Assembly (NCBI GenBank): GCA_973895155.1
Contig: OZ316898.1
Location: forward strand, 16,661,420-16,725,419
Origin: Marsupella aquatica
Taxonomy: Eukaryota > Plantae > Marchantiophyta
DNA: 64,000 nucleotides
Reading direction: 5' to 3'
A program made the position numbers and the translations under genes. Of this stretch, positions 1 to 64,000 are shown piece by piece (the first letter of the stretch is position 1; each line of letters starts with the position of its first letter). The notes beneath the pieces were generated by a model that had not been told where the DNA came from, searched no databases, and saw nothing but the letters and a program-made list of their open reading frames with translations.

Positions 1-2296
1 GGTCTCATTATGGGGACTAGTACTTGGCAACCAAAAGTTTTAACGTGGGATAAGTTAGGGTCTACTCCAAAAGCTAAGTGGTGTGGAGTTTGGTTGTTGT
101 ACGCTGATGGGCGATATTTAAGTAAAGTTGTTGCATGTAGTACAACGTGACCCTAGGCAATTGTGGGCAACTGCGTTTGCATAAGCATGGGTCTTGCTAT
201 CAACTGTATTCTCTTAATGACGGGTTCTTCTTCTTGACCAAATTTATAACTTGCATTAGCAGATTTATTGTGAATAGTTTCTCTGATTAAACTATTGCGT
301 CTGCATAAGCATGGGTCTTGCTATCATCTGTATTCTCTTAACGACGGATTCACCAATGCCATTTTTGGAAATGGACGTGAGGTACAGGGTATTGAGTGTC
401 TATCCCTGTAGCCATGCAAAAATCTTTGAATGTTTTTGAAGTGAATTCGCCTGCATTATCAACCCTAATCATCTTGATAGGGTTTTAAGGGAATTGGGCT
501 TTTAGCTTTAAGATGTGTGCTAAAAGTCTTGGAAAAACCATGTTGCGTGTGGAAAGCAACGAAACTTGTGACCATTTTGAGGATGCGTCAATAATGACTA
601 GAAAAAATCAAAATGGTCCGTTTGGTGGTTCAATAGGGCCACATACGTCTGCATGCACTCGTTCCAAGAATCTAGGCATTTCATGGATGGTCTTGGAAAG
701 AAGGTCTAAGTATTAATTTTCCTTGAGAACATGCCATGCAAGACTGATTTTGATTCGTTGGACATGCATTTTGTGGTATTCCGTGGGTTACTCTTTTCAT
801 CTTTTGAAAGATGGTCATATAGTGACATCTCATGTGTAGTGGAATGAAAAGCATTCAATTGTGTGACATGGAAACCCAACTGATATGCAAAAAGTGTTTC
901 TTTTATATTCATTCCATCATAAGTATTCTGTAAAATATGAATTACTTCCTGGTTCTTATCTATGTTGGTGTGGATATGGTATCTGTTATCTCTAATGTCC
1001 TTGAAACTAATTAAGTTCCTTGTGGCATTAGGTGCGTAGATGGCGGATTTAATGTGGATAGTGGTGCCCTGAGGTAACATGATGGTGGTGGGTCCGTTAC
1101 CTTCTTCTATCTGGTACTCCCCATAATAGTGGTCATATTTCTGTGGGAGGGAGTAATATGCGTGAAATCTTTAGGACGTGCCGCTATCTACTATGCAAGT
1201 CCTAATGTCATCCAAGGGTAAGGAATCTTGCTGATGTGTAATCATATGTGTCTCAGGGATGGCTTCATCGTGGGTGTAGTTTTCTAGATGCTCATCCTGC
1301 TCTACAAAGGTGCCATGTGCCTCTTGAGTTTTGCTATTTCTATTCTGTTGGTTTAATTCTACTAGGTGTGCAGGTATGCAACATAATTTCTGTGGATGCC
1401 CCTTGGTGCCACATCGAAAGCATTCCACGGGTCTTCCTGGGTACTGTCAAGAAGAGCTGCCCTGTTGGGCTGGTCTTCCTGGTCTTCTCGTTCCTCCATA
1501 GGTGTAGGTGAAGGTCGATCTTCCTCATCTGCGGCTTCCTCCATTTCCACGGCCTCTGCCTCTCCCCTAAGGTAGGTTGATCTTTTGCCTCCAAACTGTC
1601 TGCCTCCTTTGAAGGCTAATCGCCGTCCTCTGCCGTTGTGGCTAAAGTCGCCCCGTTGTCCTCCTCTATTGCTAGAGGGCATGCCGAAGTTTGTCTTGGT
1701 GGTTGGGGGTGGTGGTAGGGCTCCCAGGGTCGCATCTTTGAGTTCTTCAATAGTAACTCTTGATGCCTTTCGGCTAGTAACATGTGAGCTATAAGTTTAG
1801 AGTATTTGATGAACTTCATGTTTCTATATTGTGATGACAATATGATGTTGCTCGAGTGAAACGTAGAAAGTGTCTTTTCTATCTGCTCTTTGTCATTGAC
1901 TGGTTGGCTGCACAGGGCCAACTGTGACGTGATGCAGAATAGTTCACTGTTATAGTTCACTATGGATGTATGGTCTTGGACTCGGAGGTTAACCCAGTCA
2001 TGGTGGCCTCTAGGGAGGTATATGGTCTTGGTATGGTCAAATCTTTCCTTTAGTTGTTCCCAAAGGTTTTTGGGGTTTTCTTCATTTAGGTATTGGAGTT
2101 TTAGGGGTTCTACGAGGTGGTGTCGTATGAACACCAAGGCTCTCGCTTTCTGCTGGGTTGTGGTGCCTTGATCAATGATGATTGTTTCATATATGTCTTT
2201 GGCTATAAGGTTGGCTTTGATGTCTAGTGACCAAGATAGGTAATTCTGTCCCTTGATGGTTAACGGGAGAAAGTTTAACTTCTCTGTGGATGCCAT
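1..2296 (-). pseudogene. Broken copia gag-pol
   Basis: ORF fragments 1616-2296 (Gag), 1362-1682 (RG-rich), 1171-1428 (CCHC and DSG protease) and 706-1080 are split across frames; integrase remnant below 700. Confidence 0.85.
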
Positions 2297-3363
2297 GTTT
2301 CGGGTTTTAGGGTTGGGTTGAGGGTTGGTTCTTGGGTTTAGGTTTAGGGCTAGGGTTAGGTTTAATTCTTGTATTGGTGATAATGTATGTAAGAATATAA
2401 GGTAGTTATGTTTTAATGCCTAATGAGTTTTATGCACTTTGTTGAGTAATGGTTTAAATAGGTTTTGTGCGCTTTTGGAAAATAAAAAAAGGTGATTTTT
2501 CCTTTTCATGTTTGATCTTAGGGTTTCCCTTATTAATATAAGGTTCCTTTTTGTTAACCCTAAGTGTAGTTTAGGTTTAGTGCCGCATGCAAGGTAAGTG
2601 TAAAGGAGGAGAAAATGTGTTTTAGGGTTTGCACTTAGGTTCAGTTTTTCTTGTGTATTTGGTTAACTGCACTAAGTTCTTTTGTAAATGGAATTTCTCT
2701 TTGTTTTGGTTTGCAGTTGTGAATGGTTTGCGGTTATATGCACTTCCCTGGTTAAGTGCACAATTTCTTTTGTATGCGGAAATTTCTTTGACGGGTTTTG
2801 TGCTTAAGAAGGATTGTGCACTTAGCGGGTTTTCTCATATTTTCTCGATGTTATTCGGTCCAATGTTGCATTTTCCTTTCTTTGTGTCTCCTCTCTCTCT
2901 CGACGTCCTAGTTCGTCCTTCTTCAGAATTCTCGTCCTGGGCTTCGGGCTTCCTTCATATTCTGGTACTTCCTTCATTTTTGTTGTTACTTTCTGTCTGA
3001 AATACCTCAACTCCGGGTCAAGTCTTCGTTTCTCCACTAAAGAAGTCTACGTCTTTCTCTCAATAAATCTTCTCAAGAAGTTATTTGTCCCACGACAATC
3101 CACCAATTTCTTCTCTCTCCTTCCTTGGAACTTCCGCGACGTTGTCTGTCCTCTGGACAGTTGCACCTCCGTTGTCTGTCCTCGTGGTTCTTTCAGATGA
3201 ATATTTTCAAGACTACTACTCGCATCCTTCACTCATTCTGATCGGGTGTCCTCTCTTTCGTGGTCTCCTCTGACCTGCTCTCGCCGCAACGCCTTTCTTC
3301 CTTTTCAATTTTCTTCTGAGTTTCATATTTGATTCGCCATAGCCACTGGTCCAAGCTGGTAGA

Positions 3364-3376
3364 AGTGCTGACAACG
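3364..3376 (-). promoter_or_regulatory. Primer-binding site, Bianca-type (CGTTGTCAGCACT)
   Basis: Abuts the LTR end and resembles the CGTTATCAGCACG PBS of Bianca-lineage copia elements rather than TGGTATCAGAGC. Confidence 0.6.
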
Positions 3377-3704
3377 TGTTGAATGTAATCTCCAACTGAA
3401 TCACAACTTCTCCCTTGGGTGTTTATATATAGTACGAGCCCTATGCCCGAGCTTTGCACGGTGCAATGAGGGCTGGCCCACAGGGCGGGGGGCTGAGAGG
3501 CAAGAGAGGGCAAGTGGTAATCGAATCGAATGGATACAAAAATACTCTAAAATATCTAACGGCCAGATTTGATTCCCGCCAATTCTGTATTTCATAACGG
3601 GACGAAAGCCAAAAAAAGGCGGGATCACTTATTATAGTTGTAGATTAAGGGGTACAAAGTTTCCAACCATGGTTAGGTTGGGATTTAACTATGGTGTCTT
3701 AACA
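3377..3704 (-). repeat. 5' LTR of the copia element (328 bp)
   Basis: On the minus strand it starts TGTTAAG and ends TTCAACA, contains a TATA-like CTATATATAAAC (3432-3421), and is followed directly by the PBS. The partner LTR is outside the window, so the outer boundary is inferred from the terminal motif. Confidence 0.7.
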
Positions 3705-3887
3705 AACACAAGTTACTAAGTAACAAATTTCATAAAAGGCATGCAGATTTGAGTTTTAAAAGTTCTTTTGACTTTTTCATACAATATTAACATTGCCACT
3801 GTTCCAAAAAGCAGTGAGGTTGGTAAAGCTACGGTGCTTACGTGCTTTAATATGGCCTTAACTCTTTCTTTTGTAATTTGGATATGT

Positions 3888-4165
3888 ACAATAGCCACAA
3901 TGTATTCAACCAAGTTGGGAGGCGACGCTATGGGGTATCCGTGGGTGCTCCAATGTGGCTGTAAGATCCTTCATTTATAGTTCCAATACAATAGTCACAT
4001 CGCATTCAACGAAATTGGGAGCCCATGCTATGGCACTTGGGTGCTCCAATGTAGTTGTAAAATCCTTCTAGTTTGAATACAATAGCCACAATGTATTCAT
4101 TCAACCAAGCTACGGGGTGCATTGCTACGGGGCTTAGGCAGGGGCTTGGGTGCTCCATTGCAGCC
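3888..4165. repeat. Degenerate tandem repeat, ~95-bp unit x3
   Basis: ACAATAGYCACA...TTCAAC...TGGGTGCTCCA recurs three times. Confidence 0.7.
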
Positions 4166-5899
4166 AAGGGCTATGGCACTCTCATGATACATGCACTACA
4201 CAGTTACCTTTCAACATTACTACACAAGACCAACCATAGTGTTATAGGGCTGCATGGAGTCGCAGAACTCGACTCCCTAGCCCCCCACTCCCAGTAAAAA
4301 ATTGCTACCCCATGTGAACGGACCCCCTGGTACACCTTGTTATTATTTTTGGAACATTAAAATTTTACCTTGTTATTTAGAAAACCCAACATTTTGGCAA
4401 TACTTCATACCCTTCAGATAATTACAACATATAGATTTGATGGATTTTCTGTAAGCTTCAATAGTTACATCTTCTTAGTTCAAAGAAAATAATTTACCCA
4501 AACGGACCATAATACTTCCAGCACTAATGTTTGCACTTTATTGATAATACTATTTGAGAATAGCAATTACTCATATATGCCTATTTTGCAACATGATAGA
4601 AATAACAAAACACATGCAATCTCCTCCCTAATAGAGGAAATATGATTGGTTTTGTCGGACTCAAACCCAATGACACCCTAAAACCGGGCGTACAACCTTG
4701 CGTAGAACTTGGGCCACAGATCGATAATTGGAGGGCCCTGACCTCCCCTCCTTTGGATCCAATGGGCAGGGATTAGCCCCATGTGTTTTCTCATAGGGCA
4801 GTCTGGGGGCAGTCTCAATGGTTCAAAAAATCCACCTTAAGCCCCTCAATATACCCTACTCTAAACCGAGCCTCTAAAAAATCCACCCTAAACCCCACAA
4901 CTTCCAAAGACATACCAAAAGCCATAGACACATGTACCTATCAGAGGATGACATGTGTACCACTAAGATGATGCAGCATGGCAGAGATGATCATATACCC
5001 CAGCCCCTTCCCAAACACAAATGGGAGCAGAATATATATCAAGTGCCCTTCCTTACTTAGAAAGTGACATTTGTATATAATTGTGGGTTGTTCAGTTACA
5101 AGCAATTGTAAAAATTACCACGATATGAATAAAATTGACCCTTGAATTGTTCTCACGCCCAACCTATTTTACCTAAGAATGGGGGCCCAAGGTCCAAAAA
5201 ATCTTCCCCATTAGTTGGATTCCCCTCACTCTAAGTATCTTCCCCATTAGCAGGATGGTAGCAGATGTCACAATTGGCCATACTTAGAGTGAGGGGCATC
5301 TGCTACCATCTCCTTAGAAGGATAAATCCTCCCAACATCCTTTGTCATGCACTTGTTGTACCATGTCTTTCCATGCCCATGGCTTCTTGCTGCTAAGACA
5401 TAACAATGTCTGATACTTCTCCAATGGCATCATCAATCAATAGCTTCTACTGAAACCTATCTGCATTGATCAACCAAGATGTTTGAAAGATGTTTGTGCT
5501 TATCCTGCGTACAAGAAATTACAAATAAGGGTTCAAGTTAGACCTACCTACTTTGAAACAATGCTTTGACAGCTTGGAGAGGCTCTTCAAGATATATTGG
5601 CATCTTGGAGACTTGATCAGGCTCTCCGACAATGCATTCACATCTCAAAGAGCCTCTCCAAGATAAGTTGACATTTTGAAGAGGCTCTCCAAGATAGCAT
5701 TTCTGATGATAATTTGCAAGTCAACAATTCTCTCTATCTTGGAGCTCGTCTTGGAGAGGCTCTCCGGGATAGCATTGGCTGTCTAGGTCCAAAAGAAACC
5801 AAATACAAAAACAATAAAAAATTAGCACATTCAAAAACTAATGCATTCAGGCTGTGCATTATCTGCTCAATCTTCTTGAATCCTTGTTTTTTAGGCTGT

Positions 5900-6260
5900 A
5901 GGTGAGGTAACCTCACACATGCATGGATGGTATTTATGCTTGCAGGATACTCTTCAGCAACTTGTCTCCATGCGTTCATGCAATGATTCCCATCAAACAC
6001 CTAGAACATCTTCTTCTTCAAATCGTGGAACTCAGCATAATCATCACATTTCACCTCAAATTTGTCATTAGCTTCTTTCCATAGAGGGTCCCAATCCTTA
6101 GACAATTCAAACATCAAGTAGATTGCGTTATGCGCATCAGTCTCTAAAATGTGGAACTCTAAAAACTTCCACATACCCATTCTTGACGAAGTCCTTCATA
6201 TTCACAATTGATCTTTGTTGGAGAGTCCAAATTGCCTACATGGTCATCAAACAACATAGT
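5900..6260 (-). pseudogene. Decayed ORF with a ParB/sulfiredoxin-like DGNH(R) motif, probably a transposon accessory gene
   Basis: Minus-strand translation through a stop: YLMFELSKDWDPLWKEANDKFEVKCDDYAEFHDLKKKMF*VFDGNHCMNAWRQVAEEYP. The family assignment rests on the motif alone. Confidence 0.4.
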
Positions 6261-7965
6261 GGAATTGAGGTGACTCTTTGGGCTTTCTGCTTGCTTGGGC
6301 TCCAAAGGAAACCAAGTACTCTCCAACAATTTGAAAGCACCCTTGTTTAGATGTTTAGCAGACACATTTTCAGAGTTCAAAACTTTTGGCTCCAACTTCT
6401 TTGTGTTCATTGTTTCCCTAGCATTGCCGGTGCTCTCTATTGTCTTTGATCGTGTCTGCCAACTAGACAATGAAGGAGAGGCAGCAGCTTGCTTTCACTT
6501 GGATAACACCTTCCTTTCACTACTATTGCCCTCATCAACAACTCAATCTATTGCATGATTCCTTACTAGCTAAATTGCACAGCCTGACTATACATTGTTG
6601 ATCACCAACAACTCAATCTGATCTTGACAGTGCAACTACACTTGCACACATTCCTGATCACCAACAACTGAATCTGCACCCGAGAGCAATTTCAAGTCCA
6701 AGTTCCAACCCACTCTCTATAGCTCAATTGCATAACAAGACTACACTTGCACACGATCTGGATCTTCAACAACTCAATCTGGTGCGCCTCAGTCCTACTT
6801 GCACTCTGAACTACGAGTGAGTCCTGCAACCAAGAGCAAGGCAAGTTCTTGATAAATCAAAAAATTTATGGTACTTTTGTGAAATTCTTAATTTTGCTAT
6901 AAATCACTGATGCATCAGTGTTGAAATTGTTTTACTTTGAAAGGTAAAAGTATTAAAAAATGCATGAACCTCATCATCCCTCAGCATCTTAATAGACAGT
7001 AAGAGTAAGGCGCGATCAAAACCTACTCTTTAAGAGGCTCTAGAGTGAAACCTCTGGACCAGGACACTAAAGAATCTTAATAGTAAAGAGGGATCAAAAT
7101 GACACTATAGGAATCTTAATAGCAAAGAGTGATCAAAAACTATTCTTTAAGAGTCTCTAGAGTGAAAACTCTAGACCACGAAGATAGAGGAATAGTTCAA
7201 AATATATACATAAAACTCGGATATATGGGAGCAAATAAAGGAAAAAAATAAGGAATTGTTTTTGCAATACGTTTTTCTGTCTCATCTCCCTTAATTTCAA
7301 GGACCGGGTAACTCTGCAAAGCGCGTAGCGTTGGGCTAGTAAAGTAATTTCCCGTCGAGCCCGTTGCAGTGTCGCGTACGCCGTACATATTGCCAGTTAC
7401 CGGCAGGTTTTGAAACGCGGAACCAAACCCTAGTGTAGTGTATTACTTGTGTATGTAAATATAATGTAGTGTAAGTGTTAGTGTAAAGTCCCGTTTCTTC
7501 CTATTCGTCGGTTCTCCCCTGACCCTTCGTTCCCGATCGAGTTCGCAGCACAAGTCGTGACTTTACGCAACTCGATAGAAGGTGCAGTAATTGCGAAGCG
7601 GAGCGAGAGCAGAACGGAGAGGAGAGGATTGATCTGGCAGCTCTCAGTGATGCAAGCCGTGAAATGGAATGCATTCGCCGTAGAAAGCAGCCTATTCGAG
7701 GCGTTCCTGGGCTTCGTCTGGCAATGCGAATGACGAAGGCTCGTCCGACGAATTTGCGTGCCAAAGAATTTTAGCGCATGAATCGGGCTCTGTGGTGCGA
7801 AACTCACGGCACTGAGTTCAGTTGCTGACGCGGATTGTTATAGCTTTCTCCGGCGCTCGCTGGCTGGCCGGCATGTTCATTGGGTAGTGCGGTATTGCGA
7901 GCAGGGAAGAGAATAGAGGAGGGATTACAATAGAGAAAGATAAAAGAGGAGTTGTTAGGTTCAAG

Positions 7966-10900
7966 ATGGTGAATTGGTTGAATGGGTTACTCTATGGGGT
8001 CGGGGGACTTGCAGGAACCTGCATAGTGCTTCTGGTGACCCTGCAGGAGAAGTTGGTCTATGTGCCGGTGATTCCGGGTATGAGCAAGGACTACCCTATC
8101 ACGCCCTCACGGCTGCGTATGAAGTACGAAGATATTTGGCTGAGAACGAAGGATGGGGTCAAATTGCACAGCTGGTTTATCAAGGTGCAACGGCCTGTTC
8201 GCGGTTAGCCTACAACACACTGTGTCCTTTGCTTTTTCATTCTTTCTAGCATTTTCCCTCTACACTAAGAGTGAACGGTAAACCATACAATCGTGAGACT
8301 CTGGAGTTCTGTTCGTTGGTTATAAGACGATCGTTTGTCCTTCATTTTTGAAATTCTCACGTAAGTGTTCTATGTTAGGGTTGCTCCGTTTGTCCATCAG
8401 AACGTTCCAAGCCTTCGTCTCTAGTTATTATCGCCTCCTGGAGACATCAATTTAGTAGAGAGCATATTCTCCGTCCACTGCAAAGTTTATGCAGTCGATT
8501 TCGTCAGTATCTTAGATGAATCTCGATCTGAATACCAGTAGTCGAATCATCACCGATCTAGACTAGGTCACGTCCAGAGGAAAGTACTTTCATCCTTTTG
8601 TGATGACCTCTCTGCTTTGTATATGTGCTTGACAAGCCGCACATTTACCGCGGCAAAGCAGCAGCAAACACCTAGGATACTTCTGAAAATCTGTGCATAT
8701 TTGGACCATTACTCGACTTATTGCAGCTACTCACTGCCTGTATCTAATTGCAGGTCCTACAATATTGTTCTTTCAAGAGAATGCTGGCAGTATCCTTCAT
8801 TTAAATGCTGCATTTTACTCATTTGGAAAAGTGGGAATCGTCTGTGAATGAACTTTCAATGAGGGTATCATAGTACAATGATTGTTTCAGTCGTTTAAAA
8901 ACGAATTCCTAGGACTGGTAGTTTCAGTTTGCCTTTTTCTGACATTTGCTTAGGGGAAATTGACTTCGCTTTATTGAACGATCGATGTTTAATTGTATGA
9001 GTCAGTTGTCTTACAAGTCGGATTTTGTCTTTCAGTTGGCCTCTCGTGTACCCCCAGAGAGTTGTGGGTCAAGGATGCGTGTGATTAGAAGCTACAAACT
9101 CTTAGTTTTTAGAGATCGCAAATGGGTTTTGTAGAAATGTATTCTATGGTGACTTGACATCCTCAACCTGGCCGGTTAGACATTGCGCATCGACTGGAGT
9201 TTGTGGATCAAATGATGCAACGCCTGAATTGCAATGTCTTCATGCTTTCATACCGCGGGTTCGTCTGAATCTAACTTGTTTTGAATTGTTACTTTGTGTA
9301 TGGATCTGCCTGGATATTAGACTAGTTTTCTGTTTTGCCTTTCGATGTGAATTTTAAACTTCGATCAAAATGTTCATTTGAATTATGTTATCCTCAATTT
9401 CAACACTTCTCTCTTGTACTGCTTAGTGGATGTGACTACGTCCGAAACTTCGTGTTTCTGACTCAGATCGTGGAACTTTACCCTTCTAGCACACGAGTAG
9501 CGGTGAGGCAACTGGCGGTCACTTTGACCTTACAAATATTTCCAGACTAACGTGTCTGCTTATTTTGCAGATACGGAGCAAGTGACGGGTTCCCTTCTCA
9601 GCACGGTCTTATATTAGATGCACAGGTAATTCCTCTGAATTCTTGCCTGCCTGGCGCAATGAGAAGGGTCACGCATTATATTTTCTTGTGCAATTGTTCG
9701 AAGAGAAGGCGCCTGCCATTGCCCATTTAACACGCAAAGCCTTGTTTGAATGATTATAATTTTCAGGCGGCCTTGGATCATCTCTTGTCGAGGGCAGACA
9801 TAGATCACGACAGAATTGTGGTCTTCGGAAGATCATTGGGTGGAGCTGTGGGTTCTGCTCTTCTTGCAAACAATCCTGGCAAGGTTTGTCATCTAGCTTT
9901 CGACAAGAAGGGTCTTTGGGTGGATTACCTTTTGTCCTCGCCGAAACGGGATAGAGATTGTTTTCCTTTTTCAGTTGTGAGGTTTTAAGATAATTTGTAT
10001 TAATACGTTTTGCCTTTAAATTTTCCTCTGAATTAGCCTAAGCAGTAGTATCTTTTTGCTGTCATTTACGCTTACCGTGGCCGTTTGCAATGATGAAGGT
10101 TTCTGCACTTGTTCTAGAGAACACTTTCACTTCAATTCTGGACATGGCAGGCGTCATGATGCCAATCTTAAAGTATGTCATATCAGGCACAGGAAGTGGT
10201 GGCCTTCAATTGCTAAACTTCCTGGTTCGGTCTCCATGGAATACTATTGATCTTCTTAGAAATGTGAGTGCCACCATTTCTGCAAGATCTTGACGTTGGT
10301 TTTGGCGCGGTTGGAGCTCTCTTTTCATATTCTGTTTTGCGACATTTGAGGATGCAGGTTTTTTCCAGTAACAGTAGACGAATTATGTCGTTAAACATGC
10401 ATTATGGAGTAGCAAAGAGGGGGATTAATATTTGTAATTCGTTTTAAGTGGCGCGTTGCTAGCTAAATTACTTTCTGTGCTTAGAAACTGGCTGTTCTAA
10501 GTATACGGAAGCAGTCAGAAGCACAAGCCTGAAAGATAATATTCTGAAGGAGTCTGTACGGACCCTCTTAGGTGTTGTGTCTGATTTATAAGGTAGTGGC
10601 TTTCAGCTAGCCTCCACCAGAAATTACCAGACAGTTCACACAATTGAAGAATAAGTGTCACGTGATTTTTGGGTTTGCCCTTGCCCTGAGAACTGTAGAA
10701 TAATAAAAAGTTAGAATGTGACGAAAATAGAGTGTCGTAGAAATCTTTGTAACTTTGAAGCTCTTGGGCATTTGGAATTTTTTGTGCCTGAATATAATCC
10801 TGCAAGTCATTATTCTGATTTTGCAGGTCCATGAACCAGTTTTGTTTCTGTCGGGCCTGATGGATGAGATGGTACCCCCAGCACACATGCGACGACTCTA

Positions 10901-11093
10901 TGATGCTACAAGAGAGAACACAGCGTGCACATTCATCGAGTTCCCAACAGGCATGCACATGGATACTTGGCTAAGAGGGGGCGAGCGGTATTGGCGAACA
11001 CTACAGGTTTATTTGGAGCAACATTCAAGTGGGGCCCAAAGTAGGAGTGATGTCAGTACCATCACAAGTGAGGATAGCCGTAGCGAACATTGA
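7966..11093 (+). CDS. WAV2: Alpha/beta hydrolase, WAV2/BEM46/ABHD13 family. Inferred exons: 7966-8203, 8754-8789, 9180-9258, 9571-9625, 9767-9883, 10099-10263, 10827-11093
   Basis: N-terminal hydrophobic anchor then LQEKLVYVP; FFQENAGNIAHRL; SYRGYGASDGFPSQHG; nucleophile motif GRSLGG; ENTFTSI; DEMVPP; HMDTW. GT-AG introns keep the frame. Confidence 0.93.
8790..9179 (+). other. U12-type (minor spliceosome) GT-AG intron in WAV2
   Basis: 5' splice site GTATCCTTC; branch-point-like TCCTCAAC (9160-9167) about 10 nt before the AG; no polypyrimidine tract. Confidence 0.8.
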
Positions 11094-12849
11094 GCCCATG
11101 GTCGCCATATAGACAAGATCGTAGGTGAGTGTAATTGACTCACCCTATTTAATATTTACCAACCAAGAATTTGTGACGACAAAACTTCCCTGCATACAAT
11201 GAGGTGATCGAGCTTTCAATTCTGTGTGAACTGATCACAAAGAGCGTCCAGTGTGACCAGGGTCACTCCGTCAGGGTCAGCATTTTGATGATGGTCTAGC
11301 AGCACATGAAAGTAGATCTTTGTTGGGCACGCGCAAGTTCCCATAGGTAGAGTAGCAGTCGCAAATCTATCAACTTGTAGCTCTCACTGAACTGCGTGGA
11401 TTTTGGTACTTTCGTAGAAAGAAAATCGAAGAGAGGTAGATGTATCATATCCTGGTTTTCAAATCAACTGTCATTTGATGTTAGTCTTCAGATGGCTACA
11501 TGCTCCTTTATAAAAAGCGGACTCGGACAGTAAAAGTTGGTGTCTTGCATATTGTTCTGTTGTCGTGCGAGTTGTGGAGCCATTCCAATAATGCACGGAT
11601 TCGTGCCCATTACCTATTTGAAAGAGTGGTGGTCACTGTATGAACAACGATGCGCTTCAAGGACGAGAATTAGTGTTGCAGGTCCTTCGAGGCGAGCTAA
11701 TACTATGCCGGTATGATGACGTTTGTCTGGACCGAATTTCACCTCTTCTCATCCCTTCGGAGCAACTACTCTAGTAATTTCCCCTCCTCCTGAGGTTGAT
11801 TTTCTCTGTCATAACATTTAAAAACAGCTATATGACATTGAAGAACAGTTAACTGATGAAGATATCTCTTTCGTACCCAGTGCTCTTCGATGTTCGGAGG
11901 ACTCTTCACAACGCTTGCGAGCGAGTTTTTGGTTTGAGGACAACTTCCTGAGGGTGTATTGATCTGAAGGCCAGCTCTCAGATTTCATTGAGCTGGAAAC
12001 AGTAGTCTCTAAGTTTTTTTTTGGTGCTAAAAGCATCTCCTCTGCACGGTTTTTAGAAACACTTCTGCCTTTCTTACATCTTGCACTCCTATCCTTGGCA
12101 GGATGGCCCAGAGAAGGAACAGTGCCAGCGAGTTTTTTCTCTCTTCGGAAAGTTTTGCGGTTCGAAGCGTTGCCCTGATCTTGCTCACCTATTTTTGACA
12201 GGAGGGATGTGATTTTGTTCGTTGGAAGAGTGCTAGTGATTTCTAGCTCGCGAAAGTAAACAACGCATCGAGGACAAGTGAACAACTTTGCATCTTCTAT
12301 TTGAAGTCTTGTTCAATGATTGTCATGATTCAAAGCGGACTATGATCTGTCGGAGGGTTTGAACACCTATTTTGCTCAAAGGCGGTTCTGGAAATCGAAC
12401 AGTATCAGCAACATGGTGTATTAGTAATCTCTTGTAAGCCACGTCGATGGAAACTCTGGCGATACACATGTACATCACGGGTAACATATTTATGAATCAT
12501 CAGTAAGTATATCCCGTCTAGCAAGTGCATGTGCCCCAATTGAAATCACACAGATGGTGGGAAGCAGATGAAGGGATTTGATCGAGTGTGATTGTGGGAA
12601 AAGAAAATGTTGACTTGCCTTCCACGCAAAAGAAGCGACATCAGTAGCTTCCACCATTTCAAAAGCCTTTTTATTACGCGCCCAAAGAAGCACAGGTGGT
12701 GAGGCCCAAATGTTGGCCTGAGCAAGGGGTCCTGCATAATTTATATTATTGATGCGTCGAGCATAATTTACTTCCTTTGTTGATTCTTTCACACGTTTCT
12801 AGTAGAAATGTGGGATGAGTGATTAGCTATCACACTACCAAATAACGAA

Positions 12850-14400
12850 AAGCTCCAAATATGAAGACCCGAAGGCAAGGGACCCAATAGAGGGGCAAAA
12901 ACAAGGGAAACATCATAGGAAATCCAACGAGCCAAAAAGCTCCAAAGATATAGTCCCCAACAACGGCAAAAGGTCTACAATCTTACTAAGTCACAAATAA
13001 AAGTTCTGGTAAAATTTTGGAGGAAACCACATAGGTGGGTCACAAAACATAATTTTTCTAGAGGGGCCCTAGAACCAAACAGCCTTGGCCCTACAAGGAG
13101 TTGTATATGCCTAAGCTCTATTGTGCAGCAGACACCAGCTTACAGAAGAAAGTGAGAGCACAAAAAGATCACACATGCCTGTAGGAAATGATCAGAGATA
13201 GGGTGTAGAACCCCAAAGACCTCCAAAGCCAGTGGGTAGAACAAATGGTCAGGATAACAAGCAGCATGTGCCTCCTTGAGCTGGGTTATCTTGGCTGCAA
13301 CATGGCCTGGTACATTTGATAGCAATTGCATCGTTGTTCCCACCAATAGGATTTGCCACAATCTCATCGCAACAACAGGAACTTGTGCCCTAACATAGAC
13401 CAGATTATCCCCGGGTGGAACTGGTCCATAAACATGGTATCTGAGATGGTATCATGCCATGACATCAGTATGTCATAGTCTTCTCACTCAGCATGACCAA
13501 ACCTGACTATATGAACTCCCTTTGGGTCCATAGGCACCTTGTAAACACAAGTGGGTTGGCCTAGGAGGCATGGGTGGGGTAGACCAAGTCAGTGGTGCAT
13601 AGGCGTGGTGAAGATGAAAGAACTCATACGGATGGGGGGCCACAAAGAACTTCTAGAAGATAGCCATACTCCTGAACTATCACCCATACAAGACAAAAGA
13701 CGTGCTCAAATTGAGTCACATGGTGTATTTGTGAACATGTTAGAAAGGGTGTAATGGTGTCTGCGGTCAAAAATCACCTGTTGAACTATATCCACACTGC
13801 TTTCCTGCCTGCATAGCCACCTTCCCCACATGAACCCTTTGCTGGCTCAGAATCCGTACCATACCAGTCCTGCACAATGTAGTGCCGATAGTAGTCAACC
13901 GGCATGTCAATGCTAGCACTGGTACCTGGCCATGAGCGATCTCTCTCCACCATGCCCCAGTTTGCCTCCTAATGAAGAGCCCTAGGAGGTGAAGCTGCAT
14001 GCATGTGTGAGATGAGAAGTACTTAAGTGACCCTAGGTCAATGATACAATTATGTCTATTGCTTTTGGTGGGCTCTCAGATAGGAACAAAGGTGCAAAGG
14101 GTTGGCTTCAACAGTGGGGTAAGCCATGGGTTTTTCCGGGGTTTTATTGCAGGGAGGAGATAGGAAACCTATCGATTTAGTATGAATACAAGCAGGACCA
14201 AAGCTCAAAAACCTGTAAGCCATCACAACAAACAAAACTAACAATCGCACATGAACGAGCCACTGAATGGCTTGCAGACCCCAATACCAGAATTCACCCA
14301 TTTGGATAGCTTAAATGATCTTCTTTTGGCAAGAAGGGTACAAAAGAGATCAATTCAGCTGAGAAAAGTTTTGTCTGTAACTATTTGGGGAATGTTAAAT
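12850..14400 (-). mobile_element. Highly decayed non-LTR retrotransposon relic, CRE-like (restriction-like endonuclease type); boundaries approximate
   Basis: Minus strand zinc-finger-like CVYKVPMDPKGVH...WHD (about 13550-13450), then KEAH...FYPLALEVFGVLHP..DHFL (13140-13367), which resembles the C-terminal REL endonuclease region of CRE-clade elements. Confidence 0.55.
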
Positions 14401-17100
14401 CCATTCCAAAATTATATTGTATACTGTTTAGAACAAGCCCAACTATTCATACTCCATCCCTAGGTTTTATTGTATACAGTTTAAAACAACCCCCGTCACT
14501 GATGCAACGTGCTAGTACAAATTATCAAAATGAGCTGGTCTTATATTTATGGATGAATGCATAAAACCCAAGTGTAGTTAATATTTTTTTCAATGAACAT
14601 CAAAATGATTTTCAAGGCAGAAGCACCCCAATTGATGCATGTCCAGATGCATTCCTCTCTAGTGCGTTCTCTTCTATGGTCGAAGCAAAGCGAAATGTGG
14701 ACCTCGTTCTCCATTCGTTGCTCAATCATACACCACCTCATGAACTTTTCCCAATGCATGAAGGGAGCTCTTTCCAAAGTACAGTGCTTATTCAGATCGG
14801 TCTTAGAAAGCTGCTCTGGCAAGGCTCGAGTCTTGAGGAGTCTTTGTAAGACGGCTGGTTCATCATGATGGACGGTGGAGGGTGCTTTCCTGAAAGGGGG
14901 AATTTCATTTATTGATCTTAGCCCAGCTAATGCAGTGCGAGGAAGACTCCCATGAATCCCGCTCACGGCTCACCCAAGTGAAAGAAGAGATGCTAGGAAT
15001 ATTTTCTATTAAATTCTTGAATCTTCGTCACCCTTAGATTTCCCTAGATTTAGGGCGAGCCATCAGATTATGGCTAATAGACCCTATGGCTCGGTGGGAG
15101 ACTGGCCAGGGAAACCCAAGGTCTCTGGTCAATTGTACGCAAGGTTACCGAAGTCGTACCTTTTGCCACTAGGAAAGCAATGCTTACAGTCTCCGGCTGC
15201 TGCTGACTGCTGAGGCTGTACAGTGTTTTAATTGCCCTCTCCCTCTGAAGGAATGGACTGCACGGAGTGTCCTGTAAAGCAGCTTGACTTGGGGGGCCAG
15301 ATTCCGATGGAGGGAGCACGGAGCTTGCCTATTGCCTAGCCTCTGTCCTGAAGTTCACCGCATGCAGGTGGTGACAGATTTTCCTTCCTGCAGATTCCAA
15401 GGCGGGGTCTTCGTGGTGTCAGATTTTCCTCCTAGCAGATTCCGGGCAAATAAGAAACTCGCAGTTCAGGCTTCCGGTTTCAATTCTGTGAGAGTTGTTG
15501 TCATCCATCGACTTCACCCGACGGTACAGGTGCTTGCAGATGCACCACTTCGTTGCATCAGACCTCTTCTGCTTCGAGAATCGAGCTCAGAGGTGGACAT
15601 GTGTAGATGGTGATGGTTCGGCCTTTGGGTTGTGGTTCTGGCGAAGTGTTTCACATTACAGTAGTTCGAAGATAATAGTTGGGCGGACCTTGGATGTTCA
15701 CTCTTCAGGCTTTGCAGCAAGACACTGGCATAGTGTTTCTACAGAGAGGCATTCAAGGAGGCGGTTGGTAGCGACGATAGACTACAGACCGCCATGGAGA
15801 CAGGCAGGAAGCAGCCCAACCCGAGCTCACGAGTCCTTTTTGGGGGCTGGAGATGAAAAGTGACTTACTGATGTATTAATAATTGGAGGTTGATTCCACT
15901 CCTTAGTATTGCAGAACAAAGGTCGAGGCTAATCGATCGTTCATTTGCGTGGTGTGGGATGTTTCCTAAATGTTCGTGAAATCCATCGTCAATTGGGCCG
16001 CTTGGTTTGCTCGTCTGCATTCTCGAATTTAATGTAATGAGCCGTAGTGGTAGTGCCCTGACCTTCCTTCCTCCCCCGCCTTGCCTTTCTCAGCTCACGA
16101 GAATCTGCTCAACAGAACGCTTGTTGCATCAATCTTCACCAAATTGATCTTTTATCCGTGCTCCACTTTCTCTTTTCTTCGAAGTTGTTCTTCTACGAGA
16201 ACGATGCATGGTACAATAAACTTTGCTCTTCTTCGAGGCAATTCTTCATTTGAGTTGGCCTGGTGATGTAGCCAACTCTTGGCCGAAAGACTGGAGCAAG
16301 GAAGAAAGCATTCAACCGGGGGACTGCTGACTGGGTCGGTGTGCTGTCAAAACTCTGATTCATATCTACTTTAGACTAAGGCTTCCTTCCAGATTTTGTT
16401 CTATGAATGGCATTTTGGTGATTGATCCCTTGAAGTGACCCCTTGCAGCCTTGTCAGCTCCCCGTTCCTTGCAGTTGTGTCAGTTGAAAAATCAGCTTGA
16501 CCTCCTGGAGCGGTCCAGTCTTTCAATTGGAAGATATCACTGAGTGGCAGAGGAGGCTGGGCAGTGTGCACATTGGTGTCCGATTTTCTCCTTCGAGATT
16601 CGACTGAGCACGGACGATATGCGGTGTCAACAATGTCACTCTCGGGCAGAAACTTCTGGTGATGCTAAGATTGATGCGCACATGCGGAGTGGTGGTGAAG
16701 TCTGCTTGTTCGCCCCAGAGTCTGGCCCACAACGGCACGTGGATGAATGTCTCAACTGAGGAGAGCAACGAAGGAAGACCCAATTTTTGCAATGCGTAAA
16801 GCAAGACCAGTCTTGTCTCGGTGGTACAGCAGCGCACAGTATGCTCGGTGAAGTCCATCCCGCTTGAGCGGTGAAAAAAAGTCCTTTCTGATGGTGACCA
16901 CATTCTGACCATCCTTTGACTTCTCTAATCATTCCTATCGGCCAAAATTTTTGGCATCACTTTCGTGGATTTTGTGTACTGTTGGAGATTAGCAAAAGCC
17001 AGGGTGGAAAGAAGAAGGGTGAGGTTTGGGCGAGATTCCTGGGAAGTGTTTAATATTGAAGCTCAGAGAAGTGACAGGGATTGTTGAAAGGGGTCCGTGG

Positions 17101-19852
17101 ATGCGCACTGCAGAGGAGGAAGATGAGGCCGGACACTTTAGGCCTGATGCATGGAAAGTGGCATGGGAAGCAGCGCAGGATGTGCCAGCGCCATCCTGCG
17201 AGGTTAAGGCAGCAGCAGAGAGGCTTGTCACGGCAGAGAATCTCCAACAGGCCCTGGGATGGTTGATACTCTCCCAAATCGGTATCCTCCTTGGCTCATT
17301 CGGCCAGCTTATGTCCGTGGCCGTATGCTTGCTACTCTTTGCCATCTTCATGGTGGAAGCCTCGCTGAAATATCTTCGGACCTGGGTACACAGGCGCTTT
17401 TTCATGGATGTGCCTTGTGCCTTTGTGCCCATTCACGAGGAGAGAGCCTATGATTCGCTCGAGGTCTTCGGAAGGTACCTCCTTTCTGCTGTTCTGCTGG
17501 AACTCCTCCTCTACGTTCCTTTCATATATGTGGTTGTGGACTTCTCCAGGGATTATTACATCAACACCGATCATTGTAATTCAGATCCCAATTATCCCTG
17601 CCCTCAGCTCGGGACTAATCTGTTAGTTTACCTACTCTTCATCTGTACTTTCACAACGATTGGGCATTGGCTGACGAGCCTGTTGACCGTCCTGGCGTTC
17701 TATTTTGCCATGGGGAGCGGCATAGTGCCTCCGTTTCGGGATGGGAAAATGAAAACGCGGAATTTTAACAACGAAGAAGGGACCAGCTTGAAATGGATGA
17801 GCCCGTGTAATTGCAGCGGCAGCCGTTGCAAAGTGAGCAAGCGGCGTCTCTCCATCCCCAGAACTCACTTTGACCGGGTGCTCTGCCTCACTTGGTGGGT
17901 TCATATGGCGAGGCATCGTCATCTCTCCGCAATGGTGGCCAGCGCCCAACCCGGCAGCTGTGGATTGTCCGGGCATTGGTTTGAGAGTGTGTCCGAGCTG
18001 AGGCGAATTGTGGAGAAATGTCTCTTAACTGGAGCTGGAGACCATATCTTGAACTCTAACGGGCCTCTATGGGTATCTCAAGAAATGGCCCTTAGGGCGT
18101 TGGTTATCGTTTCTAAGCAACCGAGAGGAAGTATCTGGTGTAAGGACATTCTCCAGAAGAATGGATTTGATCTTTTGGTGCAGGTTGTGAGGGAAGGGAA
18201 GGGGTCAACAAGCAGAGGGTTGGCTGCCGCTGCCATTGCAGTTTTGGCCACTCAGGACAAGGACATTCTAAGAGAACAGGGTGCTGACCTTTCCTTGGCT
18301 GTAACTCCCTTGAGGAGACTGCTCAGATATAAGGAGCATGAATTGAAAGAGGTTGCGCTCGGAGCCTTGCTGAATACTGCTTTGACTGACGATGACAAGC
18401 AATTCAAGAATCTCCTTTTACAATTCCATAGCTCGGATGGAGTTGTGGGGGGTTCTCGTGGCACTTTCATGTCCACTCTCATGGACATTGCCCAAAATGG
18501 TCCGACGACTACTTGTCAGGAGCTTGCTATAGGTTTGCTGACTCGCTTGGCTGCTGACAGCCCACAGGCTCGGACGGCTCTGATGGGCCCCAAAAGCTCT
18601 GACGAAAGTAAAAAACACAGGGGAATTGAATTTCTGATTGAGCTTCTGCAAGATGGGCAGACCACCGAGATAAAGGCAAGTGTAGCAGGGGCGTTGTCGG
18701 AATTAGCTTTTAAGGAAGGGAAAACTATTGGAAAGGGGCCTTTCGGCGAGAGCTGCATCAAAACTTTGATTGAACAGTTAGGAGGTGAACCTCAGATTGC
18801 TTATGCATCAGCAAGGGCTCTGTGCAATCTGGCCATAAAATGCGGCGAGAATAAGCAGACAGTTGTTTCAGCTGGAGGTATTGAAAGCTTCATAAAGCTC
18901 TTAAGCACTGCAAACGAGACTTTGCCAGAGAGAAATTTTCACACTCAGGTGGGTCCTTTCTCTTTGCTCCCCCTCCTTTTGCGGTCCTCAACTACAGTTT
19001 TGCAAAATGCTCCAAATATTCGTAGTTAAGAAATCTGAATACCTTGTGGACCTGTTGATGCAGAGAAAAAGACCAAGTAGCAATTCTCAATTTGTGGTAC
19101 GTCTTTTATGCTCGCAGTCCTTGGAGCTATTGTTTGAACAACACGTCAAAGCCCCTTCCACAAGAGCACAAACGGAAGGAGTAAAAGCCATTTTTTTTCT
19201 AATTAGGACAGACCACCTCATGAGCATGAGCATGAGCATGAGCATGAGACTTCATTTGGATTTCTCTCAACATTGAATTGTTGTGTCGTATCTTTGAATG
19301 TCTACAAAGTGTGTTCGCTTTAAGTGGAACCAATGGATGTTGGCTGTTCTTGCACCCCAGATGCACGAGCAAGTGCAAGCAGAGGCAGCGAGGGCCTTGT
19401 GGATACTCGCTAATAACAACAAAGTACGTCAGGAGCGAATTTCTGAGGCCAATGGCATTCCTCTTCTTGCGGAACTCTTGGTCAACGACAGACCAAGAGT
19501 ACACATACAGGCAGTTGCAGCTCTCTCAGCCCTTGCCTGGAAGAACAAGAATATTCAAGACTTGATACGTCAAGACGACACAATATTTCCTAGAATGGTT
19601 CAACTGCTTGAAGTTATGCAAGGTGTCAGAGTGGCAGACAAGGTCACGGACAAAATGGAAGGAAAGGTATTGGAGAAAGTTGCAACAGCAATTTTGAGTT
19701 TTACTGATGAAAACAAACCTAACCGAGAGTTCCTTCGAGATGTTGCATTGCGTCCACTTCAGAATATCTACGAGGATGCAGGCTACAGTGATAAAGCCTT
19801 GAGGAAGGTCAGAGAGGCCATAGAAAGTCTGACAGGAAACAATCCTGCATAA
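17101..19852 (+). CDS. Predicted multi-pass membrane protein with C-terminal armadillo (ARM) repeats. Exons 17101-18948 and 19361-19852, ~779 aa; start ATG inferred
   Basis: Long ORF 17026-19029 with 3-4 hydrophobic segments, then ARM-like units (VAGALSELA, SARALCNLA, GGIESFIKLL). A phase-0 intron CAG|GT...CCCCAG|ATG joins it to an exon with AARALWILA, GIPLLAELL, AVAALSALA. Confidence 0.8.
19219..19248. repeat. (CATGAG)5 microsatellite in the ARM-gene intron
   Basis: Read directly. Confidence 0.95.
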
Positions 19853-21127
19853 CTCTTATCCACAGGCCTGACTAGAAAAGCAGAGGCATCAATTCCGATG
19901 CACAAAGGAAGAAGCATGTTCACCCCGGTTGACCAATTTCCATTCTCTATTCAAAGGTAAATTTAAAGTACAGGTTCAGTCGTACTCTTACCTTTCTTCG
20001 ACTCTTTCTGCTTATGGCTGACTTTCTCTTGCAAAAGAAATGGAGCATATGAAAGTGTGGCCCTTATCTATACTTCCTTTCCTTCGTTTCCTTTGATGGT
20101 ACATATAAGAGGAGCAATATTGAAGGCATGTGGGGTGAAATAGATTTGAGGGAAACGGCGTTACTCTTATGCGCATATCGTTTTTGAAAGTAATAAAAGT
20201 GCGTGGGATTGAACAAGCTATCCGTGTCTTATATGATTGCTTTGCAACGACCTGGCAAGGTATTCCATACAAGGTCATGCTAATTAAGCAGATGTGCATT
20301 TCAAGATTTTTGCCGTCAATTGTCTCCAGAGTGATCCATTCTTTGGTGAATAAAAGCAATCGCGTGAAATGGTGCTGGAATATGTTTAGTCATTTGGAAC
20401 ATCGGAACATGTTACCCAGCATTTACACAGATGAATCTTCAACATGAGCCATCGATTTTCAATTGAAATCAATGTGAGGGCTTCTGAGGTCTCCGATAAA
20501 TAACCCACCCACCCGTGAACAATCGCGAAAACACTACACGTATCTGTCCTGGTGAAGTTCGGCTGAGAGGCTGGAGAACATTCTAGATAATATGGATAGT
20601 ACCCCAGTCATTACAGGTAGCTAGGGATTTAAGGGAATGACATGAAGAAGTCATGGAGTCTACAGGAGTGCTCACGCAGCAGGGTTCAGCGAGATGGGTT
20701 GAGTTTTGTAGTTCCCTTGATCGTGGTCCATGCAGTGCCTACTTCGCCATTGGTTCATCAATGCCAGGGAGCCTCTCTTTCAAAATAAGAACAGAGCAGA
20801 AATATCTACTGAGAATATCTGTCCGACATATTGTAGCATATATATTGAGCATCTACGATGCAGTTTGGCTCATCAGATGTGTTTGGCATGAGCAGACTAA
20901 GCAATTCCCGCAAAACTTTTAGTGGGGGTGGGCCATTTCCAATGTGCCTAAATCGTCAAATTTCACTGAGAATTTATAGACTTATCAGCCTAACATCTGT
21001 CAAATTTCACTGAGCGTTGCATCATTTCTCTTATTTATTTTGCCACATTTAATCTTCACTATAATTTGTAATATATATAAGAAGGTCCATTCAAGTTGCA
21101 AAAGTTTTTTATAAGCATTTTGGTAAT

Positions 21128-21470
21128 CATGGAGATCTATCCACGGTAACTAAAGCCAAGTTTTTATTTGAGATCTGGCCAGGGAAACTAAAGTTTGGTA
21201 AACATGGAGATCTATCTAGGGAAACTAAAGCCGAGATGGACCTCCACTTTGTCTGTGAAGTAGACATGGATTGTCCACTTTGTTTATGAAGTCCAGATGA
21301 ATTGTCCACTTTGTCTATGAAGTCCAGATGGATTGGCAAAGTTTGGAAGTACTTGCCCAGAATATTTAAACTGACGGATTGTCCACTTTGTCTATGAAGT
21401 CCAGATGGATTGGCAAAGTTTGGATTGGCAAAGTTTGGAACTACTTGCTCAGAACATTTAAACTGACTCA
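21128..21470. repeat. Compound local tandem repeats
   Basis: CATGGAGATCTATC...AACTAAAGCC x2; TCCACTTTGTYTRTGAAGT x4; GGATTGGCAAAGTTTGGA x3. Confidence 0.8.
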
Positions 21471-22091
21471 GATAACATTGTATACACTTTTGAGTGACCT
21501 GTGAAAAGTCTCCTTATTGTTTGCAGCCAGTGTCAATGACATTATCTACCCGGTTGCCTTGGTAACTTGATGACCTTGAACTTGAAAGATGTCAAGTCAT
21601 CATGTCATTACTCAAGGTCACCATGACGTCTTGACTATTTTCTCCCCAAAGTAGTCAAGGTCATCAATCGCAATCCACAGCCAATTTCTTTTTATATTTT
21701 GTGTAAAAGCAAAGATCTCTTTACACAGTCCACAAAGATGGGCATAGACAATGTCCATGTCCATGGGCTTTTGTTTCTCTATCCAGATTCTATTTCTTTT
21801 CTTCTGCTAGTTTAGTGGAATTTTATTTGAATAATTACTAAAAGAACATCCCAGAGAAAAGAAAGTATGGAGTATAAGTCAGAGGCGAAGATAATATGGA
21901 GTGGCAGATCACCTCATCCCTGTCGGAAAGTTGAAATGACATTACAAAGTATATTGTTGGATTACATTGAATGAGAGCTTTCTTGGAGTTCGCTGGGACA
22001 GATGTAACGCGAAGGCAATTAACACAAAAAAAAATGCTCCAATGTCCACAGGGGAATCTCACAACTTGGGGACTCCCATTCCAGTGTTCAC

Positions 22092-22283
22092 ACGGGAACT
22101 ATCAGATTGGTGTCAATGTCTCTCCCTTGTTCAATATATGCGTTTTTCTTCAAAAGATTTCGTTTATCTCTAGGTAAGGCAACAGGGACGGGAACTATCA
22201 GATTGGTGTCAATGTCTCTCCCTTGTTTAATATATGCGTTTTTCTTCAAAAGATTTCGTTTATCTCTAGGTAAGGCAACAGGG
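22092..22283. repeat. Near-perfect 96-bp tandem duplication
   Basis: ACGGGAACTATCAGATTGG...GGCAACAGGG at 22092 and 22188, with a diverged third copy near 22460-22555. Confidence 0.9.
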
Positions 22284-24434
22284 GAAACGAGGAAGATACA
22301 CTGCGTGTTTAATGCAGCAGCTGCTCAATCTTACCATGAGACTTTTGAGATATATGTCGAACTCTTTCGAGGTTTACGATGATTATTTTACACTTGTCAG
22401 ACTTCGGTCCACTCGATTTTGCTTTAAGATTTTAATCTGACTCCTGGTCCAATGTTCACAGGGGAATTTCAGGTTGGTGTCAATGTTTTTCCTTTGTTCA
22501 ACAAGGGGATTTATCTTCAGAAGAATTTCCTTTGTCTTGAGGTCACACAACAGGGGCAGCGATGGGGGAAAGGGTAATGGTTAATTATTCTTATTTTCCT
22601 CAAAGCAAGGACGCAAAATGAAATTCAAAGACCACCGCGGCGAAAACTCGCGGGGAAAAGAGACTAAACAAGCCCAACGGGACAGAGCACACGCCAGCAA
22701 AACCAGGGGGCCAAGGCACAAGTCATCGACACGCTGCAGCGGAGACAACACATCACGGCCCCACAGGCACAAACAAAGTACTCTTGGTTCGGGAATGGAT
22801 CGAGATTACCCAGCGGTGCACAGACAGATCGTAAATCCAGTAATAATCCTATCGGTAGGTTTTGTGGTCCTATGCTCCCAGATTTGGGGTATCTAGCACT
22901 ATTAAGCCTGAAATGCCAAAATCATGCTGGTTGTCAACAGTACAATGCGCAATAGAGGTAACATTGTGCTTTCATTTGTTCTGTGTCCTGCCATGATACT
23001 CGTCAAGCACTGCAATACTACAATCAGGTCTGTGCGCCTCATAGCATGTGAGACATTGCTGACATTGTCTAAAGCTATAATCAAACATCAATAATGCTAC
23101 CATTCGGGGAGCTATCTCTCGTCGCTGATCTGTCAGTCATCGCAGTGAGTTCAGTTAATGTGCTAAATAAGCGTCGAGCCTTCATGGCACTGGTTAATGG
23201 AGCAGCTGCTCAATGTTATCATGAGATTTCTGAGGTGCGAACTCTTTCAAGGTTTACCGATTAATTCACACTATTCTGACTTTGGTCTGCTCGATTAAAC
23301 TTCAAGATGTTAAAGATTACCAAACCGTCCTTTACAAAAGAACCAAGTACGAATCACACTCCCAGAGACGTTGGTAAACAATAGTCCTTTGACCAAGCAG
23401 GCTTGATAGAGGGTGCATCTCAAATGAGGAGAGGAACATGAATAATTATCTACACAGGGTAAATTCTTACGCAGAAGTGAATGTCGAAGCCCTTTCTCTT
23501 ACAGAAGATACAAAAGGAACAGCCGGATATGCTGATCAATTCCTGACAGATTCCTAAGCAAAATAACGGTGTCGAAAGTCTGATCACAAAGTGTGCTTTG
23601 AAGCTGGAGCACACCAGCATTCAAAGTGTTAAGAGTGAGGAAAAAGCATCGTCTTGTCGGATATGCTCAAAGGAGAGCCCCACCCACCGGTAAGAGAGAT
23701 CGATTTGTTCCGCCTGTGTCTGGAAGTTTTATTTACTCCCACGAGACCAGCTCTCTTGGAAAAACTCGGCAACTGGTTTGCGATCATGTGCGGTATCTCA
23801 CAGCTTGCAGATTGTGATGAGGGTTCCGACTGTCTTCCATTCCATATCTTTGTCGGGAGCTGAGTATAAAACTTAGTACAAAAAGTCACCTCCCACATGA
23901 TGCCACACGCGCCACATTCTTCGGCGCTGTCAGGCGAAAAACGGATTCTGCAATATGCGATGCTAGGAAAGGTTTGGGACGAATTTAAAATTGAGTGCTG
24001 CCCCAATTGCAGCTGTTCTCCAAGTTTTGAGCCAAATCGGTGACAGTTCTCAAATTTCTATCCGAATGTGTCCTCATGTCTCTGAAAATTTTCAAAGCAG
24101 AATTATTTTCTCTGGAATCTCCATTTCAGCCCAACTCATAGGTAGACCTGTAAGAACGTGGGGTGAAGTTGGAAGTGACTCAATTGAGCCGATTTGATTG
24201 TCCCGTGAGCCCTCAAAGGGCATTGCAGCAGTATACAGGCAGCAAATGGCTGCTGAATGAAACTTAACGAAAAATACTATTAGTCTCATTGAAGAAGACG
24301 ATGATCTACATTTCACGCCACTTTCTCCAGTATTCTAGACGGGCAGGGCATGACTCATACACAAGGAACACAGCCTAAGATGCCATCTATATACATTCAT
24401 ACGGACATACCCTCTCATCTCAGTTCATCTTGCC

Positions 24435-25108
24435 TTAGAAAACAGCCTGATCGCCAAGTTCCTGACCTACCATGCCGTCTCTTACCACCCTCTCGAAGAA
24501 CTCTTCCAGTGTATCATTCCCATAGCTCGGAGTAGCTACCGCATCATAGTCCCGAGTCTCAAATGCCAAGCAAGCGATCACCACATCCACCCCACCACCC
24601 CCTCGAGTGGTCTTCAGTGCATTTCCAACGCTGTGGCGTCTGTCACGTCAGGGAAGCAAACCGTGGCGCCCGCAAGCTCTGCCTGGATTTTCCGCCAATT
24701 CCGCTCTTTTCTCGAGCCACAGCGACCACATTGTACCCTCTCTTCACCATCTCCTTGACCACAAACTTGCCTATGTACCCGGTCGCGCCACATTGGTGTC
24801 CTTCGGGCTCTTCGTCCGGAATCCCATCGTCTCGGTCGTCTTCTACGCCCCATCTGCCCTCACGGTCATCACCCTTCGATTCGAAATTGCTGCAGCTCCT
24901 GCTACAGCTCTATCTCTCCTTACGTGTGACAATTGAGCTCCATCTGCTCTGAGTAAGGATTTACACGAGACATTCAAGCTTCGTTGAGAGAATGGCGGGA
25001 CTGCAGCGGAGGTGGAGTGAGTAACAGAGCCCGGTGTGGCCAACGGCAGGAGAGAGAGCGATCCCACCGCTATAGACTGCAAATCTCTCTCTCTCTCGCG
25101 GAAGCCAT
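24435..25108 (-). pseudogene. DVR: Divinyl chlorophyllide a 8-vinyl reductase (DVR/PCB2) pseudogene with a large internal deletion
   Basis: Minus strand across frameshifts: transit-peptide-like leader; [12 protein letters not shown]; [34 protein letters not shown]; [17 protein letters not shown]; VDVVIACLA, joined directly to the C-terminus [41 protein letters not shown]. Confidence 0.9.
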
Positions 25109-26989
25109 TATTAATCCCATGAAATGCAGCATAAGACGTGATGGAGCTCGTCCTTCCCTGACTACCGTAGGCCCATTCTTTTGAAAGGGACTTGTTGGGC
25201 CTGTCCCTGTAGCCCTTGCACATTCCCTGCCACCCAGCCCCTCTAACCCTTGGAGTGCTGTTAACTAATTAACCTGCCTGGTATCCTGTAGCCCTCTTGT
25301 CCCTAAGAGCCTATTTCTCAAATAGTTTTACTTTTTTGCCAAAGTACAGAACGTTACGTAGCCATTTTGTAATCAGTTCTTTGATTTACTTTTGACCATT
25401 GGATTTCCTCAGGTGTAACAAGAACCTTCAGAGTCTGGCAGAACCTTCGGAGAGTCTGGCAGGTGGGGTCTGCCACTAGGTGGGCAAATGTAGACAAAAG
25501 ACCAATATCTTTTAAATGCCAAAGATGTTAGCTATTTAGTCTTATATCTAGGGTAGTCTTATATCTAGGGTTATGACATGTAAACATAATTAAATTAATA
25601 ATGCTTAGAGATATAGTAAGGTTAACTAAGTTGCACACTAAATAGAACTAAAGTTCATTGTTACTAAGTTATGTGAGAGATAAAGAGAGCTTATACTCTT
25701 GGGGGTTTCACTTTCACAAATGTGACATATCATGTGCAAAGAATGATAGGGTCATCTTATTGGTTTTAAGTAAAGATTTAAGAATTTTTGTAGAAGCACA
25801 ATAGAGTCTTTTAAATTCAATTTTGATACTTATAAAAACATTAGAGTCTTTACGAGAGTCTTTGTAATCAAAATTTTGAAATATAGTGAGACCCTTGAGC
25901 TTACACTATGGAGACTTGGTATGACCAGCGGAGTTAGAGTTATGTAAAGTTCTCTTGTGTGTTCCCGTGGACATAGCTTCAAGGAGGTGAACTACATATC
26001 TTTTGTGTCGATCACTTGTGCGTTAGATGTGTCATGTACTTACCATTGTGAATGCAGTCTATGCTCAACAAAAGAGGGAGAATTCTTTATGGACTTCCAT
26101 GAGGAGCCTTTTGCAATTTTCTGGCATGTGGGTGCACCACGTCAGCACTTTTTGCCACAAATGCAAATGGCAATGTTTGTGGCCATGAACTAAAACATCC
26201 ATTTGTGTTTATGGCAACACCAGAAAACAATTAGACTCCAGAACGGTAATTAATGCCACAAAACATAGAAATGGGGGTAAAAGTAACTTACATATTTTTA
26301 AACTTTTCAATCGTTTAAAAATCATTGATGATACATTTTGGAGATTTTATTAGATTTAGAGCCTGGTTGGGGTAAGTTGAAGCAAGTAACCAGTTTTGAG
26401 ATTGTACATTATAACTGCCGAGATCATTCTCTTGAGAGACGATAATCCTTTAGCAATCTTGCTTTGATTACAACATTATGAGCGGCAGCAAAGGGCTTTC
26501 TGTCAGGGATGCAGCAGATTGTAATATTTGCAGACAAGAATATCACCCGGAGCCACCCACCACCACCACCAAAACCATTAGCTAAGGAGAATTCAAATCC
26601 AAAACTCAAGGGTAAGGTTGTGACAAGTTCTAGACCTTCTAGAGTTGATAGTAGTAAGGGAGGCACCGCCAAACCCAAAGTGGGGGTGAACATTGCCAAA
26701 CCAAAGATGCAAAGAGTGCAAAAGGCTAAGCGGGACTTGACCACAAATTTTGTTGACCTGAATAGCTAAATCTAAGGTTTACAAATGATTTCAAAAGGAC
26801 CTATACATCGTGCAACATGAATTGAACGAGACAAAAATTATTCTGGCCAACACACAGAGGGCACCTCCAATACCAAGGGATTACCTCACAACAAGTTTGA
26901 TGAGTCAACCCAACAAGTTTTTGAGAAAGTACAACTCTGATGAGTTGAATGATGGATACTCATGGTGAACTCTATTTTTAGAGGCTTGA

Positions 26990-27130
26990 TGAGTCCTAAG
27001 AGGAATGGGTGCTAACGTGGTATGACTGTTGGCATAAAGCTCAGGAGGAGAAAGGCAACGTTTGGGGATGAGCTACCCTCATGGAACATCTCCGCAAGGA
27101 AATGATGCCAAGAGATCTAGAGCTCGGATC
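26990..27130 (+). mobile_element. Possible Ty3/gypsy gag relic within AT-rich transposon debris (25400-29900)
   Basis: VLTWYDCWHKAQEEKGNVWG*ATLMEHLRKEMMP has the W...W..L...L spacing of retrotransposon capsid domains; weak. Confidence 0.3.
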
Positions 27131-30100
27131 TAGAGTGGACTGCTCAGGTGGGTCTCAAAGGTAATGGAAGGGCAATGTCCAAATGCATACCAACTTCTTT
27201 CAATTGATAGTGAATGAGACTATATATATATGGGCATTTGCAACTAGGTGTTGCACTTCATATAGTTGTTGCCCAAGAAGTCACCGTATTCATTAAAAGT
27301 GTGTTTTATTTTGTTCACTTTTAGGTCTCTAAATGTTCACTTTTTGGTCTCTAATTATACACTTTTTTACCCCAAAAGGTACACCATAGTAGAATACTTT
27401 ACACCTAAATGGTCAATTGTAAGCTTGAGGGGGCAAAGTTAAGGATCCTTACTAGAAAAAGTCTCATCCTAGTTCATTTACAGAGGATGAACATGGTGGT
27501 ATGTGTGATGACCACCACTTTAATTTTTTGCCCAAATGTACACTTTCTATTGCCCAAATGTTCATAAATTGAATAATAATTTGCTTTTAATAAATAGATT
27601 AGACACAGGAGTCCAAGCTAGCCAAGGAATGTTTAAAGCCAACCTGGAAGCCAACCAACCTCCACTTACTTCCACTTAGGAGTTCTCACAATTTATGAGT
27701 TCACTAGTCCATAAAGCAACTTGCAGGCCAATTTGAAGGTTTAGGGTCTACGCATTTACTAGCTCTTGATGGTCAGGTGAGGGTCCTTCCATCATATATA
27801 CTTATGGGGACCTGCCATCCCAGACCAGCTGTGGTCTATTATATTTTGGCCCCAACCAAAAAGGTTAACAAGTTATGCTGGACATGCCCTCTTACATGCA
27901 CGTAGATGTCGGAAAGCTGATTGCATTGAGGTCTCACAACACCTGAACATAATTTGGGCCAAAAGTTATGCCCAACCTAATGCTTGAGTGAAGTGCTCCA
28001 GGCATCCGTGACCATTACTTAGTCTAGATGCTATTGCGGCACGAGTTTGACACAATGGCTTTTGGGTCTAAACACGGCTTGCGCTTCCCATTACCACTTT
28101 GCCCGTGGCACTCTCTATGTGTGTTGCGGTGTTCTAGTCCAAGGGCGGAGCTCCGGGCGTGTTGCATAAGTACTCTAAACTTCAACGGGCCATAACATGC
28201 AATTCCAATGTCCATTTACAGACGTGTTTTATGCATTCGATTGAGCCGACTTGGTGCTCATATCAAGGCTATGCAGCCTGATTTCCAACCAACTTGCCGA
28301 GATGATAACTTCCATGCCTTAGCTTCCTTGGCTTGAGAGTAGTTGCTAGAAAGGTCCACTACAGATTCTCAATGTAATTGAAAGACAAAAAATAATGGAC
28401 GAGCCTAGTACTTTTTTCCAGATCACTCACAGTCTAGGCATTTTGAGTTATCTATTCTGATTCTCAGTCTGATCAAGTGGTGTGCAGGTTAGGTCAGTGT
28501 GGTGGGAGTTTTCCAAAGGATGCAATTCTCAGTGCACTTTGTTCTCAGCTTCATTATGTATTTATTTTATGTGAATGGGGAGTTTCAAAGAGGTAAAACC
28601 TCCCAACTTTTCAACCATGTCCAGCTCAATTGGAATTGCTTATTATCAGCATTGATATGGATTTGCAGAAACTTTATTGTCTATCGGACATGTATTGGAA
28701 TGGACTAGCCCCGACTACCCATTCTTTGAACGTGAATAGCGAAGAGGACAATAAAAAAATTATCAAAAAAAAATTTTTTTCATTAATATTCTTTAAAAAT
28801 TAATGAAATGATAATATATTATTTTCCTTGTATGTGCATATCAGTATTTTTGTGTGCACATCCATCTTCTATGCACATATGAATGTTGTGGTGGGGCCAT
28901 AGTGCTTATATTTTTTGAATGTAATAATTAGAAATTATTATAAAAAATTGGCATGTACATACATCATATTCATGTCATGAGTTTCTCTTATGCACATGAT
29001 GACCATAGAGTTACGGTCTAGAGGCTTCACTCTAGACCTAGGCTCTTAATTATAGACTTCAGTTCGCGCTTTTATATTAAGATTACGAATTTGCATTAGT
29101 AGTTGTTAGTTGATTGCAAGCTTTTAAAGAGTAATATAGTTGATCATCATAGCTAGCACCGTTAATAGCTACACACTACCTACAGAACTTGCAATCAATT
29201 AACTACTGTGCTACTAGTGAATATTTGTAATCCATTCCAAACGCGGGTACCATAGCATGTCAATAAAGTTTCTCTTACAAAGGCGGCCACAACTAAAACA
29301 CCTCAAGTATTGGTATTGCAATGGATGAATGTGTAAAATTTTACATAGATTCTTGAATATACTTTGAGTTTTAGCTAGGACATGAGATTAGAGGGTGGTC
29401 AACTGTAGCAAATTTTAATGTCACTTGTGTTTTCTCAGCAATTCAAATGGGGTGAGCCCATACAGGGAAGTTGATACATGGATGGATCACCATGCTTGAC
29501 ATTAGAAGATTGATGAACCAAACACCTTTTGATACCAATATACATGAACATGTAGAAAATTTTTGCCCATATATTCAAGCATATTGTGAAACGTTAAACC
29601 GTCGCTGCCCTCTGTAAAGGGCCTTGCCCCTAACCAGCCACTGTTCATATACTTAGATAAATAGTAGTATAGACCTACCCTCGAAGTCTCTCACTCACTT
29701 CTCATGCACTACCCGGGTATCAAAATGCAGTTTTTTTGGTGATTTCTTGACAAATATGAACTATTTCGAGGTGCAAAATCTTGTGGGACGTAGATCTGAG
29801 GCAGATATCCATTTTGAGCCCAAGATGGCCCCCTGAGATGACCTCAGATTGAAAGAGTCACTACCATATGATATGCTCTTTTGTATATATGAGTGTATAT
29901 ATGTAAAATGATTATGAATTACTTGGAGTGCTTTATCTGGAACTTGTGATTTAAAATCTACAGTAAATGAGCTCCTATTTGCTTCTAGGTGAAATCCATA
30001 TTCAAATTTGAACTGACCTACTCCGGTTGCGTCTGGGTAGTGGGGAACCCTTGCTCAAACCCTTCCTCTATTGCCCCACGCCCCCACCGGTATTCTGGCT

Positions 30101-32581
30101 ACTGTGTAGTGGAAGGCGGGTGAGAATACTCTAATGGGTGCTTTTGTGGTCGTGTGTTTCGACAATTCTTTGGCTAAATGTGATACTCCTACCCTGCCCT
30201 GCAGGAACACCGGTACGTTTGCCCCACCCGTGTCCGCGCTAAAAAGTATATGTACGGGAGACACTTCCTCCCTCTCTCTCTCGACCGCCATAAGCGGGTT
30301 TCGAACCTTCGACGCGGCCTTCCTCCACCCCCTTCCTTCGACGAACAGTATTATACCTTACCTTCCATTATAAAAGGCCCGGTATAGCAGTCATTCAATG
30401 CAGCGCACAGGAAATACGCGATTGGCGTTATCATGCCTGCCCCTTCGTAAATGCTGGACGCGAGCTGACGGATCCGTCCGTCGGCGGCCGTCAAATGCCA
30501 GCCTTGCCAGCCGCGCAGCAGGCAGGCAGGCAGCCTGGGGCCTGGGGGCACCAGTACCTCTCCTGCTGGACCTGCCAGTACGCAAACAAATAATCCGGCC
30601 GGACGCCGGAAAGAGGCTGAAACGGCTGTTGCGTGACGGCCGGGCCGGGCCGTCGTTGAAATTCTTTCGCTCCCCGTTGAATTCGTTCGCTCTCTACAGT
30701 GTACAGTTGCACCAGAACATGAGCTCGACTGGACTGGGGGGCATTCAAATGCGTTCCGAATCCCGGCCAGGTATCGGGAATGTACGGTGGGCAAGTTGCA
30801 TTGCGCTCTGCGTGCGGGGAAATGCCGGCAACCTGTCACAATCGCTGGCCCGCAGTTTAAGGAGGACACTGAGGCAAGGCCGCAAGGCTGGCTGCGTCGG
30901 GTGGCGTCGCCTCCTGCGAGCGAGGGGGGGGGGGACCCGGAGGACTGTACAGTACATGATGGCCCCGAATTACTGCAAGCCCGGCCCGGGCTAAGTTTCC
31001 CGGCCAATGTCGGAAAGTATTACTCAGCACGCCACATAATTGTCGGGGGAACGCCAGGCGTTTTGCGGCTTGCGGCGCCATTCCGGTACCGTGGAAGGAC
31101 GGACGGCTGGCTGTCTGTTCGCTTGTCGGTCCTGGGGCATACAGCCAATGCCTCCTAATTATATTATATAATAACGAGAGTATGCGCATACCGTCGATCC
31201 TTGCTCGGCGACTGCCACATTGTGGAAGCTCGCGAGTAAAATGTTTACCTGCAGTGTTATTTATATTCACGGTTGGGGGTAACTGGGAAAATGCGGGAAT
31301 GGGACCGACCGGACCTTGACCCACCACCGACCGACGGGGAAAGTTTACACTTCTTGCTGGTGCGGCATAGTCTTCATTGTACTCACTACAGTAGTACTCT
31401 CACTTACTCAGTTTCTACCTCGCATTGTACGCCGAGTGAATTTCCGGCTGTCGGCTGGCAACTGAGGACGCATTGTACGGTAATCGGGGGCTGGGAGTGA
31501 GGTCTTTATGTTTTTGGGTTTTCAGAATTACAGGTTTGCAGGGAGGGCCATCGTTCACCCGGATTAGGGTGCACTCTCACCCGAGGTTACGACTTGTTGC
31601 CCAAGGTAGACCCCGGACCTCAACCACGACTAAAAGTGTTTGTGCAGGTTTATTTTAATTAAGTTAGTGAAGGTTAACTTCCCAAGTACAGTAGTTCAGA
31701 ACCCGGCTCTTCAAATTTGGATGCCAGAAAGTTTATGAAACTGAACTTATGAAACTTTGTAACGTAGTAATGCTTAGAGCAAATTTCTGGTTTATCACGG
31801 CAATTCCTAATGCAGAAAACAAGGACAAAGAAAGGTCATCCTCTCTGAGTTCATTTGAGAGTTCAAGATCATAGGAAGATATATACAAAATTAAAGAGAT
31901 CAGCTAATGTGGGGACACATCAAGCTGTAACTAAATTACTCACGACCACCACAGTAGACAGAAGGACTGACAAGTCTAAGAGAATCTCATCAAGGAATAC
32001 ATGTCTGGCTATAGGTGGAACTACTGTATATCATTACAATTAATGATGCGATAAATTCTACAGTCAGCACTGTCTGTAGATTTAGGCTCGTCACATTCTT
32101 TGAACAGGTGTGAGACCTCTAGTGCAGTTGTTGTTGTGACTTGTTTCTCTATATGCTGGAAACAGAGGCAAGCAAACCTCGAGGGCGTCACTTTCATGCT
32201 GGGTGATCATCATCTGCAAAAACGAATGTTGTCAATACATTTTGAGGAACACTTATTAGAATATGAAAGTAAGGTTTCAAAAATCGAAAAGTGATACACA
32301 TCATCACTTGATTGGTTTAGAGCTACTTGTTTTTAAGTTGATAAAGGTATCATAACTGCACCTGATGCGGGTGCCTCCAATAGAGGGATGATGCAAAGAG
32401 GTCTTGGTGGGGAACCAAGTCTGATCAACCACTATACATACTTGACATTGTCCAAGTCAAACTACGTTTACCGAGTGCAATTGACTACCTTGTCAAACTG
32501 ATATGGTGCTCTAAGGATGCATATTCATCAGAAAATTATTGTCTGCAACAGAATTAAGCCATTGCCCAGCATTCAGGATAG

Positions 32582-32941
32582 TGTCATGCCGAGGGACAGT
32601 GCCGCTTGTGCACATCGGCATGTCCCTCGCATGCCCGCTAGGTATGGTTAGGGCTAGTGTACTACTTGAGTTAGTGTCATGTTCTTGTAGCGAGTTTGGG
32701 CTGTTCTTGAAGCAAAAGGGGTTTGTTAGTGTGACGCCTGGACCCGGTCCTACTTAGGGCATGTTTTTCTTTGTCGTTCTTCAGTTCTTCTTGAATCGCT
32801 ATTGACAGAGCTTAGACAGTGTGTTCGTCGGTTCCGTACACGGGATTCACACAGTGATTCGTTAGATGCTCCCGGCCGATCTTGGCATCCCGCCGGTTTT
32901 CGATTCGATTTCAGTACGCTTGTTTCTCTTACGCCTTTTAT
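32582..32941 (+). repeat. Repeat A1 (360 bp, left terminus)
   Basis: Matches 42022-42381 with 4 substitutions seen. Confidence 0.95.
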
Positions 32942-32953
32942 TCAAGAAGAACT
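32942..32953 (+). promoter_or_regulatory. Putative self-priming PBS (TCAAGAAGAACT)
   Basis: No TGG-type tRNA PBS after A1; 32940-32953 is the exact reverse complement of 32783-32796 (AGTTCTTCTTGAAT) inside A. Confidence 0.75.
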
Positions 32954-33420
32954 CTGTTGCCGGGTTAGCGATGAAGGGAAGAAGATCGGAGACGCTGTGC
33001 TTCTCAATTACTCGAGACAGTTGACGCTTTTCCGCTGATGCCGGTGCAATTTCTATGGAAAAACGCTGAGCGATGGGGTGGAAGTTATGATTTTAAGTGT
33101 ATACACTTAAGTATACACTTAAGTCAAACAAGCCCCCCTCCCTCGTTTTCCTTCACGTTTTTTTTGCCCAGGCTTTTCTTTTTCGGCCACAACCTGTTTC
33201 GCGACTTGCTGTTATCGATTGCCGCATCTACGCCGACTGCACAGGGCGCACCTGTGCTCGCGTTTTTAACAACTCCCTAGTACGACTGCCTCGGCCACCG
33301 CGCGCCCCTTTTCTTTCGCCCTTTTTCGCATTGCCAAACCTCGAAGTTCCTCCCTCCGTTTGTTTTCCTGCCTTTATCTCGCAGGCTGTGCGTACAGGGC
33401 ATTGTGTCTCCCACTGCCAG

Positions 33421-33895
33421 CATTTAATTAAGGAGAGGAGGGGGAGCAAGTACAAGCCGGGAGTCAAGAGGAGAAGGCACGGAGGCCTATGAAGCATTAA
33501 AGAGGAGGGAGGGGGGAGCCGAGTACCAGCCACGGAGGGGAGGGGGAAGCGCAAGGAGGGCACGAAGCCCTATGAGGAATTAAAAGAGGGGGAGAGAGGG
33601 AGTACATACGACTCCCTTCTCAGGAGTCCTGCAGGGCACGAAGCCCACTTAGCAGCATTCAAGAGGAGAGGGGGAGTTGAAGCGAAAGCAGGGCACGAGG
33701 CCCTAGGCAGCTCTGAAGCATTCAAGAGGAGGGGGGGCAGTACATTCGAACTCCCTCACACGGGAGTCTTTTGCCAGGGCACGAGGCCCAAATTGCATTG
33801 AAGGAGAGGAGGGGGGGAGTTCGTAGCCCCTTTTCGGGAGCACATAAGGTGGGGCACGAAGCCCTATGGAGGGCTCATGCCATTAAGAGGGCCCG
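33421..33895 (+). repeat. Degenerate purine-rich array in the element leader, ~7 units of 55-75 bp
   Basis: GGGCACGARGCCC (five copies) followed by ATTNAAGAGG and G/A tracts. Confidence 0.75.
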
Positions 33896-36800
33896 GTTTC
33901 TTTGCCCCCTCGCGACGTCTTTTCTCCTCTTTCCGGCCACCTGCGAGCTTGCCTCGGCTATTTTCCCCTTTTTCGGCCTTTCTCACTTTTTCGCGTGTGA
34001 CGATCGACCTGTTGCCAGTTCCTGGGTCCACATCGGGCCGATGTGTATACACTTAAGGGGGCCCCTTTCACGTGTTGCAGTGCCCATTTTTTTTCCGTTC
34101 GCTCCTACTTTGCTCTCAACTACTTGCATAGGGCACCGTGCCGGTGGGTCCTTCCTTTTTTGGGTCCACATAGGGGCCCGATGTATACACTTTAAAGGGG
34201 CCCAATGTATACACATAAGGGAGTGACCCTTTGTGCCGTTTTTTGTTGTTTTTATTCGTTTTTATTTTGACCCTTTTTAGGCAAGGCCGGTATACACATT
34301 GGGGCCAATTTCATCCTGTTTAGCCCCGGCCTCCTTGCCTCACGCCGTTGCTTCATTTGTGGGTTAATTTTCTAGCCTTGGGCCTGCCATTTATTTTTCT
34401 TGTCAGTTTCTTTCCCATCGGCCCCCCGGGTGAGCATGCAGCATGTCAGCAGAGGAGCCGAGTCGTAGCAGCTCATCACCACCGACACCCCGGTACCACT
34501 TACGGAGTGATCCACGACCGTTGGTGCCAATTTCATTGGAGTCTCGGCAATTTTGACGACGTCAGCAGACAGCAGCAGCACCCACACCACGCAACCCTTC
34601 TGCTACATTTGGCGGTCGCTTCACCTCTACCCCAAAGCCTGCTATCACTTCTTTGCCTTTTTCTCCTTCTGCATTAGTGATTGTTCCAACTTCACCGACA
34701 TATAGCATGGATTCCAGTCACTCATCTGGCCGCATTGAGCGCTTCAGCGGGCGGCCGGGCATTGTCTCTTTGCGTGAGTTCAAATCCACTTTCTACACTG
34801 TCGTTTACGAATTGGAGTTGAAGTATGGCAGCAATTTCACAAATGCTTTTGCATTTAAGCAGCTAGCCAGGTATGTGCACCACGAGGCTTTGGATGTGTA
34901 TGAGCAGCATTCTCAACGGCTGCTTGCTGTCACACAATTGCCTAACCCTGCCTATGCCACTGCAATTGCGGCTGCCTCACAACTGGCATTATAGAATGCC
35001 ATTGCAGCCCATGCTGCTGCTCCTGCCACTTCCCCTCCTACTCCCATTCCCACCCAGTTACTCCCACTGTCTTGGCATAGGCTACATCAGGCATTTCTCC
35101 CACCATTGATTCCCCTGTCTTTGCTGATCCAGTGGCTGAGTTTTTCCAGGTTCTTGAATTGGGATTCCCAATCAAGAGTGCTGACAAAATCATGCAGTTG
35201 GCCACCTTTGTGAGGCAGCGCGATGAAACATTGAAGATGCTATATCGCCGGCTTCTCAAGCTGAAGGAAGACACCCAGAGCATCATTGACCTTGAAGCTG
35301 CTCATCGCTATCTTCACGCATTGGAGGGCACACCAGCTCTCCATTCGCAAGTGTTGCAGCAAGTATTCTCAGAGTTTGGAGACAGCTACACCCTGCTCAA
35401 TGTCTATGACACTGCTGAGAAACTTGAGTTGGCCCATGCACATTATGAGGCCAGTATTGCACGTCCACCGCGATCCAGGTACCAGGCTGCTGCCCCTACA
35501 CTGGCCACTCCTTCCCGTGTGCCACAGTATGGTTCCAAGACCAAGCCAGCACATGCTGCTTTCATGCTGCCATCTTGCAACTACTGTGGTAACCCTAATC
35601 ACAAGGCTAATGAATGTGATATTGTTGCTGAGGACCTATCTTGTGATTTTTGTGGGAAAGTGGGCCACTTGGAGGCAGTTTGTTTTGCCAAATTCCTCGA
35701 GAGGAAGCAGCTACGACAGCAGGCCACTCATCCTACTCCTACTTCCACTCCCCCACCAGCTAGGAAGGCTCCTACTACATCAGTTGCTCCTCCTTCCAGT
35801 GGCAAAGCATCCAGTGCTAACAAATTGCCCAAGCAGCAAGAGAAGCAACCAGCTCAGAAGGAGGCTCACAACGCACAGGCAACTCAACTCCAGTCTTTGA
35901 CTCATGAGGTTGAGTCCCTACGTGCCCAACTTGCCAACATCAAAGGCAAGTCCACTGCCTCTGCTGGTCCTTCTCAACCGGCTGGCCACGTGCAACCCAT
36001 CCCTGGCCCAGGCACCACTGACAGTTCAACACCTCTACCCCGCTCTTTCTATGGCTTGCCATTTGATGCTCATATGGGTGAGTGTGTGCTGTCCTCTGCT
36101 ACACAGCCTGGCCTTACAGCAGAATTTTCAGATTCATTCTGCCCTTCCTATTTTGCTTACCAGCAGGCCAGTGCTGCCTCCCATATTGCTCCCACACGCC
36201 ACATTGTACAGGCTGATGGTCTTGCTGCTGGTCCTATGACTAGAGCCAGGGGAGCTCGGGCTGTCATGCCCCAATATTTTCAGCCACTCACACTTGCTAA
36301 AGAGCGCACCTTGTTGGCGAGGGGGGAGGGAGCTGCAGCTACATCCATTCCACCACCAGGTGCTGCTGACATTTCACAGGGAGCTGTTTTTCCTGAGCTG
36401 CTTGAGCATTTCACCTCCGGTATGGCACAAAGGATTCTTACCACTCCACTTTTCAGTTGCCATGATTTACAGCTGGATGCTAGAGCTGTCATCAGAGCGC
36501 TCGAGGGTTCACTGCATTCTTCATCAGCCCCTGTGACACCGGTTTTGGAGGTCCAATCTCATGTACATACTGGACCTTCTTCTTCTCCATCACATGTTTC
36601 CACTGGTTTGGCTGCCCCAGTACCGATTGCTGCTGATTGTGTGACCAGAGCTACACTTGATTCTGGTCATGCTGCTCCATCTTTCCTGGCTATGCTGTTG
36701 AGTGGGAAGACCGTGGACACTAACTCCCTTCACAAGGTACCTCATCATTTGCCAAAAGTGGTGCCTAGTGACAGGACTTTAGTTTCCACCACCATTGCCA

Positions 36801-37519
36801 TTGTTGACAACAGGAATTCAGCAGTCAAGTTGGAGGGTCACACTCCTTAGGTGGTCATGCTAGACACAGGCGCTCAACCAGTAATCTTGGGCATTCAGTT
36901 TGCCAAGAAGATGGGACTGCTGACTGATCATTTACAGCAATCCAAGTGGCACATTCGAACTGCTAGTGGCACTGTGGAGGATGTGCTGGGTGAGAGTTCT
37001 ACTTTACTCACTCTCACTTTTAATGGAGGTACAGATCAGGAACTGCATTTCCCAGTCAGATGTTTGGTTACCAATGCCACTACGTATGATGTGCTCATTG
37101 GCCAGGAGGCTTTGTTCCCACCAGGTTTTACTATTGACAACTGGCATGAGCATGCATACTACAGAGTTGATTGGCATACGGATGGCTCACACTTGGGATA
37201 CATTCCACTTGATTTGCATGGTACCCATACCCCTATGGCTCACCACTGTGTGTTGAAAGCAGTGCATACAACTACCTATGTCAACCACCCATTGCAGGAT
37301 TGGATTGAGGAGGATGATGATGAGGTGGCTGCTGCACATGCTGCTACACGTATAGCAGCACTTTCCAGCAACGTGGATCATCAACCAGAGGTGGTACAAT
37401 GGCTCCAAGCAGCCCATGGACCTTTAGTGGCTGCATTGCGCAAATTTGAGGACCTTGGGCAGCACAATGGACAGCCAATAGCCCCAATCTTGAGCGCACC
37501 AGTTACATGGACTCCTGCT

Positions 37520-38470
37520 CCAGATGGCCTTACATTGCTTGAGCTTTTTGGTGGTATTTCTACAGGCCTGGAAGCTCTCCTACAGTCTGGCATGGTGGTG
37601 AAGCAGTACATCTATGTGGATATTGATCCAGGTGCAAGGCAAGTGGCTGAATCCCGTCTGCTGGAATTTTCAGAGCGATTTCCCCAGCAGTTTCCACATA
37701 GTGCATGGAAGTCTGCATTTTCTTTCTTCCCTCCAAATATCCAGCTTGTCCAGCACCGGCACTTAACCCTTCTTGGCTCCCTTGATTTGATCATAGTTGG
37801 TTGGGAATGCCAAGGGTTTTCAGCTGCTGGTCACGGTGCTGGACTGCATGATTCTCGTTCTGGCCTTTTCACAACATTGGTTCAGATTCTCACCTGGGCT
37901 CAATCCCTTTATCCTGCTGTTGGTTATATCATTGAGAATACTCCATCTCAGTTTGACCAGCGTCCACAGGTCAAAGAGGATTTCAGTGTGGTCCAGCACT
38001 ACTTGGGACCACCCCTTCTCATTCATGCAGTGCACTGTGGTTCTTATGCACATCGTCTTTGTAACTTTTGGACTAACCTTGCACCACCTTCCTTGCTGGA
38101 GATGGCTCTTCACCACACATCCAGGGACACTAACCTTACAGTGGACCAGATTTTGGATCCTGACAGTTCTTGCCAACCAGTTACACGGCAAGAGCCAGCA
38201 CCTTGGTATCCAGCCAATACCATTGGACAACCCCGTGCTGCTTGGCCTACATTTGTGTCCTTTCCAGGTGCACATGCTTTTCAGGGTGATGGTCCTGGTC
38301 TGGTTTATCAACATTCTACCGGTATATGGGATGAACCTAGTCCTGAGGAGAGAGAACGGGCTATGGGCTTCCAACCCGGTACTACAGGTCACACCAAAAT
38401 CACCAGGCTGGCCAGGAATGCTTTACTTGGCAGGGTAATGGATCTCAATGCTCTCACTTGGCTTCTGGTC
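37520..38470 (+). other. DNMT3-like C5 cytosine methyltransferase domain within pol
   Basis: Motif I LLELFGGISTG; II YVDID; IV DLIIVGWECQGFS (Cys codon 37808-37810); V GLHDSRSGLF; VI YIIENT; VIII AHRLCNFWTNL; IX PEERERAMGF; X TRLARNALLGR. Order is unpermuted. Confidence 0.9.
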
Positions 38471-40549
38471 ACTTGCATCCTTTTTCAGATGTCCATTCCT
38501 CCAGCATTAGGAGCTCCAGCCCTACCACTCCATGGTGCTGCTCCATGGCATCCAGACCAGGTGCACTTACCTCTATTCAACACTCACCGCTTCAGTCCAA
38601 GTGTTGGGGGGGAGGAGGTCCCTTGTAACGTGGCTGATATCATTTCTGAGTTTCATGGTGTGGATCAGACCAGAGCAACAGATACAACAGGCCTTGGAGA
38701 GGCCTCATCACCTTATCAGCAGCATGCTAGCAGCTTGGATAGTGGAGAGGTTGGCACTTCTGGCTCTTCAAGTACGAGTACATCAGGTCCTATTCCTAGT
38801 GTTGCCAACTACACATTTATCATGGGCAACCACCTGAGTAAAAGATAGAAGGACCAGCTGCTGAATTTGCTCCTCAAGCATGAGAATGTGTTTGCTTTCT
38901 CTATGAAGGACTTGGGTAAGTGCAAGACTATGCAGTTCTCCACTGAGTTGGCTGATGAAACACCTATCTTCAGGCGGAGACACCGTTTGAGTAAGCATGA
39001 GTGGCAACTGGTGGATGAGAGGTGCCAAGAGCTTTATGAAGCTGGTCTTATTCAGCCATCTACATCAAATTTTGCGGCAGCTACAGTGATGCCAGCAAAG
39101 AAGGATTCCAGTGGATTGTGGACAGAGAAGCGCATGTGTGGGGACTACAGGCCACTGAACCTGGTCACACCCTAGGACAGGTACCCCATGCCACGGCCAG
39201 AGGAGCTATTTGACAGCATTGGAGACTCAGACATCTTCACTCTTGTGGATCTAAGGCAAGGCTTCAACCAGATTTTGCTGCTTGCAAAGGACCGCAAGAA
39301 AACAGCTTTCCATGGTAGTAACCAACTATGGGAGTGGTTGGTGATGCCATTTGGCTTGAAGAATGCGCCCATATTCTTTCAAAGAGTCATGGACCAGGTT
39401 CTTCAAGGTGCTGAGTTTCTGAAATGCTACATTGATGATGTGTTGGTCCACAATAAAGGATTTGACCAGTATCTACTTGACCTTGAGGAGCTATTCATGA
39501 GGCTTAAGAAGGTGAACCTAAAGATACACCCCAAGAAGTGTGAATTTGCTGTCAGATCAGTAGTATATCTTGGGCATCGCATTCTTCCAAATGGAACCAT
39601 GGCTCACTGGGCCAAGGTGGTATCCATCTTGGAAATGCCCACTCCTACCGATGTTCACACTTTGAGGAGTTTTATTGGGTTGTGCAATTACTACCGGATC
39701 TACATCAAAGATTTCAGTACCATTGCACACCCATTGTATGCTTTGTTGAAAAAGAATGTGACTTGGACATGGAGTACAGATGCTGAGGCAGCATTTGCCA
39801 CTTTGAAGGAGAAGCTCTCAGAATACCCGGTGCTGAGAAGACCTGATTTCAGCAAGGTCTTTGTGCTACACACAGATTGGAGTGCCCTTGGGATTGGTGC
39901 CATTCTGGGCCAGCATGATGAGGAAGGTAAAGAGTACGTCATTGCCTATGCATCCAGGAGCAACAATCAGGCCGAGAGTCATTATTCTTCTTATGAGGGT
40001 GAATGCCTTGCTGTTGTGTGGACTGTCATACATTACAGGCCCTACCTCTATGGGACCAGGTTTGTTCTCTACACCGACCACCAGCCCTTGAAGTGGTTGA
40101 TGACCAACGACAAGCTTACTGGCAAGCTTGCTCGGTGGGCGCTCATACTCCAGGAGTATGATTTTGAGGTAATTCATAGGCCTGGTGTGACACATCAAAA
40201 TGCTGACACTATGTCCCGCAGCCCTTTGATTGCCTCTGATGATCCCTCAGATGCACGGCAGGATTTTGACCAGGTTTCCATCCTGCCTACATTTCATGCA
40301 TCTACCTATCTTGCTTTGCTGCCATGCTACATTGTTGACCAACCTGTGGTGGACATATGGGAGGACAGCGACACTCTGAGATTTTTGCAGCATGGGGAGT
40401 ACCCCACCCATGTTACTGCTGCCCAGAGAGACCGAATTCAGTAAAGGTCCAAGCGCTACTTGTGGAAGGGAGATCATCTTGTGCGTTGCTTGCCAGACAG
40501 GGAAGTGGTGGTTCCACCCATTCATGAGAGGGTTGGCCTTATCCGTAAG

Positions 40550-41600
40550 GTACATTCTGAGCTTGGTCATTTTGGTGTTAAGAGGACTTATAGCCTCTTG
40601 GTCCCCCATTATCATTGGAGAGGCATGCATGGCCAGGTTCGAGATGTTATTGCCCGGTGTGAACAGTGTGATAGGGTAAGGACTTCTTTCACATCTCGGC
40701 AACCCACACTTCATCCACTCCCTATTCAGGGCATGTTTTATCGTTGGTCATGTGATTTGGCTGGAGAATTACCCCTCACATCTCGGGGTAATCTCTACAT
40801 CATGATCATGATAGAGCAATTCTCCAAGTGGATAGAACTTGTGGCATTGCCGGATAAGACCTCCCATAGCACTAGCCAAGCATTACTGCAACAAGTTCTC
40901 AGCCGCTTTGGAGCTTGTGCAGAATGTCTCACTGACCAGGGATCAGAGTTCAGAGGGGAGTTCCAGGAGCTGCTTGATCAGGCTCTCATTGATCATCGCC
41001 GGACATCACGAGATCACCCACAGGCAGATGGCTTGGCAGAGCGCATGGTTCAGACATGCAAGAAGGGCCTTCGGAAGATCTGCCTCACCAAAAACAAGGA
41101 GGATTGGGACCTGGCCTTACCCTACATTGCCATGGGGTATAGGATGTCCAGACATGCATCACTGTCTAACTTTTCTCCCTACTTCTTGTTGTTTGGTCGT
41201 CACCCAGTTCCACCTTCTGCTATTGCTTCTCACATGCTTCAGGTGGTGGACTTGGATTCAGCTGTGACTTGGTCTGATGTGATCTCTGAGAGGGCTACCC
41301 TATTCAGGAGGGTTATGCCCATGGCCATGGAGAATTTGGCCATTGCACAACACAGGGACACACTGCGTTATGCACACACACGAGGGGGCACTTTTCAGCC
41401 CAAGGTCAGGAAGTTTGAAGTGGGAGATTTTGTGTACTTGCAGCGGCAAGCTAACGACACCCTGGACACCTCTACCAGTCGCACTATTCTCAGGGTCAAA
41501 GCTATTCGACCGTCTGGAGTGCTAGAGTTACAAGGGGCAGATGGGCGCACAATTGCTGACAATGCCAAGAATTGCGCCCCTTGTCATCTGCCTAACCTGG
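40550..41600 (+). other. DDE (rve) integrase domain
   Basis: HSELGH...CEQC; WSCDLAG; LTDQGSEF; ADGLAERMVQ; FEVGDFVYL. Confidence 0.95.
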
Positions 41601-41647
41601 ATCCCACCATTGTGACTTCTACTTGGATTCCCCCTGTGGACTACCCT

Positions 41648-41782
41648 TGCAAAGTGTGTTTGCGAATTGATGATGCTGACCAGATGCTGCTGTGTGACAA
41701 TTGCAATGGAGGGTACCATCTTTTCTGCCTTCGGCCTGAACTTACCCAGGTGCCAGAAGGGTTATGGTTTTGCCCTTCCTGT
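41648..41782 (+). other. C4HC3 PHD finger at the integrase C-terminus
   Basis: CKVC-x11-CDNC-x4-H-x2-C...WFCPSC. Confidence 0.95.
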
Positions 41783-41832
41783 GCTCCACGTGCTATCTAA
41801 CTTTTCTTCAGCCCTCCTTTTGGCTGTGGTCT

Positions 41833-41839
41833 GGGGGGG
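41833..41839 (+). promoter_or_regulatory. Short polypurine tract (G7) abutting repeat B1
   Basis: CTGGGGGGG|ATACAGAGG, about 30 bp after the pol stop codon. Confidence 0.65.
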
Positions 41840-42019
41840 ATACAGAGGTTTACACCTCCACTACGTACATACCACCTCAGTTTCCTTTTTTCTTGGCACT
41901 TGTGAATGTGATTGGACTTTTTCTATGCATGTTGGTTGCTAGCAACTTGCACATATGCATTGCTGGTGACTTGTATGTTTTCGATACACTATATGGCTAC
42001 GATACTATATGTCACGACA
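41840..42019 (+). repeat. Repeat B1 (180 bp)
   Basis: Matches 42382-42561 with 2 substitutions seen. Confidence 0.95.
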
Positions 42020-42021
42020 GC

Positions 42022-42381
42022 TGTCATGCCGAGGGACAGTGCCGCTTGTGCACATCGGCATGTCCCTCGCATGCCCGCTAGGTATGGTTAGGGCTAGTGT
42101 ACTACTTGAGTTAGTGTCATGTTCTTGTAGCGAGTCTGGGCTGTTCTTGAAGCAAAAGGGGTTTGTTAGTGTGACGCCTGGACCCGGTCCTACTTAGGGC
42201 ATGTTTTTCTTTGTCGTTCTTCAGTTCTTCTTGAATCGCTGTTGACAGAGCTCAGACAGTGTGTTCGTCGGTTCCGTACACGGGATTCACACAGTGATTC
42301 GTTAGATGCTCCCGGCCGATCTTGGCATCCCGCCGGTTTTCGATTCGATTTCAGTACGCTTGTTTCTCTTATGCCTTTTAT
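42022..42381 (+). repeat. Repeat A2 (360 bp)
   Basis: Copy of 32582-32941, separated from B1 by the dinucleotide GC. Confidence 0.95.
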
Positions 42382-42561
42382 ATACAGAGGTTTACACCTC
42401 CACTACGTACATACCACCTCAGTTGCCTTTTTTCTTGGCACTTGTGAATGTGATTGGACTTTTTCTATGCATGTTGGTTGCTAGCAGCTTGCACATATGC
42501 ATTGCTGGTGACTTGTATGTTTTCGATACACTATATGGCTACGATACTATATGTCACGACA
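42382..42561 (+). repeat. Repeat B2 (180 bp, right terminus)
   Basis: Copy of 41840-42019, fused to A2 without a spacer and followed by the TSD ATAG. Confidence 0.95.
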
Positions 42562-45500
42562 ATAGGTAGCTAGCACATCAGGCTCGAACTTCACTACATG
42601 GTCATGTTGGGATTTCCCCTTTGATGGCTTTGAACAAACATCTCGATGAATCAGAAGTGATATGACTTCCTTCAACTGTACCTATAATATTTCTCTTCCA
42701 GGAATTAGCAAGCATGACTGGAAAGGGATAAACTGCTATCCAACTCAGGTAAATGCCAAGTTGCATTCCCAAAGATAACACCTGCTTGAGATTGATATTG
42801 GAAAAGATAGTGCAACTCTAATAAATAAAATAGAAACACCTTGCTTTATATGTGGACAAGACAGAAACCAGCCCCTCCTCTTCATGCTGGACTAAAGATA
42901 AACATAAACTAAAACAAAGGTACAACAAGTTTGAGAATAGGGAGGAAAAAGTGTCCCTGTTGCAATTAAATAAGTAAGAAGAGAGTTGCGCACAACTCTC
43001 CTACCAAACTGGAAAAAAAAAGATTTGAGAACATGTCCGAGTCAAACTTTGGATGCTAAAGCAACATTTCAAGAAAAAATTAAGTTGAGGAAAGAATGAA
43101 GTAATCGAAAATGTATAATCGCTACCGTCTGGCTTTTTGAAACATTCAAGGAGCGAAGACATCTACTAATACAATTTAGATCAGTTTGGCACTGAATAAG
43201 TGGCAATCAATAACGGGAGGTGATACTTGACCTTAATGGTGTGATTCTCAGTGGAAACAGAGAGTTGACACAGTAGATAATATACGCTCGGAGGTGAGCT
43301 CAATGGTCGTTGTTACTTGGGAAGGCTCAAGCTCAACGTGGCCAATCATTCCAAAGGCATGGTTTATGAGCTAGTGAAATAGTAAGCTTGATACTGTAGT
43401 TGTTTTTCTAACGTTGAGTGCAGCAGTAAGCAAGTCATTTAACGAGAAAGTTAAGTGATCAACAGGTGTTTGTGGGTGACTCTGCGTAATTACAGTCAGT
43501 CTCATTCCGCGATTGAAATTCAACGTGTGGTGCGATTTGCACGCCTAGATGCACATTTACGAGTGTCTGACCGTGGTTGGCTTCGGCTGGGCCCCTGTAG
43601 GTCCCCCGTTGGAGGGCGGAGTTAAGTTGGCACGTTCACACGAGCGAAGGGATGTACCTTCCTCCCCTCGTTCGTACTGTAACGCTTACGTTACACCTCC
43701 CACGCGCCACGAGATGTACAAAAGAGCACCCCAGATGACAGGCAGGCGCGAGGGCGGGCCATAGGTATACCCAGGAGGTCAAGAACGAGTCCCTCGGCTG
43801 TACATCGATCTGTCTCTGTTGATGACAGGGCAGGTTTTCATTGTCTGCAAACTTACGGCTCAGGCATGGAATATTCTCTCGCAAGCACTTCGCCTCGCTT
43901 GCGCCTTGCGGGTTGCCGCACACCTAGACAGATGTGAAACCTTTGGGCGACTACTATTTTGCCACTAGCTGGTATGTACGGGAGATCTAGCTCCGAGTGT
44001 AAGGCTGTAAGGTACCGAGATTAAGGACCAGTCCTTCTCGCCTTCCGGGGACGTACTGGCCGAAACTGTACATGAGTAGGCTCCTCTAGTCTTCTCGTAG
44101 GAACGCTGGGTGGTCCGCTGGTCGCTATAGAGTCCAGGGCTCCAGGTTAGACCGTCTGGGAGGGACTTCTGACGTGGGACGACCCGAACGAGCTGGCTTC
44201 ATATTGCGGTACAGTACTTCACCTTCCTGCCGCTAACCACAGCAGCAAAATAATGAAACTCAAGCTGGACGTGTTAGCCAATCCTAGGACGCCAGGTCTG
44301 CCTGACTCGGGTGCAGAAGAGACCGCAGTTGGTGAGACAACTCGCCGCCTTGCCAAACCCGGAACGAGCTAAACCCGGACTGCAGGTGAGATGGTCTTGT
44401 GCAACGAGATGCCCCGTCGATAGCATGAGCTCCACCTCGCCGGGAACCGCCAAGGAGGGGGTGCTGCTTCACCGGAGGGACGAGCTGATGCCGCCCTAGT
44501 GCTGGCAAAGCTGGTGCAGTAGTATAAGGGCTGAGTTGTCTTCTGTACCTGCCTTTTTTCTTCTGATTTCGCAGTTTTCTTCTGTGCGTAGACCGCTTGG
44601 CGTGTGTAGTGTGTGTGCCCGAGGAGGAACGAGGAGCGGATGTGCTTTCCGAGTTTGTGCGTGTGGTGCACCTCCGAGAAAAGAGCTTTGGTGACTCGTT
44701 GTGACGAGAAGAAGAGAGGTGAATTTGACCAGCAGAGTTGTGGTGGAGTTGTGACTTTCGGCGTTGTCCATGAGCTTTTAAAACTTTTCTAGGCTTTTTG
44801 AGTGATAGTTTTCTTTGTCGTTTCGTTCAATATCTTCTTCTTCTTCGGGCTCATCCGGCGGGCGGGTAGCGGGCTGGTGGAAGGTCTTTTTCCCTCTGTA
44901 TTTTAGTGTGGTTTTACGGGCGTGGAAACGAACGAGGGAGGCTGGCAGTACTGCGAGCAGGCTTTCGGAATATCTTTCTCCGTGTTTGATGTGCGTGGTT
45001 TGTGGCTCAGGCGTGGTGGCTGGTCTGGTTTGTTGAGCAGGGTTGTGCGTCGAGGGTGTGGAGTGGGCGATTGGTGAGAGGAAGCGCGCCGTGCAATTTG
45101 GAGAAGCCGATCGGAGTTGCTGTGGTAGACAAGCAGGGTTTCTTGTCCCAGAGTTCATGCGGGGATGAAATCGGGTGTAAGGTGTCGTGGAGGCTTTGTT
45201 GAGTCAGGGCCTTAATTGCTCCAGTTTTGGAGGGATGAAAATTCTGTGGACTAATATGTTGGACAGCAGCTGTGGAGTGAGTTGGAATCTTCAAGCGTGG
45301 CAGCGCAGCTCCTCGTCGAGTTACGGGGGAAGATACTTGTAAATAGTCTCAATCGTGACTGACTGGGCCGATCCTACCAGCTTTCCGACGGCCCTCGTTA
45401 TGTCTTTCACATTGCTTGGAGGCAAATCTTACCTTTCGGATGGTGGTTTGATGCCCACGTTGAGATGTACGAGAAGACGAAGTGAGTCCTCCTTACTTCT

Positions 45501-45992
45501 TTAAAATTGTGGTTTGCGTGCGACTAGCAATGTGTCACGGTACTTCGGACGTTTAGACGGACTTCCATCTCGAGTCACCTGCTGCTCGACTTTGCCGCAC
45601 TGCCGCTGGTAGACGTGGCTTGGAAGCACATAAAAAATTCTGACACGGCCACTTCACTTGTTACGCTATTGGATGCCAGGGGCGTACGTAAAACGGGTTC
45701 CGAAGAGGCGAGGAAGTCATGTATGAAAGTGGTTTGCGATGGACTCCACAGCTCACATATGTATTTGTGCTTTGGCGCCCCCCGGACCTTGGAGGCAGCT
45801 TTCAAATCGTTAACACCTCCATTGGAAGTCTGGATAGTAAGTCCTGGTTTTAAGCGCTGTAGCCTTCATTGTAAGATGAAATTTGGTGATCCGGAGCTTC
45901 CATGCCGACAGAAACGACTGATAATTTACCGTTGATAGCGGAAAGATTGGATAAGCGGACCCCTGAGAGAGGAATGTTGGGAAAGCGGCGAC

Positions 45993-48900
45993 ATGGCCTT
46001 GGGAGATGCATGTTTGTTTAGGCAAAGGTCCATGGAAGGAATGGCGGGCGGGCAATTAGGAGCTCAACTTACCCTGTCCTCAACACCACAAGACACGGAC
46101 GAGATTGTTCGAAGAGCGGGTATGCAAGTTGAGGAAGCAGAAGAACCGGTTCTTCACACTGGAGAGACGCGTATCTTATATCAGCCTTACAGCCTGTATC
46201 TTAGCGAATTGCGTCATGATGCCAGCGAGGCTTCTACCTCCCTGGTACCCGCGGAGACCGGGCTCATGTCAAAGTGGAGAATGAAAGATCGAGTAAGTTC
46301 AATCTGTAAGCTTGTCATCTTCATTCATGCGAAAGACTGCACAAGTTCGAGCGGCATGTCTAGTGAGCTGCTTGTCGTTTACTTACGAACATAACTGAGG
46401 TTTGCGGCGACCGAAGGCTAGCGAAAGTAGGGAACTTGCTGGATTGCTGTTGGAGAGTTTTCTTCGTGGCAATTATCATTCACTAGTTCCCTAGTAGCCT
46501 TCCCTCGAAACTCATGTTGGTGATCTTCCATAGTACTTTAAAACTTTTCGAGGCCGTGTATGACGGAAACGAAGGTGGACGACTTGGTCGCCTACATTTC
46601 GCGAATGAGCAGTCCATGTCGATCTTTCCAAACTTTCCAGTAGTCGGGATGAATAACTCAGCTGCCCTGTTGTACCTATTTCTGTCATTGCCTAGGATGG
46701 AGTGCAGACTATTGTTTTGGAGTAAGTCGTTCCTGAAGATTCGTTGTCTATCCGAGTGGTTGGTGTTGTGTCTTTACGGGGCTCATACTTTAGTGCCTTG
46801 CGCCTTAAGATTGTCGGACAAGTATCTGAAGAAGATGCTCAAGTTGCCCCGACGGGGGACACAGTGCGAGGCCTCATTTGTTGTCTAGTGGTAGGTCTCT
46901 CTTAGGAGCTATGCCCTCGCGCACTTTTACGTTCGATGCGTAAGTTTGCGGCTACCGTCAGTCCCTGCATTCTCCGGGATTGACATTCATGGAGAAGGTG
47001 ACCTTACATGTATTGTGGGAGTAGGTCAAAATCTCTCTCATTCTTATTGGCTGGCAGGTAGTGCCTGTGGATGCCGTCACATACCAGGGTCCAATCTGAA
47101 TGCGTGTAATTTTACTTGTCCCGCTTTAGAGCTTGATTCTGGAGCTTATTCGAATTGCATTATGTCAAATGCTGAATCACACGTTGAACCGCGTCCCACA
47201 CCGGAATTTGAGAGACAGTCTAGCATGGGTTTAGCAGACTTATGGAGTCTTACTCTGTCTAACCATTTCTTTTACCTTTCGAGCCTCTGCCCACTAGCGT
47301 CTCTTCGCTCACTTAAAGAAGTCGAATTCCGAGTCGGCAATAATAATATCAATCCTCCCTCCTGTTAAGAGGAAGCTATGTACACTGGTGAGATTATGCA
47401 TTGATACAGTCTCTGCACAGTTTATTGGGAGTCTTGCTCATCGCAGTTTCGAGAAGGACTCAATCGGATGCGTACTTGTGTGTATTCCCATTGAACCCCT
47501 CTCGCTTCAAAGCGTCCCTGACAGATGGACGGAAATCCCTTACGTGATAGGGTAAGACTGAGCTAGGAAGTCCTTTTGTACTGTATGCACGACTTCTCAC
47601 CTGGTATTTGTTCTGCGAAAATATGTATGTCGTCTTTGACGATGTTGGGGAATATGTGGCATCGCGTCTAGTGGGAATTGTGGTCCCAAGATTCTCTTCT
47701 TCTGCCGGTCTCTTTTTCTGCCAGAGGGTTAAATTTGGAGATTAGGTTTATGTTCTCCCTCCACGCGTCCGAATCCTAGCTCAGAGTTCGTATCAATAAA
47801 CAGGTGAGAGGACTGAGCATGAGCGCGAAGGCATTGTCGCTAGCTTTAACATAACATATTTGTATTGTATCTTGTCAGATGAAGACTGGGTGTGTGGCAC
47901 TTGTGCTGTGCCTCAACATTGGCGTGGACCCTCCAGATGTTATCAAAATCCCCCCATGTGCCAGGATGGAGTGCTGGATTGGTATGTGATAGATCTATTT
48001 AGCAACAGCGATTGGATTAATGTAATGTCGAGCGGGGTCAATGGTTTAAGTACCTGCCCTCTGGTGATGGCCTAATTTTTTTTGACAAGAAATATAGCTT
48101 CACTTCCTGTGAGAACAAATATAGCTTAAATTATTCTGCTTTCCTGTTGACTTTTCTGGACCGATGGATCAGAATAGGGTTCCGAATGAAAGGCATGTAA
48201 TATTGATTCTGTGTATCTTGCTGCTTCCTAATTTGTGGCAGATCCGTTTTCCATGACACCACAAAAGGCACTGGATGCAATTGGCAAGAATTTGCAAGTC
48301 CAATATGAACGGTGGCAGCCCAGAGTATGTTCTTGTCTTTCCCTCCGTTGTGGCCTGGTGGTTTGTCTCTCTTTCCGTATGTGAAGAATAGCGTACATGC
48401 AACCTGATTTTTACTTGGATTACGGAGACTGCAATGTGACATTTGCTGATATTGTTGGATAACAGGCAAGGTACAAGTTGCAGCTCGATCCTACTGTTGA
48501 GGAAGTCAAAAAATTATGTTCACACTGCCGGAAAAGTGCAAAAAATGAGCGGGTCCTCTTTCACTATAATGGACATGGCGTCCCTAAGCCAACTATCAAC
48601 GGGGAAATATGGTTGTTTAACAAGGTTATCATCTTGTCTTTTTTCTCTCCAAGGGACATCTCACTCAATGACGTAGGCTTCCAAGTAGCATATTATATTT
48701 CGCAGAGTGTGAGACAGGTGGATGCCTTACGCTTTGAGACATGCGACTTGACTTTTTTGTCACCAATTGATTTGCACCACATCAAAGCTGGTTGTGAACA
48801 TGTCCATTCCCCATCGTAAACGATTGTCCTGGCCCGTGCTTAGTTGACACTTTCGCTTCAATTCAGTCTCACTGCTTCTCAACCTCTTGTTGCGCGCAGA

Positions 48901-51900
48901 GCTACACCCAGTACATTCCACTCTCAGTCTATGATCTTGAGTCGTGGCTTGGGACACCATCAATTTACGTATTCGATTGTTCAGCTGCAGGCGTTATTGT
49001 AAATGCATTTTGTGAGGTAAGCTTGTACCTTTGAAACCTGCATTAAATGATTGCTGGTCACAGCTTTAGTATTGTAGTTGTTGATCAAATGATGCCCTTT
49101 AGAATGCAATATTTTTCCGTTGGAGCTTCTCCCATTCCTTTTCTCGAACATAATGACGCGAATCGAGATTAAAATCAGGAGATATAATCCAAGGTTTGCC
49201 TAAAGTGGAACAATTACTAGAAGCACGTCCCATAAATTCTGTCGTTTCTTAAATTGGGATCATGGAATTCTGTGATAAGCATTGGAGCTTACTGGGGTGT
49301 TGTCCTCTGCAGAGGCCAGACTGGGGTGTCGGTAACTCGCCCATGCCTGCAATGAAAGATTGTATATTATTGGCTGCTTGTGCCGCACATGAGATGCTTC
49401 CTCAAAATGCAGAGCTACCAGCAGACGTTTTCACATCGTGCCTCACTACACCTATTAAGATTGCCCTGAGATGGTAACTTAGCTTTCTCTGCCGGCCATA
49501 TCATCCACTGTAGATATTATTAGTTGTTTATGAACTCACAATTATGTCAATTAGAGTGTTACCTCTTATGATCTATGTTTGTTTGCCAGGGCAAGTTATA
49601 CTCTGGACATTGTGTTGGTGAAAGTGCCAAGATCATCTTTGACAGTGATGACTTTTCTTGCGTGTTGGCTTTGCAGGTTCTGCCCACGCTCATTACTGAA
49701 GGACATCCTCGATCCTGACCTAATTGATCGCATTCCGGGACGACAAAATGATCGGAAAACTCCGCTTGGAGAGTTGAACTGGATATTCACTGCGATTACG
49801 GATACTATTGCCTGGAATGTACTTCCTCGTGGTAAGGACTGAGGCAATGCTCTAGGATACAATGGACGGAGCATGTTAAGAGTGGCATGGTTGAGTAAAG
49901 AGAGGAGGTTTACTTTCTGACTAAACTTCATGTCTTGGTGCAGATCTCTTCCAAAGACTATTTCGGCAAGATCTCCTTGTGGCGAGTCTTTTTAGAAACT
50001 TTCTGTTGGCAGAACGGATAATGCGAGCTGCTAACTGCACCCCGCAATCCTGTCCATCCTTGCCACCAACCCATCAGCACCCCATGTGGTACCTCCTTCG
50101 TGCTCCGAAATTGAATTTTGGTCTGTGTTCTCTAGCAATTGCTCGATTTTAGGCTGACAATATTCTCAGCAGTACGAGTGGTTGATGGTTCTGAAGTCGA
50201 AACTGCTGGCACTGTCGCAGGCATGCATGGGACATGGCTGCTGAGATCTGTTTGCGACAGCTTCCTGATTTACTGAGTGATCCATCCATTGAATTCCAAG
50301 TAACGAATTCTTCCAGTTGTACCTCGTGTTTCATTGTGATGATGTGGATCGGCTGCTGTCAATCAGCGAACTTTTATGGACTTAATCCGCAGTCTAAATT
50401 AGATCTTTCCGTGTTCTTGAACCGTTATTGCAAAGTTGTTATTGCAGTGCCTGAACGGATGCTTCATTAACCCCGTCACTAATAACCTTGCAGCCAAGCC
50501 CTTTCTTCACGGAGCAATTGACGGCTTTTGAAGTCTGGCTGGAACATGGAAACAGTCGGAAGAGTCCTCCAGAGCAGCTTCCCATTGTACTTCAGGTGAT
50601 TCATACTGGGTTGTCGTTCTCGCTAGGAATTCTGATAATTCAATTACAGGCCCATAAAAAAGAGCTGCTGCTGTGTCGGCATTGGTAAAGCACGACATTG
50701 TTACAGAGTGGCAAAGATCATGCTTTTAATTGATACGCAAGGTCCAGTTGGTAGTGGTCTACCTCTCAGATTTGTGTTCTCGATGATGCAGGTTCTACTT
50801 AGCCAATCACATCGATTTAGAGCATTGGTGTTGTTGGGCAGGTTTTTGGATATGGGAGCATGGGCTGTTGATCTGGTAAGATATCCCTTCATTTCCTTGA
50901 GGTGTTCTGAATTATCTCGAGGCGAAGCTAATGTAGAGTGTTGTTCACCAATAATGAAAAGGATAGGTTGTATCCCATTCGAGAGGCAAGTGGTGAGAGA
51001 AATGGAGTGGGAATGACAATAAAGGATGATGAATGAGGCGGTGCTGCAGCGTGTTTTTCACCAATAATGAAAAGAACAGGTTGTATCCCATTCGAGAGGC
51101 AAGTGGTGAGAGAAATGGAGTGGGAATGACAATAAAGGAGTGATGAATGAGGCGGAGCTTATGCAGCGTGTTTTCACAAATAATGAAAAGGATATTTAAT
51201 ATCCTGTTCGAGAGGCAAGTGGTGAGATAAATGGGGTGGGAATGACAATAAAGGAGTCATGAAATACTGGGGTGGAGAGTGTTTCTTGTTAAGGCTTAAT
51301 GAAATTTCGTCGATGATGGAGGTACCCGTTGTGGGACGAAATTGAATATTTAGCCTGCCAGCATTTTGTAATCGAGTGTGTTAGCTACTTGCGCCCGGAG
51401 AGTGTTTCTTGTTGAGGATTAATGAAATTTTGTCGATGATGGAGGTACTCTGTTGTGGGACGAAAGTGAACATTTAGCCTGCCAGCATTTAGTAATCGAG
51501 AGGACAGTGTATTAGCTACTTGCGCTCAGTTCTCGTGGACAAGTGTCTTTTGACGTTGCAGAACAAGTGAGATCTCATGGAATCATCTTCAACACATTCT
51601 CCAGCTTTTGTTTGTAATGTGAAGCTAACAGTTATTTTATGCTTTCTCGGGCAGGCTCTCTCTGTGGGGATATTTCCGTATGTACTGAAGCTACTGCAAA
51701 CTACTGCTACAGAACTTCGGCAAATTCTTGTGTTCATTTGGACCAAGATTTTAGCTCTAGACAAGGTTTGGATCTTGAATGCTGTCTTGGAAGCCAGGCT
51801 TGCTACAGGGTTCATTATAGCAGCTATGTGGTTTACTAGTTGGATCATATGTCATCGAACTCGTGGGGTGTTCAAGCCTCTAGATGTTGAAATGATGTTC

Positions 51901-54900
51901 TGCGCTTGAGGACCGATCCTACTCAGATCCAACATGATTCAAAAATTGTCGACGTGATGATGCAGTCTTGTCAGGTGGACCTTGTCAAGGATGGAGGTCA
52001 TCAATACTTCATCAAATTCCTAGATAGTCCCGACGTATGTGCCGAACAGCAAGCTATGGCTGCATTTGTACTTGCTGTCATTGCAGATGGTCATCCAAGG
52101 GGTCAAGCAGCTTGTATTCAAGCTGGATTGATCAGTATCTGTCTCATGCACATTCAAGCAGCAGTCCCTAGAGAAGGACATGGTACAGAGACGCAGCCGG
52201 AGCCAATTCTCTTGCAGTGGTTATGCTTATGTCTAGGCAAGCTTTGGGACGGTGCTCCTGATGGTCAAGCTATAGCTCACAGGGACAACGCCAAAGCAAT
52301 TCTTGCGCCGCTTTTGCAAGAACCTCAACCTGAGGTGAAGGTTCCTCTTAGTAATCAATATGCATTTCAATAAACATCTTGGTCACTCACCCCCGTCCCC
52401 TTTGTTTACCCCTCGTGGCCTGTTTGCTCGAGTAATGGTTATTGTTTTGTAGTGACGTCTTCTCTAGTCTTTTGCTTTCTATATTTTTCTGCTAATATAT
52501 TGACTATTGTGGCTTGTATTGTTTTGCTTACGATCTCTAAAAATAGCTTTTGAGGAACTTCAAAATATTTTGTAATGAGTTTTGTGCAACGAACAGAGTC
52601 TGTAGCAACTATTGCAATCGCCATTCTCGATGTTCTAGACATTAACTCTCGAATCGTTTGTGTGTCGTTTCGTGTAGGTTCGTGCATCCGCAACCTACGC
52701 ATTGGGCACATTGGTGAAGGTACATACTGAGCCTATATCTGACAACCCATCTGGGGCAGAGGACGAGGATGAAGATGGACTTAGTGCAGAGAGAGACATA
52801 GCTCGGAGCCTCTTGAGAGTACTTTGTGATGGGAGTCCTTTGGTCAGAGCGGAGCTTGCGATAGGTGACTGACCTACTCCTATCTTGGATCTCTCACCTC
52901 CGTTCAATCTCATGCAATACCCTGTGATATCTGATTGAGCTAACGGTTTCGCTCTTTTTAGTTGTCCAGTTGTAGCAATTTTATGAGGAAATGCTGGCAA
53001 AATATTCATGTTCTACGTTGATCGTAAATCTTAAGTTCTATGATTTAAATTTCTTAAGTTTCTTATGAGTTAAATTAGTTACCAGTACGGGTTGTTCAAT
53101 ATTGAACAACGCCCTGGGAATCATTTGCACCACAATGAATTTGTAAGTCGTGGTATCTTTGCTTCATTTATTCATTCGGATGAGAGGTCAGCAATGCAGC
53201 AAGATACTAAAGTACTTCTTACTCTTACTTCTTACAGCCCTGGCACGACTTGCCTGCGGGCATAATCGTCTCTTCAGGTCTGCAGCAGCTGCCTATTTGA
53301 AGCCTCCATCTAGTAACATCATGTCACCAACGTTTACGGCAAGTAGGAATGCTGGTTACGCATCATTAGCATTTGCAGGAGCGAATGTAATGGACCCAAG
53401 TACAGGCCTGCGAGTAGGTCTGGAAGGGACAACCCCACCGCGGTCGATGCGATCAGTGATGAGCAGCAGTTCATTACCTGTATCCGGAAACCTCCAAAAT
53501 TCTCCATCACCTGAAATAACCTATACAGAAGAAGCAAGATCATTAGGGAATGGTTCTAGCAGTAATGGAATGAGCAGATCTTGGAGAATGAGGGGAGAGG
53601 AGGGTGGAGTATATGTACAGTGCGTTGCAGCAGTATATGCTTTGGCTAGAGATCCCTCTCCTCGTGTCGCAAGCCTTGGGCGGCAAATTTTACGTACTGT
53701 CGGTGTGGAAGTTGTAGTGAAGCCTCTAATTAGGACATCTAGTGGACCTGGGCACCAGCGACAGTTGTCTGTACCTGCAATACCTCCTTCGCCTTTGCCT
53801 AGTGGATTGGTGCGTTCTACTTCGTGGGTGGCATCCACTTCAGGTGATTGGTGTTCGTCTTTGGATCTCCTTGCTTAAGCGTTGTGATTTCTGATTGGTT
53901 CATATCAGGATGGGAGGCCCTTCTTGCGGTCTACTTCCCATTCATGAAAACTGTGTTCAGTATTAAGGGGGCTGTGATGAGATGAACTCCAGTGCTGTAT
54001 CTATGAGCAGAGAACCGCATGTGATTGTTACCTGTCTGATGACTTTCTTCTGGTTTGTACAGGTAATCTTGCGAGTACGTTTAGAACGCCTCCTCCAAGC
54101 CCTCCCTCTCGGCCAAGTTTTCTAACAAGCCCAATGGGGATGCGGAGAGTGTCATCTATGGAGCAATTTGCTTCTGCCACATCGGGGCCCCGCGACATGT
54201 CGAGGTTACCACTCCGGATTTCTGGAGATATAGGAATAGCAACAACATCTCCTGTTTCGAGATCTGCTAGCTCTACTGGGTTAGTCGATCCAGCTATGGT
54301 GGCGGCTGGTCTGGCATCTGTAAGCCTTGAAGCTACTCTACCTCAATCAACTCTGTACAGCTGGAGCTGTGGCCATTTTTCAAGGCCTCTCCTTGTACCT
54401 ACGATTGACGATGAGGATGAAGTGTTAGCCAGAAGGGAGGCGCGAGAGAGAATGGCTGACGAGGCATTATACAAATGCCAGCATTCGAGTGAGTGGTTAA
54501 GTTCAACAATGGGGCTGACCTTTCTGTACTTACGAAGTATCTTGCCGTTTCGGTGAGGTTGTTGGTTAGCAATGCGAATGTTTTCGTTTGCTGGCTAATA
54601 ACATGATGATTGCTATCTTTTGAAGTGATGGACGGACTGAAAACACGCTGTCTGTGATATGAGATGAATTGGATCTTCACATCTGTTCTGAGATGGAGGT
54701 GACACAAGCTAACACTAAAAGGTCTATTTTGTAGGCGTGACTAAGGTTAGCGATCAGATTGCGAGCTGTGATACATCGTCAGAGATGGGCACAAAGGCTG
54801 TGCTGTTTCATCCATTTGTTCCACTAATTTGTATCGCTGACGAGAAGGAGACAATTAGGTAGGATTGTAGTCTGAGTGAGAAGTCTCTATCCAATTATCA

Positions 54901-57104
54901 AGATGTATGTCTTGTAGATCTCGTTCTCGAGATGCATGTGCTGTTTCTGAAGGAGTTTGTTCTGTTGTTTGCGCGTAACATAACTTCGTTCACTCGTTAT
55001 TTTGTTTCTATTAGGATATGGAATTACGAGGACGGGCAAACCATCAATTCTTTCGACAATCACAACGCTCCAGATAAAGGGGTTTCGAAGCTGTGTCTAC
55101 TTAATGAGCTGGATAACAGTTTGCTGTTAGTAGCATCAAGTAAGCCGCAAACTACATGTTTCGACTATACAATGTATCGAGCATGCAGATCTATTTCATG
55201 TAGCTAAAGTTGATGTTATATTGTTGTTAGATGATCGGACAGCTTCCCAAATGACGAGGCTTTTGCTTGTGGGTTTGAGCAGGTGATGGGAGCGTAAGGG
55301 TTTGGAAGGATTACATGGAGAAAGATAAGCAACGCCTTGCCACTGCTTGGCAAACAGTTCAGGGTCATAGGCCTGGTTCTCGAGGCATTAGTGCTGTTGT
55401 AGACTGGCAGCAATCATCAGGTTTACTGGTATTGACCGATCCCATGCCTTGGCATTACATTTTCACTATTTGTACTAGTGTTTCCGAAAAGCTTGTCTTG
55501 CTTTCCTTCATGCAGCTGAAATGTGTACGGTATCTATGCAGTATGCGTCTGGTGAAATCTCGTCTATAATGGTTTGGGATTTATACCGAGAACTACTTCT
55601 CTCAAGCATCCCATCTCGGTCTGACAGCTGCATCTCTGCGATCGTAAGTATAGCAAGTGTTGATGCAAAGCCTTTTGGTTTGAAAGGATTGTGGAATAAC
55701 TTTTCCTGCGTTAAAAACTTCTGGATTGCCACCGCTTTGCTAAAATAGTGACTGGCGTGCAGTCTGCATCACATACGCACAGTATGCAGTTTGGAGCTGG
55801 TTGCGGTGATGGCTATGTAAGAATTTTTGACGTGCGAACAAGTGAGATGTAAGTTTTTGACTCTATTGACGTGTCATTTCTCAGGATTGAGAGTTTTGTA
55901 TAAGTTCGCATTGAATTTGTAGCTGTCCTTAGTCTTGTTGGAGTGTCCCATAAGGCCCACTAGAGTTTAGGATTGTCAAAACAAGGGATTTCTCTAGCCC
56001 AAAGTCAGTAGGACGTCCATCCAACGCGAGAGGCTGGCTTTTAGCAGATCGTTTTCGTTGCTCCTTTATTTGACATGGCCAATCTTACTTCATGATGTAG
56101 GCTCGTCGCTGCTGTGAAAGCCCATTCTCAAAGAGTTGTGGGAATCGACTTCCAACCTGGAATGGATTCAGTGAAGGTGTCTATCTTGACGCTGTCTCTT
56201 TTCAAATGTTTTGGAATTATATTTGCTTATATGTTACAATGATGCACAGAGACTGTTTATATTTGTTCTTGTCCTGGAATTCAAATTATAATGTGAGGCT
56301 CAAACTTTTCGTACTCTTGTGGTGCGATCCTCTCAATTCCCTCGCTATCCCTCTACTACTTGAAGGAGATTATAAAGGAAACCTCTGAATATTGATATGT
56401 CAGTAATTCTTACGAATTGGAAGAAACATCGGACATATCCTTTTTCAGAACCAGTACTCCTTACCTGTGATTTCTTTTAGAATCGTTCTGAACTTAGGTT
56501 CTGAATTTGTCGTACTACTGAGCGAACCACTCGGGGACTAGGGTTTCGGGTTTAGGGTTGTGCAAGAGATGTCGAAAATGATGAAAGACTTCGCCGCTAT
56601 GATGTGATCGACTTCGGCCGAGTGTGGGAGGATTTATGCGTGCAATCCACGGGAATTGAAGGGACAGCCTTTCCATGCTGGCCCTGCACAAACTCTAGAA
56701 GTACACTTGTACTGCATTCTGACGAGCAACGTTGTCATTGTCTGTTGATTGTGATTGTCCAGATGGTATCTGCGTCACAGGCAGGAGATATTAAGTTCCT
56801 GGATTTTAGAAATAACTCGAGCCCTTATCAATCTGTGGAGGCTCATAAGGGTCACTTAACATGTTTAGCTGTTCATCGACATGCCCCAGTTATTGCCAGT
56901 GGTTCTGCAAAGCAGTATATCAGAATATTCAGCAGCACAACTGGTGAGCCATTGAGCATGGTGCGCTATCACAACAGCTTTCTCGGGCAAAGAATAGGAC
57001 CTGTCAGCTGCCTTGCGTTCCATCCCTACAGTGTGCTCCTGGGAGCCGGGGCGACCGACTCAATTGTATCAGTTTATGCTGGAGAGAGTCACAGCGCCAG
57101 ATGA
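45993..57104 (+). CDS. RAPTOR: Regulatory-associated protein of TOR, about 23 coding exons (first 45993-46292, second 47879-47981, last 56763-57104)
   Basis: SKWRMKDR|[23 protein letters not shown]; [16 protein letters not shown]; [19 protein letters not shown]; [29 protein letters not shown]; [15 protein letters not shown]; HEAT/ARM region; WD40 C-terminus with [15 protein letters not shown]. Confidence 0.98.
50919..51525. repeat. Two adjacent intronic tandem repeats in RAPTOR (~115 bp x3, then ~122 bp x2)
   Basis: ATAATGAAAAG...TTCGAGAGGCAAGTGGTGAGA...GGGAATGACAATAAAGGA x3; GGAGAGTGTTTCTTGTT...GCCTGCCAGCATTT x2. Confidence 0.9.
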
Positions 57105-58365
57105 TCCATGTTCTTGCCTGTCCTGTCCCTCTCGTGCCATTCTCATACCTGTGAGTGGCGACGGATGCAGAGGGCAGGCGTCATTATTGTAATTGTGTCA
57201 GGCTTAGATTTAGGGCTCGAGAGCTAAAAATTCTTTACAATAATTCAGTAGGACGAATCTGTAATCGGTCTAGGTCGGGGAAGGGGGGGAAGGGGGAGTA
57301 AGGTACAGCCTAAGTCACTTCGTTGGTGCGGGGTTCCCATTATTGAGCAATCCTTCACGAAAGGATTGCCTTGTGCAAAATGTATGTAATTATATATGTT
57401 CCTGTCTTCTACCAGATTTTGTCTGGACAACTCTCTGTAGAAATGTTACCTCAGTGTTGATGCCATCGGCTCTGTCGATATTTCGGTGCGACGATGTGGA
57501 AATTGATTGTATCAAAATCTTTAGTTTGCTGAAATCTTCTAATTGCCCTTGTGGCAGTCTGAAATCTATGGGACCAGATTCAATATATTGACGAATTGAT
57601 CCCGGAAAGTTTTATGAAAATTGAGTCCTCATATGTTTGAGATCTTGATTACATCGAAGTATGTTCTGGTAACATTCTTACATGATATTAGGTTTTTGAT
57701 TGTTTAGGGGTGATGCCTTGGGGTCTCTAGTGAGTTGCAGGCTGACTCGGGGCTACCCAGCACAGCATGTTTGGTAATGAATGAAATTTATTACCATGTA
57801 GGACAAGGGGCAAGAAAGAAAGCCGATCTACAAACGCGAAACAGGATTCTGAATGCCGCATCGTGAATTTTTTCTATGTATTTTTCAGGGCAATCTTGGA
57901 GAAAATGCACCGTCAAGATTTGAATCACCTTCTGATTTTTCACTTTCTATTTTTTAGTGCAATCTTGGAGAAAATGCATCGTCAAGATTTGGATCACCTC
58001 GTTTAGGGACAGGATTCTCCTCTAAAACAGATAATCTATCAGGCGTTTAAACTATCACTGTCCGTGTAAAAGGAGAATTATCCAATACTTCACTTTTTCA
58101 CATTTCTCTCCTCTAGGGTGAGACTTTGCCCCCACAATTTCAGAACATAAAATAAAAAATGGTGAAACCTACTTTGCTTCACAGTTTCAAAATTAAAAAA
58201 AATAAAAATTGGTGAAACCTGGTGGATTTTGTGGGAAAGTGGCACTTAGTGCGATAAGGACCCATTTCTAGTGCCCATTCCATATGTGCAAATAATAGCA
58301 CCTCCAAACTTGAGGTCTTTGTGGCACAATGCACTACCACTTTGCGCCTTTTGACAAAACAGCTT

Positions 58366-58470
58366 TTTATTATATAACCCCCCAAACTGGTAGTTATTAG
58401 TATATTGCCCCTAAAACTAATATATTTAGTATACTGCCTCCCAAATTGTATCCTATCACTTTTAACCCGA
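58366..58470. mobile_element. Possible Mutator/MITE-like terminal repeat fragment
   Basis: Periodic CCCCCAAACT / CCCCTAAAACT / CTCCCAAATT submotifs; no partner end visible, and the copia LTR follows shortly after. Confidence 0.3.
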
Positions 58471-58599
58471 GTACTTGATCATTGTTGTGTTCTGATTGGC
58501 CAAAAAGTAACCATAGTCGATGACCAACCTTACCACAGTATCATCTTCGCCCGGGCTCAAGGCACAACCGTGTTTGATCAGTGTGTATGGAGTCAAAAG

Positions 58600-58934
58600 T
58601 GTTAAGAATTGCTTTTAGTTTAGTGACTCATAGGTTACGGCACTTAGGCTAACCACAGTTAGGATCTTAGCTGAGGTTAGGTTAGTCGTGTGTGACATTG
58701 TATATACTTGTTAGGCTAGTGTAAGCCGCTGGTGTGTGGTGCTTACTGATTGTAACGGAGCAACTTGAGGAAAAGGGAGAGCATGTGTGTTCGTTTACTC
58801 TTGAAGTAAAACTTGAGTGTTCGTGTGGACGTAGCCTTGGAGAAGAGGTGAACCACGTAGAGATTGTGTCGAATACGTGTGCATGGAATGAGTCATGGTT
58901 GTATGGTCGTTGCGAATGACATCTTAGTTCAACA
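58600..58934 (+). repeat. 5' LTR (335 bp)
   Basis: TGTTAAG...TTCAACA, followed after 2 bp by the PBS; the left boundary is inferred from the terminal motif. Confidence 0.75.
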
Positions 58935-58936
58935 AT

Positions 58937-58948
58937 TGGTATCAGAGC
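58937..58948 (+). promoter_or_regulatory. PBS complementary to initiator tRNA-Met (TGGTATCAGAGC)
   Basis: Canonical plant sequence read directly. Confidence 0.95.
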
Positions 58949-59795
58949 AAGCCTGGGAGGTGACGTTGAGGTGATCAAAATTTTCGTGACTTGTTGGTGA
59001 CGGTTTTTCCAGCGGTTAGAGTTGGTGGATTTTACGGAGATCTATCGCATGGAACTTGGAGGTGTTGGGCTCAACGGCTAGATCGGGGCAAGGGCTTTCC
59101 GACGGTGCAAAGAAATCTCTGAACAGAGTTCGTGGTGCGGAGGAATTCACGTTTCCGTCGTTCTGGATTTTTTATGATTCGTGCTCGACGGTTTTCTTCG
59201 ACGGTTCTTTTGGGGGGGAACTGAGATCGTTTTCCCGACGGTGTGAGCTTTGTGGTGCGCGAGGCGTCACAATCTTTAGCTCAAATCGTAGATCGGGCAA
59301 AGCTGATCATTTCGGTAGCTGGTTTGCTATCGAGGGTGTAGTGAGTGCGATGTACCAAGCAAAAGAGCCGTTCTGAGTTTCTGACTGGCTATGGAGTCTT
59401 CTTTTGACTAAAACGGGGTTTCTTGTCGTTGCGTTCGACTCAAAGGAAGAAACGGGAAGTGCAACGGCTCAACGGAGAGATCGCGGTGCAGTGGTCGTTT
59501 TGAGTCCAAGATTGACACTTGACGCGGAGTGAAGGAGTCGTGACGGGAATTTTTTACTCTGCTAGAGTTGCAAACGGTGCCGGTGCAATTCGGTAACATT
59601 TCCCGTCGACAACTAGTCTTTATCTGGTGTAAAGTGATAACGGCAATGTGAGTAACCCAACAAATTTATTTTTTGTTCATATTTCCCTTAGAATAGGGCT
59701 TTTTTGGTGGTGTGTATACACACCCTCCCGACCCTTGCACCCCTGTCAATACCCCGTTGGCGATCCCCTCCTCCTCCTCGCTAATACTCCCATCG

Positions 59796-59920
59796 CGGAC
59801 GTCCCGGACGTCACAGCCGGTGCGGACGTCCCAGACGTCTCGGCCGTCCCAGACGTCTCGGCCGACACGGACGTCCCAGACGTCCCGACCGTCACGGCCG
59901 TTCCGGACGTCCCGGCCGTC
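59796..59920. repeat. 9-bp-period CpG-rich array with eight GACGTC palindromes in the copia leader
   Basis: Read directly: GGACGTCCC/AGACGTCTC/GGCCGTCCC units. Confidence 0.85.
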
Positions 59921-60643
59921 GCAGCTCCATCCCTGCCCATTTTGACTCGGTTTTTTACTCCACGGCCCCCTGTGCACTGCCTGGCCCGTCACGCGTCTAG
60001 ACGACGCGGATGCGCCTTTTTTAAGACAGTATTTTTGTGTTAAGGGGCTTAAACCCCCTTAGGCCCAGTTTTTTACTCCTTTCCAGGCTCCTCATTCGTT
60101 AAACGGCATCCCGGGCCCGGTGACCCACCAAATTAACCGCTTGGACAGGGGGAACGGCCCCCTGTGAGACCTGTTGCACAGTCCAAGGAATATTCCAAAA
60201 AAAACAGAGAGCTGTTTTTCGGCCTTTAGTCAAAGATTCCAAGGTCCGAACAGTAACTTTTTTCGGATCTTTTTTGGCAAGAACGTAGCCACTGAAGCTA
60301 GCAACGCGGTGCACCACTCGATTTGAATTTCTGACGACGGGTGGTACTTGGAATTTTTCTTATTCCCCAAGGTGGTCAAAATGGGGAAGAATTTTTGAGT
60401 TTTACCCACCCCGACCGAAACATGAAAAAGTTTTTCGTCGGAACTCGATTTCAATTTTGGATTTCAGCATTGGCTTGCTAGGTTGGTGGGCTAAGTGGCG
60501 GTGACAAGTTTCAAGTTTTTTGGAAAGTTGCGAAAAAAGACATTTTTTCGTGATTTGGATTTGAGTCAACGAGAAGGAAGGAAGGAAAAAGCATATAGGG
60601 AGTAGCATAACAATAGCACGTGGAGAACATTGGAAGGACAACG

Positions 60644-63600
60644 ATGGCATCCAAGTTTGGAGGTGTCAAGTTTGAGGTGGAAAAATATGATGGGAGAAGC
60701 AGGTTAAGGGAATTCTTTGTGCTATGGGCCTAGATCATCTGCTATCAACTCGGGAGGAGTCTAGCAGTGAGGAGGAGATCCCGTTGAGGAAATGGAGGCA
60801 AGAGCAAGTGATTGCTGTGAATGCGGTTATGCTGTATCTGAAGCCGCATATCATTAAGAAGCTGGACGACTACGAGGATTGCGTATCCTTATTCAAGGCC
60901 CTCAGAGAGAAGTACTACCGAGAGGATGCCTCAGATCGGTTGTACAAGAAGTCTCTCTTGATGAGCTTGAGGCTAAAAGAAGGAGGCAAGCTTCGAGATC
61001 ACTTGGATGAATTCGACAGCCTAGCTGTAGATTTGTCAAATCTTGGCAAGGGAGTGGAAGATGAAGATAAGGCATTGCTTCTTCTCAGTTCCTTACCCCC
61101 ATCGTATCAAGGTTTGAAGCAGGTTCTCTTGTAAAGAGATCTCAAAACCATTTCATATGATGAGGTGGTAAGCTCTTTGTTGTCAGATGATGCACACAAG
61201 AAACTGGGTCATGCCCAGACACCATCTTCATCTGGCAGTGCATTGAATGTGAACCGCGGGAGGACTCAACAGCGGATGACTGGTGAAAACAGGTCCTTTT
61301 CACAAACGTACCCCTCACGGAATAGAGGCAATGAGAAGGCTCGGTCTAAGTCTAGATCCAGGTCTAGAGAGAAATCTCTAGAAAGGAAACCAATTATATG
61401 CTGGAAATGTAACAAGCCTGGCCACATGAAATGAGACTGTCGAGTCAAGCAGACTCATCAACCATCAGCGAACGCAGCCACTGATGTTGATATGATTGAC
61501 TTGCTTGATGATGAAATCTTGTGAAGTCCAGATGTTGCCCTTTGCATTTCATCCAGTAACAACGGTGATGAATGAATTTTAGATTGTGCCTGTACCTATC
61601 ATATTTGTTGTATGAAAGAGTTTTTTACTTCTTACTCAGTATCAACCGGTTCCGTGTTGATGGAGAATGATCATCCTTGTCAAATTGTTGGAATTGGATC
61701 CGTGAAAATTTGTATGTTTGATGGAGCCGTGCGAATAGTGAGTAATGTCAGACACATACCTGACATGAAAAAGAACTTGATTTCTCTTGGAATGCTGGAA
61801 GCAAATGGATGTCGGTGGAGTTCTGCTGATGGTATTCTTCAAGTGTCAACCGGAGGCAAGGTTGTCATGAAGGGTAAGCGGCACAAGAATCTATATTTGT
61901 TGGAGGGCAACGTGATTTGTGAAGAAGCCAATATAACTAGATCTCAAGGCGAGATGACTCAGTTATGGCACTGCAGATTGGGACACATGAGTGAAAAGGG
62001 TTTGACGGTACTTTGCAGGAAAGGACTTCTTTCTAATTTGAAATCTACTAAGCTAGATTCTTGTGAACACTGTGTGCTTGGGAAGCAGCACAGGAGAACC
62101 TTTGGTGTTGGAACTCACAATACCAAAGCTATACTTGAGTATGTACATAGTGATGTGTGGGGTCCAGCCCCAACCTCCTCACTTTCTGGAAAATTGTACT
62201 ATGTCACGTTCATTGATGATTACTCACGGTATGTGTGGATCACATTTCTACATGCCAAGTCTGAAGTTTTTGGCACTTTTAAGAAGTGGAAAGCCCAAAT
62301 TGAGAATCAGACTGGATCCAAGGTGAGATATCTACGATCAAATAACGACGGGGAGTACAGTTCAAGTGAGTTTGAACTATATTGTGCAGAGCAAGGGATT
62401 ACTCGTCATCTCACGACAGTTTATACTCCTCAACAGAATGGTGTTTGTGAGCGGTTAAATCGAACACTATTGGAGCGATCGAGGAGTATGTTGAGCCAAT
62501 CAGGTTTATCGCATGAATTTTGGGCTGAAGCTATAAATACGGCAGCTTATTTGGTAAATCTTTCTCCTTCAAGTGCAATCAATTTCAAGACGCCGTTTGA
62601 AATGAGGTATAGACGGCACGCAGACTATCAGGTTTTGAGAGTCTTTGGAAGTGATGCATATGCTCTCACACCTAAGCAGAATCGATCTAAACTAGATTCT
62701 ACTTCCAAGAAGTATCTTTTTCTTGGTTATCAACCAGGTGTGAAAGGTTACAGGCTATGGGATCCAGAAGCTTGTACGTTGCTTGTCAGTAGAGATGTAT
62801 CCTTTAATGAATCCAGATCATCAAAGGAGGGGGAGAATGCTCAGGCTTCCCGTACTGACAAAGGTAAATCTCCTATCCTGGACCATGTTGTGGGGGAGAT
62901 TGGTCATGAGAGTTTTCATGACATAAATGAAGGAGGTGCTCCGAGAATGGAGCTGGTTCCAATACCTTCCCGTACTGACAAAGGTAAATCTCATATTCTG
63001 GACCATGTTGTGGGGGAGATTGGTCATGAGAGTTTTCTTGACATAAATGAAGGAGGTGCTCCAAGAATGGAGCTGGTTCCGATATTGGAACAAGAGGAGC
63101 AAGTTGTTGTTGGAATACCTCAAATTCAACCAACAGAACAAGATCAACCAGAATCATCAGCTAGAAAATCAAGACGTACTACTCGAGCTCCTACAAGGTA
63201 TGGACAATGGACAGATTCATCAAGGTTAGATGATATTGACATTGCACCTGAAGATGATGACAGAGCACTGATCTCGGAAGAAGGAGAACCTTCTTCTTAT
63301 CATGAGGCGTGCATTTCAGACGAGAAAGATGAATGGAATGCAACGATGCAGAGGGAGTTGAAATCTTTAAGTGACAACAGAACATGGGAGCTGGTGCAAC
63401 TACCAAGTGATCAACAAGTGGTGAATAGCAAGTGGATTTACAAGCTGAAGGACAACTCTTCAGATGGAGGAGACAAGATATACAAGGCAAAGCTTGTTGC
63501 CAAGGGATTCACTCAAGAGAAGGGAGTGGATTACAATGAGGTCTTCTCTCCAGTTGCCAAGTATTCCACGATACGAATTTTGTGTCAACTTGTTGTGTTT

Positions 63601-64000
63601 TTTGATCTGGTGTTAGATCAAATGGATGTTGTTACTGCTTTTCTCTATGGCACCTTGGAAGAACAAATTTTCATGAGGTAACCACTGGGCTTTATGAAGA
63701 AGGGGCCAAGAGAGTTTAGTTTGCAGGTTGCTTAAGTCCTTGCATGGATTGAAGCAAGCTCCTCGACAGTGGAACAAGCGGTTTGATGATTTCATGCTTG
63801 TACAAGGATTCACTAGGATGGTGTATGACCCTTGTGTGTATACAAAATCAGTCAAGAATGGTGTGTTTGGTTTGCTCATTCTGGTGCTCTATGTGGATGA
63901 CATGTTGATTGCGGCTAAGGATCAAACTGAGGTTGACAAACTCAAAGCAAAATTGAGTTCTGAATTCCGAATGAAGGATCTTGAGAAAGCCAAGAGGATC
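60644..64000 (+). pseudogene. Broken copia gag-pol
   Basis: MASKFGGVKFEVEKYDG; LLLSSLPPSY; CWKCNKPGH; WHCRLGH..CEHC; HSDVWGP; RSNNDGEY (catalytic Asp appears lost); QQNGVCER; QMDVVTAFL; YVDD near 63890. Stops at 61132, 61432, 63679 and elsewhere. Confidence 0.95.
62846..63080 (+). repeat. In-frame 120-bp tandem duplication in the integrase-RT linker
   Basis: SRTDKGKS.ILDHVVGEIGHESF.DINEGGAPRMELVP occurs twice. Confidence 0.95.

Follow-up and report, generated by a model that had tools for sequence, protein, structure and literature searches.

A green-lineage Ty3/gypsy element whose provirus is very probably a circular permutation of its reverse-transcription product

In the provirus of the retrotransposon in the 64-kb stretch of liverwort DNA analysed here (the window), the reverse-transcription product is very probably present in circularly permuted form, opened by a DDE integrase at an att site inside the LTR. 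As read from the assembled contig, the window copy runs ATAG, A1, primer-binding site (PBS), internal part, a run of seven G residues (G7), B1, GC, A2, B2, ATAG (Table 1). Its left end consists of A alone, and it is not flanked by two identical LTRs. The window contains no third copy of either repeat and no second copy of the internal part. The coordinates that an earlier note had assigned to A, B, the palindrome and the target-site duplication (TSD) were confirmed to the base.

The boundaries of the repeats are the key to this reading. A ends at the PBS and B starts at the G-run, so the LTR expected from reverse transcription is B-NN-A, or B-GC-A in the window copy, in agreement with the earlier note; TCAAGAAGAACT lies directly 3' of A1, and A is predicted to carry the R-U5 of this LTR. 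Within B-NN-A, the integrase-type ends TGTCA... and ...ACA stand head to head as CA-NN-TG. In the window this site reads CACGACA-GC-TGTCATG (42013-42028) and contains the perfect 10-bp palindrome GACAGCTGTC, and the inserted copy starts and ends at these same TG and CA termini, flanked by the 4-bp TSD. The A2/B2 joint, TTTTAT/ATACAG, unites the end of A that precedes the PBS with the start of B that follows the G-run, with no bases lost or added, as expected of a seamless join of the two predicted cDNA ends.

Table 1. Features of the window copy, in window positions
Feature	Position	Strand	Remarks
Left TSD, ATAG	32578..32581	+	recurs at 42562-42565
Repeat A1, 360 bp, TGTCATG...TTTTAT	32582..32941	+	356/360 identity to A2
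Site AGTTCTTCTTGAAT inside A	32783..32796	+	PBS complement; predicted genomic RNA 5' end and self-primer
PBS ATTCAAGAAGAACT	32940..32953	+	overlaps A1 end by 2 nt; probable Tf1-like self-priming
Gag-like ORF, CCHC zinc knuckle	35132..36850	+	zf-CCHC E 0.004, below Pfam cut-off
Aspartic protease and putative Dnmt3-like C5 DNA methyltransferase	36851..38848	+	closed by in-frame TAG 38846
Reverse transcriptase and RNase H	39188..40444	+	RVT_1 3e-25, RT_RNaseH 2e-38
Integrase: H2C2, DDE core, C-terminal PHD finger	40460..41800	+	Integrase_H2C2 5e-14, rve 1e-13, PHD 6e-12
G7 run	41833..41839	+	predicted plus-strand primer (PPT); adjoins B1
Repeat B1, 180 bp, ATACAG...CACGACA	41840..42019	+	178/180 identity to B2
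Palindrome GACA-GC-TGTC	42016..42025	.	proposed internal att site; integrase ends head to head
GC spacer, 2 nt	42020-42021		between B1 and A2
Repeat A2, 360 bp	42022..42381	+	pair of A1
Repeat B2, 180 bp	42382..42561	+	seamless with A2; CACGACA is the right edge of the element
Right TSD, ATAG	42562..42565	+	copy of 32578-32581

The same layout was found in other genomes. Six full copies were compared, the window copy and five others, from four genome assemblies and one metagenome contig representing at least five taxa. The five were from Calypogeia fissa (TSD CACC), two separate Marchantia loci of one family (L003, TSD ACCG; L002, TSD AAAG), the chlorophyte Scenedesmus (TSD CGGC) and a bryophyte metagenome contig (TSD GGTC). 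All six had the repeat order A-internal-B-NN-A-B, TG...CA ends with a perfect 4-bp TSD, CA-NN-TG between B1 and A2, a G-run adjoining B1, and an A/B joint that was seamless to within 1 nt. B was the shorter arm in every case, and each inserted copy retained one intact B-NN-A, while the alternative layout, A-B-NN-A-internal-B, occurred in none of the six. A perfect 4-bp TSD is expected by chance in 1/256 per copy, and the repetition of the junction logic together with a perfect TSD in five other copies excludes chance. The earlier note had proposed testing whether independent insertions share the repeat order and 4-bp TSDs, as all five further copies did, and had held that relatives with two ordinary LTRs would refute its reading; the full copies were permuted instead. 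Within each copy the repeat pairs were near-identical, whereas between species repeat similarity was undetectable except at the termini, which indicates that each pair is remade from one template in every cycle. In contigs of the family from public runs, A is preceded at its first base by varied sequences, and the A/B joint is spanned in some of them.

The placement of the PBS against A1 was upheld, with the small overlap listed in Table 1, and the PBS appears to be a self-priming site rather than a tRNA site: it complements the element's own site inside A. In the window copy this complement is exact over 14 nt. Exact complements of 12-14 nt were present in the window, Calypogeia, Scenedesmus and both Marchantia copies, the metagenome copy lying outside this comparison, and they covaried, each taxon having its own sequence; the chance of such a complement is about 4e-4 per copy. 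Given this pairing, the minus strand is probably started by self-priming of the Tf1 kind, and the probable start of transcription lies inside A. The pairing forms the closing helix in both the MFE and the centroid fold of the window copy, and the whole R-U5-PBS stretch folds no better than shuffles (z = -0.99). Tf1 of Schizosaccharomyces pombe is self-priming and has ordinary LTRs. The window element resembles it in that its PBS complements its own RNA near the predicted 5' end, not a tRNA, and differs from it in being permuted.

The coding content is that of a Ty3/gypsy element. The pol order is PR-RT-RH-IN, with the DNMT sitting between PR and RT. The protease was recognised by a profile match (gag-asp_proteas, E 2e-5) and the methyltransferase by DNA_methylase PF00145 (23.7 bits; cut-off 22); homologues of the ORF that carries both were found in Calypogeia, Sphagnum, Marchantia and Closterium. 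Among solved structures, the best match to RT-RH (E 8e-56; 7q5b, 4ol8) and to IN (E 4e-21) was Ty3 in both cases, and alignment with the Ty3 integrase (7q5b) showed the two aspartates and the glutamate of the DDE triad in place. No match to a tyrosine recombinase (Phage_integrase or other) was obtained among 17 ORFs of at least 80 aa on both strands. Profile searches and the Ty3 alignment agree with the earlier assignment of the integrase to the DDE type. The Gag-like ORF stops at an in-frame TAG at 36848, a position through which the relative P0001 reads, and the RT-RH segment is preceded by an in-frame TAG at 39173 and closes at a TAA at 40442. The window copy is defective, as four in-frame stops show, and is a fairly recent insertion, as its repeat pairs are 98.9% alike. 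Relatives were found in liverworts, Sphagnum, Closterium, Haematococcus and Scenedesmus. The element is a member of an old Ty3/gypsy clade of the green lineage, characterised by PR, a Dnmt3-like DNMT, RT-RH and a DDE integrase that ends in a PHD finger. It shares with Ty3 (Metaviridae) the PR-RT-RH-IN order, TG...CA ends and a short TSD. In contrast to ordinary Ty3/gypsy elements, in which linear cDNA is inserted and the provirus is LTR-internal-LTR, its integrase ends lie within the LTR and its provirus is permuted.

The earlier note had regarded this architecture as unrecorded in gypsy elements, but de Mendoza et al. 2018 (PMC5890265) recorded it in KnitGypsy-Dnmt3 of Klebsormidium nitens, which is described as having DIRS-type repeats and Gypsy domains (Fig. 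4c legend) and is drawn in the order A-coding-B-A-B. The element is of this published kind, matched by description and domains: both have Gypsy domains, a Dnmt3-like methyltransferase within a Gypsy-type pol and a DIRS-like repeat order, and they differ, as far as the published description allows comparison, in host, a charophyte there and a liverwort here. The permuted layout is therefore already on record for Klebsormidium (2018); PBS and PPT positions, TG/CA ends, TSDs, the palindrome and the mechanism are not addressed in that paper.

The account of the origin of this layout that we favour, with some confidence, is that the termini of the linear cDNA are joined, that integrase opens the palindrome of the 5' LTR, and that the new ends are inserted in concert. 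Reverse transcription would yield linear cDNA of the form B-NN-A...B-NN-A, the two termini of which would be joined, in the simplest form by host end-joining that closes a 2-LTR circle. On each strand of the 5'-LTR palindrome, an integrase tetramer would then cut 3' of CA. The two resulting CA-3'OH ends, recessed in the ordinary way with a 2-nt 5' overhang each, would undergo concerted insertion at a 4-bp stagger. All statements on this intermediate derive from integrated copies.

Part of this route has a counterpart in retroviruses, as the integrases of PFV and HIV-1 act on 2-LTR circles, cutting the palindrome at the LTR-LTR junction to give 3'-processed ends (PMC1180852, PMC1905944). The reaction proposed here would likewise join a retroviral-type integrase to a head-to-head CA...TG palindrome and 3'-processed ends. 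In PFV and HIV-1, however, the ligation joint is itself the palindrome, and the reaction is no more than a side route, whereas here every LTR has its own palindrome, the A/B ligation joint stays uncut and the pathway appears to be obligatory. Head-to-head ends with a short spacer as the proposed substrate of a DDE enzyme also recall the circle junctions of IS3, IS30 and IS256, in which abutted ends with a 2-3-bp spacer are the enzyme's substrate; these bacterial DNA elements do not use reverse transcription, and it is the transposase that forms their junction.

Whether a closed 2-LTR circle is the actual substrate of the integrase appears evenly balanced on the present sequences. Such a circle would carry two identical palindromes, and the alternative layout should then arise equally often; its absence from all six copies has a probability of 0.5^6 = 0.016 under this expectation and would require that integrase be steered to the 5' LTR or that the events follow another order. 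Similarly, sealing by host end-joining predicts occasional small indels at the A/B joint, whereas all six joints were exact to within 1 nt. The interpretation in the earlier note is partly supported: the permutation is borne out, but the second layout expected of a symmetric circle is missing.

The same permutation might arise with no closed circle, a route that we consider rather unlikely. In one variant, the 5'-LTR palindrome of linear cDNA is cut and the new ends are inserted, and the host seals the blunt A-end and B-start as it would a chromosome break; in another, the A/B joint is made by an end-to-end template switch of reverse transcriptase. Either would account for the exclusive use of the 5'-LTR palindrome, since B is the shorter arm and this palindrome is therefore always nearer to a cDNA end; it is also present on plus-strand strong-stop DNA, and the exactness of the joints fits as well. 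However, an insertion that leaves a chromosome break would be costly, the 3'-LTR palindrome could equally be cut first unless proximity to an end matters, and no precedent among LTR elements is known.

An improbable alternative is a route like that of DIRS and Ngaro elements, in which RNA extends from inside A1 into B2, the A2/B2 joint is inherited through the RNA, the B-NN-A joint is the bridging template that closes the cDNA, and a DDE integrase has replaced a tyrosine recombinase. Ngaro/PAT-type DIRS elements have split direct repeats in the order A1-internal-B1-A2-B2 (PMC8969392), the order seen here and in the Klebsormidium drawing (PMC5890265), and the circle of this route would be the same molecule as the 2-LTR circle. 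In algae and bryophytes, however, the repeat boundaries fit the covarying self-priming PBS and the G-run exactly, a fit that is predicted by synthesis defined by the PBS and PPT and is unneeded by a bridging template, and which therefore counts against this route. Moreover, no primer site for copying B2 is present downstream of B2, RT-RH and IN are Ty3-like, and TSDs are present, whereas DIRS elements lack them.

It is very improbable that the layout stems from an ordinary element with LTR A+B through a single rearrangement, a nested insertion or an assembly error. It recurs in all six full copies, two of them at Marchantia loci whose TSDs differ; in the window, the PBS adjoins A1, the G-run adjoins B1 and matching TSDs flank the whole unit. 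The mismatches between A1 and A2 (four) and between B1 and B2 (two) mark them as separately diverged copies, not an exact assembler duplication. Finally, a tyrosine-recombinase retroelement (DIRS, Ngaro or PAT) mistaken for gypsy, which would share the split direct repeat order and nothing else, is refuted by the lack of a recombinase match in any ORF of at least 80 aa and by the Ty3-aligned DDE integrase, as Ngaro/PAT-type elements have a tyrosine recombinase and no protease, DDE integrase or TSD, whereas the window element has PR, an H2C2-DDE integrase with rve, TG...CA ends and 4-bp TSDs.

Returning to the joining of cDNA termini and opening of the LTR palindrome, we see about equal grounds for and against the broader proposal that end-joined (circular) cDNA is the obligatory integration substrate of a whole clade of LTR elements with DDE integrase, ranging from chlorophyte algae to liverworts, and is opened at a circle-junction-like palindrome that the LTR contains. 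The 'circle-junction att site' is an abandoned model of retroviral integration. If the proposal is true, obligatory circular integration would be a natural case of that model, and these elements may be a structural bridge between LTR elements and the split-repeat elements of the DIRS/Ngaro type.

The window element reads ATAG, A1, TCAAGAAGAACT and the internal region, a G-run (G7, the predicted plus-strand primer, PPT), B1, the dinucleotide GC, A2, B2 and ATAG again. The positions that the earlier note had assigned to the A pair (32582 and 42022), the B pair (41840 and 42382), the palindrome and the ATAG on both sides proved correct to the coordinate. Because A starts with TGTCATG and B ends with CACGACA, B1-GC-A2 forms CACGACA-GC-TGTCATG (42013-42028), within which GACAGCTGTC (42016-42025) is an exact palindrome. 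The A2/B2 joint, TTTTAT/ATACAG, unites the end of A that precedes the primer-binding site (PBS) with the start of B that follows the G-run, and no base has been gained or lost there. A1 and A2 differ by four substitutions and B1 and B2 by two (1.1% each), which speaks for two real, equally old copies rather than a duplication made by the assembler. The 64-kb window holds no other copy of either repeat or of the internal region.

A single reading frame (35132-41800) encodes a CCHC gag, an aspartic protease, a C5 DNA methyltransferase (DNMT; a PF00145 match barely over the cut-off), reverse transcriptase (RT), RNase H and an integrase that combines an rve core with an H2C2 domain and ends in a PHD finger. 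Ty3 was the closest solved relative of both RT-RNase H (E 8e-56) and integrase (E 4e-21), and all three DDE residues (two aspartates, one glutamate) are in register with those of Ty3 integrase. A tyrosine recombinase element was ruled out, as none of the 17 ORFs of at least 80 aa on both strands matched such a recombinase. The stretch of ~2.2 kb that separates the PBS from the CCHC gag ORF (32942-35131) gave no Pfam match; at 33459-33814 it holds a 21-nt G-rich unit (AGCATTCAAGAGGAGGGGGGG-like) in five copies. The frame is interrupted by four stops (TAG 36848, TAG 38846, TAG 39173 and TAA 40442). Intact proteins of relatives, P0001, P0003 and P0070, carry sense codons at all four positions (e.g., E and Q in P0003), and programmed read-through was rejected as an explanation; in this copy the stops look like mutations, and the window copy is therefore dead. 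The stops of two Marchantia copies (L002 and L003) fall at alignment positions different from these four.

Relatives were sought with the protease-DNMT and integrase-PHD pieces of the window element, and five further full elements were readable (Table). All six full copies have the order A-internal-B-NN-A-B, NN being a 2-nt spacer, with a TGTCA start, a CA end (listed as (G/T)CA; CACGACA in the window), a G-run immediately 5' of B1, an A/B joint that is exact save for at most one ambiguous base and a perfect 4-bp target-site duplication (TSD). The earlier note had asked whether independent insertions share A-internal-B-A-B and a 4-bp TSD, as the five further copies do, and had named relatives with ordinary LTRs as evidence against its reading; all six copies are permuted. 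A one-off rearrangement is ruled out by the recurrence of this layout in five further elements. Past their termini, the repeats have no detectable similarity between species, and within each copy the pairs are near-identical, so both pairs must be remade from one template in every round. The two Marchantia elements are near-identical and occupy separate loci; the metagenomic copy is old and adjoins a PPR-DYW gene.

Repeats of the window element, and repeat sizes, TSDs, spacers and PBS words of the full copies
Feature or copy	Source	Window position	Size (A/B for copies)	Identity	TSD	Spacer	PBS word	Word length	Position in A
Repeat A1	window	32582-32941	360 bp	356/360 to A2
Repeat A2	window	42022-42381	360 bp	356/360 to A1
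Repeat B1	window	41840-42019	180 bp	178/180 to B2
Repeat B2	window	42382-42561	180 bp	178/180 to B1
PBS word	window	32783-32796 (complement within A)					ATTCAAGAAGAACT	14 nt	202
L001	Calypogeia fissa		446/163 bp		CACC	GC	ACTGAAGAAAGACT	14 nt	295
L003	Marchantia polymorpha		293/119 bp		ACCG	AC	ACTCGAAGAACTA	13 nt	112
L002	Marchantia polymorpha		292/119 bp		AAAG	GC	ACTCGAAGAACT	12 nt	112
L007	Scenedesmus sp. PABB004 (chlorophyte)		about 553/196 bp		CGGC	GC	GTTCTGGGGGGG	12 nt	338
L013	bryophyte-like metagenome contig		292/about 180 bp		GGTC	AC

Other loci were left out of this count: a 9.3-kb contig without repeats that ends at the element's edges (L005), a single locus broken off inside the element (L008-L011), over-decayed copies from Sphagnum (L012) and a metagenome (L014), a Closterium locus that is one-quarter N (L004) and a Haematococcus locus of tangled tandem or nested elements whose gene model is chimeric (L006). 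In Haematococcus lacustris (L006:10001-30850), gene model P0195 joins retinoblastoma-like host domains to two integrase-PHD copies, and the locus contains near-exact duplications of 2.9 kb and 1.4 kb; P0195 is probably an annotation chimera across tandem or nested elements. Exact direct duplications with a spacing of exactly 1000 bp occur in Marchantia assembly GCA_003032435.1 (L002:2547-3846 and 15974-17273), one of them within the element just 5' of B1, and these look like scaffolding artefacts. The DNMT lies between protease and RT in the window (36851-38848) and L013, and between RNase H and integrase in Scenedesmus (L007:10001-19986) and in metagenome polyprotein P0070 (L005:1368-8867). 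Its differing place within one integrase-PHD clade points to acquisition on two occasions or to relocation of the domain.

The PBS that follows A1 is the exact complement of a stretch within A in the window element, L001, L002, L003 and L007, for which the chance expectation is ~4e-4 per copy, and the PBS and its partner covary across taxa. In the window, the MFE and centroid folds are both closed by this helix; overall, the fold was not better than shuffles. A tRNA-type PBS was ruled out, since the site is without TGG and its self-complementarity accounts for it. The arrangement is that of Tf1, which is self-priming, its PBS pairing with the element's own RNA. Comparison across species supports a predicted transcript start inside A and a U5 that would end where A ends.

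Because minus-strand synthesis would be primed at the end of A and plus-strand synthesis at the G-run, the cDNA product is predicted to be B-NN-A ... B-NN-A. Judged from its sequence, the inserted copy is a circular permutation of this putative product. Its termini would be joined as A/B, and the joined DNA would be opened at CA-NN-TG of the 5' LTR. There, integrase would cut each strand of the palindrome 3' of CA, leaving two ordinary processed ends that each carry a recessed CA-3'OH and a 2-nt 5' overhang. Staggered, DDE-type insertion is evident from the TSDs. To our knowledge, all characterised LTR retrotransposons and retroviruses integrate linear cDNA via its termini, and 2-LTR circles are viewed as dead ends or, at most, as a reserve. 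In the window clade, end-joining of the cDNA looks obligatory, because the termini of reverse transcription are not the ends used by integrase. A precedent for internal cleavage of a palindromic LTR-LTR junction exists in the PFV and HIV-1 integrases (PMC1180852, PMC1905944). Thus, as a formal statement, the copies give good support for a permuted provirus opened at an internal att site by a DDE integrase. Permutation and internal att site, both proposed in the earlier note, were upheld; its 2-LTR circle is an intermediate that we infer, and its view of the architecture as unrecorded was too strong (PMC5890265).

A closed 2-LTR circle would hold two identical palindromes. Opening of the 3'-LTR palindrome would give A-B-NN-A-internal-B, and one end taken from each palindrome would give A-internal-B or a solo A-B unit. 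The alternative full-length form was absent from all six copies (0.5^6 = 0.016), and A-coding-B-A-B is also the order drawn for Klebsormidium (PMC5890265). Either the enzyme is therefore directed to the 5' LTR, or events follow another order. B is shorter than A in every copy, so in the predicted linear cDNA the 5'-LTR palindrome always lies closer to the left end, which may help to explain why it alone is opened; its position on plus-strand strong-stop DNA is a second clue. In a DIRS-like route, the A/B joint would be passed on through RNA and would yield an identical circle. This route leaves unexplained the exact fit of the repeat boundaries to a functional PBS and to the G-run in algae as well as in liverworts.

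We also compared Logan contigs of public sequencing runs with window 41300-43000. Word depth, very high across the element, was nil to low across the flank, a contrast expected of a family with many copies. At 41300-42560, summed depth reached tens of thousands in runs X1, X3 and X4, and the unique flank had ~40-90 in X3. These genomes therefore carry the family at very high abundance. Varied sequences adjoin the first base of A, representing other insertions, and a contig (X1 record 8) bridges A/B. Flank 42581-42982 was matched exactly in organism B (X3, X4), and X1 yielded no flank contigs. Among the pieces listed for 41300-43000, none crosses the whole of B-GC-A-B or B2/flank, so the contigs neither confirm nor contradict the locus arrangement. 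Short contigs are also blind to the observed layout versus the alternative permutation, because all local junctions are common to both.

KnitGypsy-Dnmt3, described in Klebsormidium by de Mendoza et al. 2018 (PMC5890265), was reported with a DIRS repeat structure and typical Gypsy domains (Fig. 4c legend), and the window element resembles it in both respects. The window element is a liverwort member of a published, mechanistically unexplored Ty3/gypsy variant. We found no literature tying this layout to PBS/PPT, TG/CA ends, TSDs or an integration route, and 'split direct repeats' with gypsy and integrase led to DIRS work only. New here are the presence of the layout in a chlorophyte, the self-priming site with its covariation and the absence of the alternative permutation, which still calls for an explanation. 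Gypsy-7a_cRei is a PHD-carrying Gypsy of 15.4 kb, for which 86 new insertions are recorded in a laboratory strain of Chlamydomonas; its published drawing shows 'LTR subparts', and the last 8 bp of the right LTR are missing from the left (PMC9940879, Fig. 6A legend). It would be a ready bench model if the permuted layout is present there. Encoding both a DNA methyltransferase and a histone reader (PHD), the elements described here are of interest for epigenetic self-regulation. If true, the proposed route would widen the repertoire of retroviral-type integrases, imply a dependency on host end-joining testable in Marchantia or algae, mean that LTR-finding software mis-annotates permuted elements because of their layout, and offer a concrete comparison for the split direct repeats of tyrosine-recombinase retroelements.
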